NCBI GenBank assembly: GCA_963713605.1
Contig: CAVQMO010000015.1
Location: forward strand, 64,001 to 128,000
Direction: 5' to 3'
Length of the DNA stretch: 64,000 nt
From: an uncultured Nitrososphaerales archaeon
Lineage (GTDB): Archaea; Thermoproteota; Nitrososphaeria; Nitrososphaerales; Nitrososphaeraceae
Numbering within the stretch: position 1 is the first letter of the stretch; the number at the start of each line of letters is the position of its first letter. This document shows positions 1-64,000 of the stretch, piece after piece. The position numbers and the translations under genes are program-made. The notes below the pieces were generated by a model. That model was not told where the DNA came from. It saw only the letters and a program-made list of their open reading frames with translations, and did no database searches.

Positions 1-422
1 CCTACAATGATACCATCTCCACATGCAGTTAAGATTTGCAGTTAGATTTACTACTCCGCTTACCACTTGTCCACATGCTGCGTTTGTTGATGCTGCTTGT
101 TGTGGTTGTGCTTGTTGTGCTTGAGGTTGTTGTGCTTGTTGTTGTGGTTGAGCTTGAGGTTGTGCTTGCTGCGAAGCAGTGTCATCGCCACCAACACTAT
201 CTCCAGCATTAGGACTGATGCCCATGCCTAGTGGTGCTAATTGTGGTTGCTGTGGGAGCGTATTAACAACATTACTGTTACCACTACCAGATTATCATCA
301 TCATCATTGTGTTTCGGTTTTGTTGCATCCGCTGGTGCAGTCAAACTACTTACCGATACTACTAATGCTGCCACGATTATTACTGCTAGTATCGTTTTGT
401 TGTATTTCTTTGATTGATTTAT
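1..422 (-). CDS. 5' part of a secreted protein: signal peptide, Gln/Pro/Ala-rich linker and start of a right-handed beta-helix (NosD-like) domain; frameshifted and running off the window
   Basis: Minus strand gives KKYNKTILAVIIVAALVVSVSSLTAPADA, then in another frame QQAQPQAQPQQQ..., then ACGQVVSGVVNLTANLNC and GDGIIVG. GGAGGT at 432-427 precedes an ATA codon at 422-420. Confidence 0.55.
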
Positions 423-713
423 AGTGACCTCCGATGCTGGCGAACTTGCTTCTACGGTCGGGGCAAGTGGTGGCACTAATTCAGACATATTTTCGTAGAG
501 TTCCAGCAATTTCATGCCTTTCTCTGTAGTTCTATAGGCGTGTTTTCCTTCCTCGTATTCGATAAGTTCGTTGTCTTGCAACATTGTAAGGTATTCTCGG
601 AGCTGAGCAAATGATAGAAATGCTTTGTACATTTTTTTTGTCTTAGTTGCTCCTCCTCCATTTGCGGCCTCTAGGATGAGGCCAACAATTTCAGTTCTAC
701 TTCTGTATTTCAT
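237..713 (-). CDS. Winged helix-turn-helix protein (archaeal 'MKYRSRTEI' type); the ORF reads on into the signal peptide of the next gene
   Basis: MKYRSRTEIVGLILEAANGGGATKTK.MYKAFLSFAQLREYLTML...YRTTEKG, a typical thaumarchaeal wHTH. Confidence 0.8.
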   Translation of the reverse strand: MKYRSRTEIVGLILEAANGGGATKTKKMYKAFLSFAQLREYLTMLQDNELIEYEEGKHAYRTTEKGMKLLELYENMSELVPPLAPTVEASSPASEVTINQSKKYNKTILAVIIVAALVVSVSSLTAPADATKPKHNDDDDNLVVVTVMLLIRSHSNHN

Positions 714-816
714 AATAGAATCAAACAGAAAATGTGAACTAGATATTTATGTGAACCTTCTGTTACTACTATTAGTTCCATTAGTATGTGTTTAATTAAA
801 GTATTCATATATCACA

Positions 817-861
817 TCAAGTATAACTATGTGATCTTAGAAGTATCCATTTTACTAGAAG
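817..861. repeat. 45-bp direct repeat, copy 1 (left boundary of defence islet)
   Basis: TCAAGTATAACTATGTGATCTTAGAAGTATCCATTTTACTAGAAG is identical at 6195-6239; weaker similarity extends over about 760-920 versus 6140-6305. Confidence 0.95.
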
Positions 862-1207
862 GATACATCAATATTCAGAGATTATCTTGATTACATTCAA
901 ATACTGCAATGTTCGTTAACAATTTTACAGTTAATATCGAGGTGTTAGCACAGACATACCCGCCTGAAAACAATGTAATAATAACGTGTTTGATAAGCAG
1001 GATAAATAACCTTCACATAACAATAGTGAAAGCGAAATAGGAACCATTATGAATCAGTTCAAATAGATTCATCTTCGACAAATTAAGGTAACATATATTC
1101 ATGATACTAATGAATATTTATTTGATGAATTCAACACATTCAACGCCAGAAGGCAAGTTTATTTAAACCTTCATCGACCAAACGTTCTAAAAAATAAGAA
1201 TTTAGCG

Positions 1208-1549
1208 TTGTCTGACCAAGGGATTCTGCAGAAAACCCATATTTTATATTTGTGTCCAATACGCTGGACATACATGTCCAATGATAAAGAGTTGGAAGAG
1301 ATCATAATTAGCAAAGGTGAAATGGTGTACAAGGAGCTAGAGGAACGGGAAGGGCATGAAAGTACAGCAAGGGATATACCGGTAGAGTCATATGTATACG
1401 CTTACCTAAAAGCGATTGACAGTGGATATAGATATCTTATCGATACTCACCAAGATGATAAAAGAATGGGGCCAAGACTCGACAGTCTACAGAATAGGTT
1501 TAAGATTGTCATGGAAGATTTATGGTCGTATTACAATAAGAAAAAATAG
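1208..1549 (+). CDS. Hypothetical protein (probable start at ATG 1274)
   Basis: Open frame with protein-like composition, no recognised motif. Confidence 0.55.
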   Translation: MSDQGILQKTHILYLCPIRWTYMSNDKELEEIIISKGEMVYKELEEREGHESTARDIPVESYVYAYLKAIDSGYRYLIDTHQDDKRMGPRLDSLQNRFKIVMEDLWSYYNKKK

Positions 1550-1808
1550 TTTTGCAAGTAACGAGTAACGAAATCATGGCTCAACTATATATGTATAGTT
1601 CACAAACCAGATTACTACGACATGATAATTCTTGATGTAGAATATTAATTGCTATTATAGACCAATAGCTTTTCTAAATTCTATCAATTTAATTATAGTG
1701 ATTGATAGCAAGTTTTACACATCCACGTCTGGTCCAAATCATCTCTGTATGTACAGGCGTAGTGGTAATAATCTAGGTATATTATCACAACATCAATTGG
1801 ATGACAAA

Positions 1809-2036
1809 TTAATAATAACGATATGTGTTGTGAAATCCCTTCATATTGTTATTAAACTCTGGCAAATTCATCAGTCTTTGTTGAGAGGAATATGCATTTG
1901 CGAATAATATTGTCTTACAGAATTCGCATCGAATCATCAACTTGTCTGTTTTTGTCCATTTCACACCAGCTCCATCACGGCAGAGTGGGCAATGGACGTA
2001 ACGAAAATAACCATATTCAGAGAAGCCGTTTCTCAA
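1809..2036 (-). CDS. Small zinc-ribbon protein
   Basis: CPLC-x17-CEFC. Confidence 0.55.
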   Translation of the reverse strand: MRNGFSEYGYFRYVHCPLCRDGAGVKWTKTDKLMIRCEFCKTILFANAYSSQQRLMNLPEFNNNMKGFHNTYRYY

Positions 2037-2052
2037 ACAATATTGCTACCTA

Positions 2053-2090
2053 TATGATTTCATTTAAGTGTTATGATTTCATTTAAGTGT
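2053..2090. repeat. 19-bp perfect tandem duplication
   Basis: TATGATTTCATTTAAGTGT x2, immediately upstream of the zinc-ribbon gene. Confidence 0.9.
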
Positions 2091-2227
2091 TAAGCTGAAA
2101 AGACTACCAGAGTAGAATCTTTAGCCACTATTGTAAATAAATCGCTATATATATAGCGTCAAAGATCGGTATGCCATAGAAGAAAAAAATAATATAGATT
2201 ATGAGAAATTTAAACGGCCCTAATTGG

Positions 2228-2882
2228 TCAAGACATTATGACATAGAAAACCTTAATCAAACTTAGGTCTAAAGGGGTAATTCGGCTCAATGGATCAGTA
2301 TGATTTTCAACTTCCAATTTTTCACAGGTATACATTATCATTTCCTTTAAAAATTCTGCTGAAACCTTAAGTTTTTCCACATTCTCAATCTTTCTCATAA
2401 TACCACTGAACAAGTTTAGAACTACAGTTTTGCTCGCAGGAACGGTAGCTGATCCAATATGGATAAAACATCTACCGATTTCCTTTTCAAAATAAGGTTT
2501 CTTGCTATTCTCGGCCTCAATCTTAATTATTGGATACCTTGTTATCCTCATATAATGTATTTACAGTTACCCTTGGTGCGGGATCCACGTTAACCATAGC
2601 ATTACTTATTTCAATATTAATAGACTCTAGCTCGTCATCCGGAAATCCTTTCTTCTTGAAACCAATGAGGACTCCATGATTCTTGATTTCTTCTATTCCC
2701 AGTACCATCTGGCCAAAGGAGTTATTGGCGAATGCAGAAAGCTGTGGGGATAATTTTTTATAATCACTTTTGAAGTCGAAAGCATCAGTTTCTATATTCC
2801 TTAGTTTAATTAACTGATTTAATACGGCAATATTCCATTCTGATTTGTTTGTTGGGATATTTGTTAGAATATCATTATTCAT
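2228..2882 (-). CDS. Schlafen/AlbA_2-type DNA-binding domain protein, split by a frameshift near 2530
   Basis: ETDAFDFKS...LSAFANNSFGQMVLGIEE; continuation YPIIKIEA...KPYF...CFIHIGSATVPA. Confidence 0.75.
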
Positions 2883-2991
2883 TAGTTAACTGATGGACAA
2901 ATTTGACAAATAAGGGTTATAAGTTTAATATCAGTTGCGCCTTCATCTTTTAAGAAGAGGGTTAATAAATTAGTAGAGGTAGTTCACCATA

Positions 2992-3939
2992 GTGGTACTG
3001 CCCCATAGTGAATTCCTTTCCTATAAACAGGGTATGGATTTACCGCGAAGCAGCTATATTCGCCCTTTTCCGTTTGTTAAATGGGCAGGTGGTAAAACAC
3101 AGTTATTAAGTAAGATTCACCAGTTTATCCCAACAGATTTCAAACGTTACTTTGAACCCTTCCTCGGAGGGGCCGCGTTATTCTTTTACCTGAATTCGAA
3201 TAGAAATCATCAGTTTGAAGCATTTTTAACAGATATAAATACAGAATTAATCAATGCCTATCTAGTTGTTAAGACGGATATTGAGCTTCTGATTCAAGTC
3301 CTCTCCTCTTATCAGAAAGAGTTCAAGAAGACACGTTCGGCTTTTTATTATGGTATACGAAATAACGCTGAAAAGTATGTTACGAATAGGACAGAGCAAG
3401 CCGCAAGGTTCATTTTTCTTAATAAAACATGCTATAATGGACTTTATAGGGTCAATTCTCAAGGCAAATTTAATGTTCCAATAGGACGTTATAACAATCC
3501 TCTTATTTGTGACAGCCAAAATCTGCGGAACGTGAGTTTAGCATTGCAGAGATCAAGAGTGCAGTCAAGGCTTGCGATTATAGAGATGTGCTTGAAAATG
3601 CAGAGCGAGGCGATTTTGTGTATCTTGACCCTCCATACAATCCAACGAAGCAGCACAGCAAATTTCACGAGTTATACTAACTCGGGATTTAAATCTGAAG
3701 ACCAACAAAGACTAGCAGAAATTTTCAGAATACTTACCAATAGGAAATGTAAGGTCCTACTCAGCAATTCAGATACTCCTAAAATTAGAAAATTGTATAG
3801 TGATTCCGACTATACGATAGAGAGAGTCGAGGTCTTAAGAAGTATCAATTCAAATGCCTCAAGACGTGTTGGTCATAGAGAATTGTTGATACGTAACTTT
3901 CAGCTAAGCCGGAGTGTGTTGGAAGCGTACGGCCAATAG
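2992..3939 (+). CDS. Dam-like (D12 class) N6-adenine DNA methyltransferase; the DPPY segment is shifted out of frame by two compensating indels
   Basis: FVKWAGGK, YFEPFLGGAA, FLNKTCYNGLYRVN..G.FNVP; an alternative frame at about 3563-3645 reads CDYRDVLENAERGDFVYLDPPYNP. Confidence 0.9.
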   Translation: MVLPHSEFLSYKQGMDLPRSSYIRPFPFVKWAGGKTQLLSKIHQFIPTDFKRYFEPFLGGAALFFYLNSNRNHQFEAFLTDINTELINAYLVVKTDIELLIQVLSSYQKEFKKTRSAFYYGIRNNAEKYVTNRTEQAARFIFLNKTCYNGLYRVNSQGKFNVPIGRYNNPLICDSQNLRNVSLALQRSRVQSRLAIIEMCLKMQSEAILCILTLHTIQRSSTANFTSYTNSGFKSEDQQRLAEIFRILTNRKCKVLLSNSDTPKIRKLYSDSDYTIERVEVLRSINSNASRRVGHRELLIRNFQLSRSVLEAYGQ

Positions 3940-5220
3940 CAATTTAAACAGAAGTAGAAATATAGAAAAATGGGATGATATCATTGCCCGCCTATCCATA
4001 GATATAAAACAACCTATGACAAGTATTTCACCTTCTCTTATCCGCCAAATATCAGGAATAGACGCACGATTAATGGCCAAGATGGACACTATTGAGAGTT
4101 TGCCAAAAATATTTAGAGATAATAATCTGTTTCTGATACCCCTAAGCGTTAAAGAGTATGCTATTGTAAAAGGGAACGGATATCACAAGCTAGAACCAAT
4201 AGACAAGAAGCCAATAAGCCATTACACGGATAAACCATTCCCCGTTTCTGCAGAAAATAGTAAAGGAGAAGCAGCTTATTTAGACTACTCATATTCTAGC
4301 GGTCTTCTTGAAAGAGTGATGGGTACAACTAAGCTTGATAGGGGGTTTCATGGGAAACGAAGAACTACAACTTTCAAATTCTATATTGATAGTCTTCCAG
4401 TTACAGTTTTTAATGCTCAAATAGAAGTCGATGAAAGTAATGAAACAGAAACGGAAATAATAATATTTGAAGCCAAGAAGGGAATTCCTATGTTATTTAA
4501 TATACGTCAGCTTTATTATCCATACAGGACGTTTATTAATTTCAAATCTACAAGACTTTTTCTCTTTTCTTTTGATAAAAAAGAAAAAGAGTATCTTTTC
4601 TGGGAATATGTGTTCAATCCATATGATAGGTTTGAGGCTATTACTTTAGTGAATGCTAGTAAATACAAGATTAGATTCAAGAGAAAAAGATGTCAATCAA
4701 GCCATATCTCGATGTGAAACCGGTAAACTCGAAGTTAGATATTCCCCAGGCTGACGATATTAACAAGATTTTATTTTTTCCCCTTAAAGTTTCAGAGGGT
4801 TATGACACTTCGGCAAAAATAGGGGAGCTTTTTGGATTTGTAAGAAGAGAAAGTAACTATTACCGTCAAGCATGTGAAATACTTGGTCTGATATGGAGTT
4901 ATAATGGCATATTTTATCTTACAAACAGAGGAGAAGAATATTTGAAACTTTCGGCAGAAGAGAAATCCCGCTTTATAGGTCAATTATTGCTTGATTTTCC
5001 AATAATGAACGAGATATTCTTAAATGTTATCATGAAACATAATAAGTTTATTTCTATTGAAAATATTATTCAACTAATCAAAAAAAGATCGTATCTCAAG
5101 GGAACCACTTTGGGAAGAAGAGTCAGAACAATAGTGAGCTGGTTCAGATGGATAAGGAATAATTTGGGGCTGATAGAGGTGGATAGGGCAGGAAATATTA
5201 GTTCAAGAGTATCTATCTGA
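3914..5220 (+). CDS. Putative type II restriction endonuclease (PD-(D/E)xK core plus C-terminal wHTH; DUF6996/6997/7226-like), frameshift near 4685
   Basis: RLMAKMD...LPKIFRDNNL, QIEVD...IFEAKK, IRQLYYPYR, IPQADD...RESNYY..A..LGL; overlaps the MTase end. Confidence 0.7.
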
Positions 5221-5239
5221 CTTGCGCGTAATATGAAAT

Positions 5240-5558
5240 GTCTATCTTTAAGGCATGATACAAATTACTCAAATAGACTAGGAGTGCACATACAAAGAAT
5301 TTTAGTAAAGAATAATTTGAAGGGTAGATGGGCTAGCCTAACAAGGAAGGGAGCAATCAATTTCAATATGAATTTGATAAAAAGCTTCCTCAAGATGTGA
5401 TTGACTACATTGTACTTCATGAAATATGTCATTTAAAAATCAAAGGTCATTCACATCACTACTGGGATTTAGTTTATCGAAATATGCCTGATTACCAGGA
5501 TAAAATCGGTTGGCTTAATACTAATGGGAGAATGCTAGTTAACTATAATGACACATAG
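5240..5558 (+). pseudogene. C-terminal remnant of a YgjP/DUF45 (M48-like) metallopeptidase
   Basis: KGRWASLTRKGAINFNMNLIK, then a frameshift, then DVIDYIVLHEICHLKIKGHSHHYWDLV...MPDY; absent from the ORF track. Confidence 0.75.
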
Positions 5559-5744
5559 GATAATCATGAATTCTCAAATGATTACATAAGAGGATTAGAG
5601 TGAATTCGAGGATGGCGGGTAGAGAAACATGGAGCAATATAATTACAAGTAATCATCAAAATTCTATCGAACTGTTAATCGTCACATTCACCACATTATC
5701 ATGCCGATTGGGTCATGACTTAAAGAAAAGATGTCGAAATAGTG

Positions 5745-5793
5745 TAAAAGTTGTAAATTCATGAGAGGACATAAAAGTTGTAAATCCATGAGA
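5745..5793. repeat. Two near-identical 22-bp units with a 27-bp period
   Basis: TAAAAGTTGTAAAT(T/C)CATGAGA at 5745 and 5772. Confidence 0.85.
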
Positions 5794-6194
5794 AGTTATT
5801 AAAGCTTACAGAAGCCATAATAATATCTGGGCAGTATGTGTCAGATGGCGCAACAACTTTTTTGGTGTTCTACAGATTCAAGAGTATGAACAGTGAAGAA
5901 GCAAGTAAAGGTCAAATCTGAGTGGAGTGACCTGAGGAATAATTTGCCGTCAGGAATAGAACTGATTGGCGAATACTGATCATGCATGGGGAACTGAGTA
6001 TAATGGGTTTCTGCTGTTTGAGTCAGAATCTAGTGATGCATTTCTTGATTGGTGGTCAAGATTTAAGGACAAAGTTAGATGGTATATAGAACAAGACGCA
6101 TACGATAGCTGCTAAATACGTTAGTTTGTTGAACCATCTATTATTACTATTAGTTATGTTAGTATCTATTAAATTAATGTATCTAGTTATCGCT

Positions 6195-6239
6195 TCAAGT
6201 ATAACTATGTGATCTTAGAAGTATCCATTTTACTAGAAG
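6195..6239. repeat. 45-bp direct repeat, copy 2 (right boundary of defence islet)
   Basis: Identical to 817-861. Confidence 0.95.
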
Positions 6240-6373
6240 AATGAACTCGATATTTGGAGATTTCCTTGATTAAGTTTAGATACTGCAATCCCGTAATGTT
6301 CGTTAAGACGCGAGCGTATAGAGAACCTATCCGTAATTAAGCTTCCTTCTATAAATTTCTATATTCTGTCTGC

Positions 6374-6488
6374 TTTTTGACTTAAAGTGAAGTATTCAGC
6401 TCGGCTACAACTTAAAGGGAAGTTGACTTGTTTTGACTTAAAGGGAAGTTGACTTGTTTTGACTTAAAGGAATATTCAGCTGGCTACT
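6374..6488. repeat. Nested tandem repeat cluster (ACTTAAAG x4; 26-bp unit x2)
   Basis: ACTTAAAGGGAAGTTGACTTGTTTTG x2, flanked by two TTTTGACTTAAAG...TATTCAGCT(C)GGCTAC units. Confidence 0.85.
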
Positions 6489-6820
6489 ACATTTGACGAT
6501 CCGACACTTCAGAATGTAACAATGAGAGCATTGCTTACTGATGGTCAAAAGAATCTGCCATTATCAGATCCAATTGAAAGGCGAGCATTGGCCTAGGAGA
6601 GATCAAACCAAAAGTAATTTCATCTGCGCTGAAGTAGTAGACGAGGGGAATCACAAAACTTTTGACATTATTTAATTTCTCTTATCATGTTGCTCCTAGT
6701 ATTAAAATACAAGAGCTTCCATGTATTTTACGCTCTGTCAATCTAATGATTAGAAATAAGAAGAGAAAAAGATTTGAGTTCTTGTTATACGTCTATTCAG
6801 ACAGAAGTTGAGCTTTTCTA

Positions 6821-7225
6821 TTACTCACTGGCTTCTCCTCCTCCACCACCTTCACTGCCTGTATCATCTGTACTGGTGGTATCTTCATCGCTGGGAGGAC
6901 TATCAGATGAAGTAGGTGCAGGACCCGTTCCAGTAGCTGTTCCCGTATTATATATTGGAGCAAAGCAATCTCTTATTTGTTGTTCGGAAACGGTTCCATC
7001 CACTTCAGGAGCAGAAAGACAGGATTGAAAATCCTGATAATCCTGACTTGCTGAACTAGTGTCTTCGCCTGCTGAACTAGTGTCTTCGCCTGCTGAACTA
7101 GTGTCTTCGCCTGTTTCATCAGACTGAGCTAGTGATGGAAGAACATAATTCATACTTGCTGGTACCATCAGTACTAATACGATTGTTGCTATTACACTTG
7201 TACCTAGAGTTTTTTTCTTATTCAT
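6821..7225 (-). CDS. Secreted acidic Ser/Thr-rich protein with a 21-bp internal repeat
   Basis: Signal peptide; GEDTSSA x3; one Cys pair. Confidence 0.75.
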   Translation of the reverse strand: MNKKKTLGTSVIATIVLVLMVPASMNYVLPSLAQSDETGEDTSSAGEDTSSAGEDTSSASQDYQDFQSCLSAPEVDGTVSEQQIRDCFAPIYNTGTATGTGPAPTSSDSPPSDEDTTSTDDTGSEGGGGGEASE

Positions 7226-7431
7226 TGCTCAATGATTATCCGTAATCTATATAATTGGTGCTGTTCAAAAGCTTGGGAAAGGATATTAGATATTATTGAC
7301 AAGAATCGCCTTTCATGCACACATAAAGGAAATTTTGTTTGAAACTTTTTAATGCCATCATTCTTAATCCCGTCAATTAGAATATTCAAAAAAATATGAA
7401 TTAGGGTTGGCGAAAGAGTAGACTGCAACTG

Positions 7432-7815
7432 CTAGTATTGTTTTGATTGTGTTTGTTGCAGGCTATCTCTGAGTTGTGTAAATGTTTTATTCATCATCAA
7501 ATGTTGCAATATTACTTGCATCGTCCTACAACTACTCCCACCCTCACAGCCATTAGTTTCTTGTTCAATATCTTGGCTTGCATCACTGTTGTCAGAACCG
7601 TCATTAGATGCTTGGTTGTTGCATTGCGTTCCGTCTGCACATTCTTCATTTTTCTGCTCATTAGTCTTTTCCGAGAAACTATCGAACGCACCGAATACAA
7701 ATCCTATGTTTTCAGCTTCATTACTGCATTGTGTTTCATCTTTGCAATCTTTATTATCTTGTCGATTCTCCATATCAAGTCTACTGTTTCCCGTTTGAAC
7801 GTCAGGCTCTAACAT
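7432..7815 (-). CDS. Cys/Asn/Gln-rich repeat protein fragment (probably truncated)
   Basis: Repeated C-x4-C-x-N units (CKDETQCSN, CADGTQCNN, CEGGSSC); no signal peptide. Confidence 0.45.
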   Translation of the reverse strand: MLEPDVQTGNSRLDMENRQDNKDCKDETQCSNEAENIGFVFGAFDSFSEKTNEQKNEECADGTQCNNQASNDGSDNSDASQDIEQETNGCEGGSSCRTMQVILQHLMMNKTFTQLRDSLQQTQSKQY

Positions 7816-7930
7816 ATTTCAGAACTGTCTTCGTCACACCATGAGCGTCTGAAAGATATGATCCCGCTGGGCCTCCCAAGATAATTAGAAAAGGTATACG
7901 AATTTACTAGAACCTTTAAGTCTGGATTTA

Positions 7931-8305
7931 CTAGACTATTCCCCAAGGATTATCAATGATAATGCGCCATGTACCGTCGGACTGTTGACGAAGGACGTCT
8001 GTAGCAGTTCCAGTAAGATTAACAGGATTCCCGTCAGTTCCTGTTCCATTGAATGACCATTCACTGATTGCTAGAGCAAGGTTACTTGTCTGAAATACCC
8101 TCTTTACTTTTGATTCTAACTTGCCTTTCATGTTGACAAAACCTTGTAGATTCTGGTGTATGCCTCGTTGACCTTTGACAATTTGACCTGGTTGAGAAGC
8201 GAAACATGCCTCAGGTTCATATAGCATCATTAAAGATTCTATGTTTCCTGTATTCATATTCTCTACAATGGAATGTAGTGCCTCTTCAGGTGTGTGATTA
8301 GACAT
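7931..8305 (-). CDS. SnoaL/YybH (NTF2-like) family protein
   Basis: LYEPEA...G..GI...DVLRQQSDGTWRIIIDNPWG. Confidence 0.9.
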   Translation of the reverse strand: MSNHTPEEALHSIVENMNTGNIESLMMLYEPEACFASQPGQIVKGQRGIHQNLQGFVNMKGKLESKVKRVFQTSNLALAISEWSFNGTGTDGNPVNLTGTATDVLRQQSDGTWRIIIDNPWGIV

Positions 8306-8412
8306 TTAATGGTCCTAGTTTTAACACGCTTTAAGTTCGTTTCTTTGATTACTTATCATAATTTAAGATGGTAATTCAAGATGGTATGCATGAATAAGTT
8401 TTAGCTATCGAA

Positions 8413-8970
8413 TCACTTCATCATCATACCACTTGTTGAATTTGATATTTGTCCACGGATTTCTCCATCTGGATATTGAGTTGTATGAACATTTACATAT
8501 AATCCCATAGAATGCATAGAACTTAGGAGCTCAGAAAGTTGTTTGCCAGCAAGTGGTCCTTGAAGATTATCAGCAGTTATATCCCCTTCAGAGAGGAGGC
8601 CAGAAACCATTTTCGGTGTGGGAATATCAGGTTTAAACAATGTTATTACAATAGGTCCGTTTTGGCCTTGTTTACCACTGTGAATGTGAGCTGCTGTGAC
8701 ATTATCTATATCTGTTACATTCAAAGTATAAGTTACTGTATTCTCATTTAATATTGGTCTAAATTCAGCTAATCCAGTAGCATTCGTTTCTATTGGGGGT
8801 ATTTCCATATTGCCGAAGAGCTTGGCAGTAAATTGCTGTTCAGTTACTCCTGCAGTAGCAAACACAGGAGTTAAGAAATTGGTTATAGCACCAGTTTCTA
8901 CTATCATTATTATCTGTATAATTAGAGCTATTGGTATCACAGTAGAACATCCAAAAATCATATTTACCAT
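8413..8970 (-). CDS. CHRD-domain secreted protein
   Basis: TAAHIHSGKQGQNGPIV; LYVNVHTTQYPDGEIRGQI. Confidence 0.92.
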   Translation of the reverse strand: MVNMIFGCSTVIPIALIIQIIMIVETGAITNFLTPVFATAGVTEQQFTAKLFGNMEIPPIETNATGLAEFRPILNENTVTYTLNVTDIDNVTAAHIHSGKQGQNGPIVITLFKPDIPTPKMVSGLLSEGDITADNLQGPLAGKQLSELLSSMHSMGLYVNVHTTQYPDGEIRGQISNSTSGMMMK

Positions 8971-9259
8971 CGTGTATGGAATAAGTAAGACAATTCAATA
9001 TTTAAAGGAATTTCACTTAAGCAATATCAATACATTACCGCAATACGATCCATGCTTCGATGTCGTTTCAGCACGGCAGATCTGAGTGGAGGTGATGATG
9101 CCGAGAAATTGTTTGAAGCAAGGATTAAAATGGGTGATTCTGAATTTGAGATATTTCCGAACTACTACAGAACTGAAAGGAATACTTTCAGATTATTTAG
9201 GCTAATTAACGTAGATGCATGTTTCATAGTGGGTCGAATAAATTGAACCTTTAAAATGT

Positions 9260-9496
9260 TTGTTGTGCTCGTATATACTGATGACGAGAAGTTTCAACGA
9301 TTGGTGGAATGCTATCCCGTCTGACTTAAAAGAGAAAACTCATGAAGGCGGTGAAGGAAATAAACAATCACTTAACCAACTTAATCATACTCTGTTGCAT
9401 CTAGATTTGGCTGGCAGACACGATGCAAAACCATCTCACGAAGAACTCAAAGATTGGCTGCGTAGCGGTCAGGTAAATGTAGTCAGGGTGAAGTAA
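9260..9496 (+). CDS. Small hypothetical protein (probable start ATG 9281)
   Basis: FNDWWNAIPSDLK...KPSHEELKDWLRSGQV; protein-like. Confidence 0.55.
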   Translation: MLCSYILMTRSFNDWWNAIPSDLKEKTHEGGEGNKQSLNQLNHTLLHLDLAGRHDAKPSHEELKDWLRSGQVNVVRVK

Positions 9497-9512
9497 ATTA
9501 CAACAATAGTAA

Positions 9513-10325
9513 TTACAGAAACACTGTACGCAGGTTCTCATTGAGGGAGTTGAGCAGCTTCATATCTTCTTCTTCAAGCTGAAAGTCAAATACTTGACTA
9601 TTCTCTCTGATTCGATTCTCTTGTTTAGATTTTGGAATTACAACTAGACCATGTTGTAAACTCCATCTAATTAGGATCTGTGCTGGGTTTTTATCATATT
9701 TTTTTGCCAGACCTTTTAGAGCAGGATGATTAAGCCTTTGACCTCTAGTCAATGGACTATATGCCTCTAGCTGAATGTTGCTATTTTTGCAGAATTCTAA
9801 CAACTTCTCTTGGTACAGAAACGGATGAAATTCAACCTGATTTACCGACGGTATAACATCAAAGTTTTGGAATATTTCTTGCAAGTGGGAAATCTCATAA
9901 TTGCTTACTCCAATAGCTCTAGTTTTGCCTTCCCTTAACAATTGAATCATAGCCTTCCAAGTTTCTTTGCTCTGGCCTTCAACTGGCCAGTGGATCAAGT
10001 ATAAGTCAACGTAAGTTAGTCCTAAACGCCTTAAACTTTTTTCACATGCTTTAAGAGTAGAATGATAACCTTGATCACTATTCCACACCTTTGTAGAAAT
10101 AAAGACCTCTTCTCTGTCTATCCCACTTTCTATGACAGCTTTGCCGACATCCCTTTCATTGTCGTATAGCCAAGCGGTATCTATATGTCTATAACCAATA
10201 TTCAGTGCATATCTTACTGCACGCAATGTAGGTTCTCCAGAAGGTGTTTGATAAACTCCTAAGCCTAGACGCGGAATCTCTACTCCAGTATTCAAGGTAA
10301 TACTGGATTGCAAAGTCAATTGCAT
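9513..10325 (-). CDS. Aldo/keto reductase
   Basis: GYRHIDTA.LY.NE, STKVWNSDQG, DLYLIHWP, AIGVSNY, IPKS. Confidence 0.95.
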   Translation of the reverse strand: MQLTLQSSITLNTGVEIPRLGLGVYQTPSGEPTLRAVRYALNIGYRHIDTAWLYDNERDVGKAVIESGIDREEVFISTKVWNSDQGYHSTLKACEKSLRRLGLTYVDLYLIHWPVEGQSKETWKAMIQLLREGKTRAIGVSNYEISHLQEIFQNFDVIPSVNQVEFHPFLYQEKLLEFCKNSNIQLEAYSPLTRGQRLNHPALKGLAKKYDKNPAQILIRWSLQHGLVVIPKSKQENRIRENSQVFDFQLEEEDMKLLNSLNENLRTVFL

Positions 10326-10549
10326 AATGAAATATCGTATTAAGGAATCTACATAACTCTACCGGTCATATAACTATGCTATAGTAAAGTAGAAGACTCT
10401 CTAATGATTACCTTTGTTCCGTCTTTAATCTGGTTCAAAATATCGTCCTTATTAGAAGAATCTACAATCTCAACTTAATGTACAGAAAAAATAAAAAAGG
10501 AAGAAGTCAGTTTCAAGTACGGTCAAAGAATTCTATGTGTTATTAATGC

Positions 10550-10808
10550 TTACTTCCCATTATCGTTGCCGATTGCTGGGAATGTTTGTTGTGCTGTTAA
10601 TGCTACTCCGTTCTCGTCACCTTGAATCTGTGAACCAACATTCTGACATCCAACATTCAACGGTAGTTCACCATTGCCACAAGAATTCGCTTGTGAAGTT
10701 GCTTGGTTCTTATCAGATTGCATATGCACTGTCTGTTGTTGCAAGCGCTGTTGCTCCGACCAGAATAGCCGTTATTGCTCCACGATAACCAAATATTTGG
10801 TATTCATA
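10550..10808 (-). CDS. Small secreted Gln/Asn-rich protein (frameshifted signal peptide)
   Basis: QATSQANSCGNGELPLNVGCQNVGSQIQGDEN; upstream MNTKYLVIV in another frame. Confidence 0.6.
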
Positions 10809-11025
10809 CTTGGTACCAGCACGCGAGTTTTGCTTATTTACATTAGGTAAATTCAGACGCTCTCATAAATCTGATATGTTTTCTATTAGAACGAACAAGA
10901 AGCTAACGCATTGAAGAACTCTCTTCGTCATACCACGAACGTCTAAAAGGCATGATCTTACTTTACTTTTATGCTACAGAATCGAAAGGGGCCTTGATAA
11001 GGTAGCTACCAACTTACTCCATTCG

Positions 11026-11499
11026 TTAATAAGGAGCATAGGATAGATTCGGACGCTCCAATATTGCATTTGGTTCAAACGGAATATTTGAATCTATATT
11101 GATTACAGGCGCTATCAATATACACATTGTCATTGCCCTACCACCATCTCCACCATCTCCACCATCGCCGCCACCCTGAACGCCTTCGGGTAAATCATCT
11201 TTTGTAAGTTCGCGTCCAACATCTTCGCTATCATCACTATGAATGGATCTTGCGCTTTGAATTTCTCTATCATTGGTTTTTTTACTTGTATTATCAGTTG
11301 TGTCATATGGCTCGTCTTTATCCGTGATTTGAATGCCATCCTTACCCGCACTTCCTCCGTTACCCGCACTTCCTCCGTTACCCGCACTTCCTCCTTTACC
11401 ACCGTTACTAATACAATTTTGGTCTGGGAAAGTAGCAGCATTTGTTGTATCTAATATAGAAATTTCTAAAAGACCTAAAGTAGTAACTAATGACACCAT
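11026..11499 (-). CDS. Gly-rich (GGxGGxGG) secreted protein
   Basis: GGSAGN repeats of 18 bp; GGDGGDGG. Confidence 0.65.
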   Translation of the reverse strand: MVSLVTTLGLLEISILDTTNAATFPDQNCISNGGKGGSAGNGGSAGNGGSAGKDGIQITDKDEPYDTTDNTSKKTNDREIQSARSIHSDDSEDVGRELTKDDLPEGVQGGGDGGDGGDGGRAMTMCILIAPVINIDSNIPFEPNAILERPNLSYAPY

Positions 11500-11807
11500 A
11501 ATACTAGAGCCTAATTAGCAGTAATCTCAATTTCATAATTCGGTAATTGAATATATAATAATAATATATTTGGGTTGATTTAGTTTAATCTTAATTTTGT
11601 AAGCGCGAAAATATCAATAGAATTGGTAGCAATCTGAATCGGATACAGGAGGAGAATAGTAAGAAGCAGAGAGTAAGAAAAAGCTGTATAGGACCATAGT
11701 TATAAGCGCCATCTGAAGGTGTATCTGGTCATCTGAGGTCAACCAAGAAAAAGCTCTGAATATACCTATCGTAAAAAAAAAGAAGTTTGTTGAAATTCTA
11801 TTTATGG

Positions 11808-12290
11808 TTATTCTCGCTGATTTCTAGCTTGACAGAAATGACCTAGGCACTTGTCATTTCCATCCCAATGACGGTCACTGCCGATGATGGCGTCACCTCC
11901 ATCGCCACCATCTCCGCCCCTACCACCGTTGCCACTATGATCACCATTACCTGTACGATGTTCATTACTACCTGTATGCCGGCTACAGTCTCGCCCAATG
12001 TTCTTACCTGATTGATCGAATGTTGGTTCGCCTTCTATTCCGCTCGAATCTGTTATTACCGCATAACAATCGCCTGAACGACCAATTACGCCACCAAAAG
12101 CGTCACCGGTATCTCCACCTCTGCCACCATCACCACCTCTGCCACCATCACCACCAGTTGCGATACATATACTTGCATCACCACATACACCTGCGAACGC
12201 AGTTTGTATCCACATTGTAGTCACACTACTACTTACAATCAATACTCCCAAAATTCCTAATGATAGTACGTGTAGATTCTTATTTATCAT
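11808..12290 (-). CDS. Gly-rich secreted protein
   Basis: Signal peptide ending AFA; GGDGGRGG repeats; Cys pairs. Confidence 0.7.
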   Translation of the reverse strand: MINKNLHVLSLGILGVLIVSSSVTTMWIQTAFAGVCGDASICIATGGDGGRGGDGGRGGDTGDAFGGVIGRSGDCYAVITDSSGIEGEPTFDQSGKNIGRDCSRHTGSNEHRTGNGDHSGNGGRGGDGGDGGDAIIGSDRHWDGNDKCLGHFCQARNQRE

Positions 12291-12723
12291 TGAAGAGCAA
12301 TAATAATGGGTATTATTTACACATTTTATTAATGTTATATATATAAAAACTACATTAGATATGTATGCACTTTTTATGCTAAGAAATAATCATTTCCTGA
12401 ATCATTTATGAACTTTCCATCTATCGCGATTATGAGGTCAACTGATTTTTGTATTGAAGTCAGACATCTTTGTAGCCCTTTTTCATCATCAAAAAATACA
12501 ATTCCAGCAGCAATTGTCACTGATTTATTATTCATAGACTAAAGGATCTTCTAACATACTGGCAAAAATACTTTCCATCAACGTACGTGTATATCTATTA
12601 TCTATTATTCTTGAATAACAGTAGAGCATTTTGTTTTGTGGAAAATATTTTAAGGTCTATTCTTAAGATATTATTTACTTCCCACTTCATAGTATGTCAG
12701 AACCTTATAGTTAGTCATGTTAA

Positions 12724-13236
12724 ATGAATATGTCAAAAACGCGATTTACATATATTCTATCCATATACAGGCAGATGAATACTAGAACTCTTACATGTTT
12801 TATATCAGGAATAGCAGTACTTTTGATTTTTGCAACAAGTCTTCATCTGCTTTCATCAATGGTACAATCACAAGAGGAGGAGGAAAATGATGGTGAAGAT
12901 GGTGAAGGAGGAGGGGAAACCACACCGTCACCCACTGCTACAATTGTGAATAGCAAGTACCTTACATTATCGGGTGTTTCATTTAATGAAGTAGACGATC
13001 AAGTTACCATATCAGGAAATGTATCTAATATATCCTCAGATCAATCTCTTAATAATATAATAATAGTCGGAGAACTCTATGATGCCGAGAACACGTTAAT
13101 AACTGCGGCTACCGGCACAGGAGGTCTGGCTAACCTTCAACCAGGACAGCAATCTGCATTTACTATGACCACAAATATTCCTTCGGAGGATGAGGTTACT
13201 CGATATACAGTATTACCGGGTGGATCTGTTGGTTAA
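12724..13236 (+). CDS. FxLYD-domain secreted protein
   Basis: ISGNVSN...GELYDAENTLI...NLQPGQQSAF. Confidence 0.8.
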   Translation: MNMSKTRFTYILSIYRQMNTRTLTCFISGIAVLLIFATSLHLLSSMVQSQEEEENDGEDGEGGGETTPSPTATIVNSKYLTLSGVSFNEVDDQVTISGNVSNISSDQSLNNIIIVGELYDAENTLITAATGTGGLANLQPGQQSAFTMTTNIPSEDEVTRYTVLPGGSVG

Positions 13237-13878
13237 CTTCATGATCGAAAATTGACTTTTAGTGTGCAAGTTTCGTATTCCAATTTGTTTGTTGGTTGAA
13301 GTTAGAATGGTTATGGCTTAATTCTGGGGTAGTACATAAGAGCGGCTAATTAATACGAACCGTAGCATCATCGCTAATTTCTGATTAAGCGTTTGATCTC
13401 TTTAACCAGCTCTTCATTCTCAATAGGTTTACGAATGAATAATTGCTTGTTCAATGTGCTATACTCTTGACTTCTAAAATTCCTTATAGTAAAGTTCACT
13501 CGCTATGAGAAAACAAGCTCTAACGTTAGGATCTATCCTTTTTATTTCATTGTATAATTCAATGCCAGATATAGATGGCTTTGAATTAGATTCAGATATA
13601 GATTGCTCAAGAATGCTATATTTCAAAGCCAACAACAATGAGAGAATTAAAGGAACACGCAGATCATTTATTGAAAGAATAATGTAATAATGATCCTATG
13701 ACAGACCTGCTTTCACTAATCATCAAGATCACTAATCATAGGTATGTTTTCACAGGATATGTAATTCATTTGTCCTATGTTCTTTTGAACCCCCTTAATA
13801 GAAAATCCCGTTAAAATATGGTCAAATATCTGTCTTTAGATGAGATTATCATCATTGCAAAGCTATTCCGTCAGGGGG

Positions 13879-15030
13879 TCATGGCATACTTATTACCGTA
13901 TTATTGTACACCCCGTTATCTTGTACAGCTATCGCGTCAGAGGGCCTTGCAATATTTATTATAGTGTTGTTATGTATATTATTCTCAAAGGAATCCTTAT
14001 CTATCTCTATCCCTCTGTCACTCTTTGAAACTGTATTATTATAGATCTCATTGTCATGCGATTCACTAATCACTATTCCAATGTCTTCATTACTAACAAA
14101 ATTATTTCTGGCAATAGAATCGTACATGTTTCTGCTAAACATTATACCCATCTTTGTATTATTGTACACTTTATTGCCCTCAATCACTACGCTATAACAA
14201 TTCAAAGAACAGATGATACCTATGGAACCATTATCGTGCACTGTGTTGTTTCTAATTACCATATCGTGTGTTCCTGAATGTGGGTCTATTCCATAATAGA
14301 TATTGTGATGGATGTGATTATTTTCAATTATCATATCGCCGACACCTATTGAATAGAGAGCGAAGTATAGATTATGTATATTATTTCCTTTTACAAGACT
14401 GCCATCACCCCCTTCATACCTCAGTCCGGTACGGCCTCCCCCATATCCTGATTCGTATCCAAGATACGCTATCTCTGAATTCGTGACGTCAGTTGTACCT
14501 GTAGCGTCCTCTTCTACTATGATATAGGGCCTAGGAGTACCAACGCTTAAATCTTGTCCATCTCTATCTGAATCCTGACTTGCAGTATAGTTATTTGAAC
14601 TTGGGTTCCACGAAGTTAACTTGATAGAATCGATCTTAAGACTACCGGATACAAGTACAGGATGTGCCGTATCTCCTCCTCCATCTGCAATTATCTTAAG
14701 CCATGAGGTATCAGTCGAGTTTAAATAAAGAGTAGCATTTTTAGAGATTACGATGCCAGCGTTCAAGACCCATATACTATTATTGTTATCTTCTTTAAGT
14801 AGAATTTTTGGATCCTTCACTTGATTGTTGATATCAGTCAAATTCGCAGATTTACAACTAACTGTTATCATCTTTTCTTTAGGATCGTATGTAATACAGT
14901 TGGAGGATGATGATGAATCTTCTTTCTCTAATGTACTGGCCGTTAAAGCCGATGAAGATTGTGCTGCAAGAATTATGATCATAGTCATAACGAATGCCAA
15001 TATTAATAGTAAGAAGACTATCTTCGTCAA
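13879..15030 (-). CDS. Secreted right-handed beta-helix protein (NosD/AlgG-like)
   Basis: PRPYI...NSEIAYLGY; YGIDPHSGTHDMVIRNNTVHDNG; repeated NN ladders. Confidence 0.85.
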   Translation of the reverse strand: MTKIVFLLLILAFVMTMIIILAAQSSSALTASTLEKEDSSSSSNCITYDPKEKMITVSCKSANLTDINNQVKDPKILLKEDNNNSIWVLNAGIVISKNATLYLNSTDTSWLKIIADGGGDTAHPVLVSGSLKIDSIKLTSWNPSSNNYTASQDSDRDGQDLSVGTPRPYIIVEEDATGTTDVTNSEIAYLGYESGYGGGRTGLRYEGGDGSLVKGNNIHNLYFALYSIGVGDMIIENNHIHHNIYYGIDPHSGTHDMVIRNNTVHDNGSIGIICSLNCYSVVIEGNKVYNNTKMGIMFSRNMYDSIARNNFVSNEDIGIVISESHDNEIYNNTVSKSDRGIEIDKDSFENNIHNNTIINIARPSDAIAVQDNGVYNNTVISMP

Positions 15031-15465
15031 CGAACTGATTTAAGAACATAGTATAAGGAGGTATCATGTGGAATCATCATGACAAGTTAGAGATTTGTGG
15101 ATATAGGCAGAAAATGCCAAAGATAGGTTATGCCTTGATGCGTTAACGTATTCTTTCTTGTAATTTCACTCAGATTTACTCTCCACCTTCCTATTCCATT
15201 GTTGTTGTCATCGCAGTTGAATGTATCAATGATTCTTGTTAAAAGTATTCTTTTCAGTCCTTCGCGCGCAGTAAACTTTCGAACCATTTATATTTATATT
15301 ATACATTATTCTTAGGCGGTTCATAGTTACATAACATATGACTGTGGCTGCCTATCAAGCGGCATAACACAATAGTATACGCATTTTCCTCTACTTCTGG
15401 TAGTATACATCTACGTCCAATTTATACTTGCCACCTCAGTTACAATATGGTGTAACGTTCTCTAG

Positions 15466-15485
15466 GTACATTTCGACAAATGTAC
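15466..15485. promoter_or_regulatory. Palindromic operator candidate (Cu-cluster motif), site 1
   Basis: GTACATTTCGACAAATGTAC, one base longer than the consensus. Confidence 0.7.
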
Positions 15486-15541
15486 TATGGTTGCTTGTTT
15501 CTAAACTCATTTTCTAATCAATAATTTCAAATTTGCCCAAA

Positions 15542-15575
15542 CAATGTTCGAAAGATGTACCAATGATCTTAAATA
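15542..15575 (+). promoter_or_regulatory. Operator site 2 plus TATA box
   Basis: CAATGTTCGAAAGATGTAC-8 nt-TTAAATA; ATG at 15599. Confidence 0.7.
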
Positions 15576-15598
15576 CTTCATTCCGCCAGAATTGAATC

Positions 15599-16244
15599 AT
15601 GAAAAGCAAAATTCTTGCTGTTACTTCTATAATAAGTATTAGCATGGTATTGATTCTTGCATCTATTGGACTGCATCCTGTATCTGGACACGAAAGAAGA
15701 CTGTATACTATCGGCGATCAAAACTATCTCTTTGTAGTAGGTTCAATGAATGAGCCAGCGTTTGTGGACGACAAATCAGGGGTTGAAGTCTTCACATGGC
15801 TCGCCTGATCCGACCGATCCTATGAATTCCCAAGCAAATGGTACAAAGCCTATTGAAGGATTGACTCTCAAGGCAGATGTATCTGCAGGAGGAAAGAACA
15901 TGACCCTAGATCTGGAACCGGCATTCAGAGATCCAGGACATTACGAGGCAGTATTCTATCCAACAGTACCAACTACATACAACTATACAGTATATGGAGA
16001 TATTAATGGTACTGCATTCCGTGATACGTTCACATGCAGACCTGCTGGTGAATCAGAACCCGCCCAAGACAATTCAACGATAACTGTATCAGATGGTGTT
16101 ACTAGAATAGGTCAATCTGGAGGATTTGGTTGTTTCGAATCAAGAGCTGATGTGTCATTCCCAGAACAGTATGTATCAAATTACGAGCTACAACAGATGT
16201 TAAGCGAACTGCGGGGAACCTCTAACGCAACATCTCTGCCTTGA
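15599..16244 (+). CDS. Secreted protein with mature N-terminal His (putative Cu-binding), paralogue 1; frameshift near 15800
   Basis: VSG|HERRLYTIG...NEPAFVDDKSGV...PGHYEAVFYPT; similar to 19351-20019. Confidence 0.75.
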
Positions 16245-16341
16245 ATACTGATAGATTCGTATGAGGAAGTCAGAACTAAATTTCTTTCCCTTTCTATTTT
16301 CTTATCATTCTGTTATTTGATAAGAAGGTTATTGAACATCT

Positions 16342-17856
16342 ATGTGGCTAGAACGTAAACATCTAATTATTACCCTATCAATACTATCCATTTTCATTAT
16401 ATCGATCATGCCTTTTACAACATTTATTCTACAAACTTTCTCGCAGGGTGAAGATATGTCTATGGTGATGACTAATTCAAATTCACAAGAAACCATCACC
16501 TCATATAAAGATGCTTTGATAAAAGCTCCGTTATTAGTGTCACAGATTGCAATAGTTGGGATAGTTTTTAATCACATTGTATTTTCAAAAGTGCTTCATA
16601 ACCGCATTCTAATAGAGCCAAATAGACCCAGTCAAATAATGCAAAAAGATATTGGGGCAGCTAGAAGAGTGTTCTTGATATTGATTCTGTCAGTTATAGT
16701 TCTGTTAGCTTCCAGCAGTGGGTTGTTCATCCTGGAGGTATATAATTTATCAGCAGAATTGGGGCTATCTTTCTCCGATACCTTTTCAATTGTATTGGAT
16801 ACTTCTGTTGGCACGGTCTGGCTTCTGAGGATTATCACTTCAATCTTGATTTTCATTCTGTTAATAATATACTATGTGTTAGTAAAGAGAAATATGATGA
16901 GTAGGAGGGAGAAGATAGATAGAGATAGCCGGAACAAGGCAAGTAACATTATCTTGTTATCTATTTTGATCCTAGGTTCAATAAATATCCTTTCGAATAG
17001 TATAGTAAGCCATAATGCTGCTGCGTCATTCTTTCCTGAGGTAGCAATATCTACTGATTGGTTACATGTGATGGCGGTTTCCATTTGGCTTGGAGGATTA
17101 TTCTATATATCAGCAATACTTCTTTATGCAATAAGAACTTCGAGTAAAAGAGAATATGAAACCAGTACAAAAGAAGAGCAAGTAGTAAGAAATTGCTACT
17201 CATTGGCAGTAATGCTTCCATATTTCTCAATTATTGCAATCATATGTTTAGGGGTGATCGGTATAAGTGGATTGTACATGGCTTGGCTTCAACTTCCATC
17301 AATAGGATCCATATTTGATTCATTATATGGAAATATCCTAATACTGAAGCTATGCGTTATCGTGCCAATGATCTTGTTAGGAGGCTACCACCAGATTAAA
17401 TTACATTTTGTCATGGTACAAATTGCACAACGAGGAAACAGGACACAAAAGCAATTTGAGATTTTACCAACCGTTGATCAAAAAAATTCTAGAGAAGTAC
17501 AAGGTGACAAAGGGCATTTCGACCCTTTTAATCGATTTTCTAAAACAATAAAGATCGAATCAATCATTGGAATTTTAGTTCTTGTGGTATCAGCATTTCT
17601 AACAATTACATCTCCTCCATCAATGCCAATGTCGGGCTCTCAGATGCAAATGCAAGGACTAGTTGGCACCAGTCCTAATAATGATGTGGGTGGTGGCGAG
17701 GAGCAACATAATCCTCGGACTTTTGATGGATTTACCATTATGGCATTAATTTTAGCTCTCGTTGTGTTGATTATGAGTCTGTATTACTACCGAAGGAGCA
17801 GGCTGGAATCAAAGATAACGGCAGATCTATTGAAGAAAAACGGATCATTATCTTAG
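16342..17856 (+). CDS. copD: CopD-family copper transport membrane protein
   Basis: SHNAA...DWLHVMAVSIWLGGL; GISGLYMAW; YGNILILKL; Met-rich loop SMPMSGSQMQM. Confidence 0.88.
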   Translation: MWLERKHLIITLSILSIFIISIMPFTTFILQTFSQGEDMSMVMTNSNSQETITSYKDALIKAPLLVSQIAIVGIVFNHIVFSKVLHNRILIEPNRPSQIMQKDIGAARRVFLILILSVIVLLASSSGLFILEVYNLSAELGLSFSDTFSIVLDTSVGTVWLLRIITSILIFILLIIYYVLVKRNMMSRREKIDRDSRNKASNIILLSILILGSINILSNSIVSHNAAASFFPEVAISTDWLHVMAVSIWLGGLFYISAILLYAIRTSSKREYETSTKEEQVVRNCYSLAVMLPYFSIIAIICLGVIGISGLYMAWLQLPSIGSIFDSLYGNILILKLCVIVPMILLGGYHQIKLHFVMVQIAQRGNRTQKQFEILPTVDQKNSREVQGDKGHFDPFNRFSKTIKIESIIGILVLVVSAFLTITSPPSMPMSGSQMQMQGLVGTSPNNDVGGGEEQHNPRTFDGFTIMALILALVVLIMSLYYYRRSRLESKITADLLKKNGSLS

Positions 17857-17985
17857 GTCTAATTCAAGGCCTCTTAAAATCTGAATGCATAGTGATTTTT
17901 TATTTATCCCGTTAGTAGATACTAACTTCTGTCATTTTCTTCATCATATTATTAAATCCAATTAATAGCCTCATCCTGATTCTAT

Positions 17986-18019
17986 AATGTATCGAGAGAA
18001 GTACTATAATGTTTATGAA
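17986..18019 (+). promoter_or_regulatory. Degenerate operator site 3 plus TATA-like box
   Basis: AATGTATCGAGAGAAGTAC-8 nt-TTATGAA, upstream of copC. Confidence 0.5.
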
Positions 18020-18871
18020 TGTGGAAAGGGAATAAATTCATGCAGAAGCTGATATACTACATGGAAAAACTTCACTATTGTAATAGGAATAGATCAATTA
18101 TGCTATTGACACTTTTGATTTCATTTACCATTCTCACCCTTTTAATTGGCAATATGATTGTTCAATATGCCTATGCACATGCCAACCCTATTTCATTTTT
18201 GCCTAAGTCCAATTCGATTATCTCAGAAACTAAGAACCTACCTCAGAAAGTAGTAATCATTTACTCTGAAAGACCAGAACCAAAAGCTAGCTATATTCAC
18301 GTAACTGATTCCCATAATGAACGAATAGACAAAAACGATTACAAGATTAATGCAGATAATCCTAGAGAGGCTTCAGTTTTTATGGATACCTCAAAATTAA
18401 AACAAGGAGTGTACACAGTTACTTGGCTTGCGTTGTCAAAGGACGATGGTCATATTACAAAGGGTTCATATGTATTTAGTATTGCTAGTGCAGCTAATCC
18501 ACCAAAAACAGGTAATATATCGAGTAATGCTTTTGTCAACAGTACCTATCATAGACAACGTAAATACTACGTATAAAATATCTCCATTCTATTCCGGAAT
18601 AAATAATAATTTTACTGTTTCGTTATCTGACCTAGAAGGTAACGCCCATGCCAATATTAAGGCCGTTTTTCTAATATTCAATAACAAACAGGCAGGATTA
18701 GGACCAATAACTGCTAATTTAACTAAGGTGGGCGAAGGTGAGTATAGCGGATCGGGTGGATATCTTAGTCAACCAGGTAACTGGGAAGTGACGTTTGTGG
18801 CTCAAAGAACCAATAACTACGATCTTAATCATAGATTTACTATCAATGTAAAAAATCCTCCTACAATATGA
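18019..18871 (+). CDS. copC: CopC copper-binding protein with a C-terminal YtkA/FixH-like Ig domain (frameshift near 18545)
   Basis: AYA|HANP...YSERPE...GVYTVTWLALSKDDGHITKGSYVF; second half GEGEYSG...LSQPGNWEV. Confidence 0.88.
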
Positions 18872-19208
18872 CTCCGATGTAGTTCTAATAGGCCTACATG
18901 AGGCTAAACTGATTAGAGTAGTACTGGAGAAGATTTCCTTTGCGTTTGATCTACCTATAAGTGAGATGACCTCGCGCATGCCATTCTCATGAACAGAAGA
19001 CAAGGTCGTCATTTGTTGCCTTTATCAATAGCTAATACGCTTTTTATGGAGATATCATTGAAATCCGAGTGCAATCTAACTAAAAGTATTTTTCAATTAT
19101 GAATGCAAAGACATCATTCGTGATATCATTTTTGATTAAATTCACATCTATTGATATTAAAGTAAGTTATAACAGTTCGCAAGTATATTAATTTGACCAC
19201 AGGAATTA

Positions 19209-19227
19209 GTACATTCGTCGAATGCAC
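19209..19227. promoter_or_regulatory. Operator site 4
   Basis: GTACATTCGTCGAATGCAC (18/19 match to the perfect palindrome). Confidence 0.8.
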
Positions 19228-19350
19228 TATGAATAGTCCAAATTATTATGTAAATAAGAGCTAACTATACTATAATGTGACTCTCCAAGTTTAGGAACCC
19301 AGTAATTTGGTTCCGTAAAACATATCTCTATCCTAAACATCTTATGGGCA

Positions 19351-20019
19351 TTGAGAAGTAAATTTACTTCCATTTCCGTTCTGCTAGGAGTAATGACTAT
19401 TGCTGCACTGTTACTTTTTTCAATGTCCAACAAAGGTCTAGTATATGCTCATCAGAAACAACTTTACACAATTGGAAATAATAAGTATCTGTTTGCTGCA
19501 GGATTCCTGAATGAACCTGTCTATTTGGACGACAAATCTGGAGTTGACTTGTACGTGTATACACCTGATCCAAAGGATCCTATGAGTACAGACTCAAATT
19601 CAACAAAGCCTGTAGAGGAGTTACAAGATTCTCTCAAGGCAGAGATATCTGCCGGTCCAAAAACAAAAGTTCTTGACTTGGAACCTGATGAAGAGCAGCC
19701 AGGACATTATACAGCATCCTTTATTCCAGATGTCGAAACGACCTACAAATTCCGGATCTTTGGAAATTTAAGTGGAAGTCCGATTGGCATTGATTTTTCA
19801 TGTAGCCCAGGGGCAGTTTCTGAGGATACCATAATAAGCAATTCTACAGAAAAGATTTCTGACACAGTAACGAGAAATGGAGTAATAGGAGGTTATGAGT
19901 GCCCGGCACCCAGATCTGATGGAGCGTTTCCTGAGCCAATTCTATCAAACGCTGATATAGGCAAGAAGCTTTCTGAATTAGAAAACAGAGTTTCAGCATT
20001 GGAGAATGCAACTAAATAG
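19351..20019 (+). CDS. Secreted protein with mature N-terminal His, paralogue 2
   Basis: VYA|HQKQLYTIG...NEPVYLDDKSGVD...PGHYTASFIP. Confidence 0.8.
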   Translation: MRSKFTSISVLLGVMTIAALLLFSMSNKGLVYAHQKQLYTIGNNKYLFAAGFLNEPVYLDDKSGVDLYVYTPDPKDPMSTDSNSTKPVEELQDSLKAEISAGPKTKVLDLEPDEEQPGHYTASFIPDVETTYKFRIFGNLSGSPIGIDFSCSPGAVSEDTIISNSTEKISDTVTRNGVIGGYECPAPRSDGAFPEPILSNADIGKKLSELENRVSALENATK

Positions 20020-20129
20020 AATAAATGATCTCTACTTTTTTCAGTGCAGGTAGCAATTAAAATACAATTGAAGATCATCGTTTTAAATTTAGTGAATGTA
20101 TTGAAGAATAACATGGATTATTCATCAAG

Positions 20130-20754
20130 ATGTTGCGAAGCCGATCATTTTTTCTAATTCTAACATTTATTATCCTTAGTATTGGTATCGTTAATTCAAG
20201 TAGCAGTAATAATATCTTTAAGTTTGTATCAAATGGATCCATGCTAGCATTTGCACAAACAGTTTCATTAACTAATAATGAGAATAATAACCAAACACAA
20301 CAGCAACAATGGGTAGACAAGGTGAATAACATAAGAATTCTATTCAGCTCTCCTGTTAGCCCAATAATCGATTCAAGGACTCAGTTAAAATTTGATGTAC
20401 AAAATCTGACAACAAACGAAAATATTAAAGATCTAAGCGGCAAGAGTCACAATAGCAACTAATAGCAGTGGTCAGCTAAGAACATTCAAGTATACTAACA
20501 TATCATCTATTAATGGTAGTTTTGCCATAAGTTATATTTTTCCCGATTCAGGGATATATCAAATACTAACTAGAGTAGATTTAAAGGATTTCTCTTCTCT
20601 GGCATCATTCAATGTAGATGTTCCAGTTCAGCCATCTAATGCACTTAATCCGTCAAGCTCAGCTTTTTATCCTATGGTTATTACTATTGTAGTAGTTGCT
20701 GGCATTATTGCAGGTATAGGAATATGGGTAATGCGTAAAAGAAGGAGTAGGTAG
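20130..20754 (+). CDS. Membrane-anchored Ig-fold-like surface protein (frameshift near 20440)
   Basis: Signal peptide; continuation SYIFPDSGIYQI and C-terminal TM helix plus RKRRSR. Confidence 0.7.
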
Positions 20755-20915
20755 AAGGAGTATCACAATCTTAGGAATTAAAATACTATGTATCGGATCC
20801 TTTTATGGCTTTGTACAAATGGAAAAGAAAGAGTTTCTAAATTAGAAATTCTTGTTGTAACTAACTTATTATATGAGGTAAAGACTAAACTAAACTAGCC
20901 GAAACTAAAGTTATA

Positions 20916-22044
20916 TTACATTGAACCCATCGAACCAGCAGCCATAGACGAATTCGTTCCTACTTTTACCTCTGAAGGCTGTAATTCAAACTTCATCAGC
21001 CCATTAAATGCTTGTTGTTGTGAAGCCAGTTGCTGCCTGCGGCTGCGAGGATTGCTCTTGTTCCTTATTAGTATTAGTATTATTATTAACTCGTTTTGCC
21101 AAGTTAAGCAGAGTATCCTTTGTCAACATAATATGGATTACATCAGTTTTAGGATCAGTATTATCCAACACAATATCTTTTGTGACATCTAATCCATTTA
21201 CCGTGCCCGAATAAGAACTCGTATTAGTGAAGGCATTTGATTTAGGAACATTTATTTCTTCATGCACAAAAATATTGGCTTTCTTCAATCTGTCAATATT
21301 CCAATCAAAAGGCATACTGAATTGCATCTGCTTATTTTTTTCATTAAAGTTAAACCCATTCAATTTATCATAATATGAAATAATATTAATTGGAACATGT
21401 TTGCTATCTACATTTATCTGTCTATTTAATGTAGATCCTATGCTGAGCCAACTGTCATAGACATGTTGCTGATCAGCCGGAAGCACACAAGTATCACAAT
21501 CGATTGTTCCTATTCTAACTTTAAAATGGTACAATCCACCTTTTAGAAATATTGGTCCAGCCGCCTCCACAGGATTATCTGGTGTTCCAACATATGATCC
21601 TATAAGTGGCTCCTGTTCGCCATCAATTTTTACTATGCCTGTACTGTTATTTGGTGCTATTTCAATTCCCAATATGCCATTATGAGAATGGAACCAATTT
21701 GAAAACAGTTGTTTATTATCTTTATCTAGTATAGAAATATCATAATTCACATGATTAAATGATTTATTCGTCAGTGGATCAAATAATCTGAATTCAATTA
21801 TTGGTTTTTCATGTTTTGTTTGGAGGGTTTCCGTAGTCACAACTGAAGGGTTCATCTTTATCAGCAAATCTGATTGTCTATTACCTAACGATGCTGATGT
21901 CTGTTCCTGTGTCAAGCCATCTGCATAAGCAAGGTTAGTTATAGATGTTCTGTTAATAGCAAATAGCAGAATTAAAGCTATTAAAGAGAAGATACTGCAA
22001 ATTATGATACAAGATACAAACGAAGCAGCTCGTCTAGCAATCAA
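20916..22044 (-). CDS. Secreted thaumarchaeal surface protein with FHSH and CDTC motifs (frameshift near 21005)
   Basis: AYA|DGLTQE; WFHSHNG; GPIFLKGGLYHF; shifted Met-rich tail SMAAGSMGSM. Confidence 0.75.
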
Positions 22045-22152
22045 TACCCGTATTCCTTGTTAGTAAATATTGTGTGTTTAGCTATTTTAGGCTTATGGTA
22101 TGAGCAAGGTATTCTTGTTTCATTGATATATAAATAGTTACTATGCAAGAGA

Positions 22153-22171
22153 GTACATTCGTTAAATGTAC
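22153..22171. promoter_or_regulatory. Operator site 5
   Basis: GTACATTCGTTAAATGTAC; minus-strand TTTATATA lies 18 nt away towards the 22044 gene. Confidence 0.75.
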
Positions 22172-22291
22172 CACAAAATCTAATGGTAGGTAAAGCTCGT
22201 TGAGATAGCTTAAGAATTCGTAATAGGTCCAAATTCTTCGTTATTGTATATGGAATCTTTAATACATGCTATCTGTTATACAATCTATCTA

Positions 22292-22325
22292 GAACATTCG
22301 TCGGATGTACCACATTCTTTAATAC
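22292..22325 (+). promoter_or_regulatory. Operator site 6 plus TATA box with no downstream ORF
   Basis: GAACATTCGTCGGATGTAC-8 nt-TTAATAC. Confidence 0.65.
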
Positions 22326-22456
22326 ATGCCCAGGTAAACTTTCAATTATTGCATTTTGAAAAATAATTAGAATTTCTTTAGCAATCTGAACGTTCTATTG
22401 AACTAGTCAACAGAATCATGTGTGAGTGCCAAGTAGTGGTATATCCAAAATAACAC

Positions 22457-23023
22457 CTATAGCTTGTCAATAATACCCGTATAATTCTCTATAATGCGAT
22501 CTGTGAAGCTTTCTTTGTACTCTAGCAATACCCGATTGATCGTTATCTTATCTGCAACGCTATAAAGAAAATGGTCATTTCCATAGTTCGTGTTGAGTAT
22601 TCCAGCTTCTTTCAGCCTTTTGATATGCCAAGAAACGGTAGATGGAGCCTTGCCAATGTGATCTACAATTTCATTAAATGTACAAAATTCGTTCTTAAGC
22701 ATAAAAAACACAATGCTTCTAACAACATTACTTCTAAAGCAGCCTATAATATCAGAATCTCTTTTTGTTATATTGACAACAAAGTACCTTGTTACCCTAT
22801 TATTGCTCTGTCTTTCTACTCTAATCTCTCCGCTTTTCTCCAGTTTACCTAAATGATAAGATAAAACACCATTAGTCGTTCCAGATAACCTTATCAACTC
22901 CCTGTATCTTATTCCAGGATTTTCACATATGTAACTATAGATATCTTTTAGCAAATCACCTGAGCTGGGCACAAGATATTGTCCTGAAGTTGAATGGATA
23001 CTTTTATTATCTAAACTAGACAT
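22457..23023 (-). CDS. Double winged-helix (ArsR-like) transcription regulator
   Basis: NPGIRYRELIR...GVLSYHLGKLE and TFNEIVDHIGKAPSTVSWHIKRL. Confidence 0.88.
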   Translation of the reverse strand: MSSLDNKSIHSTSGQYLVPSSGDLLKDIYSYICENPGIRYRELIRLSGTTNGVLSYHLGKLEKSGEIRVERQSNNRVTRYFVVNITKRDSDIIGCFRSNVVRSIVFFMLKNEFCTFNEIVDHIGKAPSTVSWHIKRLKEAGILNTNYGNDHFLYSVADKITINRVLLEYKESFTDRIIENYTGIIDKL

Positions 23024-23457
23024 TATCTAGAGTTCACCTTTACAATGCCTATACCAAATAGGGCCAACATGGCAAATAGGATAATATGTGGTAATTCAAT
23101 GTTAACCCCTGGAATCAGTATATCCTGAATACCCCTGGCGGCATAGAAAAGAAATAGAATCTCCACTACGACAAGCGAAACAAACCCTAACGACATAAAC
23201 AACAATCTCGAACCGCCATTTCTAAAGTATGATGATAATGAAACAATACACAAGAAGATCGATAGTATTAGACTTGCAATGTGAAGAATGATATGATAAA
23301 TGTGTTGTGGGTGATTAATGTGTGGAATAATTAGTGGAATAGCCAGGATCGAAATTACAATTACTGAAACAAGAATGAAGAGTGTTGGTTTTTCAGAAAG
23401 AATGTTATTAATAATCATGCGTGATTTTCTGACAGAGTATACATGTTTCCTTTCCAT
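23023..23457 (-). CDS. His-rich 4-TM membrane protein, translationally coupled to the regulator
   Basis: IPHINHPQHIYHIILH; ELPH; TAATG stop/start overlap at 23023. Confidence 0.75.
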   Translation of the reverse strand: MERKHVYSVRKSRMIINNILSEKPTLFILVSVIVISILAIPLIIPHINHPQHIYHIILHIASLILSIFLCIVSLSSYFRNGGSRLLFMSLGFVSLVVVEILFLFYAARGIQDILIPGVNIELPHIILFAMLALFGIGIVKVNSR

Positions 23458-23579
23458 TTTCGCTCTTATAATTTTAAGTCTAGATCTATACTATCCGATC
23501 ATATCATAACCTAAAACAAATGACAACAAAAAAGTAAGTTGAAGCAGATAGTCTGACCTCGTCTTCACTATCTATAATT

Positions 23580-24124
23580 TTATGACCCTGTACTATTTGT
23601 TGCCTCCGCACCATCTCCATGTTCTCCTTCCTCTGCTCCAGGAGCAATTTTATTAATGCCTATGACTACTGTACTCCCAGGCGGAAATTCTAAACTATCT
23701 GTACCAGGATTTGCAATAGCTATATCTGTAATTACTTCTTCTTGTGGGGCAATATCAACATGGTAAAGACACATTTCTCCTGGAGCTGATAATTCCGGTA
23801 GATTTTCTAATTCGGCGAGCCGTGAAATTAGGCGCTTGCCCTAGTAGAACTTGAATGCTAGCAGTTGAGTTGTCTTCACATGGAACATTCACTGCAACAT
23901 GTCCATTCATTATCATATATGGTGTGGCATCATACAGATGAATAAACTTCCCAGCGGGAATGCTTGTTCCCTCAAGAAGCTCTGCTACTGAATCACGTAC
24001 TACGGTAGCGGGCCCCCTGGGCAAGCGTCGGTTGGATAATGTTATTCAGTCCATTTGTACTAAATCCCATTAGTCCAGCAATTATAAATCCAAGACAGAG
24101 AAACTTTGCATTTAATTCTCGCAT
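23580..24124 (-). CDS. Secreted thaumarchaeal protein with conserved His/Cys (two frameshifts)
   Basis: MRELNAKFLCLGF... / FIHLYDATPYMIMNGHVAVNVPC / MCLYHVDI. Confidence 0.7.
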
Positions 24125-24145
24125 AGAATTTTGATCTATTCAACT

Positions 24146-24180
24146 TTAATTAAGCATTGTGGTACATTCGTCGAATGAAT
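24146..24180 (-). promoter_or_regulatory. Operator site 7 plus TATA box
   Basis: Minus strand ATTCATTCGACGAATGTAC-8 nt-TTAATTAA; ATG at 24124. Confidence 0.8.
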
Positions 24181-24418
24181 GCGCCCCTGATGGGAGTTAT
24201 ATCACTAGCGATGTTTAGCCTCCTCAAGCCTGAATTTGGAGATATACGATCTTTCTATCAGTCGTCTAAACTAGAGGTAAATCAGTATTCACTATCGACT
24301 TCGCGTTATTGGGAATAACGTGGCAAAGTGCAGGGATATATCATGCTTGATGCATCATAAATAGATAAATTAACGTAACGTATTGATACGACGATGATAC
24401 AGTCATCGGCGTTCTAAC

Positions 24419-26431
24419 ATGGATAAAGCACAATCAATAAGTACATTCCAAGTGACAAGGAATTTCCCCTTCTCACAGAAAAGACAAAGACAAGAACATA
24501 TTCTCAAGGAAATTTGTGATGCTTTTAATTCTGGTTATAAACGGATTATTCTTGAAGCACCTACTGGATTTGGGAAAAGTCCTCTAGCCGTCTCTTTCGC
24601 ACTTACTTTGGGATCAAGCTATATATGTACTTCAACGAAGGATTTGCAAAGCCAGTATGCTAACGATTTTTCATACTTAAAGGTAGTCAAGGGCAAACGT
24701 AACTTCCCCTGTTTGGTAAAGGAAGATTTCATAAGAGATGGTAAATATAGATGCAAAATCTGCCTCTCACCTATAGTATCACGTCAAAGTAGATCACTAG
24801 AAAAAGAAGATCTAGTTATTAGTGAGTGCAAACACACCACTGTCGAATACGGACCTTGCATGACTGATGAAACATTTAGAGACAATGGTTGCAAATACAG
24901 AACTTTTTCAAAGGATTATACTGTGGTCAAGAAAGGCACAAGAAACGAATCGGTATTCATTCCTCTAGTAAATATTAAGAATTATCAAAAAGACTATTCA
25001 CATTGGCTTCACCTAAAAAACTTCCAAGGAGATCCTTCAATTACAGACTGGCAAGCATGCCCATATTTTGATCAATTAAACATCGCTTTAAGTGCCAGTC
25101 ATTCCATATTCAACTATTCTAATTTTTTGGCACTACTTCCAAGCAAGAAAAATCTCCTTTCAAGAGAATTACTTGTACTAGATGAAGGACACTTGTTAGA
25201 GACTGAACTTGTAAAGTTTAGAGGATTAACAATTTCAAAGAGGGGATGGAAGAGATATACTTCTGATCTAAAAATCATTGACTTCGGTTTTGATGATATC
25301 AAAAGATGGATAAATTTTTTGATAGAACTTGAAACAAAAATGCTCAATCTACTTGGTAATAGCCCAGTGGCCGAATCCCTGGCCATTGAACGTAAAGTCA
25401 AGTATGGGTGGTCTACTGAAAAGAAAAAGAAATTGAACAAAAATACTAGAATAGTATCTTCATCGGACTTATTTGAAAGTGATGAACAAATTTCTAGACA
25501 ATATGAAGACCTTTCTGTTAGTATAAATAATACATTAACAGATGAGGTTGCTGCTGACGCCATTAGAGATACCGAAAGACTAACACGCACAATAAATAAT
25601 ATCATATCAGATCCGGAAAATTGGATAGTATCGGACATAATAAAAGAGAACTATGAAGTGGTAAAAGTTGAATTCAAACCATTAGATATATCAAAGTACT
25701 GTAAGGCTGTATTTGACAAATGCTCAAAGACTATCATTATGAGTGCTACAATTCTAAATTATGAAACCTTTTGCAGAAACATCGGGATCTCTCCTGATAG
25801 TGATGAAGTAAAATTCATACAGGTTCCATCAGACTTTCCAGTAGAAAATAGACCTATATATCCTATGAACGTAGCTTATCTCAATTACAATAATCTGCAA
25901 TTACAAGAAACTAAATCAGCTATTACAAATGCAGTTGATAATTTAATGACAATACACAATAAACATAAAGGAATAATCCACACTACGTCTTATGAGCAAC
26001 TCAATTTTATCAAAGATAATATTTCTAAGGAGAATGCTAGAAGACTCATTGTCACCGATCCAGAAATACAGAGAGATGAAGTCGTTCAGGAACACTTTTA
26101 CGCAAAAAAGCCTACAGTTCTAATTTCTCCTTCATTACACACTGGTTTAGACTTAAAAGAGGATTTATCGAGATTCCAAATAATAACCAAAGTTCCCTAT
26201 CCTAATAAAAGTGATAGATGGATAAACGCGAAAAGAAATAAAGTTCCCGATTGGTACTATTGGCAGACTGGTTTAAAACTTGTTCAGGCCTATGGTAGAT
26301 CTGTTAGGTCTAAAGACGATTGGGCAAGAACATACATTTTAGATTCAGCGTTCGAATATTTTCTAAGAAAGAACAGAGAAATCTTACCCGGCTGGTTCCT
26401 CAATGCAATCAAAAATCATAATCTGATCTAA
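24419..26431 (+). CDS. DinG/XPD-family SF2 DNA helicase
   Basis: EAPTGFGKS, LDEGH, MSAT, QAYGRSVRSKDD; Cys cluster. Confidence 0.92.
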   Translation: MDKAQSISTFQVTRNFPFSQKRQRQEHILKEICDAFNSGYKRIILEAPTGFGKSPLAVSFALTLGSSYICTSTKDLQSQYANDFSYLKVVKGKRNFPCLVKEDFIRDGKYRCKICLSPIVSRQSRSLEKEDLVISECKHTTVEYGPCMTDETFRDNGCKYRTFSKDYTVVKKGTRNESVFIPLVNIKNYQKDYSHWLHLKNFQGDPSITDWQACPYFDQLNIALSASHSIFNYSNFLALLPSKKNLLSRELLVLDEGHLLETELVKFRGLTISKRGWKRYTSDLKIIDFGFDDIKRWINFLIELETKMLNLLGNSPVAESLAIERKVKYGWSTEKKKKLNKNTRIVSSSDLFESDEQISRQYEDLSVSINNTLTDEVAADAIRDTERLTRTINNIISDPENWIVSDIIKENYEVVKVEFKPLDISKYCKAVFDKCSKTIIMSATILNYETFCRNIGISPDSDEVKFIQVPSDFPVENRPIYPMNVAYLNYNNLQLQETKSAITNAVDNLMTIHNKHKGIIHTTSYEQLNFIKDNISKENARRLIVTDPEIQRDEVVQEHFYAKKPTVLISPSLHTGLDLKEDLSRFQIITKVPYPNKSDRWINAKRNKVPDWYYWQTGLKLVQAYGRSVRSKDDWARTYILDSAFEYFLRKNREILPGWFLNAIKNHNLI

Positions 26432-26853
26432 TTTTGCTTTTCAAAGCCGGAAGTTTTGCAACTATATTCTTCCTGAGTGAGATCATCGTTCTGTTACATT
26501 TCAATTTCATAGACACATAACCAAGAGAAGATGATGTGTATGTACAAAATCAAACTATGGATTATGATTGTGATGGGTTATTATTGTTATTATTTTTTAT
26601 GAAGGAAAAATGATCGGACAGTTCAATACATAAAGGATAAAATAAGATGGTTTGATAAGCAGCATTTCCTTTGCACAAGTATTAATCTCGGAATCGAACA
26701 CTTAACAAGTCGAGCTTGTCCTTCGTGTTAACGGTCATATATAACACGCATAGCGACAATAAAGCTCATCAAATACAAATGATTTCTCAATAGATAGGGA
26801 CTTACTACAGATTTAACGCTAAAATAGGCCTTGTATTATTGAACTAATAGGAT

Positions 26854-27547
26854 ATGGCAGCGGCGACAACAACGGCAACAACTACAACTGAAACCACTAC
26901 AGCCTCTATTAAAGGTGAAATTCCAAACTGGAGAGTTACAGGTGATTGGTTTGACGTTTGTAAGTGCAACATACCATGTCCTTGTGAGTTTGCCCAAACT
27001 CCAACGTATGGCGACGGTATTTTAGCTTATAATATCAAAAAAGGCAATTATGGTGAAATTCACCTTGATGGCTTGAGTGTAATAGCCGTGGGTAGCTTCG
27101 AAGGTAATATCTGGGCAGGCGATGGCAAAACAAAAGTGGATCTTGCACTATTTTTTTGACGAGAAAGCAAATGAACAGCAAAGAGAAGCACTGAATATGA
27201 TTTTTAGTGGAAAGGCCGGTGGTTTTATGGCGGAGTTTGTAAAGCTTATTGGAGAAGTTCGGGGAATTGAATACGCTCCTATCAAGTTTGAGTTGGCAGA
27301 TGATTTATTCTATTGGAGTGCAGAGATACCCGGAAAAGTTTTTGCAAAAGCTGAGGCATTAACAGGCCCTACGACGCCGCCTGGTAAACGCGTTCAAACT
27401 ATTAACCCGCCTGGTAGTGAGGTAGGACCTGGAGGAGTTGCAACTTGGGGGATATCTCTTGCTGACGAAGTCGATACAATAGGCTTCAAATGGAAAAGAA
27501 AAGGTAGATCAAGTAAGCATATTCCATTTGATTGGAGCGGACCATGA
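26854..27547 (+). CDS. DUF1326 family protein (frameshift in the T-run near 27151)
   Basis: W...GDWFDVCKCNIPCPC; DEKANEQQREAL..IFSGKAGG. Confidence 0.85.
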
Positions 27548-27605
27548 AATCTACTAACTATATAAATGAACTTGAGTAATCAACTTACTACCCAATATTA
27601 GCATT

Positions 27606-28695
27606 ATGAAAACTTCTTCATCCATAAAAATTATTATTGTAGTTATATCAATCTCTATATTTACTTGGTTCGTATCGATATGGCAGTATGATACTATGAT
27701 GTCTTCTATAATGACATATTACTATAGTCCAGTAGCATTATCATTGTTTGCAATAATATGGACTGCGGGTATGGCTGCTATGATGTTCCCAGCTATAATA
27801 CCAATGATTCTTTTCTACAATAGACTCATTGATAGTAGTAAAGGCAACAAAGGTAATTTCCATTCTTATAATAGTAGTCAGGTGTTATATCATGGACAGA
27901 ATGATACCCACAGTGATACGGATAACAACAATAAAAATTATAATAGGATACCAAGTTCGGTAAATCAAGATCAAAATAAACATAGAAAGATCTACAATCT
28001 AAGCTATGTGTTCAGACCCAAGATTTATTATATGATGATTTTCATATTATCATATCTCGCAATCTGGGCAATAACTGGGATAGTACTGCTCATTGGATGG
28101 TCTTATGCCTTAGACATATTATTAGCACAATTGGGAATAAATGATATTCAACATCAGCAGGTACAACAGCAAAAGGAGCAACTATCGATAAATACTATAT
28201 ATGGAGTCCTGCTGATCATATCTGGGATCTATCAATTTAGCTCGCTAAAAGCCAAATGTCTTGGATATTGTGAATCTCCTCTTAGTTTCTTTATGAGGAG
28301 ATGGCGGAAGGGAGCAGTGGGAGCGGTGAAGATGGGAACATATCATGGCCTATATTGTCTCGGTTGTTGCTGGCCCTACTTTTTACTTATGGTAGCATTA
28401 GGATGGATGAATATTATCTGGATGGGTCTGTTTGCGGCCATCATCTTTGCTGAAAAGATTTGGGCTAAAGGCGGGCTCTGGATCGCTAGAATCACTGGTA
28501 TCTGCCTCATAACTATTGGAATTCTATCTTTGACTGGGATGATACTGCTTCCTTCTGATCCTATGAGTAGGTACTCGTGATAGTGGCATGATGTCAATGG
28601 ACAATTCAATGAATATGGATATGTCTTCCTCGCCGCCAGATAATACGTCATTTCATAACAAGACTGATGAAACTAGTTCAACTATGAATATGTAG
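27606..28695 (+). CDS. DUF2182 metal-binding integral membrane protein (ORF ends 28580; Met-rich tail in a shifted frame to 28695)
   Basis: GMAAMMFP; YQFSSLKAKCLGYCESP; GLYCLGCCW; MNIIWM...EK. Confidence 0.9.
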
Positions 28696-28827
28696 ACACG
28701 AATAATGTTCGTTATGGACGTTCTCTTGATTCTCAATACCAAAGAAGCTGAAATTCTATGTTGTATTGAGGTTCATGAAATTCACCAAAAACACTGTTAG
28801 AAGACAGTTCCACAGATTTTAGCAATA

Positions 28828-30408
28828 CTATTGAGTTTTTAAAGGAAGAGAAAATTGAAAAGTAGCACCTTGTCTGCCTTTGTTATTATATGCCCATATC
28901 TTGCCTTTGTGTGCTTCTATGATACTCTTTGAGATAAACAATCCTAATCCTGTACCCGTCTTGAAACTAGTGGCAAATCTTGTAAACAATCTTGGCATTA
29001 TTTCCAGATCTATTCCTCTTCCAGTATCTGTGATCGAAACAATCGCTACTGCATCAGGTGATATAGGACGACGACCAGTCTTGTAGCACTCATCACTATA
29101 GTTGATATCATTAGAGCCGTTATTATTTTCAATTTGATAATCAAAATATGTAGGATGTTGATAGCTGTGTAAACATCTCATCGATATTATTATCCCACCT
29201 ATTTTTCCACTATCTATTTCTGTTACATCATCAATTGATTTGATCGCATTATTAATTAAATTTGAAATAACCTGATAAATTCTTACCTTGTCAGCCTCGA
29301 TTTCAACTTTATTCTCAGATCCAAGTTTTAATTGTAAAGCATCTATTTCCATCTCATCTTCCTCAGCATTTGCAGCACCGGTTTGGTGAATGTGATATCT
29401 TAACTCTATCTTAGACCTGGCATGTTTTTGGTAATGATAATGATGTGCAAGTTGTTTTTCAAAATCAGAAACTGTATCATGTATTAATTTGTTAAGATCA
29501 AAAATCTCTTTTTTTAGCTTTAAATTATCATTCTCTATATTAGTTAAATCGAGTATGTTTTCTGCGAGCTTGTTGAGCTTTTCAGCATTTCTCATTATCG
29601 TGTCCAATGATTCTTCTTCCTTTCCTCTGAGCGATTCTTTTTCATTTTTTAAGAGATATGATAAACCCATTATGGGTTGGATTGGAGTACGCAATTCATG
29701 AGCAGCTACACTGATAAACTCCTTGTACTTCTTGTCTTGCATTATCAGTTTCTCATTTACTTTTTTTACTTGTTGATGTAGCCCAACTTGGGTCCATAAA
29801 TTCTCAAAAATAGAAATGTAAGGAAAAATCCTAGAGGAATCAGTACAATATGTCGATAAACCAGCCGCTGTTTCACATGACTCTTCGATGTCATCTTTTA
29901 GTTCTGTTACGAGTGAAATATTTTTATCAATTACTAGGATCGTTGCTCTAGTTCCTGAGATCTCTTGAATGAATCTGATCGATTCATCGCTACTATTATT
30001 CTCTTTATTGGTTTTCATTTTGTGAGTTGTCTCTAGAAAAAATGGTTTCTGTTCTACAAACTTCTCGATTAGTGGATGACGAGGTACCAAAACCTTTACT
30101 CTCACATTTCGGTGCCTCGTTACGTCAGTTAATGCCTTAATAGCTCCAATCTTTTCATGCCTAAGAAATGAATTAGCAGTAGGAAAAAAAAGTAAGATTT
30201 CCTCATTAGCTGAGGATATGCTATTCAGGCATAACTGTCGTGTTATAATAGGGTCCTTAATGCCTTCAATTATATTTAGTTTCTTACTGATTTCTATTTC
30301 AATATTTTCTTGTTTTGTCAGAGTTGAATCATCATTTCGAATATTAGGAATCTTTTGAAATTTAACATTATAACCGCTATTTGATGTCAAAGTACTTATC
30401 TTGTTCAT
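28828..30408 (-). CDS. Sensor histidine kinase (HisKA + HATPase_c)
   Basis: AAHELRTPIQPI; NLINNAIK; DTGRGI; GTGLGLFI. Confidence 0.92.
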   Translation of the reverse strand: MNKISTLTSNSGYNVKFQKIPNIRNDDSTLTKQENIEIEISKKLNIIEGIKDPIITRQLCLNSISSANEEILLFFPTANSFLRHEKIGAIKALTDVTRHRNVRVKVLVPRHPLIEKFVEQKPFFLETTHKMKTNKENNSSDESIRFIQEISGTRATILVIDKNISLVTELKDDIEESCETAAGLSTYCTDSSRIFPYISIFENLWTQVGLHQQVKKVNEKLIMQDKKYKEFISVAAHELRTPIQPIMGLSYLLKNEKESLRGKEEESLDTIMRNAEKLNKLAENILDLTNIENDNLKLKKEIFDLNKLIHDTVSDFEKQLAHHYHYQKHARSKIELRYHIHQTGAANAEEDEMEIDALQLKLGSENKVEIEADKVRIYQVISNLINNAIKSIDDVTEIDSGKIGGIIISMRCLHSYQHPTYFDYQIENNNGSNDINYSDECYKTGRRPISPDAVAIVSITDTGRGIDLEIMPRLFTRFATSFKTGTGLGLFISKSIIEAHKGKIWAYNNKGRQGATFQFSLPLKTQ

Positions 30409-31123
30409 TATGCAAAATATCTATCAAATAGTGCTATTTCGTTATCCAATTCCATTATCGTCGGTTCTTCTGTTTGATTCAGTTGATTAAACCCTTCAAG
30501 TATAAGAACCTGATTTTTTGTGCTCGTACTTGGAGGCGGGAGTTTCATCTGAGCTTGTTTAGCCATAACCATATTTTATTAAAAGTGGCTAATATAGCGC
30601 AGCTGCCCCTAGAGTGAGGGACAGGGGAGATGCTTGGACAATTACCATTTGTACTAAGATCTAGCCAATGCTAAAAAATTACAATATATACCTACAATAC
30701 TAATTAGCGTCCCATCTAAATGTGGAATGACAATCCCTATAGGCTCAAGGAGACCCCCCAACTATTTGATCAAATGTTTTCCCATTCATGATTTGTACAC
30801 AATAAAGTTCAGCCTAAATTTTTAGCAGTGATCTGGAAAAGAGGAAAATAGATATTCTGGAAGTCTGCATTGTTAGAGGTGCTTTGACAGTTCAGCAGGT
30901 AGAAGAGTAATATAAATAGAAGTTAAGAAGAACATGACAAATAATATGGCTAAAATTAGTTAGTTATGTGGATATATCACAATGAGCTGAATATTCCATC
31001 GGATATTTTATTCTAAGTATTAGCTAACATTAATAAAGATAAATCTATACGAATATTGTGGAAGATAATTATGATGCCTATCTTCGTCTATTTGATATAT
31101 CTCGAATCACTTCTATACCTTAA

Positions 31124-31454
31124 ATGAATAAAACTGTACCGGTAATTTTAGCTGTAGTCATAATTACAGCAACGATAGGAGTTAGTGTATCCCTTGAACA
31201 AGCTTTTGCATCTTCTGCTGCATCGGCATCAGCAAGTGGCGGATCAGCGGCAGCAGCAGGCAGCGGCAGCAAGTGGCGGATCAGCGGCAGCAGCAGCAGC
31301 AGCGGCAGGCGATAGTTCGGCAGCAGCGGCAGCAAGTGGCGGATCAGCGGCAGCAGCGGCAGCAGCATCATCTGATGATGACGATGACGATCATCATCGA
31401 TACTGTGACTACGACGAAGATGATGATGACTGTGACGACGATGACGACGACTAA
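31124..31454 (+). CDS. Secreted Ala/Ser-repeat protein with an Asp-rich tail (frameshifted)
   Basis: Signal peptide, ASGGSAAAAAAA repeats, DDDDDDHHRYCDYDEDDDDC. Confidence 0.65.
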
Positions 31455-31699
31455 GGAGCAAACTGCCCTATCTTTTCTTTTTGGCTAACTTCCAATTAGC
31501 TAATGATGGTAAGTTAAAATATGATTTGAGATGGATAGGCCATTCTCGACCTGATTAATGCAATAAATTCTAGAAGGAAGTCAAACCTAAGATGTCGCTG
31601 TTTGACTATTTAATTTTAAAAGAACTTTAGTAGGTTTTTTGATAGATATACTTTTGATCCCTTACCAATTTTTATACTTCAAGAAATATTCTACTGGTT

Positions 31700-32089
31700 A
31701 TGAACAAATCTAATTCAACTGACGCAGGTGTTGTTTCACACCTTGTCTATAGAGTACCCAAAAAGAATCATGAGGCAATGTTGCGAATCTGCAAAGAGGC
31801 CTATGATATGTTCAAGCAATACGGTATTCTCCACTATGACGCCTTCAAGCTTAGTAATACAGATGTACCAATGGAAGGATTTGCCAATATTGCAAGTGTC
31901 ATTTCTGCTAATCAAGATGAGGAAGTTTGGATTGAGTCAATTTATTACAGAGATCGCCAACACATGAATGAAGTAATGGCAAAGATGGAAAAGGACGAAA
32001 GAGCTGGCCAAATGATGAAACAATCAATGGATCTGCTGCCTCCGGGTGCCGAGTTCATCGTCGGTGACTTTGAACGTCTGAGTGTCTAG
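31700..32089 (+). CDS. DUF1428-like dimeric alpha/beta-barrel protein
   Basis: YRVPKKNHEAM...YRDRQHMNEVMAKM...GDF. Confidence 0.7.
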   Translation: MNKSNSTDAGVVSHLVYRVPKKNHEAMLRICKEAYDMFKQYGILHYDAFKLSNTDVPMEGFANIASVISANQDEEVWIESIYYRDRQHMNEVMAKMEKDERAGQMMKQSMDLLPPGAEFIVGDFERLSV

Positions 32090-32241
32090 GTGGGACGTAG
32101 AGTATAGCTTTCGTGCTTTGTAGAAAATAATGTTTTTCGTAATTTCCGACCTAAATAGATCTTGCGTTATACGTTGCATCACTGTCATATTATTTGGGTC
32201 AGAATAATCGTGACAAGGAAGCTGGGAATTTATGGGGGTGA

Positions 32242-33303
32242 TTGATAGTGAGTACTACTCACTCTAGTATGTCATCTTTGGATATAACTATTTCACATAT
32301 TGCTACCTTATCTGTGGTATTATTTACTGTTGCTCTAATTGTTCCGCATATGGAGCAACAAAGTATAGCGCAGGAGCAGCAACAGCCCCCATATAATCGA
32401 ACTGCATTTAATACGGAAAATCCCATCAAAGATTTATCCTTTAGTATTAATGATGTTCCTAATTTATCCCATCATAAAACTGTTGTAAATGGAATTGAGC
32501 TTCACTATGTGATAGCTGGTGAAGAAAAAGGATATCCAGTAGTATTGCTACATGGATGGCCCCAAACTTGGTATGAATGGAGACACATAATTCCAGAATT
32601 AGTAGCTGAATAATTATACTGTAATTGCCCCAGATTCTGAGAGGCTTAGGGAATTCGGAAAAACCACAAACCGGATACGACAAAAAAACTATTGCAGAGG
32701 ATATCTATCAGTTAGTAAAGAAGTTAGGCTACGATAAAATATATCTAGTGGGTCATGATTGGGGAGGAGCTGTTGCATATTCATATGGCAGCTGAACATC
32801 CTGAAGATGTTATTAAAATGATTATACTTGATATCTTTTTACCAGGATTTGGATATGAAGAAGCAGGAAACTTTTCACCAAATGGAATATGGCACCTTGC
32901 ATTTCATGCAGTAAGAGATCTTCCAGAAAAATTAATTGAGGGAAAAGAAGATGTCTATCTTAACTGGTTTTATGATTGGACTTATAATCAATCTGCACTA
33001 ACAACTGAGGCAAGAGAAGAATACATCAAACAATACTCAAAGCCTGGTGCATTACGTGCAGGTTTTGAATACTACAGAGCGGCTTTTGAAGATGCTCACC
33101 AGAATAAGGAATATGCTCAACAAAAACTAGATATGCCTATAATGACTATAGGTGGAGAAGCAGGTGTAGGTAATTTTACTACAACTTCCTTTCAAATGGT
33201 TGCAAACAATGTTACGGGAATAACATTACCAAATACAGGACATTTTATCCCAGAAGAAAGACCAAACATTGTAATAAACCTGATACTTGACTTTTTCAAA
33301 TAA
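32242..33303 (+). CDS. Secreted alpha/beta hydrolase (epoxide hydrolase-like), multiple frameshifts
   Basis: VVLLHGWPQTWYEWR; PD.RGLG.S; VGHDWGG; GHFIPEERP. Confidence 0.85.
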
Positions 33304-33891
33304 ACTTCTTTTCTTTAGATTTATACAATAGAATTTCATGGATATTATTGGGTTACTTTTACTCTCAAGTAGCGAGATCTAGATTTTGAAGAAAGTATGA
33401 AAGACGTACTTGGTAGTCAGATATTAGAGGACTTCGACAGAGGAGAAGATGAAATTGATTAAGACGAAGGAAATAATGATAAGAGATTTTGATTGTGGAG
33501 CAAATCTAGTATGTCAACTAAGTGGAGATTGGGAATGGGCAAAGGATCACTCCCTGATCCAACATTCCTTTCACTTTGAACCGTTTTTGTTAGTATTGTG
33601 CATTTCTTATTGGGCTTGAACCTAGGGTATGGCGGTCAATTCCTTGCTTGACGACCAATTCTTCATTTCGACCGCCTATCCATTTACTTAAAGCTAACCA
33701 ATGGTATGATTATTTTTGTTCATTTTAAATTCCTCGCTTTGTAATCTAATTCCTAAAAATGGTTGTGAATGGTTTGTCCTTCATAAGACAGCTACCTCTG
33801 TATTACTATTGATTTCTAGTATATATCGTCATACTCCAACAGTTAAAGAAGTCATTACTCAATCAAAAGCGTATTTATGCTGACATGATTT

Positions 33892-34443
33892 TCATATCTT
33901 CTCTGCTAACTTGTGGCTGTTTACGAATTCTTCTAGTTTCTTTAATGTCTCAAGATGTAGATGATGCTCTATTCCCTCAGCGTCTTCATTAGCGATATCG
34001 TTTTGAACGCCAATCATTTTAAAAAAGTCTGAGAGGATTCCATGTCTCTTGTGCATGGCTTTGGCCACTTCTATTCCCTTTTCTGTGAGGCTCATTCCTC
34101 TGTATTTTTCGTATCTGAGGAATCCTTTCTCATCAAGCTTCTTCATCATACTTGTGACACTAGGCGAAGAAACATTGAGATAATCAGAAATATCAACGGT
34201 TGTTGCATAACCCTTCTGACGGACAAGTTCGTAGACTACTTCGAGATAGTCTTCCATTCTGTCTGTGCGGCTCCCTCTTACTATTCTATTGGCGTCACGA
34301 ATGGATGCAAGCCTTTTGCCTGAAGCTTGGGTTCTCTGCAGTAACTGACTCTCATGATTGTCTATTGATTCGGTCTTTGAGAAATTTCCATCACCGTTTT
34401 GATCATTATCCATCAAAACATTGCCCCCATCACTATCATACAA
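33892..34443 (-). CDS. mntR: DtxR/MntR metal-dependent regulator
   Basis: MEDYLEVVYEL; VSSPSVTSMMKKL; RHGIL..F; DAEGIEHH. Confidence 0.92.
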   Translation of the reverse strand: MYDSDGGNVLMDNDQNGDGNFSKTESIDNHESQLLQRTQASGKRLASIRDANRIVRGSRTDRMEDYLEVVYELVRQKGYATTVDISDYLNVSSPSVTSMMKKLDEKGFLRYEKYRGMSLTEKGIEVAKAMHKRHGILSDFFKMIGVQNDIANEDAEGIEHHLHLETLKKLEEFVNSHKLAEKI

Positions 34444-35860
34444 GTAGGCCTGTAAGATACATTATCAAAAGGCCTGTAATAAATCCAGCTATGACATGTC
34501 CTGATAAGAAAGATGATGATGTTCCGGATTTTTGGTGATGGGAAATCCAAGAAATTAATGAATATACTACCTGGAATATTGCTCCAGCTCCCACTGACAA
34601 AAATATAACTGCTGCTATTGGAGAATAAAGAAAACCACCTATCCAGGTTCCGGCTATTGTTGGTACTCCTGCAATCAATCCCATCATAACTAATCTTCTA
34701 ATCATCATGCGCCTACTTCTTTCTATTTTTGCAATGGGGGCAACTATGGCCAATCCTTCAGTAGTGTTGTGCAGAGTAAAACCAACTATTAGAAACGTAC
34801 TTAGTGCGACTTCGCCAAGAAGCATGGCAGCCCCTATTGCCAACCCTTCACCAAAATTGTGCAGCCCTATTCCAATTGCTATCATCATCGATATAGTCAG
34901 GGGTTTGAGTAGTTGCTGATACCTCTGCATTTGTATCTGTACTTCCTGGGTTGAGGAAGAAGATACCTTCGCAGATTTACTGTAAATTTCGCCCTCCTGT
35001 TTTTCTATAATGGATTTCTCCGGTTTCTTTACTAGTTCTTTGACAGAAGAAGACGAAGCCAAAGAATGACTATTCTTATTCAATACAGCCCTTTCTATGG
35101 CTCTTTGCGTTAGTCGCTCAGAAGTATAAAGTAAGATAACAAATGAGGAGATTGTTACCAGTACACTTAACGCCTGACCATTGAATACAGCGGCCAAATT
35201 CTGATTGACAATTTCGTTGACTTCTAGCAGAGCATCAATACCCAGAAACACAAGTAATCCTGCAGTAAGACTGAGGAAAAAGCTGTACTTACCCACACTT
35301 ATTCTACGTATATATGGATACCACATAAGACCGATCATTACTGGAATCACGCCAACATATACACCCAAGGATGTAAATAGTAGTGCCTGATTTGCATCGG
35401 GACTCGGTGCCAGGGCAGCTGCTTCTACGCTTTTGCTAAACCTGGTTCCATCAGAGGTGGTTATGCCAATTTCATATGGTGTACCAGGGATCCAAGGAAA
35501 TGGAATCATCGCTGTGGCTTCACCAAGCCTCGGGATCTTACTACTTGGTTCTATTGCAGCAGGCTGGATTCGGTCATTGACATCGGCCTGTGATACAACT
35601 ACTTCCAAAGGACCGGTGTTACGTATAGATGCTAATATCTGATTATCATGAAATTCGATCTTCTCAATAGTAACCTGTGGTAGTGGGATTCCTGTATTTA
35701 TTAGGGACTGCCCGTACGGACTAAGTAAGAATATAATCATCCCTCCCAGGTACTACGATCGGGATAAATGCTAGAATCATAGGGGCTTTCTGGGAAATGC
35801 GTTTGCCAGCCTTGGCATTTTTATCCTCACTTAACAATTTCGGCAACCACTCCCAATCAT
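34436..35860 (-). CDS. ZIP-family metal transporter with an N-terminal extracellular domain (frameshift near 35745; start approximate)
   Basis: IGLHNFGEGLAIG; LHNTTEGLAI. Confidence 0.9.
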
Positions 35861-35881
35861 ACTAGTTGCGTAACTTGACAA

Positions 35882-37063
35882 TTACAATCGACCCCCATCA
35901 ATTTCTGGCGCTCTAGTGACAAAAGAGTTATTGAGGGTATCATAGAAGGGACTATTGTCTATCCGACTTGAGTTCTGAGTTGCGCTCTTGTCATTTACAA
36001 AGAATGTACCCATCCAACCCTTCTCTGCAAACTCTGTTTTATGTGCATGAAACATATACTTTCCTGGATATTTGTATTCGAACTCCATTATTCCTCTTTC
36101 ACCTTGATTCAAACTAACGATATCGGTCAATTCGTCAGGTTGAAGATTTGTTCCGCTTGGATAGTAATTGAACATGTTTGCATGTAGGTGAAGATTGTTA
36201 AGTGGGTCAAATTCCAGCATATTTACCAGATATATTCTTACTGGCTTATCCTTTTCAATCTGTATTGGATGGTGCATGTAATAATATGGTATTCCATTCA
36301 CAGTGTAGAAATTATTCTCAGTATCAAAATCAGTATCGTATCCATTCATAACCATGACCATTTCGTCTGCAGGGGGTCGAGGTGTTTTGGGATCAACTAT
36401 ATAGACCCCATAAAGGCCATGAGCAATATGTTCTTCTAATGGTGTCATATGACAATGATACGGAAAAACACCGAAAGGTTCTGCAACAAATTCGTACATG
36501 AATTTTCCCCCTGGCGAGATCATTTCGAAAACTCCATCCATTTCAGCAGGATGAATACCATGAGTATGAAGAGAGTGGGGCATTGATCCGTTGTTAACAA
36601 AGTTTATTCTTACAATATCTCCTTCAGTAGCCCTAATCGTGGGACCTGGAACTGTCCCGTTAAATGTCCATACGTTGTAAAATACGCCAGGAGACACTTC
36701 TTTGACTAATTGGTCTGATGCTACTAGTGTGAATTCTCTCAACGTTGTGCCGTTAGGAAGCGTTGATACTCTACCATAATTGAACTCACGGAGGTATTTA
36801 TCTGGATCAACTACTGAATTCCGAGAATCAACCACTTGTTCAATTGGATCTATGATTGTCCCTGAAGTGTCCCCGATAGGATAGCCAGGTACGTGGCCAC
36901 CTATTGAGGAGGCTGAACTGTTCGTTCTAGTGATGACTGTATCGCTGCTGCCACTCGAACTATTCAATATGAAATCTTTATACACGCTTGAAATTACACC
37001 TATAACGACAATTGAGCTCCCAATAACGGATAGAAGTCCAATTAATTGTAAATGCCTGGACAC
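35882..37063 (-). CDS. Two-domain multicopper oxidase (type-1 Cu site in domain 1, axial Leu)
   Basis: HSLHTHG; YHCHMTPLEEHIAHGL; HLHAN; FHAH. Confidence 0.92.
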   Translation of the reverse strand: MSRHLQLIGLLSVIGSSIVVIGVISSVYKDFILNSSSGSSDTVITRTNSSASSIGGHVPGYPIGDTSGTIIDPIEQVVDSRNSVVDPDKYLREFNYGRVSTLPNGTTLREFTLVASDQLVKEVSPGVFYNVWTFNGTVPGPTIRATEGDIVRINFVNNGSMPHSLHTHGIHPAEMDGVFEMISPGGKFMYEFVAEPFGVFPYHCHMTPLEEHIAHGLYGVYIVDPKTPRPPADEMVMVMNGYDTDFDTENNFYTVNGIPYYYMHHPIQIEKDKPVRIYLVNMLEFDPLNNLHLHANMFNYYPSGTNLQPDELTDIVSLNQGERGIMEFEYKYPGKYMFHAHKTEFAEKGWMGTFFVNDKSATQNSSRIDNSPFYDTLNNSFVTRAPEIDGGRL

Positions 37064-37072
37064 ATTAATATA

Positions 37073-37111
37073 TTTATTAGATGCCTTAATAAATGTTAGC
37101 AGTATCTAACA
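37073..37111. promoter_or_regulatory. Tandem palindromes, candidate DtxR/MntR operator
   Basis: TTTATTA-GATGCCT-TAATAAA and TGTTAG-CAGTAT-CTAACA, directly upstream of the MCO start. Confidence 0.65.
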
Positions 37112-37557
37112 CAGATAAAAAGGCACATAATTGTTGTGTTATGTCACAAAGATACAAGATATAATGAAATTTAACGGTCATATAATGTGTGCTGAATTGA
37201 ATGAAAAGAACGTGACGACCATCTGTCTGTACCTGTCTGTACTGATCTAACTGATCTATTGCGCGGTTTGCCATTGGTAATTGAAATTGATCCCAAATTC
37301 TTTTCTACTTGGGATTTCGCTAAAATGCAATAATCATTGCACTTGAATTACTGAGTCTTTAATACACAAACACGATAATTAATCTAGCGCGCCAGCGAAT
37401 CTGAAGAAAGGACATAATAATATTCAAAAATATTCCTTTACTTAATAGGTAGAATTGATATTTACATTCTAAAAATACAAATAGACACTAGAAGTAAACA
37501 AGACTGCCCCAGATTCTTATATAGGAATAAACTACAGGGGTTGTTAGAAGATATACC

Positions 37558-38298
37558 TTGCAGAAAAATTTGTTAATTGTGGGAGTTGGACCTGGTTCCA
37601 GACAATATTTAACTTGCGTTGCTATTGACGCTATCAAGAAGTCCAAGTATATAATCGGATACAAATACACATTGGACACCGTAGAGAGTTTAATCGATAA
37701 GACTAGACAGGAGGTTTATCATATAACGATGCAGAATCAAGAATCGATATATCAAGATGTTTACAATAAAATGAAAGATGGAGAATATTGTGCTGTACCT
37801 TTTACTGGAGATGCCAACTTTTCTGAATCAGAAGTTGTTGATCGATTACTGGAGATTTTTGGAGATAAAACTGTTGAGATCATTCCTGGAATAAGCTCTA
37901 TCCAAGTTGCTTCTTCTAAATCCAAGATACCGTTAGATAAATCATATGTACTTTCGTTTCATGTTTCTGGCGATATAGAAGAAAAGAAGAAAGAATTGAT
38001 CAATGCAATAACGGATAAGAAAAGTGTGATTTTGCTTCCTCGTCCTTGGCCTAATGATCTTTCAAAGAATTTCATGCAATCAGACATTGTCAAATTCCTT
38101 AAACTTAATGGAGTAGATACTTCCACTCTGAAAGTATGGGTTTTTGAATACCTTACCAAATACAGTAAAGAAACTATTTTCAGGGGAAAAGCAAGCGATC
38201 TAGAAGAAATGAGCTTCAATCCCTTATCGGTAATGGTAATAGATCAAAATAAGAGACATACGTACAGAGATTTTGATTCACCAGAAAAAGATAACTAG
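37558..38298 (+). CDS. cbiE: Precorrin-6Y C5-methyltransferase (decarboxylating) subunit
   Basis: IVGVGPGS..YLT; TGDANFSES; IIPGISSIQVA; VFEYLT. Confidence 0.85.
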   Translation: MQKNLLIVGVGPGSRQYLTCVAIDAIKKSKYIIGYKYTLDTVESLIDKTRQEVYHITMQNQESIYQDVYNKMKDGEYCAVPFTGDANFSESEVVDRLLEIFGDKTVEIIPGISSIQVASSKSKIPLDKSYVLSFHVSGDIEEKKKELINAITDKKSVILLPRPWPNDLSKNFMQSDIVKFLKLNGVDTSTLKVWVFEYLTKYSKETIFRGKASDLEEMSFNPLSVMVIDQNKRHTYRDFDSPEKDN

Positions 38299-38316
38299 AA
38301 TGGTTCTTGATAACAG

Positions 38317-39984
38317 TTGAAAAAATTGACTGACCATAGTAAAAATAAAAAGCCATTCTATGATATCTTCACAGAGGAAGAAAGAACTGTACTTCAATCG
38401 CATTTTTCAAACACTGACAAGAACATTTTCGCCATTATTACACCTAAACAAGTTGATAGAGGAGCATTAATGTCTAGATACTCTAGAACAGATAAGACTA
38501 TGAGACGAGTATTTTTGGACGAATTCATTTGTAATCCTAATCGAGGTAAAGAATTTTATGATAGAGTATTGTTAGAATATGGAGATGATTCAGTAGCAGA
38601 ATTAGGGGAAGCTCAAATTGCAATAGAGTGGATTTCAAATATTGCGGCCAAGAAACTTGAGGACCGCAGGATTGGGTTATCTTACCTAGAGAAATCGTCT
38701 CGATATGTAGCATTGGATCAAAAGATTAGGGGTAAGTACAAATATTATCGTGAGGAGCTTATTATGTCTTCCAAATTCTCTGACAAATATATTCAGGCAT
38801 GCGACCATGCCTTTGATCTATATTCTAAGAATATCAGTTCAATGCAGAAATATCTTGAAGAGATTGAACCTATTGAAAAATTCTACTTCTTTGATTCCAA
38901 TACAAAACGCGATATATCGTACAGCAATCTGAGAGAGTCTAAAGATATAGAGTCGGCCAATAGAATCTATCGATTAACCATTAAAGCCAAGTCCTTGGAC
39001 ATATTACGAGGCATTTTGCCAGCGTCAACACTCACTAATATTGGTATCACTGGTAATGGCAGGGCATTTGAATACCTATTATCTATGATGTTCGCATCAG
39101 ACTTGAGCGAATTAAGGAATTTAGCAAGTCAACTACATGACGAGCTTGACAAGATTATTCCTTCATTCGTAAGACGAGCAAATGATGAAAAATATGGCAA
39201 ACTATTACAAGAATACTTCATAAGTACGAGAAACGCTATAACCAAACTCTCCGAACTCCATTTAAAGAATATCCAAGTAAATAGGAATCCTGAGACTATT
39301 AATTTACTCGAATTTCCCGATAATTTTGAAGGTGAAGTCAAAGTCGCAGCAGCCATATTATATGAATTTGCTAAAGGGCAGTCATTGGAGAGCATCATCA
39401 AATATGTACGATCTCTCAAAAATAACGAGCGCATAAGTATAATACGAATGTATACAAAATTTCGGTCCAATAGAAGGCATAGACCAGGTAGAGCATTCGA
39501 GATGGTTGATTATACATTTGAACTGCTTACTAATTTTGGTATGTTTCGTGACTTGCATAGGCATAGACTTCTTACGATTGAAAGACAATTGCTTTCTACT
39601 AAACACGGTTATGATATACCACAGGAGATTGTAGATTTAGGGATCCCTAAGGAATTTAAAGATTGTATGTATGAATGTAACGACGTTTATGAGATACTAT
39701 CTAATCAGATGCCAGAACAAGCGCAATATGTAGTAAATTTTGCATTTAGATACCCATATTTTCTGAAAATCAACCTACGTGAAGCATGTCACATGATCGA
39801 ACTTAGAACCTTGCCCCAAGGACACGCAGACTATCGAAGTGTATGCCAACGGCTCTTTAAATACATAGAAGAAAAAAATCCTATTCTTGCAGAAGGAATA
39901 AAATTTGTGGATCTTACTACATATGGATTAGAACGGTTTACCACGGAGAAGAAAACAGAAAAAAAGATACAAGAGAAAACCTAG
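38317..39984 (+). CDS. thyX: FAD-dependent thymidylate synthase (double-domain)
   Basis: [43 protein letters not shown]. Confidence 0.92.
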
Positions 39985-40741
39985 GGATCTTCTTTTACTG
40001 GCAGTCAATACTAATTACTAAAATTCGTAATATTACGAATATCTCCTTCAAATTAGTAAAGCATTTAAGAAAGAATGTTTTGGAATATCTTCAGAGTAGG
40101 GATAGGGCTATTCTCTAACCCTTTGACAGGGTATAAGATCTCTTATGATAATTAAGCACATATATATAATGTGTGATTTTGGAATATAATATGGTGTGGA
40201 GAGACAGGAGCCGTTTTGTTCTTTTGTGCCATGATTTATTTTGCCTGTAAGATAACTAAGTTCCGGAATACCTTTTATGCAATTGCTTAGACTCTCTCTG
40301 AGTTGTAACAACCGATAACTTAATGGGACAACTGCTTGACTTAGGTATGGCGACCTGCTTACTGAGTCCACTTGGTCATCAGACCTATTCTTACTTGTAT
40401 TCGTCGTATTGATACTAACTATGTTTAAGAACATATTTCGTGTAATATTCAGCATATACTAGAATAAATCCTTAGGAGTTGTAGATATGAGCGATCACGA
40501 TCACTTTGATTCATCTAGTCAACCTGGAAATATTCTTCAATTCGTGTCCTTATTTTTGAGTTAGTTCAGATTAAAATTGTTTTAGGTCGGAATTAAAGCA
40601 GTCACTTTATTTCAAAATTTGAATCATATACCAACCGGATAACTATTTGGATCCTCAAGTTCAATATATCATAAACAGGCTCATGACTTACGTAGCATTT
40701 AGCTAAGATTATAACAAGCATATTTCATTCGTATTCTTGAG

Positions 40742-40873
40742 ATGAAATCTAAAACAGAATATCTAACCTTTAATACTCCAACAAGACGTGCGTATGTTAA
40801 TATTACTTCCAATTTGAGAAAAATAGTCGAAGAAAGCGGAATAAAGGAAGGACCTTGTTTGGTAAATGGCTAG
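40742..40873 (+). pseudogene. Truncated duplicate of the YjbQ 5' end including its promoter
   Basis: [58 protein letters not shown] upstream of both copies. Confidence 0.85.
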
Positions 40874-41133
40874 TTATGCATCGCTTTACTTGTTTTCCAG
40901 CACAAGCAAGTTATCATGACACCAGTTAAAAACAATAGCTCAAGGGCAGGAGTTCAATCCTCTAACTGCGAGGCGTTAAAAATTAAGATTTATCTCTTGT
41001 AATAAATTATGTGCTCAAACGGAGACACAGCATTCATCATGTTAAAAGCAAATTTGTGATTAAATAAGAGATAAATTGATTTGAATAAAATTAGGCTAAG
41101 ATTATAACAGACCTTATCATTGACTTAGACATA

Positions 41134-41553
41134 ATGAAATCCAAAACAGAATATCTAACCTTTAATACTCCTACAAGACGCGCATTTGTCAACATCACTC
41201 CGAATGTAAGGAGAATAGTTGAAGAAAGTGGAACAAAGGAAGGTTTTTGTTTGGTAGCTGCTATGCATATTACAGCTAGTGTTTTTATTAATGATAACGA
41301 AAGCGGACTGCATCAAGATTTTGATAAATGGTTAGAAAAATTGGCACCCCATGATCCGACAGATCAGTATGAACACAATGAAACAGGGGAAGATAACGCT
41401 GATGCACACTTAAAACGACAGATAATGGGTCGAGAAGTTGTAGTTGCGATTACAAATGGAAAACTAGATTTTGGCCCGTGGGAACAAATATTTTACGGAG
41501 AATTTGACGGCAGGAGAAATAAAAGAGTGATAGTGAAGGTAATTGGTGAGTAG
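41134..41553 (+). CDS. yjbQ: YjbQ/UPF0047 family protein
   Basis: [36 protein letters not shown]. Confidence 0.93.
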
Positions 41554-41817
41554 AAAACCTAGGACAGACCTTCAGATATCTAAGAGTACTGAGTAAACCT
41601 AGGTTTGCTTGTCTTGACTGACTTCAAGCCTAGCCTTTCTACTAAATCATCAAGAAATATTGTCGATGTTTGCAGTTATTTGGCGAGAGAGAAGATGATC
41701 TAAAGCCAGTCAGACATTGACGAAGAAGGGTAGGAGTTATTGGGCCTATGTTGATAGACGAGCTGATTCAACAAAGAACAAGAGGAGAGAGTCCCAACAG
41801 GTACTTCTATGCTACTA

Positions 41818-42135
41818 CTAATGATTATTGTTTCTCTTCCTTTTTAGTTCTACCAACACTTCATCAAGATATCGTTTGATGTCATCATCATCGATCGACG
41901 TCCTTATCCCCGTTTTGTCCTCCATGTAGTCCTTCGTCTTTTTGGAGAATCTTAATACCCTCCTCTGTATTTCTTGTTCCATTTCAGCGGTTCCGATAGC
42001 ATCCAGAAATTGTTGTGATTCTTTGAATGCTACTTGTCTGATAGTTCGACGCAATCGGGCGTCTTCAGACACAGATAATGCAGAGGAATAGATACCCAGA
42101 TAAAGCAAGTATGATGCTAATCCTACGAAGCACAC
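41818..42135 (-). pseudogene. C-terminal fragment of a thaumarchaeal membrane protein
   Basis: GLASYLLYLGIYSSALSVSEDARLR...IGTAEMEQEI; N-terminus missing. Confidence 0.55.
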
Positions 42136-42332
42136 AGTGACAAGACCGAATGGGGGGTTGAAGCATTGAAATTCATTTCTCCAACCTCAGTCATTTGATA
42201 TAATCCACGAGTATGATTATATTCAATCCAGTCCATGTCTATGAGAAATTCCACAATACCATTGATAAACCGGTTGTCATTATCGAACTCTTCTACTAAA
42301 CCTTCAACACTTCGACCGTCAACAAGTTTCAC
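42123..42332 (-). CDS. Small winged-helix-like hypothetical protein
   Basis: IVEFLIDMDWIEY...GLYQMTEVG. Confidence 0.45.
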   Translation of the reverse strand: MKLVDGRSVEGLVEEFDNDNRFINGIVEFLIDMDWIEYNHTRGLYQMTEVGEMNFNASTPHSVLSLCAS

Positions 42333-43131
42333 TAAAACATGCTTTGCTAATTCTAAAGCAATTGAAGTATTGATCCGAGTATTATATTCATCTATTGCCT
42401 ATCATCTTGCCCACCATTGTTATGGTATACAATTCCATCGGATTTAATTATATGATTATTAGTAACACTTAAGACTGCTGGTGTAAGATTTCAACTAATA
42501 TCCAATTTACGACATTAATTATAGCATATTGACTCCCATGGTTCATGATAACATGTAAATGGTCATAATCTTAACTTTTTACTGTCAAAAGACAGTGGTT
42601 GATGGGCGGGGCTACCAACTTGATCGCTCATGGGTTGAGATTGGACATTGCCATTTAATAATAAGAAATATTGAATAAAAGTATTATAAGTGTCGCCAGA
42701 CCTGGGTTAGACGATAAAATTGTTTTTAAAAAATTTGTTGTAAAAAATGGCAGCAGACTAATACTTGCTGCCGCCAACTTTATCGAGGTAATGTACGTTA
42801 AAGAGATTCTATTGTCGATGAACTAGATAATATTTATTTATGATAATAATGTCTTGCTCAAAGCTAACCATCGGCAAAACCAGCATTACGCAATTTTTTG
42901 TCTTCTCTTTCGGCACTTCGATGTTCATCAAGAGCTTCAATAGTACTGAAAATGGCGCCACATTCTTCGCATGTCAAAGGCTCACTCGAACCCATATTCC
43001 ACTTTTTCAAACATAATATTTAAACACTGACAATCTATTTGCTCAGTTCTTATTGGTCGAAGCAAGCATATGTTTGATTATAATTATGATCATTTAGATC
43101 TTAAAAAAAGAAAAATAGGGTGGTTTGAGTA

Positions 43132-43724
43132 TCAGTGTTCCGAACCCAATATTCCAGAAGCAGATAGTGTTTCGACAACTTTCTTCACTATTATTTCTAC
43201 TATTGCTTCGTCATCTTCTTCATCAATTGTGCTCTTCCCATCGTTACCATCATTCGAACCCAATGTATCGATAGACTCTTGTCAGTCTTCATTATTATCA
43301 TTTGAATCTGATGTCTCAAGCGTATCTCCAGTAGTTGTTGTCTCATCATCTTGCTCGTTACTCGAACTCTGTACTCCATCTTCATCATTAGATTCTGACG
43401 TTCCAACCAAGTCTTCAATGGTGTCAACCTTTTGCTCGTCGTTTGTGCTTTGTCCATCATTTTCTTCATGTCCGTCAGTTGAATCTGTGTCTTATACTTT
43501 GCTGGATGGTGTGTCTTGTCCGACTTCATCATCATTTGATGTCTCAGCATCGTCTTCGTCTATGGCATTATCATCTTGTTCTTCAGTTGCAGTTTCTCCG
43601 TCGCTAACTGGCAGTTGACCTTCTGAGTCGCCATCAATTGTACTGCACTATCATCATCATTATCTGAATTTGAGGTGCTAGTAGAGTCTTCATCATCTTG
43701 GTCTTCCCTTGTATATTTTGCCAT
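43132..43724 (-). pseudogene. Very acidic low-complexity protein with internal stops and a frameshift
   Basis: Minus frame reads D/E/S/T-rich (EEQDDNAIDEDDAE...) with two stops; the + strand Ser-rich ORF is its shadow. Confidence 0.55.
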
Positions 43725-44330
43725 TATACCATGAATATTGGAATTAATTTAATAAAAGAACTTCTAATACAAATTTATTAATGGCTCATATCAAATGACG
43801 GATGTTATCAGACTAAAAGTTAATGCTTCTAAGATATCATATGATAATTAAAACGATATAAAATCACCGAAATAAAATACTCATTCTAAAATTTGATCCA
43901 TTTTTCATGATAAACATGTTCTAAAAATTTAGAACAATACTGTCATAAGACTCGATCAAAACTTTAAATCTTTCACTTTAATTTGATATACTATATGCGA
44001 TGGGACCGGAAGAAAGAGAAAGACAGCTAGACGATCTGAGAAAGGAGATTGGTGGCAGACTTAATCCAGACGACGAGCAGGTGAAGGCTAGGATGAAAGA
44101 TCATTATCAGCAGCAATTTAAGCGATTGATGACGCTAAAGCAGCACACGAAAGAGGTGATTCCTCAAATGCGATGTGGCATGAAAGGCTGGCTAGTGAAG
44201 TACATGATATTATCAAATTACTAGAATAATCAAGAGTTATTTTTGCGGATTTTATTCAGGGGCTTGAAGGTATATGCTGTTATTCGATAAGCTTATTATC
44301 AAGGACTATTTCATCCACCTGTAGTCATTA

Positions 44331-44933
44331 TTGTCAGGTCTCTTAACCACAGAACGACTAAAGAGCTTTAGTGACTCTGTTCTTCTTGTCGCCATTACAA
44401 TACTGGCATATAATCTCGTCCCTCCATCAATTATGAATGGTGAAGTTAATCCAGATGAAATGAAGGATTTTTTTTATAACTTATACGGGCTCATAAGTAG
44501 CTTCATAGTGATTTCTGTTTTCTGGATTTTTTCCATGTATTTTTTTGACTATCTAAAGTATCCAACTGAAATCATTACACTGATCTTTGTAACCTTTTTT
44601 GTATTGATACTGATAACTCCAATTACTACCGTTGGAGAATTACAATATAGAAGGTGGGAAGCGGTAGCGGTCTTGTCATTATTACAAGTTTTTAATTCGA
44701 TGATGTTGATGTTATTATGGTGGCTTTTGGGAAAAAGTAAAAATCTACAAATTAAAGAACTCGACAATGGTACTAAGAAAAGAATGTACATTAGACTAGC
44801 TGTCATTCCATCTCTTTACATCATTTCGATTGGTCTGTCTTTCTTTAATTTTAACGTGGCAGTTATTTTCCCGAAAAAAAAGATAATGATTATTCGCTAC
44901 TGTACTACGACTGTACCTACTAAGAATGGATGA
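44331..44933 (+). CDS. TMEM175/DUF1211 family channel, C-terminus apparently truncated
   Basis: ERLKSFSDSVLLVAITIL; SFIVISVFW; 3' end overlaps the convergent cupredoxin gene. Confidence 0.8.
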   Translation: MSGLLTTERLKSFSDSVLLVAITILAYNLVPPSIMNGEVNPDEMKDFFYNLYGLISSFIVISVFWIFSMYFFDYLKYPTEIITLIFVTFFVLILITPITTVGELQYRRWEAVAVLSLLQVFNSMMLMLLWWLLGKSKNLQIKELDNGTKKRMYIRLAVIPSLYIISIGLSFFNFNVAVIFPKKKIMIIRYCTTTVPTKNG

Positions 44934-45373
44934 AGTGTGCAGAAGTAGGTATATTTTCCTGGTTCAGTGGGCATTGTTATGGGTTTACTTTGTTGATTTG
45001 CAGCAACATAACCTGAATCGAATTTACCGTCTGGAGTTGCTGTATCGGGGTTTCCAGAAGTAGCAGTATGAAGTGCATTGTCTTTATTATCCCAAATTAT
45101 TGTGCTACCAGGTGATACAGTTACAGTATCTGGTTCATAACCCCCTCCACTAGTCTTTGCTACTGAGCCTGCTGGCATTGCCACGGTAACTTGGCCTCCG
45201 CTAGCCCCGGTTGCATTTGTAGCATTTGTAGCATTGGAGCCTTGTGCAAAAGCATGAGATGGACCTATGAAAACGAGTGATACAATCGCTGCTATGAATA
45301 TCGCACTACACCCTGACTGCACTAGAGCCCTTTTATTTTTAAGGGTTGGTAATAACATGTCAGCTTGTTTCAT
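44897..45373 (-). CDS. Plastocyanin/azurin-like blue copper protein
   Basis: YEPDTVTV.PG..IIWDNKDNALHTATS; FDSG; YFCTLHPFL. Confidence 0.92.
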   Translation of the reverse strand: MKQADMLLPTLKNKRALVQSGCSAIFIAAIVSLVFIGPSHAFAQGSNATNATNATGASGGQVTVAMPAGSVAKTSGGGYEPDTVTVSPGSTIIWDNKDNALHTATSGNPDTATPDGKFDSGYVAANQQSKPITMPTEPGKYTYFCTLHPFLVGTVVVQ

Positions 45374-45827
45374 TCATGCAAGTAATAGATATTCCGAAAC
45401 AATGTTAACTTGTATTAAAAAAGGGAAGGCAGACGACAATGGTAAACATATGAAGCACTATTTTGTTCGTCGTCTGCCCTGAATTTTAGTATCAGCTTGT
45501 ATTCATTATACTACTCATTCCTCTAAGTCTGATCCCTTCCTAACTCGGCGAAGGGTAAGAGGTGACTTGTGACCTGTGAAAATAAACTCATGTCTATCAA
45601 CCAGGACCTCTATTATTACTATTCCAAGCCCACAGATCTTTTTTTATAATTTATTGTGTAAGTGGCCGCTGAATTACAGACATTCGCATGGTCTGCGGCG
45701 ACGACCTGCAGATTTAATGTCCATCTTCCTTCCAGGCCGTCCTACCTTTTCATTATTAGGAGTAACCTAGTTGCATTTTTCCTAATCTCTGCCAAGTATT
45801 AAGTACCGATTGTGAGTATTTTGAGAT

Positions 45828-45924
45828 GCCGTTAATCCCTATCGTGTGACCTTTTTGTGCGCTGGTTCCATCGACGGGTCACGAGCTGTCCGTGAGCCAA
45901 CGACGGGCGGCTAGCATTAATGGT
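45828..45924 (+). ncRNA. Candidate structured small RNA (three-way junction with loop-loop pairing)
   Basis: P1 45828-36/45916-24, P2 45842-52/45876-84, P3 45885-93/45903-11; G-U pairs favour the + strand; TTAAGTA at 45799-45805. Confidence 0.6.
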
Positions 45925-46907
45925 TAGGTTTCTTCTCTAGCCCTCCTACCTTGATATAGCCGCATTTCAGAAACCCTAAACTTCTCCATGTATGGGACAG
46001 ACTTCTTACATAAGCAATTCTAAAATCCGTTACCATCTGCGAATTCTATGATTGTGTCCTAATGTCAAATGATCGCCTACCTATTTTTAGTAGAATAACC
46101 AAGTTCCGGAATGTCTCTTAAAATAAAATGTAAAGGAATAGCACGGCAACTTAGTTCTGACAGAACCAAACAACCTGCACAAGGTTAGGGCAGCGGCGGC
46201 TAAAACGCTCATGAGATTAGACAAATTCTCTGGTCGCCGTACCTTCTTACTAATACTGATTGCGAAAGAAATTGACAGAGGGTATGAAAAGATATTGGCA
46301 AGAAGGAAGAGGAAAAAGTTTAAGATAGTAGAATTCTGGAACGGTAAAGCGGTAACACTACACCTTCCGTAACCTTTTTTTCCTCTTTCTGTTTTACACC
46401 TAACCCCCGTACGCCTCCTTGGGTAGTTCTCTTATCTCTCAGAGATATAATCTCTCTATCTTGCGTATTCAATCAGTACACAGCCACAAATAACTGAAGA
46501 ATTAAAGAATATCTCTAACATTATTGCAGAAAGTAAGGTCACAAGATGATAAATCATAACGATAGAGTTATTCATTCGTAAACCTATTGGGAATAAAGAG
46601 CTGATGATGAAGGGAGATTGAACGCTTAATTAGTAAATAATTAGTAGGATGCGAGGAACACTGACTGTTACTATTTGTATACATTCATACTATATTAAGA
46701 CATAAATCTATTATCAAATCAATTGTGGAAGATTAACTCCTTTCCAACCTTGATCGTAAATACCTTGGTAATGTTTTGTCAGTACGTATTATGACAGTAT
46801 TATTACCATTAATCATTTTTGATTGAATCGAGATTCTCAAATATGGAAGCATATGATAAAACTGTTGATTCGCTATTTTAGTATGTGTCATCTAGTCCTG
46901 CGGTAAT

Positions 46908-47100
46908 TCAGTTGTAATTCAAATGTGATTTCACAGTTTTAATCAGGTCATCCATACCTATTGGTTTTCTAATAAAGCATTCTCCTTCCTGTAAATCTGG
47001 AAATATTCTTTTGAACTCGTTGTAGTATTCTTCATAGGCAGTCATAAAACATATCTTGGTTTTATCACCAATTTGTCTGATCTTTCCATATTCCTTGGAC
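46908..47100 (-). pseudogene. C-terminal half of a response regulator receiver domain
   Basis: KIRQIGDKTKICFMTAYE...FIRKPIGMDDLIKTV; the phospho-acceptor half is missing. Confidence 0.65.
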
Positions 47101-47542
47101 CTTTTAAAAACATTGGATCCCTTCAAATTCGATATTATCTGACAACTGTAATCGCATTTTAGTTGTTCCAAGTTGTGATATGCCACGTCATGAGAAATGT
47201 TATCGTAACAGCACAATAATGTCGATATGACAATATCTTTAGTGTGGAATGCTTCTGAGATCTGCCACAGCAAATAAGAATAGATAATTAAAGAAGAGGT
47301 AGGTTGGTGTGTTGTAGGGTCTGAGATATTATGGAAACCACACACCACACTAACCCAACCGAATATGCGTTGATTTCAATATTTGCATACTCAACTTAAT
47401 TATTAACGATAAAGATTGAATATGGACGACTTCAGTTAATAATGGCGCGGCATTAGTATTCAATCCGTTATCGAATTATTGCGATTAGACCCTCAGAAAT
47501 TTCATTCTTTCTATTACAACCGGTCGACAATACAACCAGAAA

Positions 47543-47875
47543 ATGATGAAGAACCAGCTATTGGTCGAAGCTGAGAAGCTTTATGAAAGGGTGCTTGAAA
47601 ACATCACAAATAACGTAGTTAGTGATAATATATTGTCCACGTCATCAGTTGTGCAAAAAGAATCGGAAGAACAGAATTCGGATGATAAGCGAACGTCGTC
47701 AGCTTACTCATTTGTCAAAGAAGAGCGTACTTTGTTAGATCCTGAAGACAGAGAGATAGAAAGAAATTCGTTCGTAGAACGTCCTGACGTACTAGCACTG
47801 GTCATGGAATGGTATTTTATCCATACAAAGGACAAGCATGGCATCCTAATTTTGATGCCCCAGTCTAAAACCTGA
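47543..47875 (+). CDS. Hypothetical protein or fragment
   Basis: 110-aa ORF, no motif. Confidence 0.4.
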   Translation: MMKNQLLVEAEKLYERVLENITNNVVSDNILSTSSVVQKESEEQNSDDKRTSSAYSFVKEERTLLDPEDREIERNSFVERPDVLALVMEWYFIHTKDKHGILILMPQSKT

Positions 47876-47974
47876 ATTCAGATCTGCTCTCTTGTGGAAC
47901 GCTGTATATTAGGTGTCGTTATATTCCTGTAGCATTAACTTACATAATATATAACATATACACGACTATACACT

Positions 47975-48556
47975 ATGTATATATTAGTAATAGCAACATT
48001 GCTGCTTCTACCAATAGGAAATGTCCTAGCTAGTTCTGATTCTGACTTTACAGGAGAGAATTTCAAAGCATACAAACCTGATAGACCAGCTATAAACGAA
48101 GATTTTCATCCTGATAGAAGCTGCATGTTTGATGCATATCAGCTAAAATGTATTCCAGGTGCAGAACAAGATTGTCATGAAGCAGGTTTTGGCAATAATG
48201 ATGATTCAACTTGCTTCCCATATGAGGTCATTATTGGTGGATGTTCTGACGGCTATCATAGTACAGATGATGATGAAACTGGTCAATGCTATCCTAACGA
48301 AGAGGGATGTCTGAATGATTACATTTTGCTAACAGGTAGGCCTGACAAAGGCGACCGATGTGCTGAAATGAATTACGAATGCAATTCTGAGTCTCTGCAA
48401 CGTTTTTCTTGCAGTCCAGAATTCAAGATAAATTGCGAAGATAACCAGAAACATTATCTGTGTAATGGACAAAGAGGTATTAATGGTACTATCTACTGCG
48501 ATTTGCTTCCACATAATGTGACGAGCATGTGTTTGAATAAAGACCTGGTAAAATAG
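47975..48556 (+). CDS. Cys-rich secreted protein (Nitrososphaeraceae-type)
   Basis: Signal peptide; DRSCMFDAYQLKCIPG; GCSDGYHSTDDDETGQCY. Confidence 0.75.
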   Translation: MYILVIATLLLLPIGNVLASSDSDFTGENFKAYKPDRPAINEDFHPDRSCMFDAYQLKCIPGAEQDCHEAGFGNNDDSTCFPYEVIIGGCSDGYHSTDDDETGQCYPNEEGCLNDYILLTGRPDKGDRCAEMNYECNSESLQRFSCSPEFKINCEDNQKHYLCNGQRGINGTIYCDLLPHNVTSMCLNKDLVK

Positions 48557-48990
48557 ATTGATAAAAATCTCTTTTTTTAACTTCTTTATGTGGCTCAAAT
48601 TAATGTGGGAGGAGGGGGCACTAGTAAACTCCTCATTATTAGGTTGATCTGCACAGCAACTCCAATTTCCATTATATTTATGTATCCCGTCTTCCTGAAG
48701 GACACTATCCAAATTTATTACTATTAAATTTCTCGGCGACTTTGGCATCTCTTTAGGCCATGCTAACATACATACATAATTTCATCAAAAATATCCTAGT
48801 GTGAAATTTGTTGTTTGTCTATACCCCCTATTTCGCCGGGCTTGTTGATACACATTCTTAGTGATATGGTAGCAAGGGAGAACTTGGTTTGTTCTTAATT
48901 ATTTACTGGGGATATCCAGTACTTTACCTCATATGATTCAATGTCTGAGCCAAGGAAAATTTAATACAGTACCAATTTCGACTGTAATTA

Positions 48991-49638
48991 TTGGTTTTTA
49001 AAACCTGGTTCTCATGGCTTCGTGGTAGTGACAAAATAATAATCGGTAACTTGGAAAAACAGGGTGAAATACTTGTTAAAGCAACTTCGGCTCTGGTTAC
49101 ACTAATTTCTAATTATGACAAGAACGAACTAACTCAAAGAGCATCGGCTATTAAGGAATTAGAGCATGAAGGAGATAGACTTACTCATGAACTTTTTACT
49201 TTGATTTCAGCTACATTTGTAACGCCATTGGATCGTGAAGATATCTCTGGACTTGCTAGTTCCATAGACGAGGTTTTAGATTTTACTGACGGAGTGGCGG
49301 ACAGGTTTTTGCTATTCAAAATCAATAGGCCTTCTGCCTATATGACAGATCTCTCGAAGACGCTCTTTTTGGCATCACAGGAGATCTATCATGCTCTCTG
49401 CATCCTAAGCAAAATAAAGAATTCACATAAGCTGATGGAATATTGTAATAACATAAAGAAGTATGAACACGAAGCAGATAGCACTTACCGAAATGCAATC
49501 GCTGAATTGTTTGAGGTAAATAGTAATCCAATCGAGGTGATCAAACTTAAGGAAATCTATGAAAACCTAGAAGAATCGGTTGACAAGTGCCAAGATGTAG
49601 CAGATGTAGTGGAGGATATTGCACTCAAGTACGGATGA
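48991..49638 (+). CDS. DUF47 (PhoU-like) phosphate transport regulator
   Basis: IKELEHEGDRL; TFVTPLDREDI; EHEAD; LEESVDKCQDVA. Confidence 0.92.
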   Translation: MVFKTWFSWLRGSDKIIIGNLEKQGEILVKATSALVTLISNYDKNELTQRASAIKELEHEGDRLTHELFTLISATFVTPLDREDISGLASSIDEVLDFTDGVADRFLLFKINRPSAYMTDLSKTLFLASQEIYHALCILSKIKNSHKLMEYCNNIKKYEHEADSTYRNAIAELFEVNSNPIEVIKLKEIYENLEESVDKCQDVADVVEDIALKYG

Positions 49639-49739
49639 AAGACGACGAAAGAATAGAAAGCATGTGAGTGTGTAGAAAGCTCACTATCAACCGAAATTGT
49701 TAAGTTAATCAGACACTACAAATATCGAAGATTTTCTAC

Positions 49740-50757
49740 ATGCTCGAGGGAGCCAATGAATACGCAATATTGACATTTGCAGCAATAGGTACCGCTTTGT
49801 TTTTTGACTTTGTGAATGGATTCCATGACTCTGCTAATGCAATAGCCACTGTTGTAGGAACCCGTGTCCTCAAACCGCTTCACGCAGTCATTATAGCCGC
49901 ATTTGCAAACTTTGTTGGGCCGTTCATTTTTGGAACAGCAATAGCTACAACAGTGGGTAGTGGGATAATAGAACCACAATACTCTACTGTAGATGTTATC
50001 CTTGCTGGTCTGATAGGTGCAATAATCTGGGATTTAGTCACTTGGTATTTTGGTCTCCCTTCTTCGAGCAGTCATGCGCTTATTGGAGGTCTAGTTGGAT
50101 CCGCGTTGATCGCCGGAGGTGGGGGAGCAATAATAGTTCCAGGCGTTGAGAAAGTTCTGATATTTATGATTCTATCACCAGTAGCAGGCTTTGCGATAGC
50201 ATTTGTTCTGGCTATGATTATCATATATTTCTTTAAAGACTCAAAACCACTACTCATCAATCGAGTCTTTGGGAAGCTTCAGATCGTTTCAAGTACGTTT
50301 CTTTTCGTTAACCCATGGAGCGAATGACGGACAAAAGACTATGGGGGTCATAACAGCGTTACTTATTGCCGGAGGGTTTATGGGCTCAGAGGATTTTGTA
50401 GTTCCCACATGGGTTATAATCAGTGCCGGAGCAGCAATATCAGCTGGAACACTCTTGGGGGGATGGCGAATAGTAAAAACCATGGCGTTCCGTATTACCG
50501 AACTTAAGCCCTATCAAGGGTTTTGCGCTGAGACTGGTGGAGGAGTGATCCTCTCGGTAATGGCCGGTTTAGGAATTCCCGTAAGTACTACTCAAGCAAT
50601 CTCAGGTGCTATTATCGGAGTTGGGTCAACAAGAAGGCTTTCAGCAGTTAGATGGGGTATCGGAAAGCGAATTGTATTCGCATGGCTTGTCACTATTCCT
50701 GCTAGCGCGGTAATTGCATCTATTGTAATCATAATTATTCAAGGTATCCTCTATTAG
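49740..50757 (+). CDS. pit: PiT-family inorganic phosphate transporter (frameshift near 50300)
   Basis: NGFHDSANAIAT; GLPSSSSHALIGG; HGANDGQKTMG; GIPVSTT. Confidence 0.92.
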
Positions 50758-50848
50758 TAACATTGGGGTTTATTTTCAATATTTGTTTAACTCGAAGTCA
50801 TTAATTATTTGACAGTACAGATAAAAAGAAAGAGGACTAGGCATCAAT

Positions 50849-51288
50849 TCATTTTTTTTGACTATTACAACAGGAGTAGGAGCCTCTTTCTTTGCTAAAG
50901 ATACATTTTCCCATCCATGAATTATCAATGAATCTAATTGCGCTTGCTGCAATGTGACCATGACTTGGAATTAATAGTTCACAGTTAGACAAGTCGAAAC
51001 CCAATACTCCTGCATTGTGACTAGCTGCAAATGTATCTAAACCTGAATCAAACAATGGGCTATGTTCAGTTCCATTTACTTCTAGTTACTTAGCTGCACA
51101 GAAGCCATGCTCTGCGATAAATGGATGTACAAACCAATTTTCATTTAGAGAAGGACGAAATGCAACTTTGGTATTCGGTAATAGTATGTCCACACTATTA
51201 TCAACTAAGCATGTAATTTCTGCGCTTTCAATATCTTTCAGGGGCATATCTTCAATGTTAACATCTCTTTTTGTTCTTGTCTTTCCAT
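50849..51288 (-). pseudogene. N-terminal remnant of an MBL-fold metallohydrolase
   Basis: ITCLVDNSVD...AEHGF, internal stop, LFDSG...SHGH, then truncated. Confidence 0.7.
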
Positions 51289-51491
51289 TTCAATCACTTC
51301 GGATGATATTTTTTCATGTATCATTACATACGGTATAGAATATATGGTGATAAATTATGGACGGGACTGCAACACCCGTATTCTACACAAATTTAGTAGC
51401 AGATGTTACATCCAACATTGCTATGGTTAGATCATTTGTAGCTAACCTTAATTGAAGCTCCCAACTATGGCAAAGTTGGTAGAGTAATTAC

Positions 51492-51680
51492 TTGGATGCC
51501 AAAGATGTAAGAATATTCTGTGAAATAGCATTCAAGGGTCTGGATTACGATTCTTTCACGGATAGACGAGTTAGCCCATTAGCTATCCCAAGGAAGCTTG
51601 GATTAGATGAGAAGACCGTTCGGATAAGAGTAAAAAAGATGGAGGACGACGATGATACAATTCAGGCGGGGCAAATATAA
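51492..51680 (+). pseudogene. Lrp/AsnC-type HTH fragment
   Basis: MDAKDVRI...RKLGLDEKTVRIRVKKME; divergent from the MBL remnant. Confidence 0.65.
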
Positions 51681-52290
51681 AGAAAAATCTAAAAATATAT
51701 TGGTGCTTAATGTAATTCATCAGTTGATTGCAATCTATCGATAACATTATTAGTACGGTAAAGTTCCATCTCCATACCGTAGTATAGATAAGTTCCCATT
51801 CTTAAAAAAAACGAAAGATTACTTAGTTCCAACTGCACCCTGTTCATATTCATCACCCGTCTCTCCTGCACCGGCAGTTCCCTTTGTCATACCGCTTCTC
51901 CTTGCTCTTTCGGCTGCTTCTTCTGGATTTGTACGAACTTGTTCGGGTTCTGTAATTCGGAGAGTAATAATCTCAATATTTTTTAGATAGCCATATGAAA
52001 CCTAGTAATATCTTACTTAACAACAGAATAGATGCGCCGGAATAAGGAATGTATCTTTGATTGCGATATTACTGATTTTGAATATATAAAGTTCAAGATA
52101 AAGGGTTCCATAATGGAATAGTATCCTTCCTCTACTACATTTAATTCCATTCAAAGAAATAAATAATATGGCATGGCAATGAATTGTGTTTTTTTTGTTG
52201 GAAGAACGTCTAAGGCAAATTGGGTAAGGCTACTGATATTCTTTTATCTATAAATAGTTTGTAAACCACTTTCAATGATGTACTATATAT

Positions 52291-54015
52291 ATGTCTGTAG
52301 ATAAGACTGCACCCAAAATTCAGAGGGCTCTTGTTTTACAGGGTGGTGGTGCGCTTGGAGCATATGAAGCTGGTGTGCTTAACATACTATCTAGGAATCT
52401 CAGAATAGAAGACAAAGAAAATGGAGAAGAAAACAGGTTGCTCTTTGATGTTATCGCAGGGACATCTATAGGTGCGATGAATGGTGCAATATTGGTAAGT
52501 CAATATTTGGAAACTAAAAGCTGGGAAAAAGCAACGGAAGAGCTTGAAAACTTTTGGACGGACCAAGTATCTTTAAAATCTCTTGATATTGGTGAATTGA
52601 GTAAACCTTGGTATGACGAATGGGTGAAGAAAAATCCAAAAGCTGCCTCTGAAGAGGCTGCCAGGAGATACTATTCAGTTAAAAAATTGCTTCTGAATCA
52701 AGTGCATAATAATATGTATTACTTTCTAGGGTATGTCAAAGACGATAGGTTCTTTGATACACTACAGCTTCACACTCAACTTCCAGCATCTTGCTTCAAT
52801 AACGACTGGCTCTTGCATAGCAACAAGCCACTACGAGAAAGTATAGAGAAATATGCTAGATTTCCAATATTAACTGATTTCAAGAATAAGCAACCTCGTC
52901 TACTTGTGTGTAGTGTGGATGCCGCCGAAGGTGTAACAGTAACTTTTGATAGCTATCCTAAGGAAGATGGCTCTAGAAAGTCAGAATATGGTAATTATAA
53001 TAATGAAAGTGGATATGAAAATGTGATTGACTACAGTGATGGGGTCACTATAGATCATGTTATGGCGAGCGGTACATTACCAGAATTCTATAACTATGCA
53101 GAAGTGTCTATTCATACAACAAATAAACAAAAGACTAAAGATCCAGCATCTCTGCCTATAATTAATAAAAGAAATAATAATATTCGTTACTTTTGGGATG
53201 GAGGTTTACTTAGCAGTACCCCATTAAGAGAACTCTTGCATGCCCATCAAGAATATTGGAAAAACGTAGAAAATCTAGATGAAATTCCAGAGTTGGATGT
53301 GTATATAGTTAATGTGCATCCCTCCAAGATCGACATTGGTAAGATTCCCATGGATCATAATGGAGTTAAGGATAGACAAAATGATATAATATATGCAGAC
53401 AGAAATTCGCTTTATGACGAGAACATGACACGCCTAATTGGTGATTATGCTAATTTTGTTACCGAAATAAAAGATCTTCTTGAAGATGCTATCTGCAAAG
53501 TTAATGATGAAAAAGATAAAGGTGTTTTGAAGAGAAAACTTAACGATATTTTAGTAACAAATACTTCTAATATTGATAGAAAATGTGGAGCAAGAGATTA
53601 CGAGGATCTTATAACGGGACAAATTAAGTTGAACAAGGTGATACGGATCGAGCGTGCAAATTATATTAATAGCATCTATGGTAAAACAGGTGATCTAACA
53701 TTTGAAACAATACATAAACTAATAAAAGAGGGAGAATGTGATGCATGGCTCTCACTTATTCAGCAATATATTCAAGATATAGAAGTAAGTGCTGACGCTG
53801 TCCATATAAGAGATAGTCTAATAAAAAAATTGCAAGTCATCATCAAGAACTTGGGAGATAATGACTACGAAGTAAATAATTCTCATACACATCGTGAACT
53901 AACAAAATTTATTAACCAAATTAAAAAGAATAAAGAAATCATCGATGGCTTGAAAACAAATCAATCTACTAAACTTATGAATTTGACAGGTAGATTTAGA
54001 ACCAGTTTAGATTAA
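52291..54015 (+). CDS. Patatin-like phospholipase
   Basis: LVLQGGGALGAY; GTSIG; WDGG. Confidence 0.92.
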   Translation: MSVDKTAPKIQRALVLQGGGALGAYEAGVLNILSRNLRIEDKENGEENRLLFDVIAGTSIGAMNGAILVSQYLETKSWEKATEELENFWTDQVSLKSLDIGELSKPWYDEWVKKNPKAASEEAARRYYSVKKLLLNQVHNNMYYFLGYVKDDRFFDTLQLHTQLPASCFNNDWLLHSNKPLRESIEKYARFPILTDFKNKQPRLLVCSVDAAEGVTVTFDSYPKEDGSRKSEYGNYNNESGYENVIDYSDGVTIDHVMASGTLPEFYNYAEVSIHTTNKQKTKDPASLPIINKRNNNIRYFWDGGLLSSTPLRELLHAHQEYWKNVENLDEIPELDVYIVNVHPSKIDIGKIPMDHNGVKDRQNDIIYADRNSLYDENMTRLIGDYANFVTEIKDLLEDAICKVNDEKDKGVLKRKLNDILVTNTSNIDRKCGARDYEDLITGQIKLNKVIRIERANYINSIYGKTGDLTFETIHKLIKEGECDAWLSLIQQYIQDIEVSADAVHIRDSLIKKLQVIIKNLGDNDYEVNNSHTHRELTKFINQIKKNKEIIDGLKTNQSTKLMNLTGRFRTSLD

Positions 54016-54357
54016 GTATTGAAAGAGAAGGAAATCTGAATTCATGTTTGAGAATATCTTGGAATGTGTTTACTTAGAGCCTATCCTAAAAATACTGTCT
54101 TCATACACTTTTAGCTCTTAGTCTGGAGTTTAAATACTAGAACCTTGAAAGAAATGATGTTGAATGTTTCTTACATTATAAAAAATGGACTCAATCGATC
54201 CAATCAGGTCAGGAGTAAGAATTGGTTCGTAAGCCTGTATGGAGGTTAGAACTATTAACAAGATTGTCGTTTTATCTTTAGATCGTCCTCTTTGGAACCA
54301 TAATAATATTACAAAGGCAACGCCGCACAATTCATTATAGAACGTCATGGCTTCATT

Positions 54358-55779
54358 ATGGTAATCAATAAACCTTTTAGAATTGTGATACTCGGCGCTG
54401 GCTACGCTGGAATGTTTTTAGCTATCAATCTATATCAATCATTAAAAGAAATGAGTAAAGGTGATAGAAAAGGACAGAACAGTTCAGCCGTTGCCGAAAT
54501 TATTCTTATTGATAGAAATTCATTTCATCAGTTGTTACAAGAAATCCATCTAGTTGCTGCAGGTTATAGGACCGCAGAACAAATAAGCATTCCAATAACC
54601 TCTTTGATAAATAGGACAGAAATCAGATTCATCCAGTCAAATGTGAAAGAGATACATGCAGGCGAAAACAAAGTTATTCTAGATGGATCTGTAATTGATT
54701 ATGACCTAGTCGTAATTTGTTTAGGATCCACTACAAAGTATTTTGGTATTGAAGGAGCTATGGCCAATACTCTCCCTTTCCGGTCAATCGATGATGCGAC
54801 ATTAGTTCACAACAAGATTCAATCCTTCCTGTTATCTCAGAGATCTTATATCGAGGATAAAATGAAGATAAGTGACGACGATAAGAAGAGGAGCAATGAC
54901 GGTAATAATATCATTATAGTCGGTGGGGGAGCAACTGGAGTAAGTCTAGGCGGAGCGATTGCCGATTTGTTAATAGATCAAACAAAACCAAAAGAGCGAC
55001 CTGACAGTCTTCCGCCTTTCAAAATTAGTTTGAACGTTACTATAGTCGAAGCGTTATCAGATATTCTTACAGGTTGGAATTCAGAATTAGTTAGCAATTC
55101 AAGAACAATTTTAGGGTCAAAAGGCGTAAGGATTTTGACTAGTTCAGTAGTATCCAAGATAGAACAAGATAATCTTATTCTCAAAGATGGTTCAATAATC
55201 ACCTCATCTCTTATCATTTGGACAGCGGGCGTAAAAGGCTATGAAATCAAAGTGACACCACAAATAGACAAAACTAAGGACGGTAGAATTATTGTGAATA
55301 GATTTTGCCAGATCGACAATTATCCCAACATTTTTGTAATTGGCGATATTGCCGCTGTAAAGGATAACCTCGGAAAAATATATCCACCTATTGCACAGAT
55401 AGCGGTACGAGAGGCCAAGTATTTAGCAGATATTATACCTAAATGTTTTAGCAAACTCGATCATGAAAGTACTAATATCAAGAATCTCATAATACTGGAG
55501 GATCAAGATGTCTTCGAATACGATATCAAAGTACAAATTATTTCATTAGGAGCTGATGATTATGTCGGCATATTTGGTAAGCATGTAATAAGTGGTAATC
55601 TTGCTAAAATGATCGACGAATTTGGCAAGCTTACTTATGTAAGATCTCTTAAAACTAGAGGAGAAGACATATCTTCAAACCTGTATGAGAATAATCTGGT
55701 GTCAAAGATGATTGCGGGTTTCTGCTTTGCAGGTTTCGCTTTTGCAAAGTGGATAGGAGTAAAAGAACTCAAGGAATAA
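54358..55779 (+). CDS. NDH-2-like NAD(P)/FAD-dependent oxidoreductase
   Basis: GAGYAG; VGGGATGV; WTAGV; IGDIA; PPIAQIA. Confidence 0.88.
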   Translation: MVINKPFRIVILGAGYAGMFLAINLYQSLKEMSKGDRKGQNSSAVAEIILIDRNSFHQLLQEIHLVAAGYRTAEQISIPITSLINRTEIRFIQSNVKEIHAGENKVILDGSVIDYDLVVICLGSTTKYFGIEGAMANTLPFRSIDDATLVHNKIQSFLLSQRSYIEDKMKISDDDKKRSNDGNNIIIVGGGATGVSLGGAIADLLIDQTKPKERPDSLPPFKISLNVTIVEALSDILTGWNSELVSNSRTILGSKGVRILTSSVVSKIEQDNLILKDGSIITSSLIIWTAGVKGYEIKVTPQIDKTKDGRIIVNRFCQIDNYPNIFVIGDIAAVKDNLGKIYPPIAQIAVREAKYLADIIPKCFSKLDHESTNIKNLIILEDQDVFEYDIKVQIISLGADDYVGIFGKHVISGNLAKMIDEFGKLTYVRSLKTRGEDISSNLYENNLVSKMIAGFCFAGFAFAKWIGVKELKE

Positions 55780-55965
55780 CAATTCTTCCGATTTAATTGC
55801 CTAATACACAACGGAATCGATTTGGTCATTGGCATGCTGGGAAATGTATCAACAAGTCTACAGGATTCGGTTGTCAGCTTCCTCTTCATTTGTCTCTGGA
55901 TGACCCAAAGTTATGCAACTCTATGACTTCATGTGAGCAAGCCAGTGCTGGAAGTAGGATAGCAT

Positions 55966-56280
55966 ATGGGGGGTTGTTATGATAGAAATGATAATCCACG
56001 TAGTTATTGTGATGACTATGCAATAGAGGAAGCAAAAAAGGGTTTGGGTTGGTTCTGTGAATCTGTCTGTAATAACTATAAAGAGATAACGGCTAAACAT
56101 GAAGGCTGTGACAATTTCATAAGATGTGAAGATTCGCCTCCTCCACGTTTTTGTGTAAAGAAGGAACCTTCTGTAGCATTAGTCTGTGATCTAAGTCGTA
56201 AAACTAACAGAGATTATTGTTTCTCAGACGAAGATGACTGTCTACCTCATTTAGATGGAAGTAGATGTAAATCTAATTAA
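55966..56280 (+). CDS. Cys-rich protein fragment
   Basis: High Cys density; probably a frameshifted continuation of 55797-55982. Confidence 0.45.
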   Translation: MGGCYDRNDNPRSYCDDYAIEEAKKGLGWFCESVCNNYKEITAKHEGCDNFIRCEDSPPPRFCVKKEPSVALVCDLSRKTNRDYCFSDEDDCLPHLDGSRCKSN

Positions 56281-56399
56281 AACTCAAACACAGGTGTCAC
56301 AAGGTATTTCCACCGGAAATGAGTATTTTGAACGACATCTCTCATGAAGAATAGAGCATGATTTGAACGCTATATCAAGAGATATCTGTTTAAGATTTA

Positions 56400-56443
56400 G
56401 AGCCCAAAATTTATGTCAAAAGTGGTTCACATACCCTTGGGCC
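56400..56443. repeat. 44-bp direct repeat, copy 1, with terminal inverted GCCCAA/TTGGGC
   Basis: GAGCCCAAAATTTATGTCAAAAGTGGTTCACATACCCTTGGGCC; 42/44 identical to 58012-58055. Confidence 0.92.
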
Positions 56444-56569
56444 CAATGTAATATTGCTTCTCAAATAGGATTCTCTAACCAGAAGGAAAGAGAAACCAGA
56501 TTGAGCACATAACACTTAGACTAGTTATTATTCTGGCCATCAAATTATCGGCTTTCGCTGGAAGAAGAG

Positions 56570-57853
56570 TTAGAACCCGTATTTGTAACTTCTTGAAGTC
56601 ATATTACCAATAGTGGGAGAAACAAAGGAATGTGAAAGACCTGAATGTGATTCAAGCCATGCATAAAGATCTGCTAAAACATAAGGTTCAATTGGTCCAA
56701 TTTCAGTGAACCACTGAGGTGAGGGATAGAAGAGGTGTCCCAAATTAGGATAAGTTATCAACATGTGGTCAGGGTGATTTACGTCAGTTAGCCTTTGTTG
56801 TAGGAGAAATGCTTGCTGAACTGTAGTTTGACTATCATTTTCTCCATTGAGTATTAGGATGTCTGTAAAGTTAGAGATATTGCCAATGATGCTTAAAGTG
56901 GGTATCAGATTAAGCTCCCATCTTAACCATACAGGACAGCCTCTAATATTGTTGCATTTGGACAGATTAAAAGCCGTCTGATTTTCATAATACTTTATCA
57001 ATTCAGGTCTGATTTGTTTCTGAATACTTACATCATCAGTAGTACCAAATTTCTCGACTAGGCTGTCAGTTATAGCCTTGGTATTATTAGAATCCAAAAG
57101 GGAAGATGATACCAAATAAAACCCTAACAAAGGATCCTTTGCTATTTGCTGTATCGATATCATTCCGGTGTGATTTTTATCCAGAACTTGCGTAGCGTAC
57201 TCTAATGGGTGATCTACCACTTGGTAGCGCAGGATATCTCCGACAAGGTTCTGGGCTGGAGCGCCCATAAGTATTAAATTCTTCACCTTGGTTGAATTAT
57301 CTATTGCTAACCTCGGAGCAATAATTGTACCTTCACTATGACCAATTACACTTATCCTTTGAGGATCTACTTCAGGTTGTACTGCTAGAATATTCAAAGC
57401 ATTCCCTGCATCATGAATTAGATCATCGACTGTAGCATTTCCCCATACATTCTGATCAGTTATGTGGTTTGCACCTACGCCTCTCTTATCATATCTGAGT
57501 ACTGCAAAACCTCTTTCTGATAGATATTGAGTGATTTGCCAATACGGTTTAGGAACATCATTGTGAACATCTGATCCCGTAGTTTCATTCTTATTAAGAG
57601 CACCAGAACCATGAATGAGCAGCACAGCAGGAAATGGTCCATTTCCCTCTGCGGGAAGTGTTAATTGAGCATTGGTCTTTACTCCATTTCCTAAATCTAT
57701 TATGAGATCTCTATATTTTATTGTTGGAATGTATTGTTGAGCTAGCGCATGGTCTTGTTGTTTAAAAAAAGTAGTAGACAAACAAGATAATCCAAGCGTA
57801 CCTATCAAAAATAATCCCAAAGTTAGGTTCACACATGTTGTACAATAGCACAA
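56570..57853 (-). CDS. Secreted alpha/beta hydrolase (serine aminopeptidase/S9-like)
   Basis: PAVLLIHGSG; LRYDKRG; GHSEG; GENDSQ; YPNLGH. Confidence 0.9.
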   Translation of the reverse strand: MCYCTTCVNLTLGLFLIGTLGLSCLSTTFFKQQDHALAQQYIPTIKYRDLIIDLGNGVKTNAQLTLPAEGNGPFPAVLLIHGSGALNKNETTGSDVHNDVPKPYWQITQYLSERGFAVLRYDKRGVGANHITDQNVWGNATVDDLIHDAGNALNILAVQPEVDPQRISVIGHSEGTIIAPRLAIDNSTKVKNLILMGAPAQNLVGDILRYQVVDHPLEYATQVLDKNHTGMISIQQIAKDPLLGFYLVSSSLLDSNNTKAITDSLVEKFGTTDDVSIQKQIRPELIKYYENQTAFNLSKCNNIRGCPVWLRWELNLIPTLSIIGNISNFTDILILNGENDSQTTVQQAFLLQQRLTDVNHPDHMLITYPNLGHLFYPSPQWFTEIGPIEPYVLADLYAWLESHSGLSHSFVSPTIGNMTSRSYKYGF

Positions 57854-58011
57854 TTATAATAAAAGGAACTGATGCTTGTATTTGAGGATTTATGTTTAAA
57901 ATATTGACTATAGGCTTCTCTATATTCCAGATTACTTACGTGAATTAGTCAGGACAAATAGTAAATCTAGATCAAAAATAAGAACAGTCCCGGTCTTTAG
58001 AAATTGTGGAT

Positions 58012-58055
58012 GAGCCCAAAATTTAAGTCAAAAATGGTTCACATACCCTTGGGCC
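58012..58055. repeat. 44-bp direct repeat, copy 2
   Basis: GAGCCCAAAATTTAAGTCAAAAATGGTTCACATACCCTTGGGCC. Confidence 0.92.
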
Positions 58056-58634
58056 ATTAGAGATCTAAAACTATCATTCTTACAAATTGATTCAACTTTT
58101 CGAGTCTATCGTAATGGGCAAAGATGGAAAACATGATTATTATGTAGGAATAGACATCGTATAGTAGTATAAACCAAGAATTAAGACTAAGACTTTAGCA
58201 TGCCCTATTAAGTGAACTGTATTTTGGTGTATATTTCTTCTTCTCTTAAAGCATTCTTAATCATGAGTTACTAGTGAGTCGTTAACTCTGGTAGTGTTCA
58301 CATTCATTATCTCTTCTTTAATCATTCATATTATGCATGTAAGAGAACATCCAACGAGACCCCGGACCAGCGGATATCAAATTTTATGGTTTAGAAAGAC
58401 AAGATATGTCACTGGGAAAGAGAAATCAAAGCTGACATAGAATGGAGATAACTTGACTAGCCTAATATTCGCAAAAGTGAAGTCAAAATTATAACCATCT
58501 TTTTTATTGGGCAAGTAGCAGACAGCTGCATCAAATGTATTCAATGTAATCATTTTTATGTTTTAGTTTCATTCTAATTTATTAAGACCAACCAGCAGCT
58601 GTAAGTCAAACGCGGAAAAGCTGGGGTAGATGAG

Positions 58635-59063
58635 ATGGATAATATTCAAGAATTAACATATAATCATAGTAATAATAAATTTGCAACAGAAAAGAAAACA
58701 ATAATGATATGTGAAGATGAACCAGACGTGCTATTATCATTTGAGCTGGTACTCAAGTCAATGTATAACATTATTCCAGTTAGTTCTGGTAAAGATTGTA
58801 TAATTAAGTACAAAGAAGAAAATAACCGGGGAAATAAAATAAATCTCATACTATTAGATTACAGATTGGGTGATATGTTTGGCGACTCTGTTGCTCGTAC
58901 AATAAAACAGTATAACGAAACTAGAATTATTCTAATCTCAGCATTTGATCTAGATCATGCATTGTTGAAAGAATTAGAAGATGGAGATTACATAGCAAAA
59001 TACGTGGAAAAACCGATTTATGCTAATCGACTTATAGATCTAGTATCTGATACGATAAGCTAA
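58635..59063 (+). CDS. Single-domain response regulator
   Basis: ICEDEPD; LLDYRLGDMFG; ISA; EKP. Confidence 0.9.
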   Translation: MDNIQELTYNHSNNKFATEKKTIMICEDEPDVLLSFELVLKSMYNIIPVSSGKDCIIKYKEENNRGNKINLILLDYRLGDMFGDSVARTIKQYNETRIILISAFDLDHALLKELEDGDYIAKYVEKPIYANRLIDLVSDTIS

Positions 59064-59065
59064 GA

Positions 59066-59479
59066 TTGCTTGTCTATGCAATAACAACTAAAGTTGCATG
59101 GTCCAATGTGATGTCAAGCTTACTTCATTCGCGTTTGAAGATTTTCGAGCTTCCGCTTCTCAGACTGGCCCAGACAATAAATCAACATTACATGGTTATG
59201 GCAACTAGTAACTTTACAAAAGATGCTGGTTTTAAAGAAAGCAAGGAGGGATTGAGTACAATCCCTTATTATGGTAATGGTAGTGTAGGCGGTGTTAATA
59301 CTACTATGTCGGACACTTTTCAGGTTCTAATTAGACATAACTTGGGAGAAAATTGCTCTTATGTTTGGAATAAAATGTTCACTCAATTTTTTACACGTCT
59401 ACGAAACTCCATAGAATACGAGATAGAATATGATGAGACAATGATTTCTATCAGATTAAAAGTAAAGCAAGGCGAATAA
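59066..59479 (+). CDS. Hypothetical protein or fragment
   Basis: LIRHNLGENCS-type C-terminal motif; start uncertain. Confidence 0.4.
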   Translation: MLVYAITTKVAWSNVMSSLLHSRLKIFELPLLRLAQTINQHYMVMATSNFTKDAGFKESKEGLSTIPYYGNGSVGGVNTTMSDTFQVLIRHNLGENCSYVWNKMFTQFFTRLRNSIEYEIEYDETMISIRLKVKQGE

Positions 59480-59575
59480 ATCGATAGACAGATTAATGCC
59501 AGAACATCAAAGACAACCTGAATGCATCCAACAGATCATCATGACTCGTTGCATCTTTAGTAATAGTACTAAGTG

Positions 59576-60157
59576 TCATCCAGATGGACTAAATAAAGCA
59601 AGACCACAGTTGCTGCAATATTTGGGCTTACTATAGTAATTGTTACCACATCTGGGGCATTTGTATATACTCTTAGACTCTTCAAGTAGAGTCTGGCGTA
59701 GACTCTTCATCATGATAACGAGCCCGTTAAAATCTTCTTCGGTCAGTTTTTCGATTCCCTCGACTTTGTCTTTTATTGTTGCCTTCGTCTCATTTGCTAA
59801 TACTCTAGCCTTACCTTCGGCCTTTGGCTTTAATCTTTCCTGCATACGCTGAACTCTATCCTGCGAGATTATGCCTACTAAGGTTACGACGATACCAATT
59901 CCTGCAAACATCACTATTACCGCTACTATTCTACCGAGCGGCGTTATTGGAGTATAATCGCCATATCCAACAGTTGTCATCGTAGTTGCCGACCACCAAA
60001 GGGCGTCACCTAGGTTAGTTATATTCGCTCCTGGGTTGTTATATTCGGCCAGATACTCAGCAATAGCACCGAGAATTATGACTGATAAAGTTAGGATTAG
60101 CGCACTAAGGATTGTGTTCTTTTCTTGTAGAAATGTCTTGAAGCGGGTACTTTTCAT
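59576..60157 (-). CDS. 2-TM potassium channel with a C-terminal zinc ribbon
   Basis: ALWWSATTMTTVGYGD; CPRC...CSNC. Confidence 0.92.
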   Translation of the reverse strand: MKSTRFKTFLQEKNTILSALILTLSVIILGAIAEYLAEYNNPGANITNLGDALWWSATTMTTVGYGDYTPITPLGRIVAVIVMFAGIGIVVTLVGIISQDRVQRMQERLKPKAEGKARVLANETKATIKDKVEGIEKLTEEDFNGLVIMMKSLRQTLLEESKSIYKCPRCGNNYYSKPKYCSNCGLALFSPSG

Positions 60158-60665
60158 AAATACACTAGCATTCCTGCAAATATTGCGTTAGTTGGTGTGT
60201 ACTTGTTTGCTCTATTATTTAGCACATCGCAATGCGGCTTTCACATTTGGTTAATACAGGTTGAGTTTTTATCTTCAAGAAATATTTAATGCCAAAGTTT
60301 TAACATTTGAATGTTTCATAATTCTATCATTATTATTATTAAGTATACTTTGTTCAATACTGAGTAGGAAATCTAAAACATTGTCTAATGTCAGAACTGC
60401 AGAGACAGCCTAAAACTGTCGAATAAGTCCCATGACTAGTTTCTTCCTTATTCCTAAAAACTGGGACTTACCAATACTACTACCGCTGCTAATACTCGTA
60501 AGAGCAGCAGCAAGAAAACTAAGCAATGATCAGGTTCCTAGGGCACACTATTACATCACTTTGAAATTAACTGGTTAATCTTATCAATCAACCCCTGATT
60601 CTCAACGGGCGACAAGCTCTTTAGAAATATTCTAAATATATATAAAAAATAGAACGTAGCTGACT

Positions 60666-60983
60666 TCACCAATGCCTGTTGCTGTATTTATCGAGGTAAT
60701 CGGCGATTTCATCAAATGACAGACCCGAGTCATTCATTTCTATTAGTAAGTTTCTATCAATGCCAGCATATCTCAATGCAATTAGTACGCCCAATAACTT
60801 TGTAGTGGCATGCGAATCATCTTTACCATCCCATCCATAGTACGACATTAAAACACCAATTGTGCATCGACCGTTATGGCCATCAGAATACCGCTCAGTA
60901 ATCTGTTTAAACTGCTTTCCGTATGTACGTAGAATCTGAGAGACAGTCAGTTGTTGTTTTAATAGTTGCTGCTGCTTACCCAT
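60666..60983 (-). CDS. Conserved hypothetical protein, paralogue A
   Basis: SQILRTYGKQ...GRC..GV..SY.GWDG...NDSG..FDEIADYLD, shared with 62001-62291. Confidence 0.8.
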   Translation of the reverse strand: MGKQQQLLKQQLTVSQILRTYGKQFKQITERYSDGHNGRCTIGVLMSYYGWDGKDDSHATTKLLGVLIALRYAGIDRNLLIEMNDSGLSFDEIADYLDKYSNRHW

Positions 60984-61269
60984 TGTACCATTATTATGAC
61001 CTACAAGCTATTTAGAAACTATATCAAAGAGATTGCTACATTAGAATATTAGTAAGCTTTTCATGAGCATTTAAATAAATGCCTAAAAATATTAGGTTCT
61101 TCTAGCACTGGTAATATTTTATCAGTATAATAGTCATAACAATTATCCCGGGTCAGCAAATATTAGAATTAATCATATTCCGAGGGCAATGAAATACATA
61201 CCTATATTTACACTCTATAGATACATATGATAACTAATAAAAACTAAGATTACGATCAAAAACTTTGGA

Positions 61270-61554
61270 ATGGCTAGGCTTAATTTAGTATATGACTTAT
61301 TGCAAACAGCAAAGATCTCTTCTAGCACTGTAGATACAAAACGAGAGAAACATACCGATCAAATTTATTTTGTGATTTGTAATTCATGTTATTGGTGTGC
61401 AACTTACTTTGGGATTAATGTATCATTATCATTGCCACTAGCTTGTCATGCTTGTGGTTTACATAATACTGAGTTGATGCCTATATCGACCGATGAATCA
61501 TTCAGAATAGAATATAATTCAACAAGAGGCATGCAGATAGAATTCTACGGGTAA
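61270..61554 (+). CDS. Small zinc-finger protein
   Basis: CNSCYWC...CHAC. Confidence 0.75.
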   Translation: MARLNLVYDLLQTAKISSSTVDTKREKHTDQIYFVICNSCYWCATYFGINVSLSLPLACHACGLHNTELMPISTDESFRIEYNSTRGMQIEFYG

Positions 61555-61657
61555 TCTATCGGGTAATGACAAGTCTAACAAGTGTCTAATCACTTACTCT
61601 ATCTGAGTGATATTGAGTAGAACTTTCACTGTCACAGTAGTGTAATTTTATCCGCAA

Positions 61658-61966
61658 TTATTCGCTAATATCAATTGTTCTATTAGCTGATATTTCAAGA
61701 AGTGGGCTAAAGGCCTTCCAAAATTCTTGACTGCTAATATTAATGATAGGGCTGTCTGTTTCTGTTTTATTTGCTTCTAACCATATTATAACTATGTGTT
61801 TATCATCTGATTCTAACTTAATATTGGTAGAATTTAATGATGATTGTGTTGAATTGTTTCGACTAATGTTATCATTTAGTGGACTTTGCTGAGCTACAGC
61901 AAATGTAGTTTCATTGAAAACAAATAGAATCATAACTGATACTACCATTATAAGGTTATTTTTCAA
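61658..61966 (-). CDS. Small secreted protein
   Basis: Signal peptide ending AVA. Confidence 0.6.
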   Translation of the reverse strand: MKNNLIMVVSVMILFVFNETTFAVAQQSPLNDNISRNNSTQSSLNSTNIKLESDDKHIVIIWLEANKTETDSPIINISSQEFWKAFSPLLEISANRTIDISE

Positions 61967-62000
61967 AGTGTCACCTAAAAATATATGAATGATTTAACAA

Positions 62001-62291
62001 TCATAATCTACTATTATCGAATTTGTCTAGGTAATCGGCGATCTCATCAAACGTCATACCAGAATCATTCAGATCAATCATGAAAAAATCATCATGAAGG
62101 CCAGTTTTTGCTAAGGCGGCTTGTACACTCATAGTTATATCAGAATTAGGGTTACCATCCCAGCCGAAATAAGACAAGATGACACCCATCGCGCATCTTC
62201 CGTTAATTCCATCAGTGTATTGCTCTCTGATCTGTATATACTGCTTACCATATGTACGCAGAATCTGAGAAGCAGTCAATTCACTTTTCAA
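62001..62291 (-). CDS. Conserved hypothetical protein, paralogue B
   Basis: Same motifs as paralogue A; both preceded by ACAAGCTATTTAGAAA(C/G)TATA as read on the + strand. Confidence 0.8.
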   Translation of the reverse strand: MKSELTASQILRTYGKQYIQIREQYTDGINGRCAMGVILSYFGWDGNPNSDITMSVQAALAKTGLHDDFFMIDLNDSGMTFDEIADYLDKFDNSRL

Positions 62292-62578
62292 TAGTTGCTG
62301 CTGTGCAACAAGCTATTTAGAAAGTATAACAGAAGACAAAGATAACATAGTTTCTAAACATACCGACCTGAATCATTATATAGTATTATGCCCTTGTAGA
62401 ATTTGCAAGGTATCTGTAAATCCGTATTTGTTGATGTTCACTATGCAATCCTTTCAATTATTAATACGTAATTCTATCCTACCCTAATTATAGACTTTTG
62501 TTTATTGGCGTTACAAATTTATAGGAAGGGGGGATGGATGAGATGATATGAGATATCATATCCCCTAAGATAGTTGAC

Positions 62579-62794
62579 TTATAAAGGCACTTTTTCCCTT
62601 CTTTGTTTCAGCTTTTTAAAATAGATATTCAATCTCTGCCTATCTATTTTCTGTTTCCTCAGCTCAAATAATCTGTTTCTTGTGGATTCAAATATAAATT
62701 CTGGGACACTTCGATATAAACCATCTTTTATTACAGTTTTGTCAATAATATCGTGGAGTTCAGCAGGGATACTAAGATGAATTGGTTTTCTCAA
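62579..62794 (-). CDS. Ribbon-helix-helix (CopG-like) protein
   Basis: IHLSIPAELHDIIDK...LYRSVPEFIFESTR. Confidence 0.75.
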   Translation of the reverse strand: MRKPIHLSIPAELHDIIDKTVIKDGLYRSVPEFIFESTRNRLFELRKQKIDRQRLNIYFKKLKQRREKVPL

Positions 62795-63105
62795 CTAACT
62801 AATATTAGTAAAGTAGATGTCACTTAAATGACTTTCCTAGGCCGTCATCGTATATTTTTAATTGCATTCCCTTGATTTTGTAGTTACATGGAAACTTGCA
62901 GAACGGCAAAGTCAGAGATAATGCGTATCACAACTCCAAACCTAAACTATGACCATTCAGGAGAGTGCTTTTTATTCAGTATTGGATTTCAAAGGACCGT
63001 AGTCAGATCTGCCTTCCCTTGATATTTCTCCAACTTTTTCCTCTGCGAATAACCTTTAATAGATAACTCTACCCCAGTTTAATCTTTGTTCACTTATGGC
63101 TTCCC

Positions 63106-63423
63106 TTATCTCTGTTGTGCTCTAACTAGAGTCTTGTTTCTACCTTGACTATCAGTTATAGTTATTTCTGAACGTATGATGTCCGCATCCGGACTTACCA
63201 AATATTCATTTGCGTTAGAATCAAAGACATCTTCATATCTGTCATATTCGTCGTATGTCCGCTCCAGCCCACTATACTCAGAAACATACGTCCTAAAAAC
63301 GTCTGAATGGTTATTACTACCTAGACCAGAAGCAACACCCTTAGACCTTTTCTGAGGTTTTAAGTCCATGAAATCTTCCTTCTTATCTTTCTTGTTAGCA
63401 TTAGATTTAGTATTAGATTTCAA
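63106..63423 (-). CDS. Hypothetical protein
   Basis: 105-aa ORF, protein-like, no motif. Confidence 0.5.
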   Translation of the reverse strand: MKSNTKSNANKKDKKEDFMDLKPQKRSKGVASGLGSNNHSDVFRTYVSEYSGLERTYDEYDRYEDVFDSNANEYLVSPDADIIRSEITITDSQGRNKTLVRAQQR

Positions 63424-64000
63424 CCCATCTATTACAGATATTAATACCTTCGGTTCATAAAAAGGTTAGACTAACAATAGTAACTTGTTTCATCCTTATA
63501 TTATGGTAGCAACGGCATATCCAATGCCAGTTTAATTTTTGCTCACCAATAGTCCCTTAAATATTCGCTAAAACATATTGAGCATTCAAGTCTACCAAGT
63601 TCTCGGGCACAGCCGAAGTCTAGCTTGACTGCAAAAACTCGCTCTCCCGATTAGTTGTTTTCAACATACCTAACTAAACTAGTAACCCTTTATGCCCACG
63701 TAAGCTATTCCTAATCGCCAGCATAGAAACATCGCTTGGTTTCAATTAGATTTAAGACAACATATAGCTAGCCTTAGAACATCCAGTATCATGAAATGCT
63801 GAGTTAGTCTTATCTAAGGAATACGGATTTACGCCTTTGTTATTTGCACTCTAATATGTTGGATATTGAAATACGGGCGATAAACATAACGAAATTTGGT
63901 GTAGTAGATTAGACTTAGGGATAGAGCTTGCATATTCTTCCATATAGTATTAGTACAAGTATTTCTTCTGAACGAGTTAACCAAAGAAATGAATTCAGCG

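Follow-up and report, generated by a model that had tools for sequence, protein, structure and literature searches.

Ammonia-oxidising archaea are strongly dependent on copper, and the regulation of its uptake in them was still an open question in 2020. A cluster of copper genes in the 64,000-nucleotide stretch of DNA analysed here (the window) raises this question in a concrete form: which sequence marks the promoters of the cluster, and which protein is likely to read it? The preliminary description had proposed an undescribed copper regulon defined by seven copies of a palindrome, GTACATTCGNCGAATGTAC, and most plausibly controlled by an embedded protein with two winged helix-turn-helix (wHTH) domains. 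Our analysis supported a copper regulon with activator-type geometry, and a candidate regulator, an operator and a candidate sensor can now be named for copper uptake (Table 1).

Table 1. Coordinates of the element's sites and of the genes of the copper cluster in the window.
Feature	Position	Strand	Remarks
Site 1, palindromic form	15466..15485	.	20.4 bits; no TATA at +8; one extra assembly base
Site 2, directional form, core 15547-15560	15542..15575	+	8-nt spacer, TATA 15569-15575; 20.9 bits
Secreted protein, 214 aa	15599..16244	+	Length allows 1-nt assembly insertion near 15802; paralog of 222-aa protein
CopD	16342..17856	+	Pfam PF05425, E 9e-17
Site 3, degenerate	17986..18019	+	8 nt before TTATGAA; 5.7 bits
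CopC, likely start 18040	18019..18871	+	One gene, split by assembly insertion at 18545
Site 4, palindromic form	19209..19227	.	17.9 bits on one strand, 22.2 on the other; TATA at +8 absent on both sides
Secreted protein, 222 aa	19351..20019	+	No Pfam family
Uncharacterised exported/membrane-anchored protein, 207 aa	20130..20754	+	Split by assembly insertion at 20435; end approximate
Secreted protein, 375 aa (346 aa as assembled)	20916..22044	-	Insertion at 21036 allowed for; end approximate
Site 5, upstream of 375-aa gene	22153..22171	.	19.5 bits on +, 4.5 on -
Site 6	22292..22325	+	TATA at +8; 23.2 bits; faces 3' end of wHTH gene
Double winged-helix protein, 188 aa	22457..23023	-	HVO_0163-type N-terminal domain; candidate binder
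Four-helix membrane protein, 144 aa	23023..23457	-	Stop overlaps wHTH start; candidate copper sensor
Secreted protein, 180 aa	23580..24124	-	Insertions at 23817 and 24010 allowed for
Site 7 (24162-24180)	24146..24180	-	8-nt spacer, TATA 24146-24153; 23.7 bits

The element, its direction and its spacing to the TATA box

All seven sites were intergenic, as had been proposed, and each carried at least part of a shared element. Four of them (19209, 22153, 22292, and 24162) matched GTACATTCGNCGAATGTAC within three mismatches, and the window had no others, where 0.01 would be expected. A fifth, at 15466, has an extra base at 15471 in this assembly, which was absent from the contigs of two runs of one study; without this base the site has one mismatch to the claimed consensus. 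The sites at 15542 and 17986 had 7 and 10 mismatches to the palindrome, respectively. On a matrix trained on relatives only, with the better orientation taken for each site, six sites scored 19.5–23.7 bits, 15542 included, and 17986 was weak. The latter is probably a decayed copy of the element, because the paralogous copC promoter of contig C12 bears, at the same position, a site of 15.0 bits with the same TATA-like sequence. Within the window no other position exceeded 13.2 bits on the matrix, in agreement with the earlier observation that the motif is confined to this cluster there, but the same genome has two more copper clusters marked by the element, on contigs C12 and C3.

The motif search was extended to relatives by blind EM on 172 of their upstream regions, with the genome under study left out. 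It recovered TTCGa....TGTACcA, which was present in 120 of the 172 promoters and represented in 61 of the 65 genomes. What is conserved is a directional element, TTCG-N5-TGTAC-YA, that ends 8 nt upstream of a TATA box and is linked to the membrane-protein/wHTH operon and to copC and copD. TATA-like hexamers lay at +8 in 72 and at +7 in 38 of the 120 sites of relatives; any other offset accounted for at most 17, and the mirror side for at most 6. The core started 45–64 nt before the ATG in most of these sites. The 19-bp palindrome represented two overlapped copies of the element and occurred in 24 of the 120 sites; it was rejected as the defining or essential unit because its positions 1–5 and 11–14 are barely conserved. 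The 8-nt spacing reported for 15542, 17986, 22292, and 24162 was found again, and a TATA at +8 was absent at the three other window sites. An 18-nt case had been reported at 22153 and is present in the sequence, with TTTATATA at this distance on the minus strand, but a second spacing class was not supported, since +18 occurred in only 2 of the 120 sites of relatives.

Six sites of at least 17 bits with a TATA at +8 were found in the whole genome, all inside the three copper clusters, and none in two shuffles. Nine of the 13 sites of at least 19 bits fell in copper clusters, and the remaining four had no TATA at +8; the element is thus not scattered genome-wide. Genome-wide counts of the exact pattern were noisy, with a control of ~1 per genome. 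Site 2 belongs to the promoter of the first secreted gene, which probably serves copD as well. Site 7 is likely the promoter of the regulator operon; 51 nt separate the start of its core from the ATG, which is also the commonest distance in relatives. Site 6 is possibly an orphaned promoter.

The target proteins of the element carry conserved metal ligands, and they include CopC and CopD, secreted proteins in which a His follows the signal peptide, and a cupredoxin-like protein. Residues H54, E84, D143, and H145 of CopC were conserved and its Cu(II) ligand set was intact; CopC has an extra C-terminal domain, and a YtkA-like match was below cut-off in the C12 paralog. The 222-aa protein has His34 right behind the apparent signal peptide in 25 of 26 homologues and Glu55 in 24 of 26, and a His directly follows the apparent signal peptide of the 214-aa protein. 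The 180-aa protein has conserved His/Cys, and its gene opens the regulator operon in this genus. The gene of the 375-aa protein is a conserved neighbour of the cluster.

The motif itself was not new. Reyes et al. (2020, PMC7785015) had already described it, as TTCSGSMTTTGWACYANT, ahead of genes that Nitrososphaera viennensis induces under copper limitation; the window element is this motif, with the same core spacing (TTC-N6-TGWAC-YA) and the same genes. With its usual start 45–64 nt before the ATG, this core falls within 35–70 nt of the start codon, and the element lay upstream of orthologues of the N. viennensis copC/D-cluster genes. Compared by eye, the printed promoters of NVIE_014290, NVIE_014250, NVIE_1457, and NVIE_014310 shared 34, 34, 32, and 31 of 36 bases with those of the membrane, 326-aa, 222-aa, and copC/D genes of locus L039, respectively, and the gene order agreed between N. 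viennensis and loci L039 and L108. The N. viennensis copC/D_b promoter had no TATA at +8. The available passages of PMC7785015 give no TATA geometry, palindromic form, conservation beyond one species or regulator for the motif; the fixed element–TATA geometry, the conservation across four families and the likely binder are new here.

Copper limitation induced the N. viennensis orthologues, with log2 changes of +2.72 for NVIE_014290, +2.47 for NVIE_014280, and +2.68 and +2.20 for copC/D. Under copper limitation, copC/D went up in N. viennensis (+2.2) and down in N. maritimus (−1.7), which may be because no box lies on the sense strand of the core copC/D gene in the sister family f2.

The membrane-protein/wHTH operon and its paralogs

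The earlier choice of the double-wHTH protein as the likeliest binder was supported, and it is likely the protein that reads the box. Directly behind the membrane gene, the wHTH gene was found in 98 of 107 cases. The box lay upstream of this operon in 41 of 50 promoters of the family and in all 20 from three other families, at a shuffle rate of 0.35%. Both HTH domains keep near-invariant residues. The protein matched PF24266 with 44.1 bits against a gathering score of 31 (30.6 bits, just under it, in a six-frame search), and its predicted model contained two wHTH domains; fold searches with this model returned structural matches over single domains only, or poor ones. No conserved metal motif was seen in the alignment (C114 in 58 of 94).

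The His-rich membrane gene had been missed in the preliminary description. Residues H46, H49, H55, H59, E99, E121, and H124 of its product were near-invariant, and these His/Glu residues are predicted to face outward. The window protein matched no Pfam family, and nine of 51 distant homologues gave weak matches, below cut-off, to DUF7471/DUF7521. Its model resembled only generic helical bundles (best Z 9.0), with no Foldseek match at E 0.001.

Our preferred reading, to which we give a probability of roughly 55%, is that the element is the binding site of the double-wHTH protein, an activator switched on at low copper by its His-rich membrane partner. A single chain would read the two unlike boxes with its two HTH domains, and the bound protein would abut the BRE and recruit TFB; the palindromic sites would hold two overlapped binding sites. 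The membrane protein would bind copper at the outer face and hold the regulator inactive until copper drops, and the operon would amplify itself.

In a paralogous wHTH clade, both the recognition-helix residues and the box are different. Its own promoters carried TTAG/TTAC in 20 of 28 and TTCG in 0 of 28, whereas the 192 cluster promoters of the window-type clade carried TTCG in 75, TTCT in 12, and TTAG in 1. The same rule of box and clade held in G161 and G179, both distant lineages. When TTAG loci were chosen by pattern alone, 27 of 30 had no wHTH gene within 1.5 kb, and the other three all had one of the paralog clade. This clade has its own membrane partner, which is His-poor and acidic; partner and regulator therefore change together. 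The G161 system was flanked by genes without an evident copper role, and distant systems flanked other transport genes. The changed box provides a ready specificity-swap system for an uncharacterised archaeal regulator family. More broadly, and tentatively at a little under even odds, the pair may represent a kinase-free archaeal transmembrane module, in which a small four-helix membrane sensor of external copper, with a His/Glu site, directly controls a tandem-wHTH activator on a directional two-box operator, and paralogous pairs swap sensor residues and distal box together and run other regulons.

Alternative readings and the loss of the pair

The alternative that survives best keeps the wHTH protein as an activator at the box, makes the membrane protein a co-regulated metal channel or carrier, and lets the regulator itself read a cytoplasmic signal. 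Transporters are also lined by His/Glu clusters, and nine of the 107 membrane genes had no wHTH gene directly behind them. NVIE_014290 is called a putative cation channel in the available passages of PMC12448741. Against this reading stand the missing metal motif of the wHTH protein, its score under the ArsR/SmtB cut-off, and the paralogous partner, which is His-poor and acidic and changes together with its regulator; we regard it as unlikely.

The same wHTH protein could also be a repressor that covers the BRE at plentiful copper and is released at scarcity. A protein on the box, which adjoins the BRE, could keep TFB out by steric hindrance. Genomes of family f2 have lost the pair again and again, with 12 changes on the tree, yet the downstream gene and the promoter flanks were kept; the gene behind the site was retained in 45 of 47 genomes without the pair, which is more easily explained by a repressor. 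Sharp spacing and fixed direction would be needed for contact with TFB and not for a repressor, and the tested archaeal factors bound at this position, CopR and the activator TFB-RF1 (PMC5937170), activate. Repression is the less probable of these two alternatives.

Box decay was commoner where the pair was lost (5/22 vs. 12/15), but not significantly so after correction for the tree: on a quick tree, 4.9 of 10 independent pairs were as expected and 0.8 opposite, with a median p of 0.22. Over all rows the contrast was only 16/29 vs. 11/31, and genus g22 kept the site in five of six genomes without the pair. The core copC/D of f2 was uninformative as a loss test, a sense-strand site being found in 0/14 and 0/22 genomes of g20 with and without the pair, respectively.

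Retention of the site in several genomes without the pair would suit another factor that reads the box (a CopRS-like pair, an Lrp/TRASH CopT or a TFB paralog with an extended BRE), with the wHTH operon as a target only. The available passages of PMC7785015 call Cop gene regulation an open question and put forward a CopRS pair, NVIE_030040/030060. We consider such a factor very improbable: the box changes with the wHTH clade, also in distant G179, and the published CopR motif is unlike it. The pattern in f2 exceeded its control only where the pair was present (146 vs. 97 in 92 genomes, an excess that is partly the operon's own site; 36 vs. 44 in 47 genomes without it). Equally improbable is the preferred system with another metal or the envelope state as its signal, copper limitation acting indirectly: the limitation was imposed by chelator and changed half of the transcriptome, in biofilms, too, the N. 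viennensis cluster is induced (PMC12448741, available passages), and distant systems adjoin other transport genes, but the targets are CopC with intact Cu(II) ligands, CopD, the cupredoxin-like protein and the secreted proteins whose signal peptide is followed by His.

Comparison with known regulators

A scan of named genomes returned seven close MAG loci only, and no paper on HVO_0163-type double-wHTH proteins or on DUF7471/DUF7521 was among the literature matches listed. An ArsR/SmtB metalloregulator was rejected, with 41.6 bits on NCBIfam NF033788 against a cut-off of 55; that type has a single wHTH, whereas the model has two such domains and the protein no invariant Cys/His set. CsoR/RcnR was also rejected, with no such Pfam match and a winged-helix fold rather than an all-helical domain.

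CopR/CopT, with an Lrp-type HTH and a TRASH domain, is an activator whose site directly adjoins the BRE on the upstream side, which resembles the layout in the window (PMC7830388). It senses copper excess through its own TRASH domain and drives export, whereas the window-type regulon is induced by shortage, and its motif, TTNNCAWWWTGNNAA, differs by eye from the window element. Among 10 Pfam families, the wHTH protein had no TRASH or Lrp match, and it has no conserved Cys cluster.

TFB-RF1 (PF1088) of Pyrococcus furiosus is similar in layout. Its gene follows PF1089, an uncharacterised 4-TM gene, within one operon, and the protein occupies a site in its own promoter, immediately ahead of BRE/TATA and at a conserved spacing (PMC5937170). 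Its site is the palindromic TCTG-N5-CAGA without a copper link, whereas that of the window is the directional TTCG-N5-TGTAC. Two features of the TFB-RF1 type recurred here: a site upstream of the TATA box, at +8 in 72 of 120 cases, and a 4-TM operon with the site in its own promoter.

A directional, probable copper-limitation element

For genes of the cluster, 172 upstream sequences were collected from relatives in the family, leaving out the genome under study. Unseeded EM on their sense strand alone recovered TTCGa....TGTACcA, and a related motif emerged from unseeded EM in 20 regions of three other families. Of the 172 family regions, 120 contained the site; these came from 15 genera and from 61 of the 65 genomes. 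The columns TTCG (85–99%) and TGTAC (84–99%) plus YA were conserved among the relatives, whereas the left GTACA and inner CGAA of the palindrome reached just 31–49%, so the element is directional and the palindrome is not the essential unit that the preliminary description had made of it. A reverse-strand score at the same centre was found in 24 of the 120 sites (column-shuffled null 0.6, maximum 5), and these two-strand sites comprised 21/39 before three secreted-protein genes vs. 3/81 before other genes. Judged from its sequence, the palindrome is two overlapping antiparallel sites.

A TATA-like hexamer started at +8 in 72 of the 120 sites, at +7 in 38 and at any other offset in at most 17; on the mirror side it was seen in at most 6 at any offset. 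The BRE occupies the eight bases between site and TATA, and the site therefore abuts it. Forward sites were found in 93 of the 172 regions, 77 of them centred 41–60 nt before the ATG, and the 17 reverse-only sites had scattered positions.

The genome was scanned with a matrix trained on relatives (8 of the 120 training sites came from the same genus). There were 13 matches of at least 19 bits vs. 1 in each of two shuffles, and nine of the 13 fell in three copper clusters, on contigs C15, C12, and C3. All six matches of at least 17 bits with TATA at +8 lay in these clusters, against none in the shuffles. On C3 and C12 there were additional copies of the secreted-membrane-wHTH cassette, in which the assembled wHTH gene is split or truncated. 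A second copC/copD was also carried by C12.

Seven palindrome copies had been proposed in the window (C15:64001-128000 of the 4.09 Mb, 15-contig assembly). Four had at most three mismatches, compared with 0.01 expected by chance, and the 8-nt TATA spacing at four sites was as claimed; the copies at 15542 and 17986 had 7 and 10 mismatches. That at 15466 had one mismatch after removal of an extra assembly base. Eight such bases were absent from public-run contigs (1–4 of four runs for each, at low depth), and the five genes they split read through once they were allowed for; these insertions are likely assembly errors.

Locations of features in the window and in compared genomes
Feature	Location	Observation
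Site starts	window 15466, 15542, 17986, 19209, 22153, 22292, 24162	
Double-wHTH gene	window 22457..23023, -	
Four-helix membrane gene	window 23023..23457, -	
Extra single bases	window 15466, 15471, 15802, 18545, 20435, 21036, 23817, 24010	
Strong site with TATA	window 22292-22325	oriented toward wHTH 3′ end
NosD-like beta-helix gene	window 13879-15030	cluster flank; no site >=12 bits directly upstream
DUF1326 and PpoB2 "copper chaperone" genes	window 26854-28580	cluster flank; no site >=12 bits directly upstream
21-nt tandem repeat	window 7059-7100	two matrix matches of 13.2 bits, taken as chance
Paralogous double-wHTH and acidic membrane gene	G000 (own genome):C5:333219-335755 (L238); C10:915422-917943 (L239)	TTAG-N5-TGTAC before the system itself, twice also before a secreted gene
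Duplicated block, near-identical copies	G000:C13:13291-18115; C2:92148-96858	Lrp/TRASH-like gene (by eye), 180-aa secreted-gene paralog, divergent wHTH, TTAG site
Pair/box outside the order	G161:C1:22001-31000 (L280); G179:C9:1001-9000 (L281)	beside ABC-transporter and iron-sulfur membrane genes; in G179 also nickel/cobalt- and FeoB-like transport genes (by eye)
Broken wHTH remnants	G298:C40 (L282); G322:C8 (L283); G310:C1	site still intact in G298

An inversion could have left the strong site that faces the wHTH 3′ end as an orphan promoter; alternatively, the site could give rise to antisense RNA.

The CopC ligand residues H54/E84/D143/H145 were kept in 36–41 of 42 sequences. A His directly followed the apparent signal peptide in the 222-aa (25/26) and 326-aa (47/48) secreted families, and likewise in CopC. 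A cupredoxin-like gene (below the cut-off) carried the box in family f2.

The operator had been called undescribed, and this does not hold: the accessible part of Reyes et al. (2020; PMC7785015) describes 12 occurrences of TTCSGSMTTTGWACYANT among a selection of 15 Nitrososphaera viennensis genes induced by copper limitation. A word search of its text found "palindrom" solely for a down-regulated motif and found no TATA discussion; the figure alignments, outside that search, may bear on both. Among the N. viennensis sense-strand sites, TATA at +8 was clear in 4/8, weak in one and absent in three (by eye). The box is very probably a real copper-limitation element.

The candidate regulator and its membrane partner

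The membrane gene was found in 128/151 family genomes and 126/201 class genomes. Among 107 distinct cases, a wHTH gene came directly after it in 98. Of 79 loci of at least 10 kb, 40 contained copC or copD. The box preceded the membrane gene in 41/50 family promoters and in all 20 promoters of families f2, f3, and f5, 14 of these with TATA at +8.

In its predicted structure the wHTH protein has two winged-helix domains (pLDDT 81). Recognition residues are near-invariant in each of them, and the alignment contained no conserved metal motif. The membrane protein was predicted to have four long helices behind an N-terminal one (pLDDT 88); H59 and E99 were invariant among 109 sequences, and H46, H49, H55, E121, and H124 occurred in 100–107. 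It carries its basic residues at the termini and in the middle loop. By the positive-inside rule basic residues face inward, and we therefore infer that the His/Glu ligands are on the outer side. The odds that this partner is the copper sensor are about even.

In N. viennensis, NVIE_014280, labelled "ArsR," is co-transcribed with NVIE_014290, and copper limitation induced them (log2 +2.47 and +2.72) together with copC/D (+2.68 and +2.20); the accessible text leaves Cop regulation as an open question (Reyes et al., 2020; PMC7785015). The promoters printed there closely resemble those of locus L039, and the N. viennensis gene order recurs in L039 and L108, so NVIE_014290/014280 appear to be the orthologous membrane/wHTH pair. 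The part of PMC12448741 consulted names NVIE_014290 a putative cation channel and describes induction of the cluster in biofilms. Within the literature covered, which included few subscription journals, these locus tags were cited by Reyes et al. (2020), PMC12448741 and the preprint of the latter, and no paper was found that names a regulator of the box.

Correspondence between box and wHTH protein

A second double-wHTH clade, 23–28% identical to the candidate regulator, occurred in 88/151 genomes. This clade differs in its recognition residues and has an acidic membrane partner poor in His. Unseeded EM on its 29 best loci outside the own genome gave TCA.TTAG.tacTTGTACCAcA. Its own promoters carried TTAG or TTAC in 20 of 28 usable cases and TTCG in none, and the 192 promoters of the candidate's clade had TTCG in 75, TTCT in 12 and TTAG in one. 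Outside the order, the pair in G161 (8% contamination) was accompanied by five TTCG/TTTG sites within 9 kb; G179 had a wHTH, a membrane gene downstream of it and one TTAG site. This change of box with wHTH clade is the strongest evidence pointing to the double-wHTH protein as the binder, for which we put the probability at about 0.8.

No membrane-protein match was found in 47/139 f2 genomes, and a close query found no intact orthologous wHTH in these 47; three held broken remnants, and the site still intact in one of these genomes (G298) suggests recent loss. At the orthologous divergent promoter, with a site counted as kept at >=17 bits, genus g20 kept it in 12/15 genomes with the pair vs. 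5/22 without, the decayed sites showing differing changes and retained flanks. Over all rows the counts were 16/29 vs. 11/31 (5 loci without the gene dropped); genus g22 retained the site in 5/6 genomes lacking the pair, and g19, with the pair, had a low-scoring variant. On a quickly built tree with 50 genomes, the pair changed 12 times, and 10 independent tree pairs gave 4.9 in the expected direction and 0.8 against (median p 0.22). The contrast has the expected direction, without reaching significance.

At the core copC/D loci L148–L207, the site between copC/D and the 217-aa gene P0001 points away from copC/D, whose TATA (TTTAAA) lies ~8 nt from its mirror edge. Binding there might have opposite effects, with copC/D repressed and the neighbour activated.

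Mechanism and comparison with known systems

The preliminary description had proposed an undescribed copper regulon under the embedded wHTH protein. The copper element and wHTH binding stand at the strengths given; the regulon is partly known already, and the regulator–sensor pair is newly proposed. The double-wHTH protein would act as a TFB-recruiting activator at the box, a role that would fit the fixed spacing, fixed direction, autoregulation, and regulator induction; that it activates is probable. Pfam and NCBIfam profile searches rejected a CsoR or proper ArsR identity, and comparison with the available part of PMC7830388 rejected CopR/CopT. The candidate resembles TFB-RF1, as described in the part of PMC5937170 consulted: a TFB-recruiting activator whose gene likewise lies behind a 4-TM gene.

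Follow-up and report, generated by a model that had tools for sequence, protein, structure and literature searches.

Organization of the locus

The element under study occupies positions 45791-45956 of the window, the whole 64,000-nt stretch of DNA that was analysed, and forms part of an array of four units within 45420-46250. The genes beside this array encode a cupredoxin and a TMEM175-type protein. The flanks are not featureless: three more promoter/hairpin units lie in the same interval, and the next plus-strand feature 3' of the element is one of them. The comparisons described below indicated that the element most likely belongs, as one copy, to a family of short non-coding RNA (ncRNA) genes that is uncatalogued and occurs in one genus of ammonia-oxidising soil archaea. 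Each copy most likely bears its own promoter, and an end hairpin appears to be common to the copies (Table 1). The RNA would be about 125 nt long and the product of a stand-alone small-RNA gene.

Table 1. Features of the element at 45791-45956 and of the neighbouring units, in window coordinates.
Feature	Position	Strand	Observation
BRE and TATA box, promoter class C	45791-45805	+	Kept in homologues
AT-rich proximal element and putative start region	45816-45827	+	Conserved; start site predicted
Family P1, 5' strand (RCCGT), probable RNA 5' end	45828-45832	+	Partner strand in alignment columns 68-72; paired in 89.6% of cells
P2 hairpin of variable length, loop containing GTTCCA	45842-45884	+	Pair probability about 0.9
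Family P1, 3' strand, then single-stranded linker GAGCCAAC, candidate seed	45889-45901	+	Conserved, mostly unpaired
Family 3' terminal hairpin, variable loop, eroded in this copy	45902-45950	+	14 pairs, formed in 87.3% of cells
Short T-rich tail, probable 3' end	45951-45956	+	Sequence; homologue hairpins also precede T-rich tails
Neighbouring unit 1	45420-45510	-	Superfamily hairpin 45426-45480, arm score 21.4, z -4.16 on the minus strand
Neighbouring unit 2, degenerate, least certain	45639-45752	+	Class-B TATA, leader, eroded hairpin ending GGCCGTCCTACC and T run
Neighbouring unit 4	46096-46248	+	Motif-A promoter 46096-46120, leader, superfamily hairpin 46187-46245

The preliminary description of this DNA had placed the promoter element TTAAGTA at 45799, 29 nt ahead of position 45828, and the sequence bears this out. 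At the site that it used for comparison, the TATA box at 15569 stands 30 nt before the ATG at 15599. Within the AT-rich proximal element, GTATT was identical in all three rows of the first alignment, and a G(T/A)ATT-type element was seen again in this region in an alignment of 21 rows. A scan for sigma-70 promoters and terminators, with models unsuited to archaea, found nothing. ARAGORN found no tRNA. A peptide of seven codons from the ATG at 45826 was rejected for lack of conservation, and comparison of the family copies revealed no conserved open reading frame (ORF).

No Rfam 15 family reached its gathering threshold anywhere in the window, and the best match in 45500-46300 had an E value of 3.1. 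Thirteen homologue or superfamily loci gave no Rfam match at E<=0.5, ribozyme families included. The novelty proposed earlier has therefore survived the Rfam check, since no family matched. Resemblances to Y RNA, H/ACA RNA, HDV-like ribozymes and the 16S 3' end were considered and dropped as unsupported.

Other irregularities were seen around the array and elsewhere in the genome. A further inverted repeat downstream of unit 4 (46296-46390) is long, purine/pyrimidine in character and unlike those of the units, and the non-coding sequence at 46449-46800 is repeated at C10:862551, C10:368463, C11:18666, C15:77442 and C5:127093. At 49740-50757 of the window, a phosphate-transporter-like gene is split across two frames. 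The ACT-domain gene at G000:C1:443523-443972 (minus strand) has an open frame of 160 aa here, against about 300 aa in 13 relatives; this short frame and the split transporter-like gene may reflect indel errors in the assembly. The start of contig C12 (G000:C12:1-450) is very GC-rich compared with 38% for the contig, and is possibly contamination or a chimeric end.

Conserved structure of the family

The order of parts within a family unit was BRE/TATA, P1 around a variable P2 hairpin, the linker, a terminal hairpin of 13-14 bp and a T-rich tail. Of the 27 folded copies, 23 were aligned, and four truncated or internally deleted copies were excluded. In this alignment the two-domain structure had 87.9% of cells paired and a covariation of 0.215, which none of 500 shuffles equalled; these controls take no account of kinship, and close relatives make up many of the 23 rows. 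Slid controls of the same structure were only 37-49% paired. The first pair of P1 varied between A-U (11 rows), G-C (8) and G-U (3), with one row unpaired. The folding z score was -2 or lower in 18 of the 27 folded copies, many of which are near-palindromes that fold on the opposite strand too. The bias of wobble pairs toward one strand was weak (G-U in 36 cells against A-C in 20; 16 against 14 distinct types), which weighs against the small-RNA interpretation given below.

The P2 stem changed its sequence and kept its pairing in L030, L031, L033 and L078. RNAalifold on a MAFFT alignment recovered just seven pairs of the 3' hairpin, at an energy of -1.0, because P2 aligns badly; covariation in P2 was therefore read from single folds and left uncounted. 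The linker reads GAACCCAT in the family consensus and GAGCCAAC here. Over 23 rows its G and one A were invariant and its C and another A at least 90% conserved, and it was unpaired in most minimum free energy (MFE) structures of the homologues. In 17 of the 20 copies where it could be measured, the core of the terminal hairpin, GGCTAG at 45909-45914 against CTAGCC at 45937-45942, had a probability of about 1.0. This probability was low in this copy (0), in the truncated L090, and in L034, for which the script picked a wrong motif.

The present copy departs from the family in other respects as well. Its family fold lies 5.9 kcal/mol above the MFE, and family P1 keeps only three of five pairs, so this copy is divergent, whether through decay or through refolding. 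A switch, in which the 5' strand pairs with the 5' arm of the 3' hairpin, could form in many copies and with five of five pairs here. It was not preferred because the covariation of the first pair tracks the upstream partner.

Superfamily of promoter-plus-hairpin units

The 3' hairpin proved to be a member of a larger set with GGTAG...CTAC(C) arms. A search matrix seeded from this genome found 41 such sites in it, against 6-7 in shuffled sequence. Among the 39 top-scoring hairpins, 34 lay outside ORFs of at least 150 aa, which make up 49% of the genome, and they were often arrayed. Some 35 putative genes of this promoter-plus-hairpin kind make up the set in this genome, and the unit at 45791-45956 is one of them. 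The leader of unit 1 resembles sequences at C4:55104 and C10:135818 (E 0.12-0.42). Unit 2 gave weak matches to other units (E 0.42) and a z score of -0.32. Unit 4 had an arm score of 28.4 and a z score of -2.34, and its promoter matched motif A.

Motif A is a palindrome, TTCCGGAA, immediately before the TATA box. It occurred in 12 of 14 genomes of the genus and in none of 147 others, and at no more than one mismatch this genome has 10 sites, including that at 46096-46120 of the window. In the other genomes a superfamily hairpin followed within 170 nt at 23 of 28 sites, one short locus being excluded, and in none of 28 control windows. The motif stands almost only ahead of short hairpin units and not of ORFs, and it resembles an activator site for a dedicated small-RNA regulon. 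After the motif-A promoters at C4:54442 and C12:95867 (both on the minus strand) come longer, related non-coding sequences without the usual hairpin, possibly another RNA family.

The orientation of the units relative to their promoters was visible in several features of unequal strength. An excess of T downstream fell on the promoter strand in 13 hairpins against 1 in a set of 14, and in 13 against 3 in a set of 18 parsed from 42. One stem pair varied between A-U (7), G-C (7), G-U (3) and A-C (1) among 18 oriented hairpins. Folding was better on the promoter strand in 10 cases against 3, and in 11 against 7 in a second set, a weak bias that weighs against the small-RNA interpretation, and the wobble bias toward that strand was modest. 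Five units (L121, L122, L125, L127 and L129) joined the same type of 3' hairpin to wholly different 5' domains and used different classes of promoter, a pattern suggestive of module swapping.

Homologues and distribution

Homologues were sought with a sequence-only model and with a structural covariance model, the latter promoter-free and with this copy in its training set. The covariance model matched 11 of the 14 genus genomes, with one to seven matches each, and none of 127 other genomes. The homologue search proposed earlier has thus yielded copies. The remaining three genus genomes had none, although one of them is 97% complete. With the sequence-only model, matches were found in 10 of 13 other genomes of the genus; outside it, two of 137 genomes gave weak partial matches (E 0.005 and 0.008), neither of which returned with the covariance model. 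A DNA search matched two of 60 relatives, both from the same genus and with unrelated flanks. After HMM scoring, 11 of the 32 metagenome matches from pattern scans were kept as true copies, as were 8 of the 13 genome matches; these eight came from Nitrososphaeraceae or Nitrososphaerales archaea. The other 21 and 5 were chance matches in GC-richer contigs and were excluded. In viruses, a first pattern matched 26 loci, none of which scored with the sequence-only model, and three further patterns matched nothing.

The position of the promoter was well preserved. The TATA box stood 28-30 nt ahead of the first paired base in 23 of the 25 copies in which one was detected, and the other two were start mis-calls that read 29-30 nt. 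Promoters were present ahead of full-length copies. Among the new copies found by the covariance model, L119, L124 and L132 carried the same TATA box upstream, and some carried a different promoter class. Between distant paralogues, similarity started at the BRE and stopped at the foot of the hairpin. Motifs and pairing were kept in spite of a mean column identity of 57%. The element was less conserved than one flank in one of five locus pairs and slightly more conserved in two others, which weighs against the small-RNA interpretation. Overall, promoter spacing, compensatory changes and the lack of an Rfam match supported the earlier proposal of an undescribed archaeal structured RNA, here a family of genes that would each have their own promoter; the three-way junction proposed as its conserved structure was not supported.

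Proposed mode of action and candidate targets

We favour the interpretation, with a probability of about 0.45, that the element belongs as a divergent copy to a multicopy (sibling) family of trans-acting small RNAs restricted to one genus. That the units are RNA genes of one kind or another is, over all such readings combined, quite probable. Transcription by the basal machinery would run from near 45828 to a point past 45950. Both ends of the RNA would be guarded, by the 5' stem and by the shared 3' stem with its U-tail, and these stems would also serve as a handle for a common RNA-binding protein, which we guess to be a chaperone of the Lsm/SmAP type. The linker and loops would then base-pair in trans with mRNAs and alter their translation or stability. 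The copies would multiply in the accessory genome by duplication at the DNA level, promoter included, and then diverge or decay. Duplication of DNA is proposed because copies of the RNA bring the external promoter with them and because the genome gave no match to reverse transcriptase. This copy, its family stems eroded, would have drifted into an alternative three-helix fold.

Pairing with targets was examined by prediction. When seven segments were compared with 3,738 start regions, only the linker of this copy showed a clear gain over four shuffles. It was predicted to form 12 Watson-Crick pairs over the UUG start of the ACT-domain ORF at C1:443523-443972, in a duplex of -32.2 kcal/mol against -25.0 to -29.4 kcal/mol for the four shuffles. 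The ACT-domain gene is present in all 14 genus genomes, and 17 other copies reached only -12 to -21 kcal/mol with their own orthologue. This predicted pairing, in one copy, is regarded as a lead only. The 420 genomic matches of loop 12-mers showed no enrichment (shuffled mean 366, maximum 471), and no conserved trans site was found for the conserved loop 15-mer of the short clade. A bolder extension, which we consider a long shot, is that an undescribed archaeal ribonucleoprotein is loaded through the shared 3' stem. In that case the roughly 35 units per genome, arrayed behind dedicated promoters and free to exchange leaders and loops, would form a programmable repertoire of guide RNAs (microRNA-like, or a guide array) that arose in one genus of ammonia-oxidising archaea, and this copy would be a guide with its linker over the ACT-domain UUG start.

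The lack of target enrichment in the loops, which weighs against the small-RNA interpretation, would be expected if the RNAs were made but acted as protein decoys or scaffolds. The shared 3' stem would then do the binding, and many copies behind different promoters would set the titrating dose. This agrees with the preservation of the stem sequence itself, beyond its pairing, across about 35 otherwise differing units, and with the use of at least three promoter classes to drive the same stem. However, subfamilies retain their own leaders and loops between species, which a pure sponge would not need, and no candidate protein is linked to the units. We consider a decoy role rather unlikely.

Possible mobility and DNA-level repeats

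The sibling small-RNA interpretation also has to be weighed against one in which the units are repeats at the DNA level, such as REP/REPIN-like sequences, remnants of MITEs or attC-like recombination hairpins. The TATA-like motifs would then be binding sites or passenger promoters, and any RNA incidental. Scattered, imperfect palindromes that carry GTAG and CTAC at their opposite feet and form arrays in gene-poor regions have this appearance. Deletions and partial duplications break within units (L054, L055 and L061), the strand bias is weak, and two of the eight tyrosine-recombinase matches in the genome lie within about 3 kb of a hairpin. However, the Y1 (RAYT) transposase (PF01797) occurred in only one of the 14 genus genomes and was absent from this genome, which is 87% complete and likewise gave no match to IS4/IS5-type, IS6-type DDE or IS110 transposases (PF01609, PF13610, PF02371) or to TnpB (PF07282). 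None of 35 hairpins was flanked by direct repeats of at least 5 nt that could represent a target-site duplication, and just five pairs among these hairpins were at least 80% alike. The fixed spacing from promoter to stem and the oriented T-tails are also at odds with simple DNA repeats. On this evidence, a function confined to DNA seems distinctly unlikely.

Specific types of mobile element were rejected on the same grounds. A MITE or IS end would call for a target-site duplication and a cognate transposase, and this 87%-complete genome showed neither. Reverse transcriptase (PF00078) and Ro60 (PF05731) likewise had no match in it; omega-RNA of TnpB, retron or other retro-element RNA and Y RNA were set aside, as no cognate TnpB, reverse transcriptase or Ro60 gene was found. 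At L061, and also at L077, a truncated and a full copy stand on either side of a small gene, and about 55 bp of promoter plus 5' end are directly repeated around it. By eye, this gene looks like one for a CDGSH-type iron-sulfur protein.

Alternative fold of this copy

The preliminary description had modelled the element as a tight three-way junction with kissing loops. Helices P1 (45828-45836/45916-45924), P2 (45842-45852/45876-45884) and P3 (45885-45893/45903-45911) are present at these positions and together make up the MFE structure, with pair probabilities of 0.68-0.99. The tightness of the junction could not be reproduced, as the CTA/TAG extension of P1 had a probability of only 0.05-0.15 and the MFE leaves 8 and 3 nt unpaired. 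Nor did stability exceed that of shuffled sequence (z -0.05 for 45799-45930, -0.59 for 45828-45956 and -1.62 for a trimmed 97-nt segment). Homology extends to about 45950-45955, past the 3' boundary given at 45930.

Across 23 copies, the junction with its loop pairing had 58.4% of cells paired and a covariation of 0.083, and 35 of 500 shuffles scored as high. The P1 of this model was paired in 53.6% of cells and its P3 in 57-63%, with no covariation signal. The partner strand of this P1 is the variable loop of the family 3' hairpin, P3 occupies the 5' arm of that hairpin, and P2 is the only helix that the two structures have in common. The boundaries and the junction model are thus largely wrong for the family.

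The complementarity between the two loops is present in the sequence at 8 of 9 positions (45860-45868 against 45894-45902), but a match at least this good arose in 6.8% of 20,000 shuffles of loop 2. In L031 the same loop-linker pairing also reached 8 of 9, and L078 could form 10 such pairs in a row (p = 0.002). The pairing exceeded shuffles in only one of 12 representatives, and the three positive copies showed no compensatory change in it. Loop-linker pairing is kept as a minor possibility of the predicted folds.

A functional three-way junction or P2 loop-linker pseudoknot, in this copy or in the clade with a long P2, might still act as an aptamer or ribozyme. In its favour, the three-helix fold dominates the prediction for this copy, and its P1 and P3 were created by several copy-specific changes on both strands. 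The results above argue against it, as does the genomic context: 26 loci had unrelated neighbours in either orientation, and no consistent downstream gene of the kind expected for a riboswitch or cis-leader. We therefore regard such a tertiary fold as improbable. Least probable of all is that the whole family is non-functional and its promoter-plus-hairpin pieces are carried passively by segmental duplications of the accessory genome. This would fit the number of copies with truncations or mismatches (53 of 437 cells unpaired), the patchy distribution and the multicopy accessory gene families in the flanks. Against it stand motifs and pairing that outlast sequence identity, and the sharp boundaries of similarity between distant paralogues. 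No neighbour or partner gene recurred beside the units, which favours the small-RNA interpretation.

Significance and comparison with known systems

If the sibling small RNAs are expressed, the genus would possess modular small-RNA genes by the dozen, built on a common stem and driven by dedicated promoters that are specific to the genus, and that one stem could be used as bait for a protein partner. The three-way junction does not bear on this significance. Gene duplication is reported to drive genome expansion in this lineage (PMC7603488), and expression of the family would mean that the expansion of soil-nitrifier genomes reaches ncRNA genes. The words 'repeat', 'intergenic' and 'non-coding' are absent from the main text of that study (PMC7603488). 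No description of the element was found in the literature, though one could sit in supplementary material, for instance in the motif tables that accompany ncRNA screens.

Three-way junctions with loop-loop pairing are known from the Alu domain of SRP RNA and from purine riboswitches. The likeness concerns the predicted topology of this copy only. It differs from both in having no Rfam match and a topology that is not conserved in the family, and the SRP RNA of this genome lies elsewhere (C1:336287-336596).

The superfamily shares with GTAG-tagged REP dimers and REPINs the dispersed extragenic palindromes, the outer GTAG, a variable spacer of 10-40 nt and the clustering (PMC3733652). GTAG stands at the hairpin foot in the superfamily and is eroded in this copy. 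Unlike REPIN-RAYT systems, the units have no RAYT-type transposase here, their arms contain no internal palindrome and the identity between copies is low. Unlike REPINs, they lie at a fixed distance behind a promoter and not downstream of genes.

Qrr and LhrC are bacterial sibling small RNAs. The family is similar to such RNAs in having several homologous genes per genome, some in tandem and with their own promoters (PMC5362039, in part), and accordingly positive genomes held one to seven matches with promoters ahead of the full-length copies. It differs from them in its archaeal promoter, in dozens of units instead of a few, in modular leaders on a common stem and in the lack of a common seed or target among those sought.

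Small-RNA regulation has been characterised in few archaea, whose small RNAs range from 50 to 500 nt, and a review on the subject does not contain the term 'Thaumarchaeota' (PMC5867862). Among the archaeal intergenic, trans-acting small RNAs that it covers are sRNA154, sRNA162 and sRNA41 of Methanosarcina mazei (PMC5867862). Unlike these, the present family has many diverged, arrayed copies per genome, one 3' stem behind several promoter classes and no Rfam match. In agreement with the features of archaeal intergenic small RNAs, BRE/TATA elements stood at a fixed distance outside ORFs and the family structure was conserved between species (relatedness ignored), with this copy deviating. Like the M. 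mazei RNAs as that review presents them, the family is intergenic, falls within 50-500 nt, has its own TATA promoter, is conserved within a genus and combines stem-loops with exposed single strands (PMC5867862).
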